Assembly: GCA_042571705.1 (NCBI GenBank)
Contig: JBHPFV010000001.1
Span: forward strand, 110,630 to 174,629
Length of the DNA: 64,000 nt
Reading direction: 5' to 3'
Source: Candidatus Omnitrophota bacterium
GTDB lineage: Bacteria; Omnitrophota; Gorgyraeia; JAFGHF01
The position numbers and the translations under genes were made by a program. Every line of letters begins with the position of its first letter. Within the stretch, counting starts at the first letter, position 1. The notes beneath the pieces were generated by a model. That model did no database searches. It saw only the letters and a list, made by a program, of their open reading frames with translations, and was not told where the DNA came from. Shown here piece by piece: positions 1-64,000 of this stretch.

Positions 1-1734
1 AGCCGCCGGCCCCAAGGATATGATTGCGACCGTGAGAAATTTATCGGGCCTTATCGCAGTGAAGAGGATCCACAAGCCGTAGCCCGGGGAAGGTCTTTTA
101 ATTCTCAGGCCTCAGGCGGCAATCCGATCGGCTCACTATCTTTTAATTTGCGGCTTAAGCCCCAAGAGACAAAACAGCTGGTGTTTGTGCTCGGTGTGGA
201 GCAGGATAAAGTTCGCGCCCGGCGCAAGGTCAAAAAATTCAGCGACTTAAGCCTGGCGCGTAATGAGTTGCATAAACTTAAGTTAAACTGGAAAAGCTAT
301 CTCAACAGCTTGAGCGTAGATAGCGTGGATAAAGAGTTAAACGCGATGATCAATACCTGGAATGCCTATCAGTGCCGGACCACCTTTAATTGGTCGCGTT
401 CGGCTTCTTATTATGAATCCGGCATCGGCCGGGGGATGGGCTTCCGCGATTCTAACCAGGACTGTTTAGGCGCCCTGCACCGGCTTCCGGAGCGCATCAG
501 ACAACGCATTATCGATTTGGCCGGCAACCAATTTAAGGACGGCAGCGCCTTTCACCAATATTTTCCGCTGACCAAAAAGGGTGACAAGACCGGCTATTCC
601 GATGACCATCTCTGGCTGATTGTCTCTACCGCCGGCTATATAAAGGAAAGCGGAGATACTCAATTCTTGAACCGCCGGATTCGTTTTGCTGATGGCGGAA
701 AAGATACGCTGTATAGCCATTTGGTGCGGGCCATCGCCTATTCCTTTAAACATGTCGGCCGCCATGGCCTGCCGCTGATGGGCTACGCTGATTGGAACGA
801 CTGCCTGAATAATATGGGCCCGGGCGCCGAGAGTGTCTGGGTGGCCCAGTTGCTTTGTTTTGGCTGTAAGGAAATGGCCAGACTGGCTGAATTTATCGGC
901 AAGACCAAAGAGAGCAAAAGATTTAAGCGCCAGGCCGCCAAGATGCAAGAGACGATTAACCGGGTGGCTTGGGACGGCAACTGGTATATCCGGGCCTTTG
1001 ATACCAACGGCAAACCGGTGGGCTCTTCACGCTGCAAAGAGGGTAAAATTTATCTGAACACCCAATCCTGGGCGGTGTTGGCGGATATCGCCCCGCGTAA
1101 GCGACTGACTAAATGTATGAATATGGTTAAGAAGCATCTGGATACCAAATATGGGATAATCTTACTTAATCCGCCTTATACCAGCTTTGACCCAAAAATT
1201 GGCGCGATCGGGACATTTGCCCCCGGGTTAAAAGAAAACGCCGGGATCTTCTGTCACGCTAATCCCTGGGCGGTAATTGCCGAGGTGGCCTTGGGCCGGG
1301 GGACGCAGGCCTTTGATTACTACAAAAAGATTGCCCCGCCGGCCTATAATAAGAGGCCGGATATTCATAACACCGAGGCCTATATTTACTCACAATTTAT
1401 CGCCGGTAAAGATAGTCAGGAATTCGGCCGGGCCAAGAACTCCTGGCTGACCGGTTCAGCGACCTGGAATTTTGTGGCCGCGACCTGGCATATCCTGGGG
1501 ATCCGGCCTGATTACGCCGGGTTAAGAGTGGATCCTTGCATTCCCAAAAATTGGCCCGGATTTAAGGTCGAGCGAGTGTTCAGAAAGACCCGCTACAGCA
1601 TTGAAGTCAAAAACCCGGCCCGGGTTTCAAAAGGCGTAAAAAAGGTTTATGTCGACGAAAACCTGATTGCCGGCAATGTCCTGCCGGTGTTTAAAGACAA
1701 AAAAACGCACCAAGTCAAAGTTATTATGGGATGA
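1..1734 (+). CDS. GH94-family glycan phosphorylase (cellobiose/chitobiose phosphorylase-like), 5' end outside window
   Basis: Frame 1 is open from nt 1 (SRRPQGYDCDREKFIGPYRSEEDP...) and continues into the 148..1734 ORF, so the N-terminus lies outside the window. Motifs GRGMGFRDSNQD and GYADWNDCLN match the GH94 catalytic domain. Confidence 0.8.
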   Translation, partial: SRRPQGYDCDREKFIGPYRSEEDPQAVARGRSFNSQASGGNPIGSLSFNLRLKPQETKQLVFVLGVEQDKVRARRKVKKFSDLSLARNELHKLKLNWKSYLNSLSVDSVDKELNAMINTWNAYQCRTTFNWSRSASYYESGIGRGMGFRDSNQDCLGALHRLPERIRQRIIDLAGNQFKDGSAFHQYFPLTKKGDKTGYSDDHLWLIVSTAGYIKESGDTQFLNRRIRFADGGKDTLYSHLVRAIAYSFKHVGRHGLPLMGYADWNDCLNNMGPGAESVWVAQLLCFGCKEMARLAEFIGKTKESKRFKRQAAKMQETINRVAWDGNWYIRAFDTNGKPVGSSRCKEGKIYLNTQSWAVLADIAPRKRLTKCMNMVKKHLDTKYGIILLNPPYTSFDPKIGAIGTFAPGLKENAGIFCHANPWAVIAEVALGRGTQAFDYYKKIAPPAYNKRPDIHNTEAYIYSQFIAGKDSQEFGRAKNSWLTGSATWNFVAATWHILGIRPDYAGLRVDPCIPKNWPGFKVERVFRKTRYSIEVKNPARVSKGVKKVYVDENLIAGNVLPVFKDKKTHQVKVIMG

Positions 1735-3890
1735 AATATACATCCAAGGATAAGTTAAAGTCCGGGGTACATTTGGGCGGCTTAGGTTGCGGCACGCTGC
1801 AGATCTTTCCCGACGGCACCAGAGGCGTCTTTACCGGACAAAATAATTGGGAACGCCCTTTGGGGACGCTGCATTGGTTTCGTAAGGGTGCCGGCGGCGA
1901 TTACCGGGTGGCCAATCCTTTTGCCATCTATGTGGAAAAGAAAGGCCGGACTCACGCCAAGCTGCTGCAGACCGTGGCCTTAGCCGGTTTACCCACCGTC
2001 AAAGAGATTCAATATCAAGGCTCCTATCCGATCGCTGATCTGGAATTCAAAGATCAGGATCTGCCGCTAAAGATAAAATTAAAGGCCTTTTCTCCGTTAA
2101 TTAAAGAAGACTACAAGAACTCCGGCTTACCCGGCGCTATTTATACGTTCCGCCTGCACAACCCCGCCAGTACTCCGATTACAGTTTCTTTATTAGCTTC
2201 CGGAATAAACTCCAACGGCGACTGGAATGTCGGCCGCTATAATCAAGTGGTTAATGATGGCCGGTTAATCGGGATTAATTTTCACAAAAAAAACGCCCGG
2301 CCCACAGATCCGACAACAGGAACCTTAAGCCTGGCTACCAATTGCCGCCAGGGCAAAATAAGTTATCTGGGCCAGTGGCAATACGCCAAACAGGCCTTTC
2401 GGGGTAAATTGACTGACCGGGATTTTACGGCCTGGAAGTATTTTGCCGCCGACGGCACACTGCCGAACACTAATCCTCAGCGTGAGGCTTATGGTGAATT
2501 TGATGAGTGGATGGCGGCTTTAGCCTGTAAATTTAAGCTCGCCGCGCATCAGACTAAAGAAGTGTCATTTTATTACACCTGGCATATGCCGCGGCATCAT
2601 TTAGGCCACAAGTATGAGCAATGGTTCAAAAATTCCTGGCAGGTGGCCGGCTACATTGACAAGAACAGGAAACAGCTGTTGAAAAAGACACTCAAGTGGC
2701 AAAAGGAATTAAATGCCTGTAAGTTACCCGATTGGCTCAAAGACGCCCTGGTGAATAACCTTTATGTTTATACCGCGGCCAGCTGGTGGACGAAAAAGAG
2801 CGATTTTGCCTTATATGAAAATACGGTCAAATGGCCGTTAATGGATTCCCTGGATGTCCGATATTACGGCACTATTGCCTTGACACTGTTCTTTCCGGAA
2901 TTGGAAAAAAGGACCATGGAGATGTTTGCCCGGGTCCAGCGCCCCGACGGACGGATTGTCCACGATTTGGGCAAAAGCCAGCTGAACTGTCCTTCCGATG
3001 GGACCACCGCGGGCAAGCCCTGGAAGGATTTAAGCACCAAGTTTACCCTGATGGTCTATCGTGATTATTTATGGACCGGCGACCGGACATTCTTAAAAAA
3101 GATGTATCCGGTGCTTAAGAAGGCGATGCGCTGGCAGTTCACTACCGATAAAAATAAAGATTTTCTGCCGGATAATGAGGGTAAGGATTCCACTTTTGAT
3201 GTCTGGGATTTTAGCGGAGTTAATTCTTACACCTCTTCAGTATTTTTGGCTTCCTTGCTGGCCGGGCAAAAAATGGCTAAGATATTCGGGGATGTTGAAT
3301 TCCTAAAAAAATGCCGCGAATATTTTTTAAACGGCCGGGAGAGCTTCCAGCAAAAACTCTGGAATGGTAAATATTATATTGCCGGCTACGAAAATAACGG
3401 CAAGACTTATCAGAGCTCTCTTGCCGGACAGCTCAACGGACAGTGGTATGCCCATTTATTGGGCCTGGGCTATATTCTGCCGCGGGAGTCTGTGCGCCAG
3501 GCAGTAAAGACAATGCTGAAACTAAATACCCAGGCCAGTGAGTTTGGCGCGGTCAACTCCGTGTTTGCCGACGGAAAGATCGACCGTTCCAGTTATCACG
3601 CCGAGAATATTTGGATCGGTGAGACCTACATGCTTTGTTGTTTAGCGATCTATGAAGGTTTTGTCAAAGAAGGTTTAAGCTTAGCGCGTAAACTCTGGCT
3701 GCATATTGCCAAAGGGGCGCTCAACCCCTGGTCGCAAACCGATGTAATTTACGCTAAAAATGGACGGCTCGGGGATGGTGAGCTGTATCTGCGTAATGTC
3801 GCGATTTGGGGCATCCCGCTGGCGTTAGCCAGAACACCGCAGGGCAAGTCGTTGGCCAAATGTCCCTTGTTCAAGAAAGCACTTCGATAA
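1731..3890 (+). CDS. GH116 / GBA2-type beta-glucosidase-like protein
   Basis: 719 aa. The N-terminal GGLGCGTLQIFPDGT... and the overall size and layout resemble GBA2/GH116 enzymes. ATGA overlap with the upstream GH94 gene suggests co-translation. Confidence 0.65.
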   Translation: MKYTSKDKLKSGVHLGGLGCGTLQIFPDGTRGVFTGQNNWERPLGTLHWFRKGAGGDYRVANPFAIYVEKKGRTHAKLLQTVALAGLPTVKEIQYQGSYPIADLEFKDQDLPLKIKLKAFSPLIKEDYKNSGLPGAIYTFRLHNPASTPITVSLLASGINSNGDWNVGRYNQVVNDGRLIGINFHKKNARPTDPTTGTLSLATNCRQGKISYLGQWQYAKQAFRGKLTDRDFTAWKYFAADGTLPNTNPQREAYGEFDEWMAALACKFKLAAHQTKEVSFYYTWHMPRHHLGHKYEQWFKNSWQVAGYIDKNRKQLLKKTLKWQKELNACKLPDWLKDALVNNLYVYTAASWWTKKSDFALYENTVKWPLMDSLDVRYYGTIALTLFFPELEKRTMEMFARVQRPDGRIVHDLGKSQLNCPSDGTTAGKPWKDLSTKFTLMVYRDYLWTGDRTFLKKMYPVLKKAMRWQFTTDKNKDFLPDNEGKDSTFDVWDFSGVNSYTSSVFLASLLAGQKMAKIFGDVEFLKKCREYFLNGRESFQQKLWNGKYYIAGYENNGKTYQSSLAGQLNGQWYAHLLGLGYILPRESVRQAVKTMLKLNTQASEFGAVNSVFADGKIDRSSYHAENIWIGETYMLCCLAIYEGFVKEGLSLARKLWLHIAKGALNPWSQTDVIYAKNGRLGDGELYLRNVAIWGIPLALARTPQGKSLAKCPLFKKALR

Positions 3891-3904
3891 ATTTCTAATT
3901 CCTA

Positions 3905-5155
3905 ATGAAATTCCTAAAAACTATCTTATCTTTATTTTGTATTGCTGGTTTGATTTTCATGGCTGGGTGCTCAGGTCCGGAATCAGCCTCAGAAAAGCAG
4001 GCTGATCAGCCTCAGCAGTTGCTGATGTGGCTGGTCGGCGCGGAAAGCCAGGCCAGGGTAGTGCAGCAGATCGGCCAAGAGTTTTTCCAAGCGGCCAACG
4101 TTGATTTTATTTGCGAGGCGGTCTCTTGGGGCAATGCCCGCACTAAATATTTGACCTGCATCGCCGGCAACCTAATCCCGGATATTGGCACGATGGGACT
4201 GACCTGGGGCACGGAATTCGGCAATTTGGGGGCGATGGTGGATTTGGCCGCCCGATTCCCCGAAGATATCGAAAAAATTAAAGAAAATACATTTTCCGGT
4301 CTTTGGAATGCGGTTGATTATCAAGGCAGTGTCTACGGTGTTGCTTTTGATTTGAGTCTACAAACAATGTTTTACCGCCAGGATATTATCCCTAATCCGC
4401 CTCTTGACTGGCAGGAATTTACAGATTTATTGATTAGCCTAAAACAGCAGGATAAGGGCATGATTTTTGATTGGGGCTCAATCAGCTGGATTGGCTACGC
4501 CCCCTATCTCTGGCAGGCCGGCGGTGACTTTTATAATCCGCAAGGCAGCAAGTCCACTTTAGATTCCGATCAAGCCGTGGCGGCCTTGGAGTTCTTTGCC
4601 AGTCTTTATAACGAATTCGGGATATTAAAGGCCAGGATTCCTTTAGAACAGGGCATGCGCAGCGGAGATTTTCCTCTGGCCATTGCCGGAAATTGGAAAA
4701 TCGATAACCTCAGGCTATCCGCTCCGGAGATTGCCGGGAAATGGTCGATCGCGCTGCTACCGGCCGGGCCGACCACTAAGAACACCGCTTTTCTCGGTGG
4801 ACGGGTGTTGGGGATATTCAATAAATCAAAAAATAAACAAATGGCCTGGGAATTTATCAAGCACTTGTTTGATCCGGAGATTCAGATTAGATTATATCAA
4901 GCCGCCCGAGAGGCCCAGGATTCTTATTTGCCTTCCAATATTAGCAGTTGGAATAAATTACCGATGGAAACAGGATTAAAGCGGGTATTGCAGGCACAGG
5001 CCGAGGATGCCCAGGGCCCGCCCGCTGTTTTAGGCTGGGATGAGAGCACCAGATTTATTGAGCAGGCGATACAAAGGGTAGTTTTGCAGGGCGCTGATGC
5101 CCGGGAAGAACTGGGGCAGGCGACACAAAAGTTAGATCAGAATCTCAAGAAATAA
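3905..5155 (+). CDS. ABC-transporter extracellular solute-binding lipoprotein (sugar-type, family 1), orphan
   Basis: 416 aa with a lipoprotein signal (...GLIFMAGC-SG) and a family-1 SBP-like sequence. No permease or ATPase gene is adjacent. Confidence 0.75.
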   Translation: MKFLKTILSLFCIAGLIFMAGCSGPESASEKQADQPQQLLMWLVGAESQARVVQQIGQEFFQAANVDFICEAVSWGNARTKYLTCIAGNLIPDIGTMGLTWGTEFGNLGAMVDLAARFPEDIEKIKENTFSGLWNAVDYQGSVYGVAFDLSLQTMFYRQDIIPNPPLDWQEFTDLLISLKQQDKGMIFDWGSISWIGYAPYLWQAGGDFYNPQGSKSTLDSDQAVAALEFFASLYNEFGILKARIPLEQGMRSGDFPLAIAGNWKIDNLRLSAPEIAGKWSIALLPAGPTTKNTAFLGGRVLGIFNKSKNKQMAWEFIKHLFDPEIQIRLYQAAREAQDSYLPSNISSWNKLPMETGLKRVLQAQAEDAQGPPAVLGWDESTRFIEQAIQRVVLQGADAREELGQATQKLDQNLKK

Positions 5156-5226
5156 TATAACTTAACATATTGTAAAATAACAAGTTATGTAAATTTATCC
5201 GCAGCATTTTTCCTTGGGTCCAGCCC

Positions 5227-5255
5227 TTGACAATGCTGCCTTTTTATGATATACT
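5227..5255 (+). promoter_or_regulatory. sigma70-like promoter (TTGACA-17 nt-TATACT, TG 2 nt upstream of the -10)
   Basis: TTGACA at 5227-5232, 17-nt spacer, TATACT at 5250-5255, read directly from the sequence. Confidence 0.55.
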
Positions 5256-5295
5256 TGTTCTGAGCAGTTAAGAGTAAAAAAAGTTAGGTTTTCAA

Positions 5296-5337
5296 GACCG
5301 ATTGTCGGTCAAACGGGCGGCAATAGCGGTCTTTTTT
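5296..5337 (+). terminator. intrinsic terminator-like hairpin plus T6
   Basis: GACCG-ATTG-tCG (5296-5307) pairs with CGg-CAAT-ag-CGGTC (5317-5331), about 12 bp with a bulge, followed by TTTTTT (5332-5337). It lies only ~75 nt downstream of the 5227 promoter. Confidence 0.5.
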
Positions 5338-5401
5338 ATTTACACCCTTTGATTACACACGTCGCACGGGGGAAAAGGAGGTATAATTTTTGAAAATTTT
5401 C

Positions 5402-5431
5402 TTGACCGCAGAGTGTTAATTATGTTACAAT
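5402..5431 (+). promoter_or_regulatory. sigma70-like promoter (TTGACC-18 nt-TACAAT)
   Basis: TTGACC at 5402-5407, TG at 5423-5424, TACAAT at 5426-5431. About 55 nt upstream of the 5487 ATG, which has the SD GAAGGAGG. Confidence 0.55.
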
Positions 5432-5486
5432 GAGGCACTGTTGATAAAAGGCTTTAAAAAGTATTTGATTTAGAAGGAGGCTACGC

Positions 5487-6071
5487 ATGAGAGTTGGGCT
5501 ATGTTTATTGTTAGTTGCTAGTTTAATGTTAGCTAGCGGTGTTGGTTTTTGCGAAGAGAAAGTCCTGTTTGGTTTTGAAGATAGTGCCAATATGTGGGAG
5601 ATCCCCGATTGGGCTTATGAGAAAGATGATTATGTCGGAGACAACATCACCCTTTCGAACAAATTCGCCAAAGAAGGCCAATCTTCTTTAGAATTACTGA
5701 CTGATTTTCCCGGCGCCAAATGGACCGCGGCCTATTTAGAGACCCAGGCATATTTTGACTGGACGCCGTATAAAACTATTTCCGCGGATGTGTTTCTACC
5801 CGCCGATGCCCCGTTCGGCTTAAAGGCTAAAATGATCCTGACCGTGGGTGAGGAATGGAAATGGACCGAGATGAGCCGGTTTGTCAAATTGATCCCCGGA
5901 GAGTGGGTAACGATCACCGCCAGCCTTGATCCAGGAAACACTGATTGGCGCAAGACCGAAGTTACTGAAGGATTCCGCTCCGATGTACGCAAGATGGGCA
6001 TCAGGATTGCCTCCAACATGCAGCCCAAATACAGCGGCCCGATCTATCTTGATAATGTACATGTAAAATAG
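5487..6071 (+). CDS. secreted single-domain protein, CBM/jelly-roll-like (lectin-like)
   Basis: 194 aa with a strong SD and a Sec signal peptide. The remainder resembles a carbohydrate-binding-module-type beta-sandwich ending ...GPIYLDNVHV. A similar C-terminal domain occurs in the 60364..61278 protein (...SVLYVEDIAI). Confidence 0.5.
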   Translation: MRVGLCLLLVASLMLASGVGFCEEKVLFGFEDSANMWEIPDWAYEKDDYVGDNITLSNKFAKEGQSSLELLTDFPGAKWTAAYLETQAYFDWTPYKTISADVFLPADAPFGLKAKMILTVGEEWKWTEMSRFVKLIPGEWVTITASLDPGNTDWRKTEVTEGFRSDVRKMGIRIASNMQPKYSGPIYLDNVHVK

Positions 6072-6088
6072 CGTAGAGCGTAAAGTTA

Positions 6089-6676
6089 ATGAAAAAAAAC
6101 CTAATAATTCTGTTTCTATTGTGGGTGAGTTTAGCGCCGAGAGTTTGTTTTGCGGAAACGGTCAGCGTCACCGCAAGCAGCGCCTTTTCGGTGGCGGAGG
6201 TATTTACTTTAGAATTTTATGATCGCGAACCAGGCAAATACCTTTACTCCACAGAAATACCTTTTACTAACATGGACCCCAGTAAGACCTGGGTTTTAGC
6301 GGACGGCCGCAGAGAAGGTGACGGAAAAAACGATTTGGGGCTTTTATGCAGCACCAACCTGGGCGAGACCTGGTATTTAAAAATACACGGCAGCCCCAAT
6401 AATGTATTCTTGAGTAAGATTCAATACGGTTTATGGCGGCCCTGGAATCTGAATGCGGGCGCAGCCGCTAACGGCAATTTGAACGAAGGATGGATTCCCT
6501 TACCGGCCGCCGCGGTTACAGTTTATAGCGCCGGCAGCAATGATTTGAACAACCTCGGGCCGGAGGCGCAGCAGGGCACACTTTGCGGATTTAGTTTTGC
6601 GGTTGACCCCAGCCGGCTGGATCCCAAAACAGTGCACCGCTGCACAATCCAATTTACGCTAACCACAAATATTTAA
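6089..6676 (+). CDS. secreted beta-rich fibre-subunit-like protein (paralog 1)
   Basis: 195 aa with a signal peptide (…PRVCFA-ET). Clear paralog of 6693..7283: FTLEFY/FSLEFY, IPFTNMDPS/VPFTSVDPG, DGRREGDGKNDLGLL/DGRAEDDGKSDVGLL, WYLKI/WYLKV, C-terminal TIQFTLTT/SVTYTLTQ. Confidence 0.6.
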   Translation: MKKNLIILFLLWVSLAPRVCFAETVSVTASSAFSVAEVFTLEFYDREPGKYLYSTEIPFTNMDPSKTWVLADGRREGDGKNDLGLLCSTNLGETWYLKIHGSPNNVFLSKIQYGLWRPWNLNAGAAANGNLNEGWIPLPAAAVTVYSAGSNDLNNLGPEAQQGTLCGFSFAVDPSRLDPKTVHRCTIQFTLTTNI

Positions 6677-6692
6677 ATCAGCAAAAGAGGAG

Positions 6693-7283
6693 GTGAAAAA
6701 GAAGATGAAGAAGATTTTGCTAAGCGCAATAATGGCTGTTGCCATTTTGGCAATCGCTCATAATGTTTACGCGCAGGACCAGAGCCTCTCAACAACGGTA
6801 ACCGGCACTGTAGCCAGTATATTCTCACTTGAGTTTTACACTGATGCCAACGTGTTATATTCAAGCACCGTTCCCTTTACCAGTGTAGATCCCGGTGATC
6901 AATATAACTACCCTGACGGCAGAGCGGAGGATGATGGCAAATCAGATGTTGGGCTTTTGGTGACCTCAAACCAGAGCACTCCTTGGTATCTGAAGGTTGG
7001 CCTTACTCCCGGTTCAGAACTAACTAGTAAGCTGGCCTATTATATGGGACAGCCTTACAATCGGAACTGGGGAACTCCCTCAGATGGCTCAATCGGACAC
7101 GGTGACTGGTTCAATATTCCCTCAAATATCGCTCCGGAAACAATGTATACAGCCGGGACAGCGGACCAATTGAATACACCGTTTGGCACATTAGCCACTT
7201 TGAGTTTTAAGATCGACGGCGCAGGATTAAGTCCTGGCGGTAAAACTGTCTCAGTCACGTATACCTTGACTCAAACTCCGTAA
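6693..7283 (+). CDS. secreted beta-rich fibre-subunit-like protein (paralog 2)
   Basis: 196 aa with SD GAGGAGG upstream and a signal peptide (…HNVYA-QD). Paralogous to 6089..6676. The C-terminal strand GGKTVSVTYTLTQTP resembles SCPU/DUF4402/WxL-type terminal strands. Confidence 0.6.
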   Translation: MKKKMKKILLSAIMAVAILAIAHNVYAQDQSLSTTVTGTVASIFSLEFYTDANVLYSSTVPFTSVDPGDQYNYPDGRAEDDGKSDVGLLVTSNQSTPWYLKVGLTPGSELTSKLAYYMGQPYNRNWGTPSDGSIGHGDWFNIPSNIAPETMYTAGTADQLNTPFGTLATLSFKIDGAGLSPGGKTVSVTYTLTQTP

Positions 7284-7384
7284 TCCGTTTTCGGAATCGA
7301 GGAGTGTCGAAATAATTTAGCTCATAGAGGAGGGGTGTATCTTTTTGTTTGAAATTTGGCAAGGATAGTGGTATAATTCTTACT

Positions 7385-7912
7385 ATGAATAAATGTTTAC
7401 TATTAGGCTGCTTAATTACTGCACTAGCCTTTCTGCCCGGGTCGGGCCTCGCTGACCAGCTGACCGAGGATGTATTTGCCTCGGTAATTGTCACGCCCAC
7501 CTTTAACATCACTGTTGATAATGATTTCCTTGACTTTGGTCTGGTTAATCCCGGAGAAAGCGCGACTTTAAAGCCAGCCTCACATTTTAACACGGTCAGC
7601 TTTATTTCCAACAAGGCCAGGAAGTATTATCTTAAGATTACGATTCATGGTGATATTAGCGGGCCCAAGGGGGCCAGGATACCTGATTCCAGCGTCAAGT
7701 GGAAGGTGGTTCGGGCCTCAGGCAGCGGAGTGGCCGTAAATGGTTGGCAGGAATTTTCCGATCAACCGTTGTTGGTTTATACCAGCTCAGCCGAAGACGC
7801 AACTGGCGCGGCCAACAAAATAGACTTTCAGTATCGGCTGGATTTACCGCCTCAAGCCTCAGGCGGTAATTATAGCCTGCAATTAGCCTATTCTCTGACT
7901 GAGGAGAAATGA
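7385..7912 (+). CDS. secreted beta-rich fibre-subunit-like protein (paralog 3)
   Basis: Starting at ATG 7385 gives a clean signal peptide (MNKCLLLGCLITALAFLPGSGLA-DQ); TTG 7349 is an alternative start. Motifs: FLDFGLVNPGE, YYLKITIHG, C-terminal ASGGNYSLQLAYSLTEE. Confidence 0.55.
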   Translation: MNKCLLLGCLITALAFLPGSGLADQLTEDVFASVIVTPTFNITVDNDFLDFGLVNPGESATLKPASHFNTVSFISNKARKYYLKITIHGDISGPKGARIPDSSVKWKVVRASGSGVAVNGWQEFSDQPLLVYTSSAEDATGAANKIDFQYRLDLPPQASGGNYSLQLAYSLTEEK

Positions 7913-8409
7913 TGTCTAAGCGATGGTTGCTTATTTTTCTTTTGTTGTTCGCTTTTTTCGCTAAAGATTGCTGGGCGGCTTTTGAGTTTTCTTTAGCCGA
8001 AGGCTACCGGACCATTGATTTTGGCGCGATGGAGCTGAATGAAGAGGAAACTATAGCCGCCAGAGGCGGATATGAACACCAGTTTAATTGCACTTCCGAT
8101 CAGGGCCGGACCTGGCATTTTAAGGCCCAGCTGATCAGGCCTTTTACCAGCGGGACCCAGACCATACCCGCTGAAAACTTGCAGTGGGTGGTCGAGCGGG
8201 TGGGAGCTGGTCGGGGTTTTGTTTCCACCAGTCTTTCTACACCTAGTCCTTTTTCCACCAGTCCGGCGTCAATTTATACCAGCGCTGATACCGACAATAC
8301 CGGCACCGAAGTTCAGATCAGATTAAGATACAAATTACGTATTCCGCAAACTCAGGCAGCCGGTACTTACACTGCGCATATTCGGTTTATTATGGTTGAG
8401 GAGCTCTAA
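7909..8409 (+). CDS. secreted beta-rich fibre-subunit-like protein (paralog 4)
   Basis: 166 aa with an ATGA overlap with the upstream gene and a signal peptide (…AKDCWA-AF). Motifs: TIDFGAMEL, TWHFKAQL, C-terminal AAGTYTAHIRFIMVEE. Confidence 0.55.
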   Translation: MMSKRWLLIFLLLFAFFAKDCWAAFEFSLAEGYRTIDFGAMELNEEETIAARGGYEHQFNCTSDQGRTWHFKAQLIRPFTSGTQTIPAENLQWVVERVGAGRGFVSTSLSTPSPFSTSPASIYTSADTDNTGTEVQIRLRYKLRIPQTQAAGTYTAHIRFIMVEEL

Positions 8410-8414
8410 AGTTT

Positions 8415-9236
8415 ATGCTAGATAAAAAAAGCGCAGTTTGTTTGCTGACCATCTTGGCCTGCTTTTTTTTATTTGCTGATCAGCCCCAAGCCGCGGTCAA
8501 GATGAATGTCGACCCTCCCCGGGTGGAAATAACTATGGCGCCGGGTCAGGAGCAGGGCGGGCAGATCTCAATATTTAACCACGACCAGACCGGGCCGATC
8601 CATGTCAAGGCCTATGTCAATGATTTGGTCTATCTGCCCGACGGAAGCAATGACTTCTTAGCCAGCGGGACTACGCCCTGGAGCGTGGCCGACTGGGTCA
8701 AGATCAGCCCGACTGAATTCGAGGTGCCGCCGGGTGAGCCGAAGCAGGTGCGTTATATAGTGGAGATCCCCCCTGGCGCCCAGGGCGGAAGATACGGGGT
8801 GGTCTTCTTTGAGATTTCACCTAGACTCCAGGAGCTGAAAGATAAGACCGGGGCGGCGGTAAATTTAAGAATCGGCTCGATTTTTTTGCTGGTAGCCAAA
8901 GGCACAGAAGTAAATAGCGCCGAGTTAATCGACTTAAAAGTCGGCTCAGCGGACGCCGCTGGCAGCTTTGCGATATCCTGCAATATCAGAAATGACAGTA
9001 ATATCCTGGTCCGGCCATTTGGCACAGTAAAGATACTCAGTGACGCCAGCACCGAGCTGGCTGAAGTAATGATCAATGAATCAAAGTCCGGGGTCTTGCC
9101 GGGCACCAGCAGGCAATTTTCAGCTACTTACGATCAAACCAAGCTTGCTCCAGGTGAATATTCGGCGCTGGCGGTTTTAGACTACGGAGGAGAGGTTTTA
9201 TTGGGCGGACAATCCCGATTTACTATTAGTAGGTAG
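8415..9236 (+). CDS. secreted two-domain Ig-like protein, periplasmic-chaperone-like (PapD-like or DUF916/DUF3324-like)
   Basis: 273 aa with a signal peptide (…DQPQA-AV). It has two beta-sandwich-like halves. The first (VDPPRVEITMAPGQEQGGQISIFNHDQTGPIHVKAYVND...) has the 'V.P....l.pG....v.v.N' pattern of pilus chaperones and DUF916. It sits directly after the four subunit genes. Confidence 0.5.
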   Translation: MLDKKSAVCLLTILACFFLFADQPQAAVKMNVDPPRVEITMAPGQEQGGQISIFNHDQTGPIHVKAYVNDLVYLPDGSNDFLASGTTPWSVADWVKISPTEFEVPPGEPKQVRYIVEIPPGAQGGRYGVVFFEISPRLQELKDKTGAAVNLRIGSIFLLVAKGTEVNSAELIDLKVGSADAAGSFAISCNIRNDSNILVRPFGTVKILSDASTELAEVMINESKSGVLPGTSRQFSATYDQTKLAPGEYSALAVLDYGGEVLLGGQSRFTISR

Positions 9237-9261
9237 GGAGTAGGGGTTAGGTCAAAAAACA

Positions 9262-9297
9262 AGGGGGCTAAAAATCAGGCGGCCTCCTATTTTTTTT
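9262..9297 (+). terminator. intrinsic terminator-like hairpin plus T-run
   Basis: AGGGGG (9262-9267) pairs with CCTCCT (9283-9288, one G-U), followed by T8 (9290-9297) and preceded by an A-run. Confidence 0.45.
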
Positions 9298-9326
9298 GTC
9301 ACTTTGACGAAAAAGTAAAAATATCC

Positions 9327-9355
9327 TTGACAAAGTAACTATTTTATTGTATTTT
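9327..9355 (+). promoter_or_regulatory. sigma70-like promoter (TTGACA-17 nt-TATTTT with TG)
   Basis: TTGACA at 9327-9332, TG at 9348-9349, TATTTT at 9350-9355. Confidence 0.5.
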
Positions 9356-9409
9356 TAAGTATAGGTAACTAAAAGTAAGTTTAAGGGGTACTATAGTGAG
9401 GATAATATA

Positions 9410-16271: not shown

Positions 16272-19200
16272 ATGAGAAAGATTAGCAAGAGTTTAGTCTG
16301 TTGTCTGATCTGGGTAGTCGTATTTATTATATCTGCCGCAGGCTTAGTAGCGGCCGATAGCTACTCAGATTATTTTTTAGAGGACAACGAACAGGAATTT
16401 GTCACTCCGGAGAATATTCGTGAGTTGGCCCGGATTCATTATTCTCGGGCCAGAGAGTTTTACCGCCGCGGGGAATATACCCAGGCCCGTAGAGAGTTTT
16501 CCGAGGTGCTCAAATATGACCCCAGGCATCAAGGCGCCCAGTGGTATTTGGAGGCCATCCAGCAGGAAATAGCCAAGCACGGCGTGAGCCCAATGCAGGT
16601 TGGTGAGTCAGGCCGGTTGACAAAATCAAAGAGCTTACAGCAAGCGTTAGATACAGTTGAAGGCAGCGACAATCAGGTTCGCGAACAGAAGGCTAAGCAG
16701 CAGGCGATTATCGATGCTGAGGAGAAAATGCAAGAGCAAAAGAGCCGGCGCTGGCGTAGCCAGGATCACAAAAGCAGGCTTAAATATCAGAAACAGCGTA
16801 AACAGCAACAAGCCCAGGCAGTTAAAGAAGCAATCGACGACCATCTGATCCAGGCCAAATACTTTTACCAAGAGGGCGATTTTGCTCAAGCTGAACAGGA
16901 ATGCCAACAGGCCCTGGAGCTGGATCCTAAAAATAAAGAGATTCGTAGCCTCCTGCAGAAGATTGCCCGGGCTAAAAGCCGGATCGCGGAACAAAAGCGC
17001 AAGACCAAAAGAGAAGCGGCCCTGCAGGCTCAAGCAAAATTAAGAAAGGAAAAAGCGCTTCGAACAAAGAAAGAAAGATCGGAGCAACTTAAGGCCAAAA
17101 AAGATAATCAAGAGCTAGAGCAGAAGATCAGGCTGCATTATAACCAAGGCAAGAAACATTTTAAAAATAAAGACTATATTGCCGCGCGTAAAGAATTTAA
17201 AGACATCTTGATTTTTGATCCCAAGAATAAATATGCCTTAAATGCCATAGAAAAAGTAGAAGCCACGATCCGAAAAGAAGAAAGGGAGGCTGAGCAAAAG
17301 CGGCGCCAGGAGGAAAAGCTGGCAGCCAAGCAGCGCAAAGAAACTATCGCCCAACATTTCGGCCAGGGTAAGATTTATGTTCATGAGAGAAAATATACTC
17401 AGGCCTTGGAAGAATTTAAGCAGGTTTTAATCCTTGATCCGGGTAATACCACAGCGGAAAAATTTATTATAGAATGCCGTAAACTATTGGTTAAGTCTCA
17501 GCGCCTGAAGAAAGAACACTTAAGTAAAGTCAAGCAGGCCGAGAAACAGGCCTTAAGGCAGGCCCAGCAGGAGTTAGCCAATCGGGCTGAGCAAAAGGCC
17601 CGCGAGGAAGAACGGGCCAGGCTAGAAGCCGAGCAAGAAACGAAAAAGCAACGCCAGGAAAAGATCAAGCAGCATCTGGCTCAGGGCAAAATTTACTGGC
17701 ATCAAAACCAATACGCCCAGGCTGTTGAAGAACTGAAACAGGTTCTAATTCTTGAGCCGGATCATCGCAGCGCCGAAAAACTACTTTTAAAGAGCAAGAA
17801 ACGCGTCGCCCTCGCCCAGCGCCGCGAACAAGAGCGCCTGGAAAAAGACAAGCAACGCCAGGCCCAGGCCTGGCGCCGCGAACAAGAGCGTCTGGAAGAA
17901 GAAAAACAACGCCAGGAGCGTGAGGCCGAGCGCGAAGCTGAGCAGGCTAGAATCGAGGCTGAACAAGCCAAAATCAAGGCTGAGAAAAAAGCCCAGGAAC
18001 AAAAACGCCAAAAAGAGTTGGCCCGGCAAAAACAGCTCAAAGAAACAATCAACTTTCATCTTGAAGGAGCCAAACATTACTTTAATCTACAGGAATTTGA
18101 CCAAGTTAAAGCTAAGCTTGATCAGGTGTTTAAACTCGATCCCGCAAACAAAACAGCCCGCCAATATCTATCCAGGATCGAGCAGACCATCAGGGAACAA
18201 GAGCGGGCTGAGGTTTTAGCTGAGCGCAAAGAAAAGCAACGCCAGGCCCAGGCCTGGCGCCGCGAACAAGAGCGTCTGGAAAAAGAAAAACAACGCCAGG
18301 AGCGTGAGGCCGAATTAGCCAGGATTAAGGCTGAAAAAGAAATTGAGCTTGCCAGAATCAAGGCTGAGAAAGAAGAGCGTTTGCGTCAAGAACGCTTAGA
18401 AAAAGAAAAGCAACGCCAAGAACGCGAGGCCGAACTCGCCAGAATCAAGGCTGAGCGCGAAGCTGAGCAAACCAGAATCGAGGCCGAGAAAGAGGTCCGG
18501 CTGGCTAAGATTAAAGCTGAGAAAGAAGAACGCCTGCGTCAACAGCTCCTGGCGAAAGAAAAGCAACGCCAAGAACGTCAGACCAAGCTAGCCAGGATCA
18601 AGGCCGAGAAAGAAGCTCAGGAACAAAAACGTCAAAAAGAGTTAGCCCGGCAAAAACAGCTCAAAGAAAAAATCAACTTTCATCTTGAAGGAGCCAAACA
18701 CAACTTTAATCTGCAGCAATTCGACCAGGTTAAAGCTAAGCTTGATCAGGTGTTTAAACTCGATCCCGCAAACAAAGCGGCCTACAAATATCTATCCAGG
18801 ATCGAGCAGACCATCAGGGAACAAAAGCAGGCTAAGGTTTTAGCTGAGCGTACAGAAAAACAGCGCCAGCTGCGTGAAGAGCTCCTGCGCAAAAAACGCG
18901 CAGCCGACACCCAACGCCGCGAACAAGAACGCCTGGTAGAAGAAAAGCGCCAAGCTAAACTTGAGGCTGAACTAGCCAGACAAAAAAGGCGCGAAAAAAC
19001 AATAGCGCGCTTCTTAACTCAAGGAAAAGTTTATTTTCATCAGGAAAAATATAAACAGGCGCTCAAAGAATTTAAGCAAGTTTTAATTGTCGACCAGGAT
19101 CATCCCCAGGCAGAAAAATATATCTTAAAATGCAGCAAGGCTATAGCCAGAGTCCAGCGCCGCGAACAGGAACGCCTGGCGAAAGAAAAACAGCGCCGGG

Positions 19201-22200
19201 AACAGGAGGCTGAAGCAGCCAGGATCAAGGCTGAGAAAGAAGCCCGACTAGCCAGGATCAAGGCCGATAAAGAGGCCCAGGAACAAAAACGCCAAAAAAG
19301 ACTAGCCCAACAGCGCCAGCTGGCCGAAAAGATCAATTTTCATCTCACCCAAGGGAAATATCATCTCCAGGAGCAGAAGTTCGACCTGGCTAAGCAGGAA
19401 TTTGGTAAGGTCCTTTTTCTGGACCACAACAACCAACCCGCCCAAAAATACCTGAGCCGGATGGAAAAGGCAGTTAAGCAACAAGCAGCTGCCCAAGCCC
19501 TCACTCAGCGCCGCGAACAAGAGCGCCTGGCAAAAGAAAAACAGCTCCGGGAACAGGAGGCTGAAGCAGCCAGGATCAAGGCTGAGAAAGAAGCCCGACT
19601 AGCCAAGATCAAGGCCGATAAAGAGGCCCAGGAACAAAAACGCCAGGAACAAGAAGCCCAGCAGCGCCAGCTAGCCGAAAAAATCAATATCCACCTCGAA
19701 GAAGGCAAATACTACTTTAAGGAGCAGGAATTCGCCCAGGCCCGATCAGAGTTTAAGCAAGTCCTGGCCCTGGACTTCAAAAACAAAACCGCCCGTGATT
19801 ATATCCATAAAATCGAAAAGAACTTAAAACAGGACCTGCCCCAATTTTCAGCCGCCGGAAAACTAGATACTAGCCGCGAAGTCAGGTTAGACAAGTTAAT
19901 GGCTGAGCAAATGCTGGAGTTGGAACAGACACTCCAGGGCTATCAGGATGTATTAAAAGGTGACCGCCTGGCCCAAAAGGAAGCCCGGCTCGATGACAAA
20001 GTCGCTTTGTATAGAACTAAACTGGCTAAGTTAGAGCAGCAGAAGCTGAAGATCGGGCAGATCGACCCGGATACCTATCAACAGGGCCTAACACTGCAAC
20101 AAGACGCTGAATACAAAAGTCTAGAGTTAAAGCTGACCAATAAGTTACGCCGGGCAAAGACAGAACAGCTGGAGAAGACCTTGCAGGCTGCGCTACAGCG
20201 CAAAGAGGCCGAGATAGGAGAAAAGATCAGGGCCTACGAAGCCAGTATCGATGAACTGAAAAAAGAAAAGGCCCGGCCATTCTATCAACAAGGTTTAGCC
20301 CAGCTTAAGAAGAAACAATACGCTCAAGCCAAAGAAAGCCTGGATAAAGCCCTGTCCATTTACCCTGATTATCAGCGTGCCAGAACAGCTCGCGAACAGA
20401 TTGATAATAAAGAGAAGCTGGAGATTTATTTCGTTGATGGCAAAGATCATTTTGAAAACCAGGAGTATGAGCAAGCTAGAAAGAAATTCGAAAAGATAGT
20501 TGAGCTTGATTATAATCATCAGCCGGCGCGAAAATATTTATCCCAGATTAAAGAACAACAACGGCGTTGGACAGAAAAGCAGCGCCAGGCCCAAGATCAG
20601 GCGGTAATCGAGGCCCAGAAAAAATTAGCTAAACAAAAGCAGCGCCAGCTAGCCGAAAAAATCAATATCCACCTCGAAGAAGGCAAATACTACTTTAAGG
20701 AGCAGGAATTCGCCCAGGCCCGATCAGAGTTTAAGCAAGTCCTGGCCCTGGACTTCAAAAACAAAACCGCCCGTGATTATATCCATAAAATCGAAAAGAA
20801 CTTAAAACAGGACCTGCCCCAATTTTCAGCCGCCGGAAAACTAGATACTAGCCGCGAAGTCAGGTTAGACAAGTTAATGGCTGAGCAAATGCTGGAGTTG
20901 GAACAGACACTCCAGGGCTATCAGGATGTATTAAAAGGTGACCGCCTGGCCCAAAAGGAAGCCCGGCTCGATGACAAAGTCGCTTTGTATAGAACTAAAC
21001 TGGCTAAGTTAGAGCAGCAGAAGCTGAAGATCGGGCAGATCGACCCGGATACCTATCAACAGGGCCTAACACTGCAACAAGACGCTGAATACAAAAGTCT
21101 AGAGTTAAAGCTGACCAATAAGTTACGCCGGGCAAAGACAGAACAGCTGGAGAAGACCTTGCAGGCTGCGCTACAGCGCAAAGAGGCCGAGATAGGAGAA
21201 AAGATCAGGGCCTACGAAGCCAGTATCGATGAACTGAAAAAAGAAAAGGCCCGGCCATTCTATCAACAAGGTTTAGCCCAGCTTAAGAAGAAACAATACG
21301 CTCAAGCCAAAGAAAGCCTGGATACAGCGCTGTCTATTTACCCTGACTACCAGCCGGCCAAAGACGCCCGGGAACAGATTGATACTGAGGAGAAAGTCCA
21401 GTGGCATCTTGCCCAAGGCGAATATTATCTTGGGAAACAAGAGTACGCCCGGGCGCGATTAGAGTTTGAAAAAGTTTTCAAATTAGACTACAGAAACCAA
21501 CAGGCCAAAGATTCGCTGAACAAGATTAACAGCCAAGTCCGAGAGGTAGCGACTGCCCAAGCGCAAGCGAGAAAAGAGGAAACAGCGCGCCGGCAGCAGG
21601 CAAAAATAAATTTTCATCTTAATCAGGGCAAATACTTCTTTGTTGAAGAAAAATATAGCCAGGCCAGATCAGAGCTTAAGAAGGTCCTGGCCTTAGACAG
21701 CACAAACAAACCGGCCCAAGACTATTTAAGCAAAGTTGGCAAAGCGGCCAAGGAAAACGCCCGTGCTGAAGTCATGGCCAGGGCTGAGGAAAAACAGCGC
21801 CGGCAGGAACAATTGCGTCTAGCTAAGATTAAAGCAGGGCAGCTAGCCAAAGAGAAAAGGCGCCAGGAGGAATTGGCCAAGAAACGCGAGCTGGAAAGAA
21901 GGGTTGATTTTCACCTGGCCCAGGGCCGCTATCTTCTCAGCCAGGAAAATTACGCTATGGCCAAAGAAGAATTTAATAAAATCCTGGCCTTGGATTTCGA
22001 GAACAAACAGGCCGAAAGGTATTTAAATAAAATTACCGAAATAGTTGAGAAAGAAAAGCGCAATGAACAGCTGGCCAGAGAGAAAGCAAGGCAACGCCGG
22101 GCCAAAGAAACCGCCGAGAAAAAGCGCCAGGAGGAATTGGCCCGGGAACGGGAGCTGGAAAAAAGGATCGCTATTTACATCAGAAAGGGCAGGCTCTACT

Positions 22201-24689
22201 ATGATCAACAAAAATACGAGCAGGCCCAGATGCAGTTTAATAGTGCCCTGAACTTAGACCATAAAAATAGATTAGCTAACAGCTACTTGCAGAAAATTCA
22301 GGCACAGCGAGAGCGCTTCGAGAAAGAGCAGCAACGAGCCATTGTCTTGGCCGAGGAGAGATTAAAGCAGGAACAAAAGCGAAAAGAGAAAGAAACCGCT
22401 GAGCAAGAGCGCCAGAAGCAATTGGTCAAGAAGCGCGAACTGGAAAAAAAGATTAAATTTCACCTGGTCCAGGGCCACTACTGCTTTAGCCGTCAAGACT
22501 ACGCTCTAGCCCGAAAAGAATTTAATAAAATCCTGGCCTTGGATTTCGAGAACAAACAGGCCGAAAGGTATTTAAATAAAATTACCGAAATAGTTGAGAA
22601 AGAAAAGCGCAATGAGCAGCTGGCCAGAAAGAAAGCTAAGCAACGCCGGGCCAAAGAAGCCGCCGAGCAAGAGCGCCAGAAGCAATTGGCCAAGAAACGC
22701 GAGCTGGAAAGAAGGGTTGATTTTCACCTGGCCCAGGGCCGCTATCTTCTCAGCCAGGAAAATTACGCTATGGCCAAAGAAGAATTTAATAAAATCCTGG
22801 CCTTGGATTTCGAGAACAAACAGGCCGAAAGGTATTTAAATAAAATTACCGAAATAGTTGAGAAAGAAAAGCGCAATGAACAGCTGGCCAGAGAGAAAGC
22901 AAGGCAACGCCGGGCCAAAGAAACCGCCGAGAAAAAGCGCCAGAAGCAATTGGCCAAGGAACGCGAGCTGGAAAGAAGGATTGATTTTCACCTGGCCCAG
23001 GGCCGCTACTACTTAAGCCGGCAAGACTACGCTCTGGCCAAAAAAGAATGCGATAAGGCGCTGGTTTTAGATTACCAAAATAAGCGGGCTAAAAAATACT
23101 TAAATAAAATTGCCAAGGCAATGGAAGCAGAAGCTCGGCAAGAGGTGTTAGCTAAAAAAAGTAAATTGGAAAAAAAGGTTAGCGTTCATCTTGACCAGGG
23201 CAAGGCTTACTTGCTAGAAGTAGACTATCAAAATGCGATCAGAAAGTTCAGCCAGGTTTTAGTGTTGGACCAGGACAATAAGCAGGCCCAAAAATATTTG
23301 AATAAAATTGCCAAAGCAATTGAGGCCGAAGCGCAGGTCAAAAAACAGACCCTCGCCCAGCGCCGCGAACAGGAGCGCCTGGAAAAAGAAAGACAGCGCC
23401 AAGAGAACATTAATCAGCATCTGGCTCAGGGAAAGATTTACTTTCACCAGGGCAAGCACCAAGAGGCGATTGCCGAATTTGGCAAGATTTTGTTTTTTGA
23501 TCCTGAACACGCTGATGCCGAGCAGTATATGTTACGTTCTAAACAAGTCTTTTCCAGAGATAAGCCTCAACAGCAGCTTGACCAGAAAACGGTGCAGGAA
23601 CAGCGCCAGCGCGAACAGGTGCAGACCAAGCTGCTGGAAGGGCAGATGACTAAGCTTAAACAGGTGTTAGAAGAATATGAACAGGCCCTGGAGGAGAAAC
23701 TGGCGCAAAAAGAAGTTGTCTCCTCTCCGCGATTTGCCAAATTTGAGTCCCGGGCCACTCAATTAGAAGAGGAAAAGCAGAAAATTGAGCTGGAGATCGT
23801 CCGCGAAGAAGCGGAGCTAAAAATGGCTCAGCAAGAACGAGAGAAACTTGAGACTGAATTAGGGCAGCTGCGCCAGGAACAAGAACAGTCAATAATCGAA
23901 GAATGGCAAAAATATCAAGTGAGTTTTCAGAATGAATTTGAGCGGCTGACGCAGAAAGAAGCCGAACTCGAACAAAAGATTAAAGATTACGAAGCTAAGA
24001 TAGAACAGCTGCAAATGTTTCCCTCTGTTGCCGTCGTCGCCCCGGCAGCCCGCGGCGTTGAATATGAGCCGCAATACTTAGTTGGCGACGCCGAAGCAGC
24101 GGATGGTTTAAAAGAAAAGGCCGCCCCAGCTGATAGTGTAGAGACAATTATGCTTAAACTGAAGATGGAACAATTGCATAATCAGGTCGAAGGCTTGATG
24201 CAGGAAAAAGCCAAGCCGTTTTACGAACGCGGCCGGACCCATTTAAAGAAGGAAAGATATGCCCAAGCCAGAGATGATCTTGAGCAGGCCCTAGCTATTT
24301 ATCCTAACTATACGCAGGCCCAGCGGGCGATTGATGCAATTGAACAGGTGGAGAAGATCGAGATCCATCTTTCCGAAGGTAAATTCTATTATGGCGAAAA
24401 AAACTATCAAAAAGCCAAACAGGAATTCACTAACGCCCTGGAGTTAGATTACAAACATAGAGAAGCCCGTAAATATCTGCGTCGGATAGAGAAGGCGCTG
24501 AAGGATGGAAAATCCGGTCCGCGGGAAAAGAGGAGATCCGTCTCCAGTCGGGAAACCAGGGAGCTTGAGCAAAAAAGACTCAAAGATATTAAAGACTTTT
24601 ATGAAAAAGGAAAATTTTATTTTGGTCAAGGCCTCTATCAAGAAGCCGTGGTTTGTTTTGAGAAAGTTATTGAATTAGAAAAGCAGTAG
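16272..24689 (+). CDS. giant (2805-2820 aa) exported repeat protein: about 26 isolated TPR-like units separated by E/R/K/Q-rich helical spacers
   Basis: A single uninterrupted ORF. ATG 16272 gives MRKISKSLVCCLIWVVVFIISAAGLVAA-DS (signal peptide or anchor); the ORF also opens at 16227. The recurring unit is I.FHL..GKYYF....Y..A..EF..VL.LD..N..A..YL.KI, alternating with tracts such as RREQERLEKEKQRQEREAELARIKAEKE. Confidence 0.85.
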   Translation: MRKISKSLVCCLIWVVVFIISAAGLVAADSYSDYFLEDNEQEFVTPENIRELARIHYSRAREFYRRGEYTQARREFSEVLKYDPRHQGAQWYLEAIQQEIAKHGVSPMQVGESGRLTKSKSLQQALDTVEGSDNQVREQKAKQQAIIDAEEKMQEQKSRRWRSQDHKSRLKYQKQRKQQQAQAVKEAIDDHLIQAKYFYQEGDFAQAEQECQQALELDPKNKEIRSLLQKIARAKSRIAEQKRKTKREAALQAQAKLRKEKALRTKKERSEQLKAKKDNQELEQKIRLHYNQGKKHFKNKDYIAARKEFKDILIFDPKNKYALNAIEKVEATIRKEEREAEQKRRQEEKLAAKQRKETIAQHFGQGKIYVHERKYTQALEEFKQVLILDPGNTTAEKFIIECRKLLVKSQRLKKEHLSKVKQAEKQALRQAQQELANRAEQKAREEERARLEAEQETKKQRQEKIKQHLAQGKIYWHQNQYAQAVEELKQVLILEPDHRSAEKLLLKSKKRVALAQRREQERLEKDKQRQAQAWRREQERLEEEKQRQEREAEREAEQARIEAEQAKIKAEKKAQEQKRQKELARQKQLKETINFHLEGAKHYFNLQEFDQVKAKLDQVFKLDPANKTARQYLSRIEQTIREQERAEVLAERKEKQRQAQAWRREQERLEKEKQRQEREAELARIKAEKEIELARIKAEKEERLRQERLEKEKQRQEREAELARIKAEREAEQTRIEAEKEVRLAKIKAEKEERLRQQLLAKEKQRQERQTKLARIKAEKEAQEQKRQKELARQKQLKEKINFHLEGAKHNFNLQQFDQVKAKLDQVFKLDPANKAAYKYLSRIEQTIREQKQAKVLAERTEKQRQLREELLRKKRAADTQRREQERLVEEKRQAKLEAELARQKRREKTIARFLTQGKVYFHQEKYKQALKEFKQVLIVDQDHPQAEKYILKCSKAIARVQRREQERLAKEKQRREQEAEAARIKAEKEARLARIKADKEAQEQKRQKRLAQQRQLAEKINFHLTQGKYHLQEQKFDLAKQEFGKVLFLDHNNQPAQKYLSRMEKAVKQQAAAQALTQRREQERLAKEKQLREQEAEAARIKAEKEARLAKIKADKEAQEQKRQEQEAQQRQLAEKINIHLEEGKYYFKEQEFAQARSEFKQVLALDFKNKTARDYIHKIEKNLKQDLPQFSAAGKLDTSREVRLDKLMAEQMLELEQTLQGYQDVLKGDRLAQKEARLDDKVALYRTKLAKLEQQKLKIGQIDPDTYQQGLTLQQDAEYKSLELKLTNKLRRAKTEQLEKTLQAALQRKEAEIGEKIRAYEASIDELKKEKARPFYQQGLAQLKKKQYAQAKESLDKALSIYPDYQRARTAREQIDNKEKLEIYFVDGKDHFENQEYEQARKKFEKIVELDYNHQPARKYLSQIKEQQRRWTEKQRQAQDQAVIEAQKKLAKQKQRQLAEKINIHLEEGKYYFKEQEFAQARSEFKQVLALDFKNKTARDYIHKIEKNLKQDLPQFSAAGKLDTSREVRLDKLMAEQMLELEQTLQGYQDVLKGDRLAQKEARLDDKVALYRTKLAKLEQQKLKIGQIDPDTYQQGLTLQQDAEYKSLELKLTNKLRRAKTEQLEKTLQAALQRKEAEIGEKIRAYEASIDELKKEKARPFYQQGLAQLKKKQYAQAKESLDTALSIYPDYQPAKDAREQIDTEEKVQWHLAQGEYYLGKQEYARARLEFEKVFKLDYRNQQAKDSLNKINSQVREVATAQAQARKEETARRQQAKINFHLNQGKYFFVEEKYSQARSELKKVLALDSTNKPAQDYLSKVGKAAKENARAEVMARAEEKQRRQEQLRLAKIKAGQLAKEKRRQEELAKKRELERRVDFHLAQGRYLLSQENYAMAKEEFNKILALDFENKQAERYLNKITEIVEKEKRNEQLAREKARQRRAKETAEKKRQEELARERELEKRIAIYIRKGRLYYDQQKYEQAQMQFNSALNLDHKNRLANSYLQKIQAQRERFEKEQQRAIVLAEERLKQEQKRKEKETAEQERQKQLVKKRELEKKIKFHLVQGHYCFSRQDYALARKEFNKILALDFENKQAERYLNKITEIVEKEKRNEQLARKKAKQRRAKEAAEQERQKQLAKKRELERRVDFHLAQGRYLLSQENYAMAKEEFNKILALDFENKQAERYLNKITEIVEKEKRNEQLAREKARQRRAKETAEKKRQKQLAKERELERRIDFHLAQGRYYLSRQDYALAKKECDKALVLDYQNKRAKKYLNKIAKAMEAEARQEVLAKKSKLEKKVSVHLDQGKAYLLEVDYQNAIRKFSQVLVLDQDNKQAQKYLNKIAKAIEAEAQVKKQTLAQRREQERLEKERQRQENINQHLAQGKIYFHQGKHQEAIAEFGKILFFDPEHADAEQYMLRSKQVFSRDKPQQQLDQKTVQEQRQREQVQTKLLEGQMTKLKQVLEEYEQALEEKLAQKEVVSSPRFAKFESRATQLEEEKQKIELEIVREEAELKMAQQEREKLETELGQLRQEQEQSIIEEWQKYQVSFQNEFERLTQKEAELEQKIKDYEAKIEQLQMFPSVAVVAPAARGVEYEPQYLVGDAEAADGLKEKAAPADSVETIMLKLKMEQLHNQVEGLMQEKAKPFYERGRTHLKKERYAQARDDLEQALAIYPNYTQAQRAIDAIEQVEKIEIHLSEGKFYYGEKNYQKAKQEFTNALELDYKHREARKYLRRIEKALKDGKSGPREKRRSVSSRETRELEQKRLKDIKDFYEKGKFYFGQGLYQEAVVCFEKVIELEKQ
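19660..21324 (+). repeat. two nucleotide-perfect 687-bp direct copies inside the giant gene (19660-20346 and 20638-21324; period 978 nt = 326 codons)
   Basis: Base-by-base comparison of the two stretches found no mismatch. The flanks differ at 19659/20637 and 20347/21325. Confidence 0.85.
21871..22943 (+). repeat. two perfect 260-bp direct copies (21871-22130 and 22684-22943; period 813 nt = 271 codons) plus a third ~100-bp perfect partial copy (22516-22615)
   Basis: Direct comparison. All copies are in frame and encode VDFHLAQGRYLLSQENYAMAKEEFNKILALDFENKQAERYLNKITEIVEKEKRNEQ... Confidence 0.8.
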
Positions 24690-24730
24690 GCCGCAGGTAG
24701 GTAGGGGGTAGAAAAAAAGGAGGCGCGAAA

Positions 24731-25366
24731 ATTTTTAGGGCTATTTTAATTGTATCTTTTGTTTTTGTTTTTGTCGCACCGGTTGAGGTGTTTGGAGAAA
24801 TTGTGGATACAGGTTTTGAGAATCGCCATACTTACCGCGTGGATACGCGCAGCGACGACGATGATTACAGTTTTTACATCACCCGGGCCGCAGGCTATCT
24901 GGATTTCAATTGCCCGCTATTAGAAAGGACTTTCCGGATTGCCCCTTTTTTTGAATATCAGTCTAATCTTGATACCAATACTTGGTGGCGTAAAGAGCTG
25001 GGCGCGGAGATTGGCACCAGTTTCTTCAACGATATTTTTTACTACGGCGCCTCACTGCAATATGTCTGGCAGAAGCTGGACAATTACCCCGTTGAAGATA
25101 CCACCGAGACTGCTGAGTGGGAATCCCGGTTTGTGATTACTCCGCCGATAAATTGGTGGATTTTTGGCGACACATTATTTTTGCGGCTGTTTAATGAATA
25201 TACCGTTGATCTTGAACGCGGCCAAGGCACATTTAATCAAGTCGGGGTAGTCTTTGACTGGCAGGTTTTGGATTGGTTGCGGCTGCCGATTGGTTACCGG
25301 CATGTAGACCGAGTGCACGATTACGACGCCGACACCTTGGAATTCTCTGTTGTGTTTAGCTTTTGA
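24731..25366 (+). CDS. small outer-membrane beta-barrel protein; probable non-canonical ATT start
   Basis: The frame is open from 24713, and the first canonical start (GTG 24788) would remove the hydrophobic N-terminus. ATT 24731 lies 7 nt after GAGG (24720-24723) and yields MFRAILIVSFVFVFVAPVEVFG... The protein has alternating strand patterns and ends ...TLEFSVVFSF (OMP C-terminal Phe). Confidence 0.45.
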   Translation: MFRAILIVSFVFVFVAPVEVFGEIVDTGFENRHTYRVDTRSDDDDYSFYITRAAGYLDFNCPLLERTFRIAPFFEYQSNLDTNTWWRKELGAEIGTSFFNDIFYYGASLQYVWQKLDNYPVEDTTETAEWESRFVITPPINWWIFGDTLFLRLFNEYTVDLERGQGTFNQVGVVFDWQVLDWLRLPIGYRHVDRVHDYDADTLEFSVVFSF

Positions 25367-25400
25367 GCCAGAGGCGCCAGGGGAGAAAGGGGACGTAAAG

Positions 25401-25763
25401 ATGTTAGCCGATTTCTTAGAGAAAAGAAGGCATTCCAGGTTTGATTTGCGGGTTCCTTTGCGTTATCGCAGGATTCAGTCCGCCACGCAGGAATTTAAAG
25501 GCTCGCTGATAAAAGACTTAAGCCAAGGGGGACTAAGAATAGGCACCTTTGAATTTTTGCCGATTAACTTAAGGCTGGCCATGGAGATACCTTTGATCGC
25601 GGGGCTGAAGTCAGTTGAAGGTACAGCTCGGGTGGCTTGGGTGAAGAAGTCAAATTCAAGCCAGCAGTATGATGTGGGAGTAGAGTTTGAGAGCCTCAAC
25701 CATGGCGACCAGCAACAGATTACCAAGTTTCTTTACGCACGTTCGGAAGAAAAACCGGTTTAA
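25401..25763 (+). CDS. stand-alone PilZ domain protein (c-di-GMP receptor type)
   Basis: ATG 25401 follows GGGGAGAAAGGGGA. Both canonical motifs are present: KRRHSRF (RxxxR) and DLSQGGLRI (DxSxxG). Confidence 0.75.
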   Translation: MLADFLEKRRHSRFDLRVPLRYRRIQSATQEFKGSLIKDLSQGGLRIGTFEFLPINLRLAMEIPLIAGLKSVEGTARVAWVKKSNSSQQYDVGVEFESLNHGDQQQITKFLYARSEEKPV

Positions 25764-25767
25764 TAAA

Positions 25768-26727
25768 ATGAAACGAAACTTTATTTCAACAATTACAATT
25801 TTAGCGCTGTTATTAATTGGGGCGCAGACGGCTTGCGGCTATTGGATGTGGACTCCGGAGACAGGCAAGTTCGTTAACCCTAAGTATGCCGTCAAGCAGA
25901 CGCCGGAGAAGCAGTTCGAATGGGCGCTGAACTTCTATCAGGCCGAGGATTATAAAAAGGCCATCGACGAATTCAAAAAGTTAATTAACAACTATCCGCT
26001 TTCTAAATTAGCCAGTGAGGCCCAGTTTTATATAGCCGACATTTACGAAAATTTAGGTAATTATTATCAAGCCTTTGAAAATTATCAAATGGTAATTGAT
26101 AAATATCCCTTTACCGAACGGGTCGAGGAAGTCATCGAAAGAGAGTACCGGATCGGCAACCTGTTCTATACAGGTCAGAAAGATAAGCTCTTAGGTATGC
26201 CGATTTTACCCGCCAAGCCGCGGGCGATCGAGGTGTTTACTCAGGTAGTCGAGAACGCCCCTTACGGGGAGTACGCCGATATTGCCCAATTTAAACTAGG
26301 TGTTTGCTACATGGATCTGAAGGACTACATCAATGCCGCTTTGGCCTTTAAGAAGATCATTGAAAATTATCCGCAGAGCGCGTTGGTCGATGACGCCAAA
26401 TATAAAATCGCCATGTGCGCGGCCAATTCCTCAAGCGGCCCGGAATATAACGAAGAGGATACAGATAACGCGATCAAAGAATTTAATGACTTTGTCAGGC
26501 GGTATCCTGATAGCCAAATGGAGAAAGAGGCCCGCCAATTTATCGACAGCTTAGAAGCGCAAAAGGCGGAGAAGATATTTAATATCGCTCAATTTTATGA
26601 GAAACGGAAAAATTCAAAAAGCGCCTCGATTTATTATGAAGAGATATTAGAGGAGTATCCGCATAGCGAATGGGCGGTCAAGGCGCTGGAGAAATTGCAA
26701 ATCATCCGTAAACAGGAAGAAAGATAG
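25768..26727 (+). CDS. bamD: outer membrane protein assembly factor BamD (YfiO-type TPR lipoprotein)
   Basis: ATG 25768 gives MKRNFISTITILALLLIGAQTAC-GY (lipobox). TPR-rich sequence typical of BamD (…FEWALNFYQAEDYKKAIDEFKKLINNYP…). Confidence 0.7.
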   Translation: MKRNFISTITILALLLIGAQTACGYWMWTPETGKFVNPKYAVKQTPEKQFEWALNFYQAEDYKKAIDEFKKLINNYPLSKLASEAQFYIADIYENLGNYYQAFENYQMVIDKYPFTERVEEVIEREYRIGNLFYTGQKDKLLGMPILPAKPRAIEVFTQVVENAPYGEYADIAQFKLGVCYMDLKDYINAALAFKKIIENYPQSALVDDAKYKIAMCAANSSSGPEYNEEDTDNAIKEFNDFVRRYPDSQMEKEARQFIDSLEAQKAEKIFNIAQFYEKRKNSKSASIYYEEILEEYPHSEWAVKALEKLQIIRKQEER

Positions 26728-26738
26728 CGGGTAATTTT

Positions 26739-27281
26739 ATGATCAGAAAATTTGTGTTGGCGCTATTGTTGGCCTTAAGTACAGCAGGATGCGGTTATAC
26801 CACCGGCTCACTCTTACCTGAGCATCTGAAGACTATTCGCGTCCAACCGTTTCGCAATAAGATTCAATTGACCGCTGAGGTGCCGGCGGACCAATACCGT
26901 TTTCGCAGCTATACCCCCAATTTAGAGACTGATATCACTAAGGCAGTGTTGGATAGATTCCTCACCGACGGAAATTTAAAAATTGTCGAAGAAGCGAACG
27001 CCGATTTGATCTTAACCGGAGTATTAGTCGATTATTTGCGCCAGCCTGTGCGCTACGGCTCTGACAACGAAGACGTGGATGAATACCGGGTCAGTATCAT
27101 TTGCGCGGTGGAAGTTAAGGATGTCCGGGACGGCTCAACATTATGGCAAGATCCCCGGGTGATCGGAGACTCGACTTATAATGTTTCAGGGACATACGCG
27201 GTTAGCGAAGCGGCAACCATAGATAACGCTGTTGCCGATTTAGCCAGACGCATAGTTAACCGCACCATTGAAGGATGGTAA
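26739..27281 (+). CDS. lptE: LPS-assembly lipoprotein LptE-like
   Basis: 180 aa with lipobox LSTAGC-GYTTGS. LptE-like size and sequence, and the conserved lptE-holA adjacency. Confidence 0.6.
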   Translation: MIRKFVLALLLALSTAGCGYTTGSLLPEHLKTIRVQPFRNKIQLTAEVPADQYRFRSYTPNLETDITKAVLDRFLTDGNLKIVEEANADLILTGVLVDYLRQPVRYGSDNEDVDEYRVSIICAVEVKDVRDGSTLWQDPRVIGDSTYNVSGTYAVSEAATIDNAVADLARRIVNRTIEGW

Positions 27282-28147
27282 AGCTCAAACAGTCTTCAGT
27301 TTACCTGCTCGCCGGAACTGAACAATTCTTAAAACAGGAAAGTTTAGCGCAGATTAAATCTGCCTGCCTCGATAAAGAATCTTCCGATTTTAACTTTAAC
27401 GTCTTTTATGCCGGCTCAGACAGTTTAGAAAAGATTTTAAGCTGTGCCCAGACTAAGCCTTTTTTAGGTAAAAAAAGGCTGGTTTTGGTTTACCAAATTG
27501 AACAGTTTTCCGCGGCCGACAAAAAACTCATCCTTCCCTATCTAAAAACCGATTTATCCCAGACCGTGCTGGTTTTAGAGACCGGGCAAAATTATCTTAA
27601 TCAAGGATTTTTTGCCGAACTCACTCAAGGCGCGCAGGTAATTTTTTGCCGGCCCCTGGAAGGGCCAGCGGCGCTGGCCAGCTGGATTAAAAGGTACCTG
27701 GCGCCGGAGGACAAAGAAATTGCCGAAGATGCCCTGACGCTTTTACTTGGCCATCTCGGCGGCAATTTACAATCCTTGGCTGCGGCTTTAGAAAACCTGA
27801 TCTTATATACTGGAGGGCGCCGGAAGATTGAACGGGCTGATGTGGAAGTGTTGGTGGGTATAGATCTCAGCGCCAACGCCTTTGAATTGTTTGAGGCCGT
27901 ATTGGGTGGGGATCGCGATCGCTGTTTTGAAATTCTGGATAGTCTGCTAAAAAAAGGAGTCAATTCAGCGCAGATCATCGGGGCCTTTGCCCATAAGCTA
28001 ATTACGCAAAGAAACAGCCCCTTTTTTAACGAGTATCTTTTAGATTTACAGAGGACTGACAGCGAGATTAAAGGCGGCCGGCAGACTCAACGCTTGGGGC
28101 TGGAGCTGATGTTAACCAGATTAACCAACAGGCGCTTAAGCGTTTAA
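27275..28147 (+). CDS. holA: DNA polymerase III subunit delta
   Basis: 290 aa. VYLLAGTEQFLKQESL...KPFLGKKRLVLV is typical of HolA, and the gene follows lptE as in many diderms. Confidence 0.75.
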   Translation: MVKLKQSSVYLLAGTEQFLKQESLAQIKSACLDKESSDFNFNVFYAGSDSLEKILSCAQTKPFLGKKRLVLVYQIEQFSAADKKLILPYLKTDLSQTVLVLETGQNYLNQGFFAELTQGAQVIFCRPLEGPAALASWIKRYLAPEDKEIAEDALTLLLGHLGGNLQSLAAALENLILYTGGRRKIERADVEVLVGIDLSANAFELFEAVLGGDRDRCFEILDSLLKKGVNSAQIIGAFAHKLITQRNSPFFNEYLLDLQRTDSEIKGGRQTQRLGLELMLTRLTNRRLSV

Positions 28148-28404
28148 GCTTTTTTTAGGCTGCGCACCAGGCGGGATTTTTTGCGGGAGGCCTTTTTTTT
28201 GTGGATTACTTTTTTGTTGGCCGCTTTATCTAATTTCGAGACCAATTGAGTAAGTACTTTTTTTGCCTGTTCAATCTGTTTCTTGGCCATCAGGTCTAAG
28301 AAATTTTTGTTGAGTGTCTTCAGTTCCGAGATAGCCTGGATATTTGTGTGATGTCTTTTTTTGGCCTTGCGTAGTTCTTTGAAGGCCGATTTTTTTATTG
28401 GCAT
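28144..28404 (-). CDS. rpsT: 30S ribosomal protein S20
   Basis: MPIKKSAFKELRKAKKRHHTNIQ...; the ORF extends to 28437 but the S20 N-terminus starts at 28404. Its stop codon overlaps the holA stop (TTAA). Confidence 0.85.
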   Translation of the reverse strand: MPIKKSAFKELRKAKKRHHTNIQAISELKTLNKNFLDLMAKKQIEQAKKVLTQLVSKLDKAANKKVIHKKKASRKKSRLVRSLKKA

Positions 28405-28458
28405 TTTTAAACCCCTTTGTTTTGGGAATGATAGCATATTCGAGGGTTTTTGTCAAGC

Positions 28459-30015
28459 ATGCAAAGCAAATCCTTAATTAAATCCGCGCGGGTGATTGGT
28501 TTGGCCACCTTGGCCAGCCGGATCTTAGGCTTTACCCGTGACGTCATCATTGCTAAGTTGTTCGGTACCGGGGTTCGGGCTCAGGCCTTTGTGGTCGCTT
28601 TTAGGATTCCTAATCTCTTACGCCGGCTGGTTGGGGAAGGCAGCACTAATAGCGCGGTAGTGCCTGTTTTGGCCCGGCTCCATCAACAAGACCGGCACCA
28701 TGAGTTTTGGCAGGTGGCCGGCTGTCTTTTGAATGTCTTGCTGGTGTTCTTGGCGGTGTTGACATTATTAGGCGAGCTGTTTGCGCCCTATATTGTGCGA
28801 ATTCTGGCCCCCGGCTTTATGCAGGATCCGGCAAAATTAGACCTGACCATCCGGATGACCAGGTTTATGTTTCCTTATCTGCTTTTGGTGGGTTTATCGG
28901 CCTACGCGATGGCAGTATTAAATTCTTTAAAGCATTTTAGCTTACCGGCCCTGGCCCCTTGCATGCTGAACATCAGTTTGATTGTGGCCAGCTTATTGCT
29001 TTGCCCGCGACTGGCTGAGCCGGTTGACGGTCTGGCTTGGGGGGTATTAATCGGCGGATTTTTGCAGCTGGCTATTCAGGTGCCTTTACTGATTAAAAAA
29101 GGTTTATTTAAAGAGAAAAGCTCTGGATTTATTCATCCCCGGGTCAAGGAGATCGGCAGGTTATTCCTGCCGCGCACCTTAGGTATCGCGGTTTACCAGG
29201 CCAATATCTTTATTGACAGTATCTTGGCTTCTTTGGCCTGGATTGCCGGCCAGGGGGCGGTAGCGGCGCTCTATTTCGCCAGCCGTCTGGTGCAGTTTCC
29301 CTTGGCCTTGTTTGGCTTGGCTTTGGCCCAGGTGGTTTTGCCGGCCTTATCCGGAATGGCGGCGCAAAAAGACTTTGTTCAATTGAAAAACACAGTTTCT
29401 TTTTCGCTGCGCAGCGTATTGATCATGATGGTTCCGGCCACGGTGGGGATGATGGTTTTGGCCCGTCCGTTAATTTATATCTTATTTGAGCGGGGAAGTT
29501 TTTCCAGCTATTCTACAGACATGACCGCCGCGGTATTATTGTTTTATTGCCTGGGCTTGACTTGTTATGCCGGCATAAAAATATTAGCCTCATGTTTCTA
29601 TTCGCTTAAAGACACCTTTACTCCGGTGAAGATCGCTTTCTTTTCCTTATTAATTAATTTAGTCTTGAATCTGATTTTAATGCGTCCGCTTCAGGTAGCC
29701 GGATTAGCTTTAGCTACGGCGATCGCGGCCGGTTTTAACATGCTGATGCTTTTATCTATTTTAAGTAAAAAAGTGGGCTCGTTTGGCGAGCTACGGCCGA
29801 CTTTAAAAAAAGTAATTATCGCCGCATTTTGTATGGGCGCGGTAATATGGTTTTTCTTTTATCAGACCCAGGTGCTCACGGCCACAAAGCTCCTGCTGAG
29901 TGTAAAATTGTGCATTTCTATTTTGTTGGGGATCAGCACCTATCTAGCGATGTTAAAGATTATTGATCCGGAGGCAGCCGAGTTATTTTACAGATGGATA
30001 TTAAAAAGAAAGTAA
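28459..30015 (+). CDS. murJ: lipid II flippase MurJ (MviN)
   Basis: MQSKSLIKSARVIGLATLASRILGFTRDVIIAKLFG... with a multi-TM MOP-family profile. TTG 28450 is an alternative start. Confidence 0.85.
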   Translation: MQSKSLIKSARVIGLATLASRILGFTRDVIIAKLFGTGVRAQAFVVAFRIPNLLRRLVGEGSTNSAVVPVLARLHQQDRHHEFWQVAGCLLNVLLVFLAVLTLLGELFAPYIVRILAPGFMQDPAKLDLTIRMTRFMFPYLLLVGLSAYAMAVLNSLKHFSLPALAPCMLNISLIVASLLLCPRLAEPVDGLAWGVLIGGFLQLAIQVPLLIKKGLFKEKSSGFIHPRVKEIGRLFLPRTLGIAVYQANIFIDSILASLAWIAGQGAVAALYFASRLVQFPLALFGLALAQVVLPALSGMAAQKDFVQLKNTVSFSLRSVLIMMVPATVGMMVLARPLIYILFERGSFSSYSTDMTAAVLLFYCLGLTCYAGIKILASCFYSLKDTFTPVKIAFFSLLINLVLNLILMRPLQVAGLALATAIAAGFNMLMLLSILSKKVGSFGELRPTLKKVIIAAFCMGAVIWFFFYQTQVLTATKLLLSVKLCISILLGISTYLAMLKIIDPEAAELFYRWILKRK

Positions 30016-31385
30016 AAAATTTTCCCGATTCACCGGGCGTGTATTTAATGAAAGACACAGACGGTGAGATTCTTTACGTGGGCAAGGCCTGTTCGTTAAG
30101 AAAACGGGTCGGTTCTTATTTTCAGAAACCACCCACGGCCAAGACCCAAGAACTCATCCGGCGCTCTCGCGATATCGAATACCTTGCGACCTCCTCCAGC
30201 GCCCAGGCGCTGTTGTTGGAAAATATCTTAATCAAAAGGCATCAGCCTTTTTATAACGCCGCGCTCAAAGACGATAAAAGTTATCCCTATGTAAAAATCA
30301 GCGCCGATGAATATCCGGGTATCTCCATTGTCAGGGGAGAAAAAGTAAAAGGGGCGCGTTATTTCGGTCCTTACACCAGCGTCAAGTTGTTGAAAACAGC
30401 CTTAAAGGCCATCCGTCCGCTATTTCCTTTTCGCAGCTGCCGCCGGCTGCCGAAAAAACCCTGCCTTTATTTTCAGCTTAAACTTTGTCCGGGGATCTGC
30501 GCTGGGAAAGTTGAGCCTGGGGCCTACCGCGATACTTTAAGGCAGTTGGAACTTTTTCTTGAAGGCCGGCACAATGAATTGCTGCGCCATTTGCAGGATC
30601 AGATGCGGCAGGCCGCTGGCTTGAAGCAGTTTGAGCAGGCCGCTAAGTTAAGAGACAGGATAAATTCTTTGGTTGAGATTATTTCTCAGACCAAGCAGCC
30701 CAGTGGCGCCGATTTAATTGTCGAGTTGCAAAAGACCTTAGGCCTGTCTGAGCCGCCATATCGAATTGAGGCCTTTGATATCTCCGAAATCTCCGGGGCC
30801 GGTTTATCCGGCTCGATGGTTAGTTTCTTATCCGGCTGGCCGGACAAGAACAATTATCGCAAATTTAAGATCAGGACAGTCAAAGGAATTGATGATTACG
30901 CGATGATCGCCGAGCTGCTGCGGCGTCGCTACGCCCCGGAAAAAAGAAAAGTTAACTCACCCTTGCCGGACTTAGTGATTATTGACGGCGGAAAAGGACA
31001 TCTCAACTTGGCCCAAAAGACCTTGAAAACCTTGGGCCTAACTGAACTTCCGGTGATTGCCTTAGCCAAGCGCTTAGAGACTATTTACGCTTGCGGCGGT
31101 AAGGTAATTAATTTACCCGGAGATTCAAAGTTACTGCATCTTTTGCAAAGGATTCGCGATGAGGCCCATCGCTTCGCGATTTCTTATCATCATAAATTAA
31201 GGGAGAAATCTCTGCGTCAGTCGGCGCTGGATGGCATCGGCGGTGTGGGAGAAAAGAGAAAAAAACTGCTGCTGCGCCATTTTAAAACCGTCTCGGCGCT
31301 TAAACAAGCGAGCCGGGCGCAGTTACTAAAAGTAAAAGGGATCGACCTCCGGACCGCCGAAAATATCAGTAAACATTTTAAATGA
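29994..31385 (+). CDS. uvrC: excinuclease ABC subunit C (compact, 463 aa)
   Basis: GIY-YIG (PGVYLMKDTDGEILYVGKA), UVR motif (FEQAAKLRDRINSL), RNase H-like endonuclease region (RIEAFDIS...VIIDGGKGHL) and a C-terminal (HhH)2. Confidence 0.85.
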   Translation: MDIKKKVKNFPDSPGVYLMKDTDGEILYVGKACSLRKRVGSYFQKPPTAKTQELIRRSRDIEYLATSSSAQALLLENILIKRHQPFYNAALKDDKSYPYVKISADEYPGISIVRGEKVKGARYFGPYTSVKLLKTALKAIRPLFPFRSCRRLPKKPCLYFQLKLCPGICAGKVEPGAYRDTLRQLELFLEGRHNELLRHLQDQMRQAAGLKQFEQAAKLRDRINSLVEIISQTKQPSGADLIVELQKTLGLSEPPYRIEAFDISEISGAGLSGSMVSFLSGWPDKNNYRKFKIRTVKGIDDYAMIAELLRRRYAPEKRKVNSPLPDLVIIDGGKGHLNLAQKTLKTLGLTELPVIALAKRLETIYACGGKVINLPGDSKLLHLLQRIRDEAHRFAISYHHKLREKSLRQSALDGIGGVGEKRKKLLLRHFKTVSALKQASRAQLLKVKGIDLRTAENISKHFK

Positions 31386-31388
31386 ACA

Positions 31389-31688
31389 ATGAAACAATCA
31401 GATTTTGAAACCAAGGTTTTTAAGGCCGTGACCCAGATCCCGTTTGGCCAGACCCGCAGCTATAAGTGGCTGGCAAAGCGGGCCGGCTACCCGCGGGCAG
31501 TGCGGGCGGCGGCCTCTGTTTTGAAAAAGAACCGCGACTTATTTGTGGTGCCTTGCCACCGGGTGATCAGCTCAGACGGCTCGCCCGGCGGCTATGTCTT
31601 AGGCCAGAAAATAAAAAAGATGCTTCTCGACCTCGAGCATGCTATAATAATCAAGCAAGAAAGTTACAGGAGAAGGAAGGGAAGGTAA
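31389..31688 (+). CDS. ogt: methylated-DNA--protein-cysteine methyltransferase, DNA-binding/catalytic domain only
   Basis: 99 aa with the active-site motif VPCHRVI. Its stop overlaps the prfB ATG (TAATG). Confidence 0.7.
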   Translation: MKQSDFETKVFKAVTQIPFGQTRSYKWLAKRAGYPRAVRAAASVLKKNRDLFVVPCHRVISSDGSPGGYVLGQKIKKMLLDLEHAIIIKQESYRRRKGR

Positions 31689-32792
31689 TGTTAGAAGAAT
31701 TAAGAGGAAGATTGAAGGGAATTGACAAGCACCTGGCCCAACTGCGAGGTTATCTTTGACGTCGAAAAAAAGCAGTCGCGGATAAAAGAGATTGAGCAGG
31801 AGATGTCGGCGCCGGATTTCTGGAAGGACAATAAAAAGGCCCAAGAGATTATAGTTGTGCTCAAGGGTTTAAAGGCTGGTTGTCAGCCCTGGGAGAAAGC
31901 GAGCGAGAAATATAAAGAATTACAGGAGCTGATCGAGATTGTCGACAACCACGATCAGGTTTCTATTGCCCAGTTGGAAAAAGACCTGGCCCAATTAGTT
32001 CGAGATTTAGATAAATTGCAATTAGCTACTTTGCTCAGTGGTGAAGAAGACATAAATAATGCCATTTTAAGTCTGCATGCCGGGGCCGGCGGCACCGAAT
32101 CCTGTGATTGGGCGGCGATGCTGACCAGGATGTATCTGCGCTGGGCGGAAAGAATGAGTTTTTCGGCGACTACTTTAGATTTTCTGCCCGGTGAAGAGGC
32201 GGGGACCAAGAATATTACAATCATGATTAAAGGTGAATACGCCTATGGGTATTTACAGTCAGAGATTGGGGTCCACCGGCTGGTGCGGATTTCTCCTTTT
32301 GATTCTAATAAACGCCGGCATACTTCGTTTGTCTCGGTAGACGTGATTCCTGAAATTAGCGACGACATTAAGATCGAAGTCAAACCCGATGAATTAAAGA
32401 TTGATACCTACCGCGCCAGTGGCGCCGGCGGCCAACATGTGAATGTCACCGACTCAGCGGTGCGGATTACGCATCTGCCTACCGGTATTGTGGTCCAATG
32501 CCAAAATGAGAGGTCGCAGTTTAAAAACAAATCCCAGGCGATGAAGATATTACGCGCCCGGCTGCATGAAAAAGAAAAGACCGAACAGCGCAAACGAATA
32601 GAAGCAGGTTATGCCCTGAAGCAGGAGATTGCCTGGGGCAGCCAGATTCGTTCTTACGTAATGCATCCTTATACCATGGTCAAAGACCACCGGACTAATT
32701 TTGAAAAGGGTAATGTTGGCGCCGTAATGGACGGTGAAATCGATAAATTTATCGAGATGTATCTAAAGTGGAAAGTACAGGGAAAGAAATAG
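31688..32792 (+). CDS. prfB: peptide chain release factor 2, requires a programmed +1 frameshift (31688..31756 joined to 31758..32792)
   Basis: Frame-0 leader MLEELRGRLKGIDKHLAQLRGYL ends at an in-frame TGA (31757-31759). The +1 frame continues DVEKKQSRIKEIE... and carries SPF and GGQ (SGAGGQHVN). Confidence 0.9.
31746..31760 (+). promoter_or_regulatory. RF2 autoregulatory +1 frameshift site
   Basis: GAGGU-UAU-CUU-UGA-C: an internal SD-like GAGGT, 3 nt, then the slippery CUU followed by UGA C. Same layout as E. coli GGGGG-UAU-CUU-UGA-C. Confidence 0.9.
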
Positions 32793-32795
32793 GTT

Positions 32796-35693
32796 ATGTT
32801 TGATTTTGTTAAGAATATGATTATGGGCTCGCAGAGCGAGCGGATCCTCAAAGGCTTTCAGCCGGCGGTGGAGAAAATCAATGGCTTGGAGCAAGCTATC
32901 TCGGCGCTAACCGACGCCGAATTAAGGGCCAAGACCGCGGAGTTCAAAAGTTATATCAAGCAGAAGTCCGGCGAATTCCAAAGTCCCTTAGCCGAGTTGG
33001 AGCAACAGCTCAAAGAAGTGGCCACTCCTGATGAGAAGCAGAAGATTAAGCTAAGAATTCGCGATATCAATAATAAAATTTTAGAGGATATTTTAGCGCC
33101 GGCCTTTGCGGTAGTGCGCGAGGCGGCCAAACGCACCATCGGACTGCGCCATCATGATGTCCAGCTTTTAGGCGGGATGACCTTACATTACGGAATGATT
33201 GCCGAGATGGCCAACGGCGAAGGCAAGACTTTAGTGGCCACGCTGCCGGCCTATCTGAATGCCTTGAGTGGAGGTGGCGTGCATATAGTTACAGTCAACG
33301 ATTACTTAGCCCGCCGGGACCGTTACTGGATGGGACCGATCTATGAATTTTTAGGCCTTACGGTAGGGACCATTCAGCATGATCTGGATGACCAGCAAAG
33401 ACAGGCGGCCTACAATAGTGATATTACTTACGGGACTAACAATGAATTTGGTTTTGATTATCTGCGCGACAATATGAAATTCCGTAAGGAGAATATGGTC
33501 CAAAAAAAATTCAATTTTTCGATTGTTGATGAGGTCGACAGCATTTTGATTGATGAGGCCCGCACCCCCTTGATTATTTCCGGTCCGGCGGAAGAGGCGA
33601 CCGATAAATATTATCAGGCCGATAAGATTGTGCGTAAATTAAACGGCCGCAAGATTACCGACAAGGAAGAGATCGAGGCCAAATATAACGATATCGATTT
33701 AACTAAAGGATTCGATTTTATAATTAAAGAGAAAGAACACCTGGCCTACCTGACCGAAGAGGGCGAGAAAAAGGTCTCTGAGCTCTGGGGGGTAGAGAGC
33801 CTCAGTACCGTGGAGAACATGTCCTTGAAGCATCTTTCCCAACAGGCCCTGCGGGCGCATAATATGTTTCAGCGTGATGTGGCCTACATAGTTAAAGAAG
33901 GGGAGGTAATCATCGTCGATGAGTTTACCGGCAGGCTGATGCCCGGCCGGCGCTGGAGCGACGGCCTGCATCAAGCCGTGGAGGCTAAAGAGGGCGTGAA
34001 GATCGAGAGAGAAAATCAAACCTTAGCCACGGTTACTTTTCAAAATTATTTTCGCATGTATGAAAAGCTATCCGGGATGACCGGTACCGGAGCGACTGAG
34101 GCCCAGGAATTCCATCACATTTATAAGTTAGATGTGGTCAGCATCCCGACCAATAAGCCGGTGATCCGCGATGATCTGGCTGATACTATTTATAAGACCG
34201 AGCAGGAAAAATTCAAGGCCGTGGCCGATGAGATTATTGAGAGCAATAAGGATGGCCGTCCGGTCTTAGTCGGCACTATTTCCATAGAGAAATCAGAACG
34301 CTTAAGTGAAGTGCTGCGCCAGCGGGGCATCAACCATCATGTCTTAAACGCCAAATATCACGAGATGGAGGCGCATATTGTGGCTCAGGCCGGGCGCTTA
34401 CACGCGGTAACCATCGCCACCAATATGGCCGGACGGGGAACAGATATTCGCTTAGGCGGCAATTTGGAATTTATGGTTAACGATGCCTTACAGCAAAAGA
34501 AGGTTATGCCCGGTGATGCTAACTTTACTCAAGAGCGCCAAAAATTAGTTGAGGAGTTGAGTCCGGAAATAACCGCGGAAAGTGAAAGAGTAATGGAGTT
34601 GGGCGGACTTTGCGTGATCGGCACTGAGCGCCATGAATCAAGACGGATAGATAATCAGCTGCGCGGCCGTTCCGGACGCCAGGGGGTGTCGGGGGCTTCG
34701 CGGTTCTACCTGTCTTTGGAAGACGATTTAATGCGTATCTTTGCCTCCGACCGGATTAGCCGGATTATGGAATTTTTCAAGTGGGAGGAATCGATACCGA
34801 TCGAACATCCGCTAATTACCAGAAGTATTGAAACCGCTCAGAAAAGGGTGGAGACACACAACTTTGAAATCCGCAAACAGCTTTTGCAATACGACAATGT
34901 GATGAATCGTCAGCGTGAGATAATCTATGAGGAAAGACGCCATGTCTTAGAAAACACTGATCTTAAAAGACATATCTTTGAGATGATTGAGGAGTTAGCC
35001 GACAATCTAATCGATCTTTACGCCAATGAGCAAATCCAGCCTGAAGAATGGAATTTAGCGGGCTTAACAAATCAGATTAAATCGCAATTCTTTTTAGAGA
35101 TTAAACAGTTAGGCTCAGGGCTGACCCGCGAGCAGATTAGAGAGCAGATAGTCAAGGCGTTGCGCTGGCTCTATCAGAAAAAAGAAGAACAATTCGGCGC
35201 GGATAATCTGGATAATTTGATCCGGATCGTGATGTTGCAGATAATTGACGCCAAATGGAAGGACCATTTGTACAATATGGATTTCTTGCGCGAAGGCATT
35301 GGTCTACGCGGTTATGGCGGACACGATCCTTTAGTCGAATATCAACGCGAGGGCTTCGATATGTTCAGCCGGATGATTGCCGGGATTAAAGACGAGGCCT
35401 TAGAATATATCTACAAAGTGAAACCGGTAAAAGAGGAACACGCGGCCAGCGTGTTTAGCCAAATCCCGCAGCAATTTCTGCACCCGCAGAGTCAAGGGAT
35501 TAAGGATTTGCCGCGACCAAAGCCCGAAGAAAAAAGTTTTACCCCTCCGCAGAGGCCTCAGGCGCCAGCTCAACCGAGCAGCGAAGTCGCGCATCCTTTT
35601 AAAAGGGATGAGCGTAAGGTCGGAAGGAATGAGCCCTGTCCTTGCGGAAGCGGAAAAAAATTCAAAAAATGCTGCGGAAAAAATGCTGCTTAG
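32796..35693 (+). CDS. secA: preprotein translocase ATPase SecA
   Basis: 965 aa with a typical N-terminus, DEAD-motor motifs (DEVDSILIDEARTPLIISG) and a C-terminal zinc motif (CPCGSGKKFKKCCG). Confidence 0.95.
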   Translation: MFDFVKNMIMGSQSERILKGFQPAVEKINGLEQAISALTDAELRAKTAEFKSYIKQKSGEFQSPLAELEQQLKEVATPDEKQKIKLRIRDINNKILEDILAPAFAVVREAAKRTIGLRHHDVQLLGGMTLHYGMIAEMANGEGKTLVATLPAYLNALSGGGVHIVTVNDYLARRDRYWMGPIYEFLGLTVGTIQHDLDDQQRQAAYNSDITYGTNNEFGFDYLRDNMKFRKENMVQKKFNFSIVDEVDSILIDEARTPLIISGPAEEATDKYYQADKIVRKLNGRKITDKEEIEAKYNDIDLTKGFDFIIKEKEHLAYLTEEGEKKVSELWGVESLSTVENMSLKHLSQQALRAHNMFQRDVAYIVKEGEVIIVDEFTGRLMPGRRWSDGLHQAVEAKEGVKIERENQTLATVTFQNYFRMYEKLSGMTGTGATEAQEFHHIYKLDVVSIPTNKPVIRDDLADTIYKTEQEKFKAVADEIIESNKDGRPVLVGTISIEKSERLSEVLRQRGINHHVLNAKYHEMEAHIVAQAGRLHAVTIATNMAGRGTDIRLGGNLEFMVNDALQQKKVMPGDANFTQERQKLVEELSPEITAESERVMELGGLCVIGTERHESRRIDNQLRGRSGRQGVSGASRFYLSLEDDLMRIFASDRISRIMEFFKWEESIPIEHPLITRSIETAQKRVETHNFEIRKQLLQYDNVMNRQREIIYEERRHVLENTDLKRHIFEMIEELADNLIDLYANEQIQPEEWNLAGLTNQIKSQFFLEIKQLGSGLTREQIREQIVKALRWLYQKKEEQFGADNLDNLIRIVMLQIIDAKWKDHLYNMDFLREGIGLRGYGGHDPLVEYQREGFDMFSRMIAGIKDEALEYIYKVKPVKEEHAASVFSQIPQQFLHPQSQGIKDLPRPKPEEKSFTPPQRPQAPAQPSSEVAHPFKRDERKVGRNEPCPCGSGKKFKKCCGKNAA

Positions 35694-37185
35694 TATCTTT
35701 TTATCCACTGTCTCAGCAATTCTTTTAATCCTTTCTTTTCCAAAACCCGATCTGGGGTTTCTGGCCTGGATTGCTTTTGTACCTTGGTTGTTTGCCCTTA
35801 AGCAAAAAAGGCTAAAAGATGCCTTTCTGTTATCCTATCTAGTCGGGATAATATATTTCTCCGGCGTAATTTATTGGATCAATCACGTCAGCAGTTTAGG
35901 GTTTTCGATATTGGTGTTGTATCTGGGACTATATTTTGCCCTGTTCGGATTAATTGTTTCAGTCTTCAGTCGAAAATCTTCGGTCTTCAGTCTTTTGGTG
36001 ATTCCCTGTGCCTGGGTCACACTGGAGTACGTCCGCAGCCATTTGTTTAGCGGATTTGGCTGGGCCCTGTTAGGTTATTCGCAATACCGCTATTTGCCGA
36101 TTATCCAAATTAGCGATTTGACCGGGGCCTACGGGGTATCGTTTCTGATTGTTTTGGTTAGCTGTGGGATCTGGCAGCTAATTCATGCCTTGCAGAACAA
36201 ATTTTCTATAAAGAAGATTATTCTTATTGTTGTCTGTATTTTATTTCCGGTGCTTTTAGCCTGGGGATACGGCTATTACCATTCCCGAATCGCGATCCCC
36301 GGGCAAGTGATTAAAATAGCGGTAGTGCAGGGCAATATCCCCCAACGCTTGAAATGGGACCCGGAAGCCAAGGAAGATATTTTAGAGATTTATACCGCGC
36401 TGACCAGAAAGGCAGCCGCCGATCATCCGCAAATAATTATTTGGCCGGAAACCTCGGTGCCGGGATATTTAACTGAAGATCGAGAGTTGTTAGAACGGAT
36501 TAGCCTTTTATCACAAGAGATCGCTCCGGCTTATCTTTTAGTCGGCACGCCTCACGTCGGAGAAGAAAGAAAAGTTTACAACAGCGCGACTTTATTGCTC
36601 AAAGGCAATATTATTCAACGCTACGATAAATTACACCTGGTGCCTTTCGGTGAATTTATTCCGGGACAGCGCTTTTTTTCGCGTTTTTCTTTTGCCGAAT
36701 TAATCGGTAACTTCAGTCCGGGTGAGGATTATACCGTGTTTACCCTGTTTCGGACCGTGCCGATGACTAAAATAGGCGCCCTGATTTGTTTTGAGGATGT
36801 ATTTAGTTATCTGGGCCGGGGGTTTAGCAAAAAAGGGGTGGAGATTTTAGTCAATATGACCAATGATGCCTGGTTCTTTGATTCCTCCGAGCCGACGCAG
36901 CACCTGCAGGCCTCGGTGTTCCGGGCGGTGGAGAACAGGGTCAATGTAGTGCGCAGCGCCAATACCGGAATTTCTTGTTTTATTAATCGTTGGGGTAAGA
37001 TTGAGGCCGGAGTTACTGATGCTTCAGGAAAAGACGTGTTGGTGGCCGGGCAGAAGACGCACGATGTCTATGTAACCAGCGCTCTACCTGGTTTCTACAC
37101 CACCTACGGCGACATCTTCGCCTGGCTCTGCATAATTTTTAGCGGTACCTCGCTTTTTTGGTGGTCTCGCAGGCGTCCGTTTTAG
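35683..37185 (+). CDS. lnt: apolipoprotein N-acyltransferase
   Basis: ATG 35683 (overlapping the secA end) gives MLLSIFLSTVSAILLILSFP.... Multi-TM N-terminus plus a CN-hydrolase domain (IIWPETSVP, ALICFEDVF). Confidence 0.85.
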   Translation: MLLSIFLSTVSAILLILSFPKPDLGFLAWIAFVPWLFALKQKRLKDAFLLSYLVGIIYFSGVIYWINHVSSLGFSILVLYLGLYFALFGLIVSVFSRKSSVFSLLVIPCAWVTLEYVRSHLFSGFGWALLGYSQYRYLPIIQISDLTGAYGVSFLIVLVSCGIWQLIHALQNKFSIKKIILIVVCILFPVLLAWGYGYYHSRIAIPGQVIKIAVVQGNIPQRLKWDPEAKEDILEIYTALTRKAAADHPQIIIWPETSVPGYLTEDRELLERISLLSQEIAPAYLLVGTPHVGEERKVYNSATLLLKGNIIQRYDKLHLVPFGEFIPGQRFFSRFSFAELIGNFSPGEDYTVFTLFRTVPMTKIGALICFEDVFSYLGRGFSKKGVEILVNMTNDAWFFDSSEPTQHLQASVFRAVENRVNVVRSANTGISCFINRWGKIEAGVTDASGKDVLVAGQKTHDVYVTSALPGFYTTYGDIFAWLCIIFSGTSLFWWSRRRPF

Positions 37186-37191
37186 ATTTAA

Positions 37192-37244
37192 TTGGGAACA
37201 GGTCCTTACTTTTGTTAATAATCTGGAGAGGACCAGTTCCTCAA
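37192..37244 (+). repeat. GGAAC-N-GTTCC-family hairpin (arms 37195-37205 / 37230-37240, 24-nt loop containing TTAATAATCTGGAG)
   Basis: GGAACAGGTCC pairs with GGACCAGTTCC (5+5 bp with a central A.A mismatch). It lies 7 nt after the lnt stop. Confidence 0.6.
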
Positions 37245-37260
37245 GACAGCGGTTATCTTT

Positions 37261-37857
37261 ATGGCTATATATTGGCTGACTAAATTTTTGTTTGGCGCCT
37301 TTGCCAGAATATGCTTCCGGTTGAAGGTGGAGGGGCTGGAGAATCTGCCTAAACAGGGCGGCCTGATCCTGGCCGCTAATCACGCCAGTTCCCTAGACCC
37401 GTTTATCCTGATCGCGGCTATTCCGCGTTATGTTCGCTGGCTGATAGTGTATGAATTTTATGATGTTGCGTTTTTGCGGCCTTTATTGCGCGCGATGCGC
37501 TTTATTCGCCTGGCCAACAACTTACCTAAAACGGCCTTCCGGGCACTGCAGCAAGGCGAAATGATAGGTGCCTTTCCCGAAGGAAGACGCAGTTGGGGTG
37601 GAGCAGTCGGGCCGGGCCGGCCGGGTGTAGCGGCTTTGGCCCGCAAGACCGGCGTGGCTATTGTTCCGGTAGCTATTGTTGGTTCCTATGATGCCCTGCC
37701 GCGCACCGGCCGCGGCTTGAGATTGCGCCCAATCACGGTGCGTATCGGTGAGCCGTTGCGTTTCCCAGCCCCCGCCAAAAAATCAGAGGCCGCAGCGGCC
37801 GATCAAGAGAACATCGCCAAACTAATGCAAACCATCTCCCACCTCCTCCAACGCTAA
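37261..37857 (+). CDS. plsC: 1-acyl-sn-glycerol-3-phosphate acyltransferase
   Basis: 198 aa with the HX4D motif (NHASSLDP) and FPEGRRS. Confidence 0.8.
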   Translation: MAIYWLTKFLFGAFARICFRLKVEGLENLPKQGGLILAANHASSLDPFILIAAIPRYVRWLIVYEFYDVAFLRPLLRAMRFIRLANNLPKTAFRALQQGEMIGAFPEGRRSWGGAVGPGRPGVAALARKTGVAIVPVAIVGSYDALPRTGRGLRLRPITVRIGEPLRFPAPAKKSEAAAADQENIAKLMQTISHLLQR

Positions 37858-37901
37858 TTCCATAACCATTTTTGCGGCTTTCACTCGGCATTTTGTGCTT
37901 G

Positions 37902-38160
37902 CTTATGAGAGAGCGGAGTGTTTTTGTTTAGCGAGCATCAGCAATTTTTTGGCAACAGAGTTGTGTGCATTTACAGTGAGCAAATGGCGGAACTGACCGA
38001 GAGACACCAGATTATATTCTTACGAGGGAATTCCGCCAAATTTGCGAATTGCCTCTCCTTAAATTCACAATTTAGCAGGCCGCGAGCGAAGCGAGTGGTA
38101 AATGCCACAACTCGGCAAAAAATTGCAGCGAGCGGCAAAAATACGCAGCTCTCTCATTAG
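37902..38160 (+). ncRNA. copy A of a ~260-nt structured intergenic element (candidate novel ncRNA)
   Basis: Helices: 37905-14/38148-57; 37918-26/38136-44; 37941-51/38116-26; 37958-65/38106-13; 37967-74/38098-105; 37985-92/38031-38. All are matched in copy B with compensatory changes. The ORF 37918..38160 is not conserved in copy B. Confidence 0.55.
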
Positions 38161-38175
38161 TGCTGAACTCTCTGA

Positions 38176-38205
38176 TTGACAAGGTATCGGCTTATAGTAT
38201 ATAAT
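38176..38205 (+). promoter_or_regulatory. sigma70 consensus promoter (TTGACA-18 nt-TATAAT) for lysS
   Basis: TTGACA at 38176-38181 and TATAAT at 38200-38205. Confidence 0.6.
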
Positions 38206-38250
38206 AGGCTGATTATTAGCAGACTAATGGCTGCTTAGCCTCCGCCTTTG

Positions 38251-38300
38251 TGAAACTGTTCCCAACCCAATTATTAGCAGGAGGTAGGGGAACTGTTTCA
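38251..38300 (-). repeat. GGAAC-N-GTTCC-family hairpin, inverted orientation (arms 38252-38263 / 38288-38299)
   Basis: GAAACTGTTCCC pairs with GGGAACTGTTTC (central mismatch). The reverse complement of the loop contains GCTAATAATTGGG, like the 63416 copy. It lies in the lysS 5' leader. Confidence 0.55.
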
Positions 38301-38350
38301 AGCAGCAGCTGAAGCAGAGGCCTAAACCTAACGCCAAAACGTGTTAAACT

Positions 38351-39772
38351 ATGGATGAAGTTAGATTACAGAAACTAGAGGCGATTCGCAAAAGCGGGAC
38401 CTGTGCCTATCCGCGCCAGTTCATTAAGTCCTCTGTTATCAAGGAGTTAGTGGATAATTTCCAGGAGGCCAAGGTAGTCCAGACCGCGGGCAGGATTACG
38501 GCTCTGCGCACTCACGGTAAAAGTCTGTTCGGTGATGTCAGTGACGCTTCTGGCAAGATCCAGTTCTATATTAAGCTCAATGCCGTAGGCCAGGAGCAGT
38601 TTGAATTCTTCGTTAATAACATCGATATCGGGGATATTGTTGGGCTTAAGGGCGAGCAGTTTAAGACCCGGACCCAGGAGCCGACCATCGCGGTGGCTGA
38701 ATTTACCTTGTTGTCCAAGTCGTTGCGGCCGTTACCTGAGAAATGGCACGGCTTAAAAGACGTAGAGATTCGCTTCCGCCAGCGTTATCTTGATCTGATT
38801 GCCAATGAAAAGGCCAAAGAAATATTTATTTTGCGCAGCCGGATCGCCTCCAAGATTAGGGAATTTCTCGACCAGCGCGGTTATCTGGAGGTAGAGACAC
38901 CGATGCTGCACCAATTAGCCGGCGGGGCCACCGGGAATCCTTTTAAGACCCATCATCAGGCCTTGGACGCGAATCTATTTTTACGCATTGCCCCGGAGCT
39001 TTACTTAAAGAGGCTTTTAGTCGGCGGGTTTGATAAAATTTATGAACTCAACCGTTCCTTCCGCAACGAAGGTATTTCTACACGGCATAATCCTGAATTT
39101 ACGATGCTGGAGGTCTACACCGCTTACATAGATTGTGAGCAGGTGATGCAATTGACCGAAGAACTGTTTAAATTTTTGGCCCAAGAGTTACTGGGGAAAC
39201 TGAAGCTTGAATTTCAAGGCCGGACCATTGATTTGAGCCGCTGGGAAAGGATCTCTTTTCAGGAATTAATGGAGAAGAATTTTGATATTCATCCCCACGA
39301 AGATAAATCGACCTGGGTGGCCAAGATCCAGAAAAAAGGGATTAAGCTGGAACACCAAAAGTTGAGCCGGACCCAGATTTTAAATATTGTCGCCGACTTA
39401 ATCGAGCCGGAGGCGGCCCAGCACCCTGTGTTTGTGACTGATTTGTACGCCGAACTCTGCCCGTTAGCCAAGACCAAGAAGGATAACCCGCAATTGAGCG
39501 AAAGGTTTGAGTTGTTTATCAGCGGCTTAGAAGTAGCCAATGCCTATTCTGAGCTGAATGATCCCCAACAGCAGCGTCAGCGTTTTTCCGAACAGCTGGC
39601 TGAAAAAGATGAGCAACAAAAAATAGATGAAGATTACCTGCAGGCCTTAGAGTACGGTATGCCGCCAGCGGGAGGCCTAGGAGTGGGCATCGACCGGTTG
39701 GTGATGCTGTTTACGGATTCGGCGTCAATCCGGGAAGTGATCCTGTTTCCGCAACTAAAACCAGAAAAATGA
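38351..39772 (+). CDS. lysS: lysine--tRNA ligase (class II)
   Basis: 473 aa with an OB anticodon-binding domain plus class II motifs (…FRNEGISTRHNPEFTMLE…, …GGLGVGIDRLVMLF…). Confidence 0.9.
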   Translation: MDEVRLQKLEAIRKSGTCAYPRQFIKSSVIKELVDNFQEAKVVQTAGRITALRTHGKSLFGDVSDASGKIQFYIKLNAVGQEQFEFFVNNIDIGDIVGLKGEQFKTRTQEPTIAVAEFTLLSKSLRPLPEKWHGLKDVEIRFRQRYLDLIANEKAKEIFILRSRIASKIREFLDQRGYLEVETPMLHQLAGGATGNPFKTHHQALDANLFLRIAPELYLKRLLVGGFDKIYELNRSFRNEGISTRHNPEFTMLEVYTAYIDCEQVMQLTEELFKFLAQELLGKLKLEFQGRTIDLSRWERISFQELMEKNFDIHPHEDKSTWVAKIQKKGIKLEHQKLSRTQILNIVADLIEPEAAQHPVFVTDLYAELCPLAKTKKDNPQLSERFELFISGLEVANAYSELNDPQQQRQRFSEQLAEKDEQQKIDEDYLQALEYGMPPAGGLGVGIDRLVMLFTDSASIREVILFPQLKPEK

Positions 39773-40956
39773 ATTGGGAATTATTAGTCAGTTGGCGTTA
39801 TTTTAAAGCTAAGCGTAAACAGCGGTTTATTTCGCTGATCAGCCTGATTTCGATTTTAGGGATTGCCCTTGGCGTAATGGCCTTGATCGCGGTAACTTCA
39901 GTGATGAATGGTTTTGACCAAGAGCTGCGGGAAAAGATTGTCGGGATCAATCCGCATATCTTAATTGAAAAGGCCGGGGGCCTGGCTGATTTCGAGCAGA
40001 TGCTTTTGACTTTGGACGAGCGCGAAAACGTGGTCGGGGCCGCCCCTTTTATTAACGGCCAGGCCCTATTTAAGGCCGATTCCGGAGTCCAGGGAGTAAT
40101 GCTCAGGGGGATTGACCCGGTCCGTGAGCAAAAAGTCACCAAAATAGGTCAGTATTTAGTTGCCGGCAGCTTCGATTTAGCTAAGGATGAAATAATAATC
40201 GGCGCCGAGCTGGCCAAAAGGTTTTATCTAGATTTAGGCGATGCGGTGGCAATTATTTCTTCTGAGAAAGGCCGGAGTTTTGATTTTACCGTGGCCGGAA
40301 TTTTTAATTCGGGAATGTATGAGTATGATCTGAATTTGGTGGTCACCAATATTGCCGCCGCCCAAGATATTTTTAAGCTTCCCGGAGTAGTCGGCGGGGT
40401 GGGCTTGCGTTTAGATGATCTTTATCAGGCTCAACAGCTGCGTCAAGAGTTACAACAGCGCTTAGGCTATCCATACTGGGTCAGAGAGTGGATGAGCATG
40501 AATAAGAATTTATTCAGCGCCTTAAAATTAGAAAAACTGATGCAATTTGTGATTACCGCCTTGATTGTAGTAGTGGCTTGTTTTAGCATCGTGGGCACGC
40601 TGATCATGATGGTGATGGAAAAGACTAAAGACATTGGTATCTTAAAGGCGATCGGCGCGACCAGCGCCGCGGTAAGGAAGATGTTTATGCTGATTGGCCT
40701 GATTATTGGCACGATCGGGACTCTCTTAGGGGCGCTAGGCGGGGTTTTACTGTGTCGTTTCTTGCAAACCTCCGATTTAATCAGTCTGCCTAAAGATATT
40801 TATTATATTGCTACTGAAGGCGTGCCTGTACAAATGCGCGGAGTAGATATCGCGATTATTCTCGGCGGCGCTTTAGTAATTGCGCTAATGGCCACGATTT
40901 ATCCGGCGCATCAGGCCGCTCGCCTTGAGCCCGCTGAGATACTTCGTTATGAATAA
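39769..40956 (+). CDS. lipoprotein-releasing system permease LolC/LolE family
   Basis: 395 aa. WRYFKAKRKQRFISLISLISILGIALGV... with a MacB/FtsX-type fold, followed by lolD. Confidence 0.8.
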   Translation: MNWELLVSWRYFKAKRKQRFISLISLISILGIALGVMALIAVTSVMNGFDQELREKIVGINPHILIEKAGGLADFEQMLLTLDERENVVGAAPFINGQALFKADSGVQGVMLRGIDPVREQKVTKIGQYLVAGSFDLAKDEIIIGAELAKRFYLDLGDAVAIISSEKGRSFDFTVAGIFNSGMYEYDLNLVVTNIAAAQDIFKLPGVVGGVGLRLDDLYQAQQLRQELQQRLGYPYWVREWMSMNKNLFSALKLEKLMQFVITALIVVVACFSIVGTLIMMVMEKTKDIGILKAIGATSAAVRKMFMLIGLIIGTIGTLLGALGGVLLCRFLQTSDLISLPKDIYYIATEGVPVQMRGVDIAIILGGALVIALMATIYPAHQAARLEPAEILRYE

Positions 40957-41638
40957 TACCGAAAACAGCCCTAGTTTATTAAAGACAGAAAATCTTTACA
41001 AGATTTATAAAGATGGTAAAATAAATTTAGAGGTGCTCAAGGGGATCGAGCTGGAAATAAAGCCGGCTGAGGTCGTTTGTGTGATCGGCCCTTCCGGGGC
41101 AGGTAAATCTACACTGTTGCATCTCTTAGGCGGGATCGAGGCGCCATCTTCGGGAACGGTGCTCTTTGAAGGAATGGATTTATACAAGCTTAGTGAGCGA
41201 CAGCGAGCCGGGATTAGAAATAAAAGAATCGGTTTTGTGTTTCAGTTTTACCATCTTTTGCCGGAATTCAGCGCGTTGGAAAACGTAATCTTGCCGGCTT
41301 TAATAAATCGAACCGACTACGCGGCGGCAAAAGAGCGGGCCGTTGAGCTTTTGGAATTAGTTGGCCTGGGAGCAAGAAAAGAACACCAGCCCAGCCAACT
41401 CTCAGGAGGCGAACAGCAGCGGGTGGCGATTGCCCGGACGCTGATTAATGATCCGGACATCATCTTCTGTGATGAGCCCACGGGTAACTTAGATTCGGAA
41501 CGCGGCCAGGAAATTGCTCAGCTTTTGCTGAATTTAAATCAGGAACAAGCAAAGACATTAGTAATTGTCAGTCACGAAGAAAGACTCAGTGAAATTGCCA
41601 CCAGGATCGTGCATATCCGCGACGGCCAACTGGTTTAG
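40949..41638 (+). CDS. lolD: lipoprotein-releasing system ATP-binding protein LolD
   Basis: ATG 40949 overlaps the permease stop. Walker [10 protein letters not shown], signature [13 protein letters not shown], Walker [13 protein letters not shown]. Confidence 0.85.
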
Positions 41639-41671
41639 GATGAAAAAGACAGCCAAAACCTAAAACCAATG

Positions 41672-41712
41672 CCCCGAACGGGACAGTTCCTTTAGGGAAC
41701 TGTACCTCGGGG
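41672..41712 (+). repeat. GGAAC-N-GTTCC-family tight hairpin after lolD
   Basis: CCCCGA...ACAGTTCC-tttag-GGAACTGT...TCGGGG. It has an 8-bp inner and a 6-bp outer stem and no T-run. Confidence 0.55.
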
Positions 41713-41759
41713 TTGCAGCAATAAGCGATGCGGATAGCTTAAGCAAAAAGGAGTGTAAA

Positions 41760-42629
41760 ATGAAAGTTTATATCAACGGTAAATTTTACGAGAAGAATCA
41801 GGCTAAGATTTCTGTATTTGACCACGGCCTGTTGTATGGCGATGGTGTGTTTGAGGGCATTCGTTCCTACAATAGGCTGGTGTTTAAGTTAAAAGAACAC
41901 GTGGAAAGACTTTTCGAATCGGCCCGAAGTATTATGTTGGATGTGCCGCTGACTCCCAAACAGATGGCCGCGGCGATTATCGCTACGCTAAAAGTGAACA
42001 AACTTAAAGACGCCTATATCCGGGTTTTGGTCACCAGGGGCCCGGGGGATTTGGGTTTGGACCCGCGTAAATGTAAAGGCAATGCCACGGTAGTGATCAT
42101 TACTGATAAAATTGTGCTCTACCCGGAGAAGCTTTACAAAAAGGGTCTGGAGATAATTACAGTGCCGACAGTAAGAAATCTTCCGGAGGCGGTGAACCCG
42201 CAGATTAAATCATTGAACTACCTGAATAACATTTTAGCCAAGATCGAGGCGGTCAATGCCGGTTTTCAGGAGGCGATTATGCTCGACTCGATGGGCTATG
42301 TGGCCGAATGCACCGGCGATAATATCTTTATTGTCAAGCGCGGCGAGCTGTATACCCCGCCGCAGTGCATGGGCAGCTTACGCGGGATTACCCGCGATAG
42401 TGTTTTGGCTATCGCCGGCAAAAAGCGCACTCCGACACACGAACATGTGCTCACCAGGCATGAAGTGTATATCTCTGATGAGGTGTTTTTAACCGGCACC
42501 GCCGCGGAGATTATTCCTGTAGTCAAAGTTGACGGCAGGGTGATCGGCAATGGTAAACCGGGTTGTTTAACCCTGACCTTGATGAAAGAATTTAAAAAAC
42601 TCACCAAAACCGAAGGAGCAAGATACTAA
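41760..42629 (+). CDS. ilvE: branched-chain amino acid aminotransferase (fold-type IV)
   Basis: 289 aa; DHGLLYGDGVFEGIRSY is typical of short BCATs. Confidence 0.75.
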   Translation: MKVYINGKFYEKNQAKISVFDHGLLYGDGVFEGIRSYNRLVFKLKEHVERLFESARSIMLDVPLTPKQMAAAIIATLKVNKLKDAYIRVLVTRGPGDLGLDPRKCKGNATVVIITDKIVLYPEKLYKKGLEIITVPTVRNLPEAVNPQIKSLNYLNNILAKIEAVNAGFQEAIMLDSMGYVAECTGDNIFIVKRGELYTPPQCMGSLRGITRDSVLAIAGKKRTPTHEHVLTRHEVYISDEVFLTGTAAEIIPVVKVDGRVIGNGKPGCLTLTLMKEFKKLTKTEGARY

Positions 42630-42630
42630 A

Positions 42631-43146
42631 ATGACTTGCGATATTTGTCATAAAATCGAAGCCACCGTGCATCTGACCGAAATCGTCGATAATCAGATTA
42701 CCGAACTGCATCTTTGTGAAGAGTGTGCCCGGCAAAAGGGCGCTCAGATGGAGCAGCATTTCGGTTTGGCTGATCTGTTGGCGGGTTTGGCTGATTTCGG
42801 CCAGCAGTTTGAGGCGGCGGGTAAGACCGAATCCAAATGCGGAAATTGCGGACTGGCTTATGAGGATTTTCGCCGGGTCGGCCGTCTGGGTTGCAGCGAA
42901 TGTTATGAGGTGTTTAAGGATAGTTTGGGCGTGTTGCTGAAGCGGATTCATGGCTCAGTGCAACATTTGGGACGGGCTCCGCTGAGAAAAGTCGAACCAG
43001 CGCCGACTACTAAGAAGGCCTCGGAGATAGACGTCTTAAAAGGCAAGCTGCAACGGGCGATTAAAATGGAAGAGTTTGAAGAAGCGGCTCACTTGCGCGA
43101 TAAGATCAGGGCGCTGGAAGTCAAAAAGACTAAATCTAAAAAGTAA
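42631..43146 (+). CDS. mcsA: McsA-like protein-arginine-kinase activator (zinc fingers + UVR motif)
   Basis: CDICH...CEEC and CGNC...CSEC pairs, a C-terminal FEEAAHLRDKIRALE, and mcsB immediately downstream. Confidence 0.75.
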   Translation: MTCDICHKIEATVHLTEIVDNQITELHLCEECARQKGAQMEQHFGLADLLAGLADFGQQFEAAGKTESKCGNCGLAYEDFRRVGRLGCSECYEVFKDSLGVLLKRIHGSVQHLGRAPLRKVEPAPTTKKASEIDVLKGKLQRAIKMEEFEEAAHLRDKIRALEVKKTKSKK

Positions 43147-43166
43147 TTTAACTGGGAGTGACTTTG

Positions 43167-44222
43167 ATGAAACTGAATGATATGGTTAAACAAAACTGCG
43201 AGTGGTTAAAAGGCACCGGCCCCAACTCTAATATCGTAATTTCCAGCCGGATCAGGCTGGCCAGAAACTTACATCAGATTCCTTTTTCGCATTGGGCCAA
43301 CAAACCGCAAAAGGAAGCGATCTTCGGCAAGGCCAAAGAAGCGATCGCCTCCAGTGACTACACCAAGAGCGCGTTATTTCTCAATATGTCGGAGTTAAAC
43401 AATCTGGATAAACAATTTTTAATCGAACGGCATCTGATTTCCAAAGAGCATGCCCTGCGGGCCAACCATAAGGCGGTCATCGTTGACGACAGAGAGATCT
43501 TAAGCGTGATGATTAATGAAGAGGACCACTTAAGGATTCAGGTGATGCAGTCGGGATTCAACCTGAGTGAGGCCTGGCAGATCATGAAAAGGATCGATAG
43601 CGATTTTGAGAAGAAGCTTAACTTCGCTTATTCGGTCAGGTGGGGTTACTTGACCGCCTGTCCGACCAATACCGGCACCGGCCTGCGGGCTTCGGTAATG
43701 TTGCATTTGCCGGCTTTAGTGATGACCAAACAAATTAATAAGGTCTTACAGGCGATCACCAAACTCAATTTGACTGCCCGTGGTTTTTATGGCGAGGGCA
43801 CCGAGGCCAGCGGTAATTTCTTTCAAATTTCCAATCAAGTAACCCTGGGGCATTCCGAAGAAGATATCTTGGATAATATTGAGCGGATTATCAAACAGGT
43901 CATCGGGCACGAACAGAATGCCCGCAAAGTACTTTTTGAACAGGACCGGGCCAGGATTCAAGACCGGATTTGGCGGGCCTACGCTACTTTAAAGAACGCC
44001 CACATCATTACCAGCAAAGAGGCAATCGACTTATTCTCTTCGGTCAGGCTGGGAGTGGATATCGGGATTTTTAAAGATGAGTTAAGCATCCCAACAATTA
44101 ACAAGATCTTTATTTTAATGCAGCCGGCGCATTTGCAGAAGATTGAGGGCAAGAGTCTCACCCCTCAAGAACGGGATATTAAACGCGCAGAATTAATCAG
44201 ACAGGAATTAGGAGGAAAATAG
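43167..44222 (+). CDS. mcsB: protein arginine kinase McsB (ATP:guanido phosphotransferase family)
   Basis: ATG 43167 lies 8 nt after GGGAG. Contains SSRIRLARNL, EEDHLRIQ and TACPTNTGTGLRASVMLHLP. Confidence 0.85.
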   Translation: MKLNDMVKQNCEWLKGTGPNSNIVISSRIRLARNLHQIPFSHWANKPQKEAIFGKAKEAIASSDYTKSALFLNMSELNNLDKQFLIERHLISKEHALRANHKAVIVDDREILSVMINEEDHLRIQVMQSGFNLSEAWQIMKRIDSDFEKKLNFAYSVRWGYLTACPTNTGTGLRASVMLHLPALVMTKQINKVLQAITKLNLTARGFYGEGTEASGNFFQISNQVTLGHSEEDILDNIERIIKQVIGHEQNARKVLFEQDRARIQDRIWRAYATLKNAHIITSKEAIDLFSSVRLGVDIGIFKDELSIPTINKIFILMQPAHLQKIEGKSLTPQERDIKRAELIRQELGGK

Positions 44223-44224
44223 AA

Positions 44225-46651
44225 ATGTTCAACAGGTTCACCGAACGAGCACGCAAGGTAATTATTCTGGCCAAAGAAGAGGCCAAACGTTTTAATCACG
44301 ACTACATCGGCACTGAGCACATCTTATTGGGGTTGATCCGCGAAGGTGAAGGTGTGGCCAGCGCGGTCTTGCAAAATACCGGTCTGAATTTGGACAAGAT
44401 TAGGCTGGAGATTGAAAAGCTGGTCCAGCCGGGACCGGCGACTGTTGTTTCCGGAGATATTCCGTTTACTCCCCGGGCCAAACGCGTGATTGAATTGTCA
44501 ATGGAAGAAGCCAGGGGCTTAGGGCATAATTATATCGGCACTGAGCATCTGTTATTAGGACTGTTGCGCGAGGGAGAAGGAGTAGCCGCGCAGGTGTTGG
44601 TTAGTTTAGGGTTGGATTTGAATAAGGTCAGAAATGAGGTGCTGGAGCTTTTAGGTCAAGGGATACCCGGACACACCCAGCAGGGTCCGGAGGGAACAAA
44701 GACCAAAGGCAAGACCCCGGCTTTAGATGCCTTTGGCCGGGATTTAACCACTTTAGCCCGCGATGGCAAGCTTGATCCGGTGGTGGGCCGTAGCGATGAG
44801 ATTGAGCGGGTGATTCAGGTTTTAAGCCGGCGGACTAAAAACAATCCAGTGCTCTTAGGTGAGGCCGGGGTGGGCAAGACCGCGATTGTTGAGGGCCTGG
44901 CCCAGCAGATTGTGGCCGGGACCGTTCCGGAGGTGCTCAAGGATAAGCGGATGGTGATTATCGATTTGGCGCTGATGGTGGCCGGGACTAAATATCGCGG
45001 ACAATTTGAAGAACGAATCAAGGCGGTCATGGATGAGATTAAGCGCTCCGAAAACATAGTCATGTTTATTGACGAGCTGCATACCTTAGTTGGCGCCGGC
45101 GGCGCTGAAGGGGCGATTGACGCCTCGAATATTTTAAAGCCCGCGCTTTCCCGCGGTGAGATTCAGTGTATTGGCGCCACAACCCTGGATGAATACCGTA
45201 AGCATGTGGAAAAAGACGCCGCGCTTGAGCGCAGGTTCCAGACCATTATGGTCGAACCGCCCTCAGTCCAGCAGACCATCGAAATCTTAAAAGGCTTAAG
45301 AGATAAATATGAGGCCCATCATAAAGTTAAATTTACCGATCAGGCCTTAGAACAGGCGGCTAAGCTTTCCGACCGCTATATTACCGGGCGCTACCTTCCG
45401 GATAAGGCCGTGGATTTGATTGATGAGGCCGGGGCCCGGGCAATGCTTTCGGCCCGGACCGCGCCCACTGATTTAAAGCAGGTCGAAGATAAAATCGAAC
45501 AGATCAGAAAAGAAAAAGAAGCGGCAATTAAGAGCCAGGATTTTGAGAAGGCCGCCCATTTCCGGGACCAGGAGCGCCAGGCCAAACAAGAGCTGGCCAA
45601 GATGAAAGAAGACTGGAAGAAGAAAAAGATTGAGACCCAGCCGGTGGTTAATGAAGAGGAGATTGCCTATATCGTCTCCAAGTGGACCGGGGTGCCGGTG
45701 TCTAAACTGGAACAGAAAGAGTCAGAGAAGCTCTTGAAGATGGAAGAAGAATTGCACCGTAGGGTCATCGGTCAAGATGGGGCGATTGCCGCGATTGCCC
45801 GGGCGATTAGACGCTCGCGGGCCGGGATCAAAGACCCCCGCCGGCCGATTGGGTCTTTTGTGTTTTTAGGGCCGACCGGCGTAGGCAAAAGTTTGCTGGC
45901 CCGGGCCGTAGCCGAATTTATGTTTGGCGATGAAGAGGCCTTGATTCAATTAGATATGTCTGAGTATATGGAAAAATTTAATGTCTCGCGTTTGGTCGGG
46001 GCGCCGCCAGGATACGTAGGCTATGAAGAAGGAGGCCAGCTGACCGAAAAAGTCAGGCGCCGGCCTTATTCGGTGGTTTTGCTTGATGAGATTGAAAAGG
46101 CCCATCCCGACGTGTTTAATATCCTGCTGCAGGTCTTAGAAGACGGCCGGCTGACCGATAGTTTTGGCCGCAAAGTAGATTTCCGCAATGTAGTTTTGAT
46201 TATGACTTCCAACATTGGCGCGGAGATGTTACGCAAACAGGGATCGCTGGGGTTTAAATCACAGGACGCTGGGGTCACTTTTGAAGAAATGAAGAAGAAG
46301 TTGATGGATGAGGTCAGAAGGACGTTTAAGCCGGAATTCTTAAACCGGCTTGACGAAATTAACGTTTTTCACCCATTAAGCAAAGAGGACCTCTACAAGA
46401 TCATCGATATCGAGGTGGGTGAGGTGCAGAAGAGGTTAGCCGAGCAGGACATTAACCTGGAGTTAACCAAAGAGGCCAAGGAATTACTGATCGAAAAGGG
46501 CTTTAATCCTCTATTTGGCGCCCGGCCGCTGAAGAGGACGATCCAGAGATTTTTGGAAGACCCGCTTTCCGAAGAAATAATCAGCAAGAAACATAAAAAG
46601 CTGCGCAAGATTAAAGTCGAGCGCAAAAAAGAAGAATTAGCCTTTGTCTGA
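44225..46651 (+). CDS. clpC: ATP-dependent Clp protease ATP-binding subunit ClpC
   Basis: 808 aa with a double Clp_N repeat, two AAA+ modules and a UVR linker ([13 protein letters not shown]). Confidence 0.9.
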
Positions 46652-48171
46652 TGCGCAAAAGACTTAAAACCTTCCTGATCGTTATTCTGATTCTGATTGT
46701 GGCCGCTTATGCGGCCCGGGGGCTTTTGTTTGAGCAGGCCAAAAAACTGATCAAACAGAATCTGGAGCGTAACCTGCCTTGTAAGCTGGCCATCGGTAAG
46801 ATCAGGGCCGGGCTGCTTTATGGATTAGTCCTGGAAGATTTAGAGATTAGTTTTCCCCATGGTTTTTGCGGTTTGGGACTGGATATTCAGGTAGCTGAAG
46901 CCCAGGTTGATTACAATCTCTGGCAGCATATTTTTGACCGCCAGCAAGAAGATGTGCGTAATTTAAGACTGATCGCGCCGAAGATTAATTTTTCTTATCT
47001 AGAGAATAAAAAAGACAGCCAGCCGGTAGGGCCGGAGGGGCTCAAGTTAGGCAATCGCTCCGTAACAGTGTCAACATCCAAAAAAAAGCTTGATTTGCAA
47101 AATTTTGCCCTCACGCTTGAAGGTGGTCAGATCAGATTTATTCAAGACTCTTTCACTGTCAGTGATTTGCAGGGTAAGATCATTTTTGCTGAACAAGGGT
47201 TGTATTTTCGGGATCTTCAGGCCAAGGTAAAAGATAATCAAACCGATGCCTTGCAGGTTGACGGGGAATTATCGGAAAATAATCTTTCTTTGACTACCAG
47301 CCTGGACCATTTGAAGCTGGGTCATGCCGATATTTTAACCAACCTGGTGCTTGATTTAAGTCGCTCCGCTGATTCAGACAATAAGATCAGGGGCACTTTA
47401 AAGACCTATGGCTCCGTGTTCAACAACCGGCCGTTTCCTGAGATGAGCTCTTCTTTTGAAATTCATGATCAGAAGCTGCGGATTTTTGATTTTCGTTTGG
47501 GGGATAATTATAACTTACGGGGCATTGTTAATTTATCCGTTCCGGTCACAGCGGACCTGTCTTTGAATTTTTATCAGGCTGAGCTGAATGAGCTATTGTT
47601 AAGGCTTACTGATGCACCCCAGCTGCAAGGCGAGTTTAATGCCAAAGAACAGTCACAGTTTTCCGGATTGATCAACGGCTTAATTAAGATTACCGGCAAC
47701 CTGCAGGCCCCGGAAGTGGAAGGATATCTGGAGGCCAAAGACGGTCACTTCGGCGACTTATATTTTATCAGCGCCGATATTAACATCAAAGGCCGTTTTC
47801 CCAAAATTATATTTGAGGATTCGCGTATCTTTCGAGAAGATGATTCATTCGTGATGGATGGTGAGCTGGATTTCTCTATTCTCGAGCAGCAGGATTTTGT
47901 AGAATTAAATTTTGAACCTAACAAGGGTATGATTTGGCAAGGCTGGGACATTACCCGCAGGCGCGAAGATCAGTTACGGATGTCCAAAGGCGTGGCCGAA
48001 GATATAAAAATTACCTTTGATACCTATATGGAAGTAGATCAGGAAGATTACGAGGACAATTACACTAATGAGTTTGGAATAGAGTATAAGGTGTTTGGCG
48101 ATAAGCTGATTAAATTACGGATTAAAAAAGATGAGGGCATTCTAGGTTTGGAGCGGAGGATGAAATTTTAA
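46651..48171 (+). CDS. membrane-anchored beta-rich envelope protein (AsmA/TamB-like N-terminus?), function unknown
   Basis: 506 aa with one N-terminal TM helix (FLIVILILIVAAYAA) and a long beta-rich remainder. Translationally coupled to clpC upstream and mlaE downstream. Confidence 0.35.
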   Translation: MRKRLKTFLIVILILIVAAYAARGLLFEQAKKLIKQNLERNLPCKLAIGKIRAGLLYGLVLEDLEISFPHGFCGLGLDIQVAEAQVDYNLWQHIFDRQQEDVRNLRLIAPKINFSYLENKKDSQPVGPEGLKLGNRSVTVSTSKKKLDLQNFALTLEGGQIRFIQDSFTVSDLQGKIIFAEQGLYFRDLQAKVKDNQTDALQVDGELSENNLSLTTSLDHLKLGHADILTNLVLDLSRSADSDNKIRGTLKTYGSVFNNRPFPEMSSSFEIHDQKLRIFDFRLGDNYNLRGIVNLSVPVTADLSLNFYQAELNELLLRLTDAPQLQGEFNAKEQSQFSGLINGLIKITGNLQAPEVEGYLEAKDGHFGDLYFISADINIKGRFPKIIFEDSRIFREDDSFVMDGELDFSILEQQDFVELNFEPNKGMIWQGWDITRRREDQLRMSKGVAEDIKITFDTYMEVDQEDYEDNYTNEFGIEYKVFGDKLIKLRIKKDEGILGLERRMKF

Positions 48172-48947
48172 TGAACAAGCTCCTGAATAGAATAGGAGAG
48201 AGGTTTTTAAGCTTCCTTTATTACAGCGGGGGAGTGCTGCTTTTAGGCTTAAGGGGTTTTTTAGCGATCTTTACTCCTCCGTTTAAGCGCAAACAAATTG
48301 CCGAGCAAATGAGCAAAATCGGAGTGGATAGTTTCTTTATAGTATTTTTGTGTTCTCTGTTTACCGGAATAGTTTTAGTCTTTCAGAGCGCCTATCAGCT
48401 GCAGAGATTAGGGGCCAAAGAGTTAATCGCTCCGTTAGTTGCCCTTTCGATGTGCCGGGAGCTGGGACCGGTGTTTACGGCTTTAATTGTAGCCGGCCGG
48501 GCTGGGGCCTCGATTAGCGCGGAGCTGGGCACGATGAAGGTTACTGAGCAAATCGATGCCTTACAGACCATGGCCACCAACCCAATTAAATATCTGGTCG
48601 CGCCCAGGCTGATAGCGTTAATAGTGATGCTGCCGTTGTTAACGGTTTACGCTAATTTTGTGGGTATCTTCGGCGGGTACATGGTGGCGGTCGGGAAATT
48701 AGGGGTGACTTCCAGTATGTATATCAATTCTACTTTTACCGCCCTGGCCTTAAAAGACGTATTTAGCGGCTTGTTTAAATCCCTGATCTTTGGAGGCATT
48801 ATTTGCGTGGTTTCTTGTTTTCAGGGGTTAAATGCCGAAGGTGGCGCCGAAGGAGTAGGTAAGGCCACGACTCTGGCGGTAGTAATTTCTTTTATCTTGA
48901 TCATTGCCGCGGACTGTTTGTTTACCGCGTTCTTTTACTTTGTCTAG
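48171..48947 (+). CDS. mlaE: Mla-type ABC transporter permease MlaE
   Basis: 258 aa; …CRELGPVFTALIVAGRAGASISAELGTMKVTEQIDAL… is typical of MlaE. Confidence 0.85.
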   Translation: MNKLLNRIGERFLSFLYYSGGVLLLGLRGFLAIFTPPFKRKQIAEQMSKIGVDSFFIVFLCSLFTGIVLVFQSAYQLQRLGAKELIAPLVALSMCRELGPVFTALIVAGRAGASISAELGTMKVTEQIDALQTMATNPIKYLVAPRLIALIVMLPLLTVYANFVGIFGGYMVAVGKLGVTSSMYINSTFTALALKDVFSGLFKSLIFGGIICVVSCFQGLNAEGGAEGVGKATTLAVVISFILIIAADCLFTAFFYFV

Positions 48948-48963
48948 TTAAGCAATGCCTTGA

Positions 48964-48990
48964 GAACCTGTTCCCGCAGGGAACTGGTTC
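48964..48990 (+). repeat. GGAAC-N-GTTCC-family tight hairpin after mlaE
   Basis: GAACCTGTTCCC-gca-GGGAACTGGTTC: 11 of 12 bp with a central T.T mismatch. Confidence 0.55.
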
Positions 48991-49036
48991 CAATTAAGGC
49001 TAAACGGCCGTCAACAGCTTAAACCAAAAAGGTAAC

Positions 49037-49814
49037 ATGATAGAAATAATTAACTTATGCAAGTCTTTTAATAACGGACATCAGGTTTTAAAACACTTAA
49101 ACCTGACCATCAAGCACGGCCAGACCCAGGTAATTATTGGCCGCTCCGGTTGCGGTAAGAGCGTTTTACTTAAGCATATTGTCGGGCTGTTAAAGCCGGA
49201 TTCCGGACAGGTATTTGTTAATGATCAAGATGTGGTCAGGCTTGATGAAAAACAGCTGAATAAAATCCGTCTGAAGATAGGGCTGCTTTTCCAGGGGGCG
49301 GCGCTATTTGATTCGATGACCGTGGGCGAAAACGTAGGTTTTGTCTTGCGCGAGTATACTGATACAGATGAGATAACTATCGTCAAAAGGGTTAAAGAGA
49401 GCTTGGAACTGGTTGGTTTGCGTGGCATTGAACAGCTGATGCCTTCAGAATTAAGCGGCGGAATGAAGAAAAGGGTCGGTCTGGCCCGGGCGATCTGCGC
49501 GCGGCCAGTAATAAACTGTTGTACGATTGGGTCTTTACTCTCTTTTGTATGATGAGCCGACTACCGGAATCGACCCGATTATGGCCGACGCGATTAATAC
49601 CTTGATTCGTGAATTACACGATAAGCTTCAAGTGACTTCCATCGCCGTAACTCACGATATGGTCTCAGCCTATAAGATTGCCGATACAATTTCCATGCTT
49701 TACGACGGCCGGATTATAGAAAGCGGCTCGGCCCAACAAATAAAAGAGAGTAAAGACCCAATCGTACAACAGTTTATTACTGGCGCCGCTCACGGCCCAA
49801 TCACTGATAGATAA
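49037..49814 (+). pseudogene. mlaF: Mla-type ABC ATPase MlaF, frame broken by a 28-nt templated insertion
   Basis: ORF 49037..49552 carries Walker A GRSGCGKS and the signature [15 protein letters not shown]. ORF 49527..49814 carries Walker B [9 protein letters not shown] onward, in the +1 frame. Deleting 49509-49536 gives the continuous sequence ...[19 protein letters not shown]... Confidence 0.75.
49504..49546. repeat. 43-bp perfect inverted repeat with 49742-49784 inside mlaF
   Basis: 49504-49546 is the exact reverse complement of 49742-49784 (base-by-base check). The right copy encodes the native ...KESKDPIVQQFITG... Confidence 0.85.
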
Positions 49815-49833
49815 AAATATACGGGGGTTTCTT

Positions 49834-50532
49834 ATGACAGATAAAGGCTTAGAATTAAAGGTAGGGGTATTCGCGTTTATTGGTCTGATCGTGCTGACCT
49901 GGGCGGTATTTTCGATTAGTGAGATTTATATTTTTAGTCCCGGCTATTTGATTAACGTGGAGTTTAATTTTGCCAGCGGCATCGATGTCGGGGCGCCGGT
50001 ACGCGTGGCTGGCGTGCAGTCCGGAGAGGTTAAAGCGATCGAAATGCAATATGACCCAATCAGCCAAACAGATAAAATAGTGCTTTCGGTTTGGTTGAAC
50101 CAGGGGGTTAAGGTTCCTGCTGACTCCCGGGCCTATGTAAATATGCTGGGCTTGATCGGTGAGGTCTATTTGGAGGTGATCCCCGGAGAAGACTACGCCA
50201 ATTTATTACAACAAGGCAGTCTCTTAGTCGGGCGGGACCCTTTCTCTACGGAAACAATGATGGAAGCGGTACATAAGGTAGCCGACAGCTTTGACGAAGT
50301 TTTGGGTTCAGTAGATGATCTGCTCGATCAAGAAACAAGACAAGCCTTAAAAGACACAGTAACTAATTTTCGCGACTTCTCCGACAGCCTGAAGGTTATT
50401 GCCGGGCGCCTGGAGCGCGGGGAGGGTAAACTCGGCGCTTGGCTTAAACCGCGCAAGAAGCGAACTCCTAAGAAAGAAGAAACAAAAGATAAGAAAGATC
50501 AACTGCAGGGTTCCAGCACGCAAAATTTCTAG
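49834..50532 (+). CDS. mlaD: MlaD (MCE-domain) protein
   Basis: 232 aa with an N-terminal TM helix and an MCE domain (…FASGIDVGAPVRVAGVQSGEV…). Confidence 0.8.
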   Translation: MTDKGLELKVGVFAFIGLIVLTWAVFSISEIYIFSPGYLINVEFNFASGIDVGAPVRVAGVQSGEVKAIEMQYDPISQTDKIVLSVWLNQGVKVPADSRAYVNMLGLIGEVYLEVIPGEDYANLLQQGSLLVGRDPFSTETMMEAVHKVADSFDEVLGSVDDLLDQETRQALKDTVTNFRDFSDSLKVIAGRLERGEGKLGAWLKPRKKRTPKKEETKDKKDQLQGSSTQNF

Positions 50533-50537
50533 ATCAG

Positions 50538-51908
50538 ATGCCTAAATTAAAATCAATATTTATTTGCCAACAATGTGGTTATCAGACGGCCAAGTGGTTA
50601 GGCCGCTGTCCCGATTGCAATAGTTGGAATAGCTTGGTTGAGGAGACGCAAAGCAGCGAGAAGAAACCCGCCCGGTATCAATTTTCTTCATCACATCCTC
50701 CACAATCTCTGGCGGAAGTCGCCACCCATAGCGAAATTAGGCAATCCACCCAGATTAAAGAGCTCGACCGGATTTTAGGCGGCGGGGTGGTCGCGGGTTC
50801 TGTGGTCTTAGTCGGCGGTGAACCGGGCATTGGTAAGTCGACCTTACTTTTGCAGGCCTCCAATAAGTTCAGCGCATCCCGCGGCAAGGTATTATATGTC
50901 AGCGGCGAAGAATCAATTAGCCAGACCAAGCTGCGGGCCAACCGCTTGGGCGAGATCCCCAGGGACTTATATATTGTCAGCGAGACTAATGTTGATTTAA
51001 TCGCTGAATACATTAAAAAAATTTCACCCTCATTAGTGATCATTGATTCTATTCAGGTGGTCTATAGTCCCGGTCTTTCCTCAGGCTCAGGCAGTGTTAG
51101 TCAAGTCAGAGAGTGCGCCGGCATCCTCACCGCCTTAGCCAAAAGTACCAATATCCCGGTGTTTTTGGTCGGCCATGTTACCAAAGAAGGTTTTCTGGCC
51201 GGTCCGCGGGTGTTGGAACATATGGTCGATACGGTACTTTACTTTGAAGGTCAAAGACAGACCGCTTTTAGGGTCTTGCGGGCAGTGAAGAACAGGTTCG
51301 GCTCGACCAATGAAATCGGCGTGTTTCAGATGACCGGCAGCGGACTTTCAGAAGTCAGCAATCCTTCAGAGTTGCTTTTGTCGGAACGCCCGCAACAGGC
51401 CAGTGGCTCGGTGGTCGTGCCTTGCCTGGAAGGGACCCGTCCGCTTTTAGTGGAAATCCAGGCCTTGGTCAGCCGCTCTAATCTGGCCATGCCTCGGCGT
51501 TGGTGCTCAGGATTAGATTATAACCGGATCGCGCTGTTAATCGCGGTGTTAGAAAAACGGGCCGGGTTAAATTTAGCCAGTCAGGATATATTTGTCAACG
51601 TGGTCGGCGGGGTCAAGGTCCAGGAGCCGGCAATTGATTTAGGCGTGGCCTTGGCGGTGGCCTCCAGTTTAAAAGAGGTGCCCGCTGATCATCAAGATGT
51701 CTTTTTAGGCGAGGTCGGCTTAAGCGCTGAGATCCGGGCGATTAATCAGGCTGAGGTCAGAATCCAGGAAGCGCAAAGACTGGGATTCAAACGTTGTATA
51801 ATCGCTAAGAATAACCTTAAGGGTTTAACCCAGAAGATTAAGGGTGGAATTGAGTTGGTTGGCGTGGAGACGCTCAGCCAGGCCTTAGAAGTAGCGTTAA
51901 GGAAATGA
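50538..51908 (+). CDS. radA: DNA repair protein RadA/Sms
   Basis: CQQCGYQTAKWLGRCPDCNSWNS zinc finger, Walker A GEPGIGKST, KNRFG motif and a Lon-like C-terminus. Confidence 0.9.
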   Translation: MPKLKSIFICQQCGYQTAKWLGRCPDCNSWNSLVEETQSSEKKPARYQFSSSHPPQSLAEVATHSEIRQSTQIKELDRILGGGVVAGSVVLVGGEPGIGKSTLLLQASNKFSASRGKVLYVSGEESISQTKLRANRLGEIPRDLYIVSETNVDLIAEYIKKISPSLVIIDSIQVVYSPGLSSGSGSVSQVRECAGILTALAKSTNIPVFLVGHVTKEGFLAGPRVLEHMVDTVLYFEGQRQTAFRVLRAVKNRFGSTNEIGVFQMTGSGLSEVSNPSELLLSERPQQASGSVVVPCLEGTRPLLVEIQALVSRSNLAMPRRWCSGLDYNRIALLIAVLEKRAGLNLASQDIFVNVVGGVKVQEPAIDLGVALAVASSLKEVPADHQDVFLGEVGLSAEIRAINQAEVRIQEAQRLGFKRCIIAKNNLKGLTQKIKGGIELVGVETLSQALEVALRK

Positions 51909-52879
51909 AGATGAAGATAAAACGTATCGGGGTGTTGACCAGCGGCGGCGATGGCTCGGGGATGAATGCCTGTATTCGGGCGGTAGTCCGTACGGCCATC
52001 CATCACAAGTTAGAGGTCTGCGGGATCTTTAAGGGTTATCAAGGGTTAATTGAGGGCCAAATCAAACCGCTGACGCGGCGTTCGGTATCCAACATCTTAA
52101 GTTATGGCGGCACGATTCTCAAGACCGCGCGTTCTCCTGAATTTAAAACGGCTGGTGGCCAAAAAAGGGCCAAGGCGGTAATTGACCAATACGCCCTGGA
52201 TGCCCTGTTGGTAATTGGCGGAGACGGTTCATTTCGCGGGGCGCATAAATTCTGGCAGAGATATCAGGTTCCGGTAATCGGCATACCGGCGACAATCGAT
52301 AACGATATAAACGGTACTGACTATACTATTGGCGATGACACCGCGGTGAATACCGCCCTCTCGGCAATAGACAAAATCAGAGATACGGCCACTTCTTTAG
52401 AAAGAATATTTGTGATTGAGGTCATGGGCCGGGGTTCCGGTTATATCGCGATTCAGGTGGGCTTGGCCGGTGGAGCCGAAGACGTAATTATGCCGGAGAA
52501 AAAATACAGCATAGATAAGATGTGCGCGGAGATTCGCACCGGCCACAAAAAGGGTAAGATTAGCTGGATTATTGTCGTGGCTGAAGGGGCCGCATGCGCC
52601 ACTGAAGTGGCCAAAAAGATTACGAAAAAGACAGGCCTGGAGACCAGGGTCACCATTTTAGGTCATGTTCAGCGTGGCGGGCCGCCCTCAGCGGATGACC
52701 GGGTCTTAGCTACGCGCTTAGGTGTGGCGGCGGTAGAGGCGGTAATTTCCGGCGAGACGGATCAGATGGCGGCAATTGTAAATAATCAGGTTAAACTGGT
52801 TAAGTTAACTCAGGCGGTCAAGAAGAAAAAGACCGACAACAAGGCTTTATATAAATTGTTACGGATCCTTTCTTCATAA
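51905..52879 (+). CDS. pfkA: ATP-dependent 6-phosphofructokinase
   Basis: IGVLTSGGDGSGMNA, GGDGSF, PATIDNDI and EVMGRGSGYIA. Confidence 0.85.
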   Translation: MKMKIKRIGVLTSGGDGSGMNACIRAVVRTAIHHKLEVCGIFKGYQGLIEGQIKPLTRRSVSNILSYGGTILKTARSPEFKTAGGQKRAKAVIDQYALDALLVIGGDGSFRGAHKFWQRYQVPVIGIPATIDNDINGTDYTIGDDTAVNTALSAIDKIRDTATSLERIFVIEVMGRGSGYIAIQVGLAGGAEDVIMPEKKYSIDKMCAEIRTGHKKGKISWIIVVAEGAACATEVAKKITKKTGLETRVTILGHVQRGGPPSADDRVLATRLGVAAVEAVISGETDQMAAIVNNQVKLVKLTQAVKKKKTDNKALYKLLRILSS

Positions 52880-52901
52880 CAAAAACGAGGGGGTAAATTA
52901 A

Positions 52902-54308
52902 GTGTACAAGGATATCGAAGATTTACTAGAGCAGGCCAGAGGAGTAATCAGTATTTCCGCCCAAGGCGTAAAAGTAGAAGACAAATCAAAATTACGGGCT
53001 AAGGTGATTGACGAATTGGTTTATAATCTTTGCCTGAACCAGAATCAGGCAGTTAAAGATAGCTGCCAGTGGATGATCTGGGAGGCCGCCGCGGATTTAG
53101 GGATTCATTCTGCCTCGATTCAAGGGCTTTACCAGGCCAAGGGTCAAGAAAAGTATTCTAAGATTACAGTTCCGGCGGTAAACATCAGGGGCCTAACCTA
53201 TGATGTGGCCCGGGCCTTAATCCGCACAGGCATTAAGTCAAAATCGCTGAGCTTTATTTTTGAAATCGCCAAGTCGGAAATCGGCTACACCTTCCAGCGT
53301 CCGGCGGAATATACAGCCGTTTGTCTGGCCGCGGCGATTAAAGAAGGTTTTCAGGGGCCGCTATTTGTTCAGGGCGACCATTTTCAACTAAAGGCCAAGA
53401 CTTTCTTTTTGGAAGATCAGAATAAAGAAATTGAAAATATTAAACAGTTGATCGCTGAGGCTATCTCCGGCGGTTTCTACAATATCGATATCGACAGCTC
53501 CACCTTAGTAGACCTGCGGCCTGAGTCTTTAGACCAACAGCAGTTTCACAACTACGATGTGACCGCGAAGTTAACCGCCTTTATTAGAGAACAACAGCCG
53601 GCCGGGATTGAAGTTTCTGTCGGCGGTGAGATCGGAGAAGTAGGGAAAAAGAACACTACGCCTGAGGAATTCCGCGCTTATATGCAAGGGTTTAAGAAAC
53701 AACTCGCCCAGCTGGGTGAGGATCTAACCGGGATCAGCAAGATCAGTATCCAGACCGGTACGGCCCACGGCGGAGTGGTCTTAGCCGACGGCAGCATCGC
53801 CAAGGTCAGCCTGGACTTCGATGCCCTGCGCGCGATTTCCGAAATCGCCCGCGGTGAATATAAAATTTCCGGCGCCGTTCAACACGGGGCTTCGACTTTA
53901 CCGGACGACGCCTTCCATCACTTTCCGGAGACCGAGACCGCGGAGGTGCATTTAGCCACCGGCTTTCAAAACACTATTTATGAGAGCAAGCATTTCCCTA
54001 AGGATTTAAGAGACAAGATTTATGCCTGGTTGCAGGAAAATTGCTCCGGGGATAGAAAAGAAGGGATGTCTGAGGAACAATTTATTTATAAGACCCGTAA
54101 AAAAGGCTTTGGCCCGTTTAAGCAGCAACTGATGGACTTGCCGCAAGATTTAAGGATCAGCTTGGGTGAGGAGTTAGAGAAGACTTTTACTTTTCTGTTT
54201 GAGAAACTTAATGCTACCAATACCGCCGCCCTGGTCAATAAACATGTCCAGCCGGTCCGGGTAAAGAAAGACTGCCCAGAAGCCTTACTTCGGTGTACGG
54301 CGCATTAA
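52902..54308 (+). CDS. class II (metal-dependent) fructose/ketose-bisphosphate aldolase family protein, long form
   Basis: GTG start after GAGGGGG. Contains VPAVNIRG, QGDHFQ, QTGTAHGG and VQHGAST, analogous to class II aldolase metal- and substrate-binding motifs. Follows pfkA. Confidence 0.55.
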   Translation: MYKDIEDLLEQARGVISISAQGVKVEDKSKLRAKVIDELVYNLCLNQNQAVKDSCQWMIWEAAADLGIHSASIQGLYQAKGQEKYSKITVPAVNIRGLTYDVARALIRTGIKSKSLSFIFEIAKSEIGYTFQRPAEYTAVCLAAAIKEGFQGPLFVQGDHFQLKAKTFFLEDQNKEIENIKQLIAEAISGGFYNIDIDSSTLVDLRPESLDQQQFHNYDVTAKLTAFIREQQPAGIEVSVGGEIGEVGKKNTTPEEFRAYMQGFKKQLAQLGEDLTGISKISIQTGTAHGGVVLADGSIAKVSLDFDALRAISEIARGEYKISGAVQHGASTLPDDAFHHFPETETAEVHLATGFQNTIYESKHFPKDLRDKIYAWLQENCSGDRKEGMSEEQFIYKTRKKGFGPFKQQLMDLPQDLRISLGEELEKTFTFLFEKLNATNTAALVNKHVQPVRVKKDCPEALLRCTAH

Positions 54309-55376
54309 CATAATTCCTACCGTGGTAAACAGGATGTTGGCAAACCAGGCCGCGAAAAGAGGCGGCATGGTTCCGCGTTTACCTAAGGCCAGGCTTAAGG
54401 CCTCCACGACATAATAGAAAAAACCAATCACCAGACATAAGCCGATACTAGCGATCTTTCCTGTGCCTTGCGCCGAAATGGCAAACGGGATCCCCAGAAA
54501 CATAATCACCAGGCTGATAAAGGGGAAAGAGACCTTATGGTGCAATTCCACAGTCAGCCTCTGCACGATTTTGGCCCCGCTTCCTGATAAACGCTTGATA
54601 TATTGCTTGAGCTTGCCATAGCTCATATATTGGGCAGAGGACTCCCGCCTTAAGAAATCCTTCGGCTTCTCTTCCATATTAAAAAACATCTTTTTATAAA
54701 AGGCGGGCTGATTTATTTCTTGGCCTGAGTCATTGAAGTTATAAGCGACGCAGTCAAAAAAGGCCCACTGCCGGTCAATCCATTCGGCCTGTTTGGCCTG
54801 AATTTTGGCGGTAACTTGTTCATTATCGTTTTGTTCTAAAATAGTGACATCTTGCAAGAGATTCTTCTGGACGTAAAACTTGCGCGCATGAATCAGCCGG
54901 TTATGCGTTCCGTAAATGGCGATATTTTCGACCACTTTCTCGGTCAAATGCTGACTTTCACTTTTTAGGTACTCTTCTTTAACCGTAGTCGAAATCAGGT
55001 TGGCCTCAGGGATGATCTTGTCGTTGATAATCAGCGTGGCCACACTGATTAAAAGACCTAAAAAAAGAAAAGGCATGGCCAGCCGCCAGACGTTGAATCC
55101 GCTGGCCTTTAAGGCCAGGATTTCATTATATTTGGTGAGATTGCCTAATACATAAAGAGTGGATAGAAGCACCGCGATCGGGGCGGTGTGCACAAAGATG
55201 ATCGGCAGGAAGGCGCCATAATACTTCAACATCTCCACTGCGGGCACCTGCTGTTTGAGAATGTCTCCCATTCGGCTGAATAAATCGATAATCACCGAAA
55301 GAGAAACGAATACGAAAAGGCAATAACAAAACGGCAGGATGAATTCTCTGGCAATATAACGATCGATAATCTTCAT
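54285..55376 (-). CDS. lptG: LPS export ABC permease, YjgP/YjgQ family (LptG-like by gene order)
   Basis: 363 aa. MKIIDRYIAREFILPF... has the typical LptF/G N-terminus. Its 3' end overlaps the convergent aldolase gene by 24 nt. Confidence 0.7.
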   Translation of the reverse strand: MKIIDRYIAREFILPFCYCLFVFVSLSVIIDLFSRMGDILKQQVPAVEMLKYYGAFLPIIFVHTAPIAVLLSTLYVLGNLTKYNEILALKASGFNVWRLAMPFLFLGLLISVATLIINDKIIPEANLISTTVKEEYLKSESQHLTEKVVENIAIYGTHNRLIHARKFYVQKNLLQDVTILEQNDNEQVTAKIQAKQAEWIDRQWAFFDCVAYNFNDSGQEINQPAFYKKMFFNMEEKPKDFLRRESSAQYMSYGKLKQYIKRLSGSGAKIVQRLTVELHHKVSFPFISLVIMFLGIPFAISAQGTGKIASIGLCLVIGFFYYVVEALSLALGKRGTMPPLFAAWFANILFTTVGIMLMRRTPK

Positions 55377-55377
55377 T

Positions 55378-56469
55378 TTAACGTTTGAGGGTTTGAATGG
55401 TTAGTACGATTCCGGTAAAGATCAACACCGCGTCGGCCAGCCACATCCCCGCGCCCGGATAAATAAAACCTTTAATCGACAATACCTCACCGACAAGAAA
55501 AAGGACGTAGTAGGCCACAAACACGGCGATACTTAAACCGATGCCGACAAATTTCTCTTTCCTTCTGGTCCAAATCGCCAGAGGCAAACCCACCAGCACA
55601 AAGGCCAGGGGCGAGAAGGAAAAGGCCAGCTTCTTATTGATTTCCGTAATCACCGCAGTGGTGTCTTCAATCCGGCTGGCTCTTAATTCTCTAATCTTCT
55701 GGCGCAGTTCCTTAATGCTCATATCTTTTAATTTCTTCTGTAGATTTTGGGCGCCGCCGGAGATATCCAGCGTCAAATAATAGGTTTTAAAATTAAGCTT
55801 ATAGAAGGCATTGGGGTCGTTAGGGTTAGGTTCATCGCTGGAGCCGTTAATAAGTTTTAGTTTAACCACATCCTGTTCCGGGATCGGCAGGAACTCTCCT
55901 TCGTTAGCGATAATTGTCCGTGTAGGTCCGTCTGGCTGCGGCTGGTAGATCCTGATATTGCTCAGCTTATTTTGCTCAATCCCGTAAATGAACAGAATAT
56001 AGTCCTGAAACGTCCTGATGAAGGTGCCGGCTTCTAAAAACGCGGCCGGGCTTTTAACGCCAATCTGTTTGACAATTTTTCTGGTGGCAAACAGGGCGCT
56101 GGGCTTGAGCCGGTCGTTGAGCGGAATAGAAGCCAGGCTGCTGATTAGGCCGATGATAATTATCGGAAAGCAGAGCTTATAGAGATTGATGCCGCCGGCG
56201 CGGATGGCAATGATTTCATTGTCGGCGGAGAGCCGGCCGATAGTTAACAGGGTGGCGAAAAGAATAGCCAGAGGTATAGCGTAAGAAAGAATATTGGGGA
56301 TTAAAAGCAGAATCAGCTTAAACATTAAGGTGACGCTGACACCTTTATTAATGACCATGTTAAACAAATTAACCATGTTGCCCATCAACATGATAAAGAT
56401 TAAGATGCACAGCGATAAGCTGAACGGCCAAAATAACTCTTTTAACAAATATTTCCGTAGGATCTTCAC
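55378..56469 (-). CDS. lptF: LPS export ABC permease, YjgP/YjgQ family (LptF-like by gene order)
   Basis: 363 aa; MKILRKYLLKELFWPF.... The paired arrangement matches lptFG. Confidence 0.7.
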   Translation of the reverse strand: MKILRKYLLKELFWPFSLSLCILIFIMLMGNMVNLFNMVINKGVSVTLMFKLILLLIPNILSYAIPLAILFATLLTIGRLSADNEIIAIRAGGINLYKLCFPIIIIGLISSLASIPLNDRLKPSALFATRKIVKQIGVKSPAAFLEAGTFIRTFQDYILFIYGIEQNKLSNIRIYQPQPDGPTRTIIANEGEFLPIPEQDVVKLKLINGSSDEPNPNDPNAFYKLNFKTYYLTLDISGGAQNLQKKLKDMSIKELRQKIRELRASRIEDTTAVITEINKKLAFSFSPLAFVLVGLPLAIWTRRKEKFVGIGLSIAVFVAYYVLFLVGEVLSIKGFIYPGAGMWLADAVLIFTGIVLTIQTLKR

Positions 56470-56472
56470 CTT

Positions 56473-57273
56473 TTAAGTCCCTCGGGCCAGCGTGAGCACA
56501 TCCACTTGTTTGGCCCCGGCATCCAAGAGCGCCTTGGCGCATTCATTGACCGTGGCCCCCGTAGTAAATACGTCATCGACCAACAAAACGTTTTTGCTTT
56601 TAACCGGCTTATTGTTACGGATCGTAAAGGCGCCCCGGATATTTCTTGACCTGGCGGCGCGGGTCAGACTGACCTGATCCGGTCCGGGTTTAATCTTAAC
56701 AATCAGTTGAGGCTGGATTTGTTTAGAAAACGCCGCGGCCAAAGATTGGGCTAAGTTTTGAGCGTGGTTAAACTGTCTCTGGCGCAGCTTTTTACTATGT
56801 AAAGGTACGGGTAAGATTAAATCTATCTGGCTCATATCGCAGTTGTGGGTGGCAAAGTCAACCAAAAGCCCACCCAGGGGTTTAGTTAACGAGAGCTTGT
56901 GATTATATTTAAAAAGGTGAATACACTCTTTGATTACGCCATCATATTTACATACAGAACGCACCTGCTTAAAATAAAATTGCGAGTTTTGGCAATCTTG
57001 ACAGACCAGGGCTTGACTTTGATGCCTGGCGGGCCTGCCTGCCGGGCTTCCAGCTGGGCAGGCAGGCAAGGGCTTGCCACAAACTCGACAAAAAGGAGCA
57101 GGATTATACTCAATCTTGCTCCAGCAGACTGCGCATAATGGTTTCTGGCTCAGCGGGTCTAGCTTGATCCCGCAGATTAAACAGGTTAAAGGGTAGATGA
57201 GATTAATAAGACTTTTGATCCAGGGCCTAAACACCGTGCGTAACAATATACCACCATCTGTTGCCCCTGTCAA
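56473..57273 (-). CDS. comF: ComF family phosphoribosyltransferase-domain protein
   Basis: N-terminal CxxC pairs (CLICG, CAVCW, CRVCG, CQDC) and a C-terminal PRT motif (VLLVDDVFTTGAT). The exact start is uncertain. Confidence 0.7.
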   Translation of the reverse strand: MTGATDGGILLRTVFRPWIKSLINLIYPLTCLICGIKLDPLSQKPLCAVCWSKIEYNPAPFCRVCGKPLPACPAGSPAGRPARHQSQALVCQDCQNSQFYFKQVRSVCKYDGVIKECIHLFKYNHKLSLTKPLGGLLVDFATHNCDMSQIDLILPVPLHSKKLRQRQFNHAQNLAQSLAAAFSKQIQPQLIVKIKPGPDQVSLTRAARSRNIRGAFTIRNNKPVKSKNVLLVDDVFTTGATVNECAKALLDAGAKQVDVLTLARGT

Positions 57274-57416
57274 ACGCTTTCGAACTCATCCGGCCGCCAA
57301 GCGTGTGGGGTAAATTGTGCTGCGCATTCCCCTTACGGGGAAGCTTCGCAATATTTACCCCACGGCGGCTCGGATGTCTAAAGGAGCTTGCAAACAGTCG
57401 GGGTTTATGATAGGAT

Positions 57417-58148
57417 ATGAGGGCAAAAATGAGCTCAAATATACGCTTACAAGTGGCCCTGGCCCAATTGGGATTTGCCGCGCGCAGAACCGCGGCCGTT
57501 ATCATCAAGGCCGGCAGGGTAAAAGTTAACGGCCAGATAATTTTTGCGCCCGGACACAGAGTAAATTTAGATAGAGATAAGCTAACTGTTGACGAAAAAA
57601 GTAGATCTGTCCCAAAAAAGGCTTATTTCATCCTGAATAAGCCTAAACAAGTTATTTGCACAGTAAAAGATAGGCACGCCGAGCGTTCTGTCCTGGATTT
57701 AATCAAGAACAAACCCGCGCGCATTTATCCGGTCGGTCGTTTAGACAAAGATACTACCGGGCTCCTGCTTTTAACTAATGACGGCGACTTGGCCTATCGG
57801 CTGACTCATCCTAAATTTGCCGTGCCTAAGGTCTACCGCGTGGTGATAGCGGGAAAAATTGAGGCTGAGCAAATTAAGCAGTTAGAAGCCGGCATCCTGC
57901 TGGAAGGCAAAAAGACCTATCCCTGTAAAATTAGGATCCTCGCCTACAGGGCGCAAGTTACTAAATTAGAAATTTGCTTAAATGAAGGACGCAAACGTCA
58001 AATTAAAAAGATGTTTGCGGCAGTTGGGCATACTGTGTCAAACATCAACAGGATCAGCTTTGGTCCGTTAAAGCTGGGTCAGCTCAGCCTGGGCTGTTGT
58101 CGGGAGTTGACTGCTCAAGAATTGAGACAATTAAAAAAGTTGGGTTAG
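57417..58148 (+). CDS. rluB: pseudouridine synthase, RsuA/RluB family (S4 + catalytic domain)
   Basis: S4-like N-terminus (RLQVALAQLGFAARRTAAVIIKAGRVKVNG) and a catalytic GRLDKDTTGLLLLTNDG. Confidence 0.75.
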   Translation: MRAKMSSNIRLQVALAQLGFAARRTAAVIIKAGRVKVNGQIIFAPGHRVNLDRDKLTVDEKSRSVPKKAYFILNKPKQVICTVKDRHAERSVLDLIKNKPARIYPVGRLDKDTTGLLLLTNDGDLAYRLTHPKFAVPKVYRVVIAGKIEAEQIKQLEAGILLEGKKTYPCKIRILAYRAQVTKLEICLNEGRKRQIKKMFAAVGHTVSNINRISFGPLKLGQLSLGCCRELTAQELRQLKKLG

Positions 58149-58163
58149 GGAGTTAAGCTGTAA

Positions 58164-59402
58164 TTGAATAGTCTAGTCGGACAAATCACGGTGTTGGCGC
58201 TGTTATTAATCTTTTCCGCGCTTTTTTCGGCTTCGGAAACCGCGCTGTTTTCGCTATCCAAGATCCAGCTGCGCCGGCTCAAAGAAAGCAGGCCGCAGTC
58301 CTGTGCGGTGATTACGCAGTTATTAGATTCCCCGCGCCGGACACTGAACACTATTCTCACTGGAAATATGCTGGTTAATGTCGCCGCCAGCGCTTTAGTG
58401 ACTAAAACCGCGCTGGCGCTGGCCGGAGAAAATGCTCTGGCCATAGCCTGCGGCCTAACCACATTTTTACTTTTAGTCTTCGGTGAGATTACGCCGAAGA
58501 CCTTTGCGATTTCTTTTGCTGAAGGTTTTTCTTGTTTGGTGGCCCGGCCGCTGTATCTTTTTGCCAAGGTAGTCTTCCCGATCCGCTTTGTTTGGTCGGC
58601 CGCAGCCAACTTCTTTACCGAGAGGTTAATCGGCAGACGGCATTTCAAAAACCATTTTCTTACTGAAGAGGAGATCCGCGGCCTGGTTTCGATCGGGGAA
58701 AAAGAAGGCGTAGTCAGCGCCGAAGAGGAGCAGATGATTTCTACCGTATTTGACTTCGGCGTTAGGCACGTTAATGAGATCATGACCCCGCGGGTGGACA
58801 TTGTCGCTGTGGATGTTAATCAGGATCAAGCCGCGCTTGAACAGACGCTGAAACAAAGCCGGCATACCAAATTACCAGTTTTTAAAGATAATGTGGATAA
58901 TATCATCGGGGCAGTTTATGCCAAAGAGTATTTGCTGGATGCCCGCGCTGATTGGCAGGCCCTGGTTAAACCGGTTTTATTTGTCCCGGAAACTAAAAGA
59001 ATAGAAGAATTATTGCTGGAATTTCAAAGCAAGAAGTCATACCTGGCCATTGTCACCGATGAATACGGAGGGACCTCGGGGCTTTTGACTATCGAGGATA
59101 TTTTAGAAGAAATTGTCGGTGAGATTCAGGATGAATATGACACCGAGGAGAAGTTGATTGTCAAGGTGGATGAAGATACAGTCTCAGCCAGCGGTAAGAC
59201 CGCGCTTTATGATTTAAACGAAGAACTGCATACTAATTTTAAGGCCAAAGACGCCCAAACGGTCAGTGGTTTTATAATTCATTTATTTGGCCGGATTCCT
59301 AAATCAGGCGAAAGCATAAAATCCGGCCAATACGTTTTTACCGCTGATGATGTACGTAAGCACAGGATTCGCAAGGCTACAATCAGGAAGCACCCGCAAT
59401 GA
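58164..59402 (+). CDS. HlyC/CorC (CNNM) family transporter: DUF21 + CBS pair + CorC_HlyC domain
   Basis: 412 aa; …SASETALFSLSK…, a CBS pair and a C-terminal transporter-associated domain. Confidence 0.8.
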   Translation: MNSLVGQITVLALLLIFSALFSASETALFSLSKIQLRRLKESRPQSCAVITQLLDSPRRTLNTILTGNMLVNVAASALVTKTALALAGENALAIACGLTTFLLLVFGEITPKTFAISFAEGFSCLVARPLYLFAKVVFPIRFVWSAAANFFTERLIGRRHFKNHFLTEEEIRGLVSIGEKEGVVSAEEEQMISTVFDFGVRHVNEIMTPRVDIVAVDVNQDQAALEQTLKQSRHTKLPVFKDNVDNIIGAVYAKEYLLDARADWQALVKPVLFVPETKRIEELLLEFQSKKSYLAIVTDEYGGTSGLLTIEDILEEIVGEIQDEYDTEEKLIVKVDEDTVSASGKTALYDLNEELHTNFKAKDAQTVSGFIIHLFGRIPKSGESIKSGQYVFTADDVRKHRIRKATIRKHPQ

Positions 59403-60367
59403 TTTTAGAAATGACTCTTTTAATATGTTTTTTTGTTTTGCTGGAGGCCTTCTTTTCCGGATCAGAGATGGCTCTGATCTCGGTAAATAGAATTAAATTA
59501 GAGCAATTGGCGGACAGCGGCCTGGCCTCGGCTGCGGTGTTGAAGAAGATGCTTTCCTCACCCGACAGATTGTTGAGCACCACCTTAATCGGCACTAATC
59601 TTTCGGTAGTGATGTCCTCGGCCTTGTTTACGGCATTGGTGGTCAACGCCTGGGGCGCCAGATTCAGCTGGCTGACTCCTTTAGTCATGACTCCGGTAAT
59701 CTTGATCTTTGGTGAGGCTGTGCCTAAGGCGGTGTTCCGGCATTATGCCGACACGATTACGCTGCGGATAGCCGGGGTGTTAAGATTTTTTGAATTAATC
59801 TTTGGCCCGCTAATCGTACTGACCTCTTTTATTTCCCGGATCATCCTTTTGCCGGCTAGAAGTAAAAAGAAAAAACGCAGCCTATTTGTTACCCGGGAGG
59901 AACTAAAATTATTAATCAGGGAAAGCAAGGCCGATGAGGTGGTCAAGCCGCACGAACGGGCGATGATCCACAGGATCTTTGAATTCGGCAGCAAGAAGGT
60001 CAAAGAGATTATGGTCCCGATACAAAATACCGTCAGGATCGAGGCCGGCGATGGTCCGGGATTATTAAAGGAATTGTCAAAGCGCAGCGGTTTTTCGCGG
60101 ATTTTAGTGTATCAGCATCAAAAACAAAATATCGTGGGTTTCGCTAATGTCTTTGACGCTGTTTACGAAGAAGGCAAGTTCGATAAAATTAAAGAGCGCT
60201 TGCGCCCGGTTTTATATATATCCTGGGATACCCCGATTGATCAGGTATTTTACGCCCTGCAATTAAAAAGGATGCAGATTGCTATTTTACAGGATGCGCG
60301 GAAAAGAGATGTCGGGATGGTTACTTTTAAAGATTTGCTCGATGAAATAGCGGGAGAGATGAAATGA
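59399..60367 (+). CDS. DUF21 + CBS-pair membrane protein (paralog lacking the CorC_HlyC domain)
   Basis: 322 aa; …FFSGSEMALISVNR… followed by a CBS pair. ATGA overlap with the upstream gene. Confidence 0.7.
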   Translation: MILEMTLLICFFVLLEAFFSGSEMALISVNRIKLEQLADSGLASAAVLKKMLSSPDRLLSTTLIGTNLSVVMSSALFTALVVNAWGARFSWLTPLVMTPVILIFGEAVPKAVFRHYADTITLRIAGVLRFFELIFGPLIVLTSFISRIILLPARSKKKKRSLFVTREELKLLIRESKADEVVKPHERAMIHRIFEFGSKKVKEIMVPIQNTVRIEAGDGPGLLKELSKRSGFSRILVYQHQKQNIVGFANVFDAVYEEGKFDKIKERLRPVLYISWDTPIDQVFYALQLKRMQIAILQDARKRDVGMVTFKDLLDEIAGEMK

Positions 60368-61278
60368 TGGCGAGTATTGCCCGGATCGTGAGTGTAGTCA
60401 GTTTGCTAATTTTGGCAGCGCCTTTGAGTTTTGCTATCGAAGAAAGATTGGATGTCGATGCTGATTTCTATCTGAGCGAGCAGAGATTAGAGCAATTGCA
60501 GATTTATTTTGAGACCGGGATGTTTGATCAGGCCGCGGAGTTATTAGGCCAGTTGCAGCTTGAGTTTCCGGAAGAGACCAGGTTTAAGTATTTAGCCGGG
60601 ATTGTCGATTACCAAAGAGGAAAATACTCCCGCGCCGAAGGCGTATTCCTGAAATTTATTGAACAGTATCCCGAGGTGGTTGAGCCGTATTATCTACTCT
60701 CAGAAATTAATTTGAAAAAAGGCGATTCCGCCCGGGCCCTGGAGTATTTAGCTAAATACTGCGAATTGGTTCCGGAAGATCTAGAGGCCCACCGGAGGAT
60801 GACTTTACTCTCTTCAACAGACTCAAGGGGCGCGGTTTTGATTGAGGATGGCCGGGAGGATCAGGAATTAGTTAAGAAGGTTGGTTTTTACGGCGGCTGC
60901 GTGCATAGTTATCAGGATCAGACGATCAAGCTGATTAATAGCACCTCCGGCGGCTGGGCGGAAATGGGCATCGACTTTGCCCATCCTGTTGATTTGCGGG
61001 GCAGGCAAATTGTGCTTAAGCTCAGAGGCAAGCACGGTGGCGAAAAGCTGATTCTGGCCCTGCGCGATAAATTTGCCTCCGATGCACAGCCGCAATTAAT
61101 GCTTAGTCCGGAAAAAGAGCTTTCTGAGAATTGGCAGGATATCCGGGTCGATCTGCAAACTGAGGATACCAAGATTGACCTTTCGCAGGTAGTGCACCTG
61201 GGCCTTGAGATCGGCTACGCTACGGCCGATAACCCGTTCAACAGCGTTTTGTATGTAGAGGATATTGCAATCAAGTGA
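60364..61278 (+). CDS. secreted TPR protein with a C-terminal CBM/jelly-roll-like domain
   Basis: Signal peptide (…AAPLSFA-IE), TPR repeats, and a C-terminal domain ending SVLYVEDIAIK that is similar in type to the 5487..6071 protein. Confidence 0.5.
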   Translation: MMASIARIVSVVSLLILAAPLSFAIEERLDVDADFYLSEQRLEQLQIYFETGMFDQAAELLGQLQLEFPEETRFKYLAGIVDYQRGKYSRAEGVFLKFIEQYPEVVEPYYLLSEINLKKGDSARALEYLAKYCELVPEDLEAHRRMTLLSSTDSRGAVLIEDGREDQELVKKVGFYGGCVHSYQDQTIKLINSTSGGWAEMGIDFAHPVDLRGRQIVLKLRGKHGGEKLILALRDKFASDAQPQLMLSPEKELSENWQDIRVDLQTEDTKIDLSQVVHLGLEIGYATADNPFNSVLYVEDIAIK

Positions 61279-62027
61279 ACGTAATTAAATATATTTTTCT
61301 AGGGATTATTCAGGGGCTGACTGAGTTCTTGCCGGTGAGCAGTTCGGCGCATTTAGTGATTTTTCAAGAAATCTTCGCGGTCAGCCAGAATCAGCTGCTT
61401 TTGGACATTGTTTTGCATTTAGGCACTCTTTTGGCGGTAATAGTCTTTCTATTTAAGGATATCCGCAGTGTCTTAAACCCGAAGATGCTGTTGAAGTTGT
61501 TTTTAGTCACAGTTTTGACCGGCGCAGTAGTGCTTTTGGGTCAGGGCTTCTTTGAGCGGCTGTTTGTTTCTGCGGCGGGGGTAATACTGCCGCTAATTAT
61601 CACCGGCCTGATTCTTTTGGCCAGCAAAAAGTTCACCCAGGGCCAAAGGCGGATGGGAGATTTGAAAATTAGCGATGCGCTTTGGTTGGGTATAGTCCAG
61701 GGCTTAGCCGTGATTCCCGGGATTTCTCGCTCCGGAGTGACAATTTCTACATTGCTATTTCGTAATGTGGAGAAGGAGACCGCGTTTAAGTTCTCCTTTT
61801 TAGCTTCAATATTGGCTATTTTAGGGGCTTTATTTCTTAAACTTCAGGATTTTTCTCAGATTTCAGTTTCTGAATTAGGATATATGGGCTTAGGCTTTGT
61901 GGCTTCTTTTTTAAGCGGGCTAATTGCGCTAAAAGTTCTGCTGGCGGTTATCCGCGGGGCGCGCTTACATCTATTTGGCTATTATTGTATTGCCTTGGGC
62001 CTACTACTATGGGGTCTGTTACGATGA
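61275..62027 (+). CDS. uppP: undecaprenyl-diphosphate phosphatase
   Basis: GLTEFLPVSSSAHL and PGISRSG motifs. GTG start. Confidence 0.85.
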   Translation: MNVIKYIFLGIIQGLTEFLPVSSSAHLVIFQEIFAVSQNQLLLDIVLHLGTLLAVIVFLFKDIRSVLNPKMLLKLFLVTVLTGAVVLLGQGFFERLFVSAAGVILPLIITGLILLASKKFTQGQRRMGDLKISDALWLGIVQGLAVIPGISRSGVTISTLLFRNVEKETAFKFSFLASILAILGALFLKLQDFSQISVSELGYMGLGFVASFLSGLIALKVLLAVIRGARLHLFGYYCIALGLLLWGLLR

Positions 62028-63373
62028 GACATTCCTCAATCATGATTCCGGAGATTAAAGAGCTGCTCAGATTAAAACAAAAGGATCAGCTGCGCGAAGT
62101 GGTCAAAGAGATGCACCCGGCTGATATCGCCGATACCCTGTTCAATTTGGATATTAAAAAACAAGTCACCCTGATTAGCAGTATTGACAAGAAGCAAATG
62201 CTGGAAGTCTTTGATGAGCTGGGGGAAGATGAGCAGGCCCTGCTTTTGGATAGATTAGAGAGTGAGCTTTCCGCCTATCTTTTGAATGAGATGTCTTCTG
62301 ATGATCGGGCGGATTTGTTAAGCAGCCTGCCGGATGATGTGGCTGGCAAGTTCCTGAATTTAATGAGCGAGCCTGAGCGCCGGGATGTAGAAAAACTGCT
62401 CAAATACCCGGCCAATTCCGCCGGGAGCATCATGACCACTGAGTATGTCTCTTTGACGCCTGAACTTAGCGTAGCTCAGGCCGCCGAACTGATTAGGCAG
62501 GCCGCGCCCAAGAAAGAGACTATTTATTCTACTTACGTTACCGATCGCGACAATCGGCTGATCGGACAGGTCTCGCTGAAAGATATCTTTTTGGCCGATG
62601 GGGCGCTGCCGATCAAGAAGATTATGCACCACAAGGTAATTAAGGCCGGGGCTCATCAGGACCAGGAAGAGGTAGCCAAGATAGTGCGTAAATATAATCT
62701 CTTGGCCCTTCCGGTGACCGATAAAGACAGAAAGCTGGTCGGTATCGTTACGGTTGACGATATCCTTGATGTAGTCAGGGAAGAAAACACAGAAGACTTC
62801 TATAAGATGGCCGCGATGCTCGCTCCGGAAGACCCCTATTTTGAGACCGGCTTTTTTACTTTAGTCCGGCGCCGGATTGTCTGGCTGGTGATTCTTTTGG
62901 CCGCGGTCCAGTTTTCCGGGCAAATCCTAAAAAATTACGGTTTTGCCTTGGAGGCGGTGGTGGCCTTGTCTTTCTTTATTCCGATGCTGCTCAACACCGC
63001 CGGTAACGCCGGCACTCAATCGAGCACCACTATTATCCGCGGACTGGCGACGGGAGACATAGGAATTGATCAAGTGCTCACGGTTGTCCGCCGGGAAATG
63101 GTCTTGGGCCTAGTCCTGGGCGGGATCTTAGGCGTGCTGGGTGTGGGCCGGGCGCTGTTGTTGCAGACTAACCCCTTTGTCAGTTTGGCGGTGGGCTTGA
63201 CGCTGGCGGTGACTATTGTGATGGCTACTTTAACCGGGGCCTTGCTCCCGCTGCTTTTAAAAAGATTAAAGATTGACCCGGCTGTAGCTGCCGGACCGTT
63301 TATCTCAACTGTAGTGGATATCACCGCGCTGATTATCTATTTCGAAATCGCCAAGGTGCTGTTGGGGCTGTAG
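62024..63373 (+). CDS. mgtE: magnesium transporter MgtE
   Basis: ATG 62024 (ATGA overlap with uppP). MgtE N-domain, CBS pair and a TM domain (…NTAGNAGTQSSTTIIRGLATG…). Confidence 0.85.
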   Translation: MRHSSIMIPEIKELLRLKQKDQLREVVKEMHPADIADTLFNLDIKKQVTLISSIDKKQMLEVFDELGEDEQALLLDRLESELSAYLLNEMSSDDRADLLSSLPDDVAGKFLNLMSEPERRDVEKLLKYPANSAGSIMTTEYVSLTPELSVAQAAELIRQAAPKKETIYSTYVTDRDNRLIGQVSLKDIFLADGALPIKKIMHHKVIKAGAHQDQEEVAKIVRKYNLLALPVTDKDRKLVGIVTVDDILDVVREENTEDFYKMAAMLAPEDPYFETGFFTLVRRRIVWLVILLAAVQFSGQILKNYGFALEAVVALSFFIPMLLNTAGNAGTQSSTTIIRGLATGDIGIDQVLTVVRREMVLGLVLGGILGVLGVGRALLLQTNPFVSLAVGLTLAVTIVMATLTGALLPLLLKRLKIDPAVAAGPFISTVVDITALIIYFEIAKVLLGL

Positions 63374-63415
63374 TCCTTTTTGGTTTAAGCTGATGACGAC
63401 CTTTTAGCTTTAAGT

Positions 63416-63462
63416 GGGAACAGTTCCTGTGATTGGGCTAATAATTTGGAGGAACAGTTCCT
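63416..63462 (+). repeat. GGAAC-N-GTTCC-family hairpin (arms 63417-63427 / 63451-63461, loop containing GCTAATAATTTGGA)
   Basis: GGAACAGTTCC occurs twice, pairing 5+5 bp with a central A.A mismatch. It lies ~40 nt after the mgtE stop and directly before element copy B. Confidence 0.6.
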
Positions 63463-63484
63463 CACGGCGTATCCAGCAACAGTA

Positions 63485-63748
63485 ATATTATCTTTGCGGA
63501 GTGTTTTGTTAGCGAGCATCAGCAATTTTTTGGCAAGAGAGTTGTGAGTATTTATGGCGAGTGAGCGCCGAAACTGACCGAGAACCACCAGATTATTTGC
63601 TTACGAGGGAATTTCGGCAGGCGAAGGAGCCACCCTTCCCGCCAAACAAAATTTAATTTAGCACGGGTCACGAGTGAAGCGAGTGATAAATACCACAACT
63701 CGGCAAAAAATTGCAGCGAGCAAACAAAATACGTAGCAAAGATAATAT
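63485..63748 (+). ncRNA. copy B of the ~260-nt structured intergenic element (candidate novel ncRNA)
   Basis: Helices: 63485-97/63736-48; 63501-08/63725-32; 63522-32/63704-14; 63539-46/63694-701; 63548-55/63686-93; 63567-73/63612-18. A conserved 38-nt loop (CTGACCGAGA..CACCAGATTAT...CTTACGAGGGAA) is shared with copy A. Confidence 0.55.
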
Positions 63749-63759
63749 AGGGAGGCATC

Positions 63760-64000
63760 ATGAGTGGGATTTTTGGTGTAGTTTCAAAGCAAAATTGTAC
63801 AGAGACTTTATTTTGGGGTACGGATTACCATTCGCATCTAGGTACTGAATACGGCGGGATCGCTGTTCTGGGCGATGGTTTTATCCGCCAGATCCATAGC
63901 ATTAACCAGACTCAGTTTAAATCGAAGTTTTATGACGATTATAGAAAGATCAAAGGCCACAAAGGCATCGGCGTCATTAGCGCCCTGGAAGAGCAGCCGA
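63760..64000 (+). CDS. class II (Ntn) glutamine amidotransferase / amidophosphoribosyltransferase-like protein, 3' end outside window; Ser replaces the nucleophile Cys
   Basis: ATG 63760 lies 5 nt after GGGAGG and the frame is open to the window end. The N-terminus MSGIFGVVSK...GIGVIS parallels the PurF/GlmS-type MCGI(F/V)G, but with S at position 2. Confidence 0.55.
   Translation, partial: MSGIFGVVSKQNCTETLFWGTDYHSHLGTEYGGIAVLGDGFIRQIHSINQTQFKSKFYDDYRKIKGHKGIGVISALEEQP

What the first reader, a model, noticed from the sequence alone, without database searches (positions are those of the whole stretch)
37902..38160. Two copies of a ~260-nt intergenic element with at least six covarying helices: candidate novel structured RNA
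Seen: 37902-38160 and 63485-63748 (same strand) align along their length and fold identically.
- (1) The closing stem has a completely different sequence in each copy: ATGAGAGAGC/GCTCTCTCAT versus ATATTATCTTTGC/GCAAAGATAATAT.
- (2) GTGTTTTTG/CAAAAATAC versus GTGTTTTG/CAAAATAC shows a paired 1-bp length change, and a G.U is retained at the same position. That G.U would be a C.A mismatch on the other strand, so the + strand is the likely RNA.
- (3) GCAATTTTTTG/CAAAAAATTGC is invariant.
- (4) GAGTTGTG/CACAACTC is invariant.
- (5) GCATTTAC/GTAAATGC versus GTATTTAT/ATAAATAC shows two compensatory pairs.
- (6) GGCGGAA/TTCCGCC versus GCCGAAA/TTTCGGC shows two compensatory pairs. This helix closes a 38-nt loop that is 34/38 identical (CTGACCGAGA..CACCAGATTAT...CTTACGAGGGAA).
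- An internal loop carries AGCGAGC on both strands in both copies.
- A further hairpin is present at the same place with unrelated sequence.

The ORF in copy A (37918-38160) has an in-frame TGA and an indel in copy B, so the element is non-coding.

Inference: this is a functional RNA (6S-like rod, regulatory RNA or RNA of a mobile/selfish element) rather than a protein gene. I do not recognise it as RNase P, tmRNA, SRP RNA, a retron msr/msd (no RT nearby) or a TnpB/IscB omega-RNA (no nuclease gene nearby).
Basis: seen in the sequence. Interest (0 to 1): 0.8.

Follow-up and report, generated by a model that had tools for sequence, protein, structure and literature searches.

The report
Nested hairpin repeat family in Omnitrophota
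The two ~260-base sequences really do fold into the same long rod. They are copies of a multi-copy, mosaic hairpin repeat that has been inserted into normally tiny gene spacers of one Omnitrophota lineage, so they are most likely a small mobile element, not a dedicated RNA gene.

Summary
Copy A (37905-38157) and copy B (63485-63748) align and fold as rods (z -8.4 and -8.0). Across 11 copies from about 6 Omnitrophota genomes, 47 consensus pairs are 95.5% paired and 13 show compensatory changes. No Rfam family, homologous protein, phage or plasmid matches.

The context argues against a single RNA gene:
- One MAG holds at least 9 copies.
- Copies are mosaic, with alternative apical modules, side hairpins, nested inserts and truncated copies.
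- Syntenic relatives (LysS 77-80%, MgtE 81% identical) have 38-56 nt and 16 nt spacers where the window has 493 and 387 nt.
- Orthologous spacers in other MAGs carry the element inverted, with other modules, or not at all.
- Orientation relative to genes is not fixed.
- No conserved promoter or terminator was found.
- No reverse transcriptase, transposase or nuclease gene lies within about 10 kb.

One strand always folds better. It carries symmetric same-strand (G)CGAG(C) motifs (71 against 7 CTCG) that form tandem G.A pairs at each module junction.

Best reading (about 0.6): a new CGAG-tagged, nested palindromic repeat resembling REP/BIME, REPIN and MITE elements, spread at the DNA level by an unknown enzyme. 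RNA effects would be secondary. A genuine RNA function is not excluded.

The parts
37905..38157 (+). Copy A of the rod element (253 nt, type-1 apex plus side hairpin)
   Evidence: Sequence; RNA fold z -8.4; DNA fold z -7.0; nhmmer family hits
63485..63748 (+). Copy B of the rod element (264 nt)
   Evidence: Sequence; fold z -8.0; 81% mean column identity to copy A; identical in a second assembly of the same species (L034)
37905..37914 (+). Copy A closing stem, 5' half (ATGAGAGAGC). It pairs with 38148-38157 and its sequence is copy-specific.
   Evidence: Other copies have CTTTGC/GCAAAG here.
38148..38157 (+). Copy A closing stem, 3' half (GCTCTCTCAT). Its last bases run into sequence resembling the ancestral plsC 3' end.
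   Evidence: comparison with the L028, L030 and L032 empty sites. The overlap with the ancestral flank is an inference.
37915..37936 (+). Outer module, 5' arm: CGGAG G.A site, GTGTTTTTG helix and AGCGAGC junction motif (37930-37936)
   Evidence: A stand-alone version of this outer hairpin exists at L026 1510-1550.
37941..37974 (+). Middle module, 5' arm: GCAATTTTTTG, GAGTTGTG and GCATTTAC helices
   Evidence: Helices 4 and 5 of alignment A2. Helix 5 has 10 pairs with changes on both sides.
37986..38037 (+). Type-1 apical module: helix GGCGGAA/TTCCGCC enclosing the conserved CTGACCGAGA..CACCAGATTAT..CTTACGAGGGAA. The CGAG at 37998 and the CGAG at 38023 can pair with tandem G.A.
   Evidence: Present in 7 copies with 4 covarying versions of the helix. 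Replaced by an unrelated type-2 apex in L003, L004, L007, L009, L010, L012 and L018. A promoter-like TTGGCG-N17-TATAAT lies on the - strand at 38039-38011.
38051..38080 (+). Copy-specific side hairpin (GCCTCTCC...GCAGGC)
   Evidence: Fold. The sequence is unrelated in copy B (63620-63643) and L016, and the hairpin is absent in L001, L008, L011 and L015.
38083..38147 (+). 3' arms of the middle and outer modules: CGAG x2 with GCGAAGC (38086-38092), GTAAATGC, CACAACTC, CAAAAAATTGC, AGCGAGC (38127-38133), CAAAAATAC, CGCAG
63567..63618 (+). Copy B type-1 apical module (GCCGAAA/TTTCGGC helix)
63620..63643 (+). Copy B side hairpin (GGCGAAGG...CCCGCC), unrelated in sequence to that of copy A
37858..38175 (+). 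Extra DNA between the plsC stop and the conserved lysS promoter, containing copy A. Relatives have no such block.
   Evidence: The plsC-lysS spacer is 493 nt here against 56, 53 and 38 nt in L028/L029, L030 and L032/L033.
38176..38205 (+). Context: conserved lysS promoter TTGACA-N18-TATAAT just downstream of copy A. In relatives its -35 box overlaps the plsC stop codon.
63374..63749 (+). Extra DNA between the mgtE stop and the ribosome-binding site of the glutamine amidotransferase gene, containing a GGAAC module and copy B
   Evidence: The spacer is 387 nt here against 16 nt in L035 (CP070837.1).

Best explanation
Copies A and B belong to a previously undescribed family of dispersed, modular palindromic repeats in Omnitrophota genomes. 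It is the same general kind of thing as REP/BIME, REPIN, ERIC or MITE elements.

Anatomy:
- Each rod is a stack of hairpin modules: a variable closing stem, an outer hairpin, a middle hairpin, and one of two unrelated apical modules. Optional side hairpins and nested inserts may be added.
- At every junction the same strand carries (G)CGAG(C) on both arms. In a single strand these pair as tandem sheared G.A.

How it most likely works:
- The element spreads and is remodelled at the DNA level, as insertions into intergenic spacers and into the loops or junctions of existing modules.
- This probably goes through a folded single-stranded intermediate recognised by an enzyme encoded elsewhere in the genome.
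- Copy B, and probably copy A, is co-transcribed with its neighbours and would then form a very stable RNA rod. Any effect on mRNA processing, stability or translation is a secondary consequence.

Shown: family membership, mosaicism, conserved structure with covariation, strand asymmetry, lineage-specific presence.
Inferred: DNA-level mobility through single strands, the role of CGAG, and the existence of a trans-acting enzyme.
For: 1. Multi-copy and dispersed. Exact-word scans found 15 true copies in 4 GTDB MAGs, 9 of them in one MAG, plus 2 further metagenome variants.
2. Mosaic. Copies show two unrelated apices, side hairpins at different sites, truncated copies (L011, L013, L017), a partial tandem duplication (L001), and inserts of about 56 to 130 nt inside otherwise collinear copies. 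One of these is a roughly 113-nt insert flanked by CGAGC..CGAGC. Others are flanked by AATG..AATG and CGA..CGA.
3. A stand-alone 37-nt version of the outer hairpin exists (L026 1510-1550).
4. Empty sites. Syntenic relatives have spacers of 38-56 nt (plsC-lysS) and 16 nt (mgtE-amidotransferase) where the window has 493 and 387 nt.
5. Orthologous spacers differ between MAGs. L003/L008 have the same site with different modules. L004/L009 lie between the same two genes but the element is inverted. L013 against L016 is present against absent.
6. Orientation is not tied to transcription. The element is on the sense strand in the window, but on the C-rich strand, on which most neighbouring genes are antisense to the element, in 15 of 17 other loci.
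7. No promoter or terminator is shared by the copies.
8. The structure is maintained: 95.5% of cells paired, 13 compensated pairs, 0 of 500 shuffles. Strand-specific features are inherited by all copies:
   - the + strand is 2-18 kcal/mol better in 11 of 11 copies;
   - CGAG 71 against CTCG 7, and GCGAGC 30 against GCTCGC 0;
   - GCGAAGC 9 against 1.
9. The window variant CGGAG/CGCAG (CGTAG in copy B) keeps G.A, N-N', A.G. This points to selection on the fold, not on a simple duplication.
10. REP dimers nested inside longer palindromes are documented in other phyla (PMC3733652).
Against: - No transposase, RAYT or other candidate enzyme was found. Only about 120 kb of element-bearing genomes could be inspected, and no protein recurs next to the copies.
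- The rods themselves show no target-site duplication and no conserved terminal inverted repeat distinct from the body.
- Relatives used as 'empty sites' are about 20% diverged. Deletion in them cannot be formally excluded, though their spacers of 16-56 nt leave no remnant.
- At L003/L008, and possibly L010/L016, the element sits at the same site in different species. This also fits long-term retention or a function.
- Element arms are about as conserved as neighbouring coding DNA (about 80% against 75% nt identity at L003/L008, by eye). That implies constraint or concerted evolution.
- Copies were collected with a 20/21-mer from the 3' arm. Invariance of that helix is therefore by construction, and the census is biased.
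- ssDNA and RNA intermediates cannot be told apart from sequence.
Confidence: 0.6

Rival explanations
1. A genuine structured non-coding RNA family. It would be either a cis-acting mRNA element (processing, stability or translation control) or a trans-acting protein-binding scaffold with several tandem-G.A sites. On this reading it has multiplied in these genomes, and the + strand RNA is the functional form.
For: - Strong covariation.
- Consistent strand asymmetry, with conserved unpaired nucleotides in the type-1 apex.
- G.U exceeds A.C in helices, 16 against 6 cells.
- Both window copies lie on the sense strand of operons. Copy B ends 2 nt before the ribosome-binding site of the next gene.
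- Retention at an orthologous site in two species (L003/L008).
Against: - Outside the window the + strand is usually on the strand antisense to most neighbouring genes.
- The element is inverted at an orthologous spacer (L004/L009).
- It is absent from the same spacers in relatives.
- Copies are mosaic or truncated and carry nested inserts.
- There is no shared promoter or terminator.
- Apical modules are interchangeable.
Confidence: 0.17
2. A non-autonomous element that moves through, or is guided by, its own RNA. On this reading the rod is the RNA component of a selfish system, such as a retroelement-like template or a guide or bridge RNA for a recombinase encoded elsewhere.
For: - Strand-specific fold.
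- Copy-specific closing stems that pair with sequence next to the insertion site.
- Promoter-like motifs inside the element: TTGGCA-N17-TACAGT on the + strand, and TTGGCR-N17-nATAAT on the - strand of the type-1 apex (with my reading of the copies).
Against: - No reverse transcriptase, IS110, TnpB or IscB gene lies within about 10 kb of either copy, and no protein recurs next to any of the 17 loci.
- No Rfam hit to HEARO, omega-RNA or retron-type models.
- The variable parts pair with each other, not with a common target.
Confidence: 0.1
3. A local product of hairpin-templated mutagenesis or duplication without true transposition. On this reading palindromes grew in place by template switching, and the copies were homogenised by gene conversion.
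For: - The same genome carries a clear templated inverted insertion inside mlaF, which is absent from a 99.5% identical assembly.
- Closing stems extend into copy-specific flank sequence.
Against: - The same roughly 170-nt core, with the same mismatches and bulges, occurs at many unlinked loci in several genomes. The sequence has therefore been copied between sites.
- Asymmetric G.A sites are conserved and have not been corrected to perfect palindromes.
Confidence: 0.05
4. A small protein gene (the 80-aa ORF 37918-38160).
For: An open frame exists in copy A.
Against: No homologue among 5.8 billion proteins. Copy B has stop codons in all three frames, and the open stretches differ between copies.
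Confidence: 0.01

Closest known systems
Tagged REP / BIME repeats (GTAG- and CGTC-tagged palindromic repeats; Di Nocera et al. 2013, PMC3733652)
   Same: - Intergenic and multi-copy.
- Hairpin units carry a conserved unpaired tetranucleotide at the foot.
- Units combine into larger foldable structures.
- Some REP dimers sit inside longer palindromes.
- Presence varies between related genomes.
- Reported in the PVC group.
- Proposed to act as RNA hairpins when transcribed.
   Different: - The tag here is CGAG, not GTAG or CGTC.
- It occurs on the same strand on both arms of every level, so it pairs as tandem G.A. REPs carry the tag at one end of a 20-40 bp unit.
- The rods are 170-260 nt.
- No RAYT was found.
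REPIN-RAYT systems (Bertels and Rainey 2011, PMC3116915)
   Same: - Non-autonomous hairpin-forming doublets.
- Dispersed in intergenic DNA.
- Structure preserved across copies.
- Thought to move as single-stranded DNA using a single-copy Y1 transposase encoded elsewhere (abstracts).
   Different: - REPINs are two inverted REPs of about 100 nt in total, with tags on opposite strands.
- Here the architecture is nested and modular with interchangeable apices.
- RAYT association could not be tested.
ERIC/IRU and bacterial MITEs (reviews PMC3184786 and PMC2229807, seen as abstracts; details from general knowledge)
   Same: - Imperfect palindromes of 100-300 nt in transcribed intergenic regions.
- Found in both orientations.
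- Size variants arise by internal insertions.
- RNA hairpins can alter mRNA fate.
- Non-coding.
   Different: - No sequence similarity.
- The rods have no detectable target-site duplication.
- There is no terminal inverted repeat distinct from the body.
- No cognate IS element is known.
IS200/IS605-type single-strand transposons and their hairpin-ended miniature derivatives (established knowledge, not tested here)
   Same: - Strand-specific folded DNA ends.
- A short specific target or cleavage motif next to hairpins.
- No target-site duplication.
- Insertion next to a tetra- or pentanucleotide. This would mimic the CGAG(C)..CGAG(C) flanks seen at the nested insert.
   Different: - No TnpA or TnpB gene was seen.
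- The orientation bias is not uniform: the window is opposite to the other genomes.
- The whole element is a single rod, not two distinct subterminal hairpins.
6S RNA (Rfam RF00013)
   Same: A long, rod-like fold of about 180-260 nt.
   Different: - No match to the 6S model even at E<=10.
- A true 6S is detected elsewhere in a related MAG.
- 6S is single-copy and syntenic, whereas this element is multi-copy and lineage-specific.

Membership tests
REP / tagged REP (GTAG or CGTC) | Short (20-40 bp) palindromic unit with an unpaired GTAG or CGTC tag at one end | tested here: not met
   Units are longer and nested. The tag is CGAG and lies on the same strand on both arms. Definition taken from PMC3733652.
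REP / REPIN | High copy number, confined to intergenic DNA | tested here: inconclusive
   At least 9 loci in one MAG and 2 in this 64-kb window, all intergenic. Whole-genome counts were not obtainable.
REPIN-RAYT | A cognate Y1 (RAYT) transposase gene in the same genome | not testable with these tools
   Only loci around the copies could be read. No repeated or transposase-like ORF lies next to them.
MITE | Terminal inverted repeats shared by all copies | tested here: inconclusive
   The whole element is an inverted repeat. The outermost stems differ between copies.
MITE | Target-site duplication of fixed length flanking each copy | tested here: not met
   No direct repeat flanks copy A or copy B. 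Only the internal nested inserts show 3-5 nt direct repeats.
MITE | Related autonomous IS element with a transposase | not testable with these tools
   None in the window or the loci.
Mobile DNA in general | Presence or absence, or changed orientation, at orthologous sites | tested here: met
   Empty sites in relatives. The element is inverted between L004 and L009, and present in L013 but absent in L016.
Structured non-coding RNA gene | Secondary structure supported by covariation | tested here: met
   13 of 47 pairs with changes on both sides, 95.5% of cells paired, 0 of 500 shuffles, slid controls 35-48%.
Structured non-coding RNA gene | Own promoter and terminator, or a fixed position and orientation relative to a regulated gene | tested here: not met
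   No shared promoter or terminator. Orientation and neighbouring genes vary.
Structured non-coding RNA gene | Expression as a discrete RNA | not testable with these tools
   No transcriptome data were available.
6S RNA | Match to the RF00013 covariance model; single-copy | tested here: not met
   No hit at gathering score or at E<=10. A true 6S is found at L004 88-224.
Retron msr/msd | Adjacent reverse transcriptase gene | tested here: not met
   Neighbouring genes are housekeeping genes kept in synteny: SecA, Lnt, PlsC, LysS, LolCD; BacA, MgtE, GATase.
TnpB/IscB omega-RNA (HEARO) | Adjacent TnpB or IscB gene; match to Rfam models | tested here: not met
   No such gene and no Rfam hit.

The most novel reading that the evidence does not exclude
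The rods could represent an unrecognised class of strand-specific hairpin mobile elements. On this reading each module lands in the CGAG-tagged loop or junction of an earlier module, so rods grow by self-nesting. Mobilisation would be by an as yet unidentified enzyme (HUH-type or other) that reads tandem G.A / GCGAAGC-type DNA or RNA structure. Alternatively, the multi-G.A rod could be a protein-binding RNA scaffold that Omnitrophota have domesticated.
Probability: 0.25. Interest if true: 0.7.

Novelty: new variant of a known kind. Interest (0 to 1): 0.45.

Why it matters
Omnitrophota are small-celled, uncultivated bacteria. The complete genome of the close relative used here is only 1.55 Mb, and gene spacers in relatives are 16-56 nt. 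Finding 250-390 nt structured insertions in such spacers shows that these genomes are being colonised by a repeat family that nobody seems to have described.

The family has an unusual and easily testable signature: same-strand CGAG tags that form tandem G.A pairs at every level of a nested hairpin. It could:
- lead to a new mobilising enzyme or a new tag class alongside the GTAG and CGTC REPs;
- supply strain-typing markers for Omnitrophota MAGs;
- warn annotators and RNA-motif hunters that strong covariation in a rod can come from a palindromic mobile repeat and not from an RNA gene.

If transcribed, copy B sits 2 nt from a ribosome-binding site and may alter operon expression.

Tried and rejected
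- Rfam at gathering score on the whole window, and at E<=10 on 37800-38400, gave only chance-level hits. Rfam on 17 related loci found nothing on the elements.
- A protein search with the 80-aa ORF found no homologue.
- The first metagenome scan used a pattern with a wrong spacer length (4 N instead of 3) and found nothing. The second scan worked.
- Viral contig scans and blastn against plasmids and phages found nothing.
- Look-ups of the window's own PlsC, LysS and an upstream protein, meant to extend the source contig, were not on record. No further copies from this genome could be collected.
- A search for an 'empty' outer hairpin by fuzzy pattern failed. One was then found by eye in L026.
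- An all-against-all comparison of ORFs in the loci, looking for a recurring transposase, found only orthologous housekeeping genes.
- Considered and rejected: hammerhead-like core in CTGACCGAG (no CUGANGA...GAAA arrangement and no Rfam hit), 6S, retron, omega-RNA, integron attC (no cassette array), protein-coding.
- Literature searches for Omnitrophota repeats or RNA motifs returned nothing specific.
Full report
**1. Observation**

The two stretches exist as described. Copy A is 37905-38157 and copy B is 63485-63748, both on the + strand.
- They align along their whole length, with 81% mean column identity including flanks.
- Each folds into one long rod. RNA minimum free energies are -97.8 and -95.7 kcal/mol, with z -8.4 and -8.0 against dinucleotide shuffles.
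- With DNA parameters copy A also folds as a rod (z -7.0).
- The 80-aa ORF in copy A has no homologue. It is interrupted in every frame in copy B.

**2. No known family**

- Rfam 15 gives nothing at gathering score on the window except an unrelated c-di-GMP-I riboswitch.
- It gives only chance-level hits at E<=10 on the element.
- Seventeen related loci also give nothing on the element. A bona fide 6S RNA is detected in one of them (L004 88-224).
- There are no matches in viral contigs, plasmids or phages.

**3. More copies**

- An exact 21-mer from the 3' arm found 16 loci among GTDB species representatives. Fifteen are true copies in four MAGs, labelled Omnitrophota or 'Planctomycetia'. Nine of them lie in one MAG, CAZEQA01.
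- A 20-mer scan of JGI metagenomes added two new variants, L017 and L018. It also returned strain copies of CAZEQA01 loci and four chance hits.
- nhmmer with copy A finds no further copy in the window. It finds none in about 70 kb of syntenic DNA from relatives.

**4. Anatomy**

The copies share a core:
- 5' arm: CTTTGCGAGGTGTTT(A)TTGCGAAGCGAGC.TCAGCAATTTTTTGGCA..GACTTTTG.GCACTTACAGCGAGCGAA
- 3' arm: GAGCGAGCTGTTAAGTGC.CAAAAGTCGGCAAAAAATTGCAGCGAGCGRAGCAAWAACACCGAGCAAAG

Inside this core there are two unrelated apices.
It occurs in copies A and B and in L001, L008, L011, L015 and L016.
- Type 2 (GGCTACAGCGATAGTYGCAAAAT) occurs in L003, L004, L007, L009, L010, L012 and L018.

Further variation between copies:
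- Side hairpins of unrelated sequence occur in copy A, copy B and L016, at slightly different positions. They are absent elsewhere.
- Several copies carry extra inserts:
  - a roughly 113-nt hairpin inside the 3' AGCGAGC, flanked by CGAGC..CGAGC (L005, L006, L008, L013, L014);
  - a 56-nt insert flanked by CGA..CGA (L012);
  - a roughly 75-nt insert flanked by AATG..AATG (L006).
- L011, L013 and L017 are truncated or recombined copies. L001 has a partial tandem duplication of the 3' end.
- A stand-alone 37-nt hairpin, TTTGTGAGGTGTTTTGC-GAA-GCAAAACACCTCACAAA, corresponds to the outer module alone (L026).
- In CAZEQA01 and JAHIIS01 the rods adjoin other rod-like modules in the opposite orientation.

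The element is therefore modular and mosaic.

**5. Structure is under constraint**

RNAalifold on 11 copies gives 47 consensus pairs. Counting on that structure gives:
- 95.5% of cells paired;
- 13 pairs and 25 cells with changes on both sides;
- 0 of 500 shuffles reaching these values;
- slid controls of only 35-48% paired.

Helix 5 carries most of the covariation: GAGTTGTG/CACAACTC against GACTTTTG/CAAAAGTC against GACCTGCG/..GCGGGTC. The GCAATTTTTTG helix is invariant, but one arm of it was the search word.

**6. Strand asymmetry**

- The aligned + strand folds 2-18 kcal/mol better than its complement in 11 of 11 copies, and it is purine-rich.
- The cause is a motif. CGAG occurs 71 times against 7 CTCG in 2.9 kb of elements. 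The window background has 157 against 85 in 63 kb. GCGAGC occurs 30 times against 0 GCTCGC.
- The CGAG motifs sit in symmetric pairs at each level of the rod. In a single strand 5'-CGAG-3'/5'-CGAG-3' forms C-G, G.A, A.G, G-C. It is established knowledge that tandem sheared G.A pairs are stable in the context pyrimidine-GA-purine, in both DNA and RNA.
- The window copies have CGGAG/CGCAG (CGTAG in copy B) at the outermost site. This keeps G.A, N-N', A.G, so the fold and not just a duplication is preserved.
- L018 and L026 have fully Watson-Crick versions of the same site, in opposite polarity.
- GCGAAGC is enriched 9 to 1 on the + strand. From general knowledge, this sequence forms an unusually stable DNA mini-hairpin.
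- G.U pairs do not discriminate the strands well. Within the consensus helices there are 16 G.U cells against 6 A.C cells.

**7. Genomic behaviour**

(a) Empty sites.
- LysS homologues 77-80% identical lie in the same gene order: SecA-Lnt-PlsC-LysS-LolC-LolD-IlvE-McsA-McsB-ClpC-...-MlaE-MlaF.
- Their plsC-lysS spacer is 56, 53 or 38 nt. In them the plsC stop codon overlaps the -35 box of a perfect lysS promoter.
- The window has 493 nt, and the same promoter follows copy A at 38176-38205.
- The MgtE homologue (81% identical) in the complete 1.55-Mb genome CP070837.1 is followed after 16 nt by the same amidotransferase gene. The window has 387 nt.
- A second assembly of the same species is 99.5% identical overall and has an identical copy B spacer. 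The insertion is therefore not an assembly artefact.

(b) Orthologous spacers in other MAGs.
- L003 and L008 carry the element at the same site but with different apices and inserts.
- L004 and L009 carry it between the same two genes but in opposite orientation.
- L013 has a copy downstream of a helicase-nuclease gene. L016 (80% identical protein) has none there.

(c) Orientation.
- Both window copies lie on the sense, G-rich strand.
- In 15 of 17 other loci the + strand of the element lies on the C-rich strand, on which most neighbouring genes are antisense to the element.
- Replication and transcription cannot be separated with these short loci.

(d) Signals and neighbours.
- No shared promoter or terminator was found.
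- No reverse transcriptase, transposase or nuclease gene lies within about 10 kb of either window copy.
- No protein recurs next to the copies in the other loci.

**8. Interpretation**

A single-function RNA gene should have a fixed context, fixed orientation and expression signals. This element has none of these. It behaves like a dispersed palindromic repeat that is gained, lost, inverted and remodelled.

The conserved, strand-specific fold is shared by all copies regardless of their orientation to genes. It is best explained as a property the element needs for its own propagation, as a folded single strand recognised by a trans-acting enzyme. Selection at each locus is a less likely explanation.

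The symmetric CGAG motifs may be structural (tandem G.A), or insertion junctions, or both. One clearly polymorphic nested insert is flanked by CGAGC on both sides. This fits insertion next to a specific motif, as in IS200/IS605-type single-strand transposition, but it is only an analogy.

REP dimers nested in longer palindromes, and tetranucleotide-tagged REP superfamilies (GTAG, CGTC), are documented (PMC3733652). REPINs are thought to be mobilised by RAYTs (PMC3116915). The present family differs in its tag, in having the tag on the same strand on both arms, in length and in its nested modularity. I therefore do not file it as a member of any of these.

When transcribed, the + strand RNA would form a very stable rod. 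Copy B certainly lies inside an operon and ends 2 nt before the ribosome-binding site GGGAGG. Effects on mRNA are plausible but untested.

**9. The copy-specific closing stems**

- CTTTGC/GCAAAG is the family consensus. Copy B adds ATATTAT/ATAATAT, copy A has ATGAGAGAGC/GCTCTCTCAT, and L016 has GAGGT/ACCTC plus an A/T-rich extension.
- In both window copies the 3' half of the stem abuts, and may overlap, sequence resembling the ancestral flank:
  - CATT..GCTGAA..ATTGACA for copy A;
  - GATA.AT.GGAGG for copy B.
- This hints that the 5' half was made complementary to the local flank, or that a further small hairpin module forms the outermost layer. I could not decide between these. It remains unexplained.

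**10. Limits**

- About six genomes were sampled, and many copies come from one MAG.
- Copies were ascertained with a 3'-arm word.
- Relatives used for empty sites are about 20% diverged.
- There is no transcriptome, and the complete genomes could not be scanned for enzymes.

**11. Verdict**

The feature is real. Its structure is real and selected. The strand asymmetry is real. The 'novel structured RNA gene' reading is downgraded to 'novel modular palindromic repeat, probably mobile DNA, possibly with RNA-level side effects'.
- Interest: 0.45.
- Probability of the most novel reading that is not excluded: 0.25.

Noticed in passing
window 49508-49545 (inside mlaF, 49037-49814): A roughly 36-38 nt insertion is the reverse complement of the gene's own downstream segment (about 49743-49780). 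It replaces about 8 nt and splits the MlaF-like ABC ATPase into two ORFs by frameshift. A 99.5% identical second assembly (L037, GCA_042569555.1) and the relatives L028 and L032 have an intact gene of 247-249 aa. It is either a strain-level template-switch mutation or an assembly error.
   Followed up: yes
window 63375-63461 (+), 38252-38299 (-), 48957-49032 (-): A second small repeat family. It consists of paired palindromic 11-mers GGAACnGTTCC flanking GCTAATAATTKGG, with an extra shared 40 nt at two of the sites. One copy lies about 20 nt upstream of rod copy B. One lies in the lengthened lysS 5' leader downstream of rod copy A, in the opposite orientation. One lies alone between mlaE and mlaF. 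It could be an operator-like site or another small mobile module.
   Followed up: partly
window 38039-38011 (- strand), and the equivalent place in L008, L011, L015, L016: The conserved type-1 apex reads as a sigma-70-like promoter on the minus strand (TTGGCR-N17-nATAAT, 10 of 12 matches in copy A). The spacing is 17 in all seven type-1 copies I read. It might explain part of the apex conservation, as a mobile outward promoter, or it might be coincidental.
   Followed up: partly
window 38176-38205: A perfect TTGACA-N18-TATAAT promoter for lysS. In relatives the same promoter (N17) overlaps the plsC stop codon (TGA inside TTGACA), which shows how compact these genomes normally are.
   Followed up: yes
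window 13005-13092 (-): A c-di-GMP-I riboswitch (Rfam RF01051, 48.2 bits, E 2.4e-06) lies on the minus strand, in a region where almost all long ORFs are on the plus strand.
   Followed up: no
window 16227-24689 (+): A 2820-aa ORF is built of many diverged direct repeats (units of 264, 351, 624-660 and 978 nt, one pair 100% identical over 300 nt). AT skew is very high here (0.36-0.38).
   Followed up: no
L004 88-224: A true 6S RNA (RF00013, 67.7 bits) in the Omnitrophota MAG JAHIIS01, about 1.4 kb from one of the rod copies.
   Followed up: no
L004, L006, L008, L012, L014 (100-250 nt on the 5' side of the rod): Another conserved rod-like module: GCTCGGGGTCCTGTCTCGGATTCGCCCTCGGTGCTCGCAAAAGTACAGCA ... 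TGCTGTCTTTTGCTGCGCGCCGAGGGCTAGAATCCGAGCCACCCCTCGCC. It carries variable apical inserts. Its CGAG-type motifs lie on the opposite strand, so it is a related element in inverted orientation next to the rods, arranged like a BIME.
   Followed up: partly
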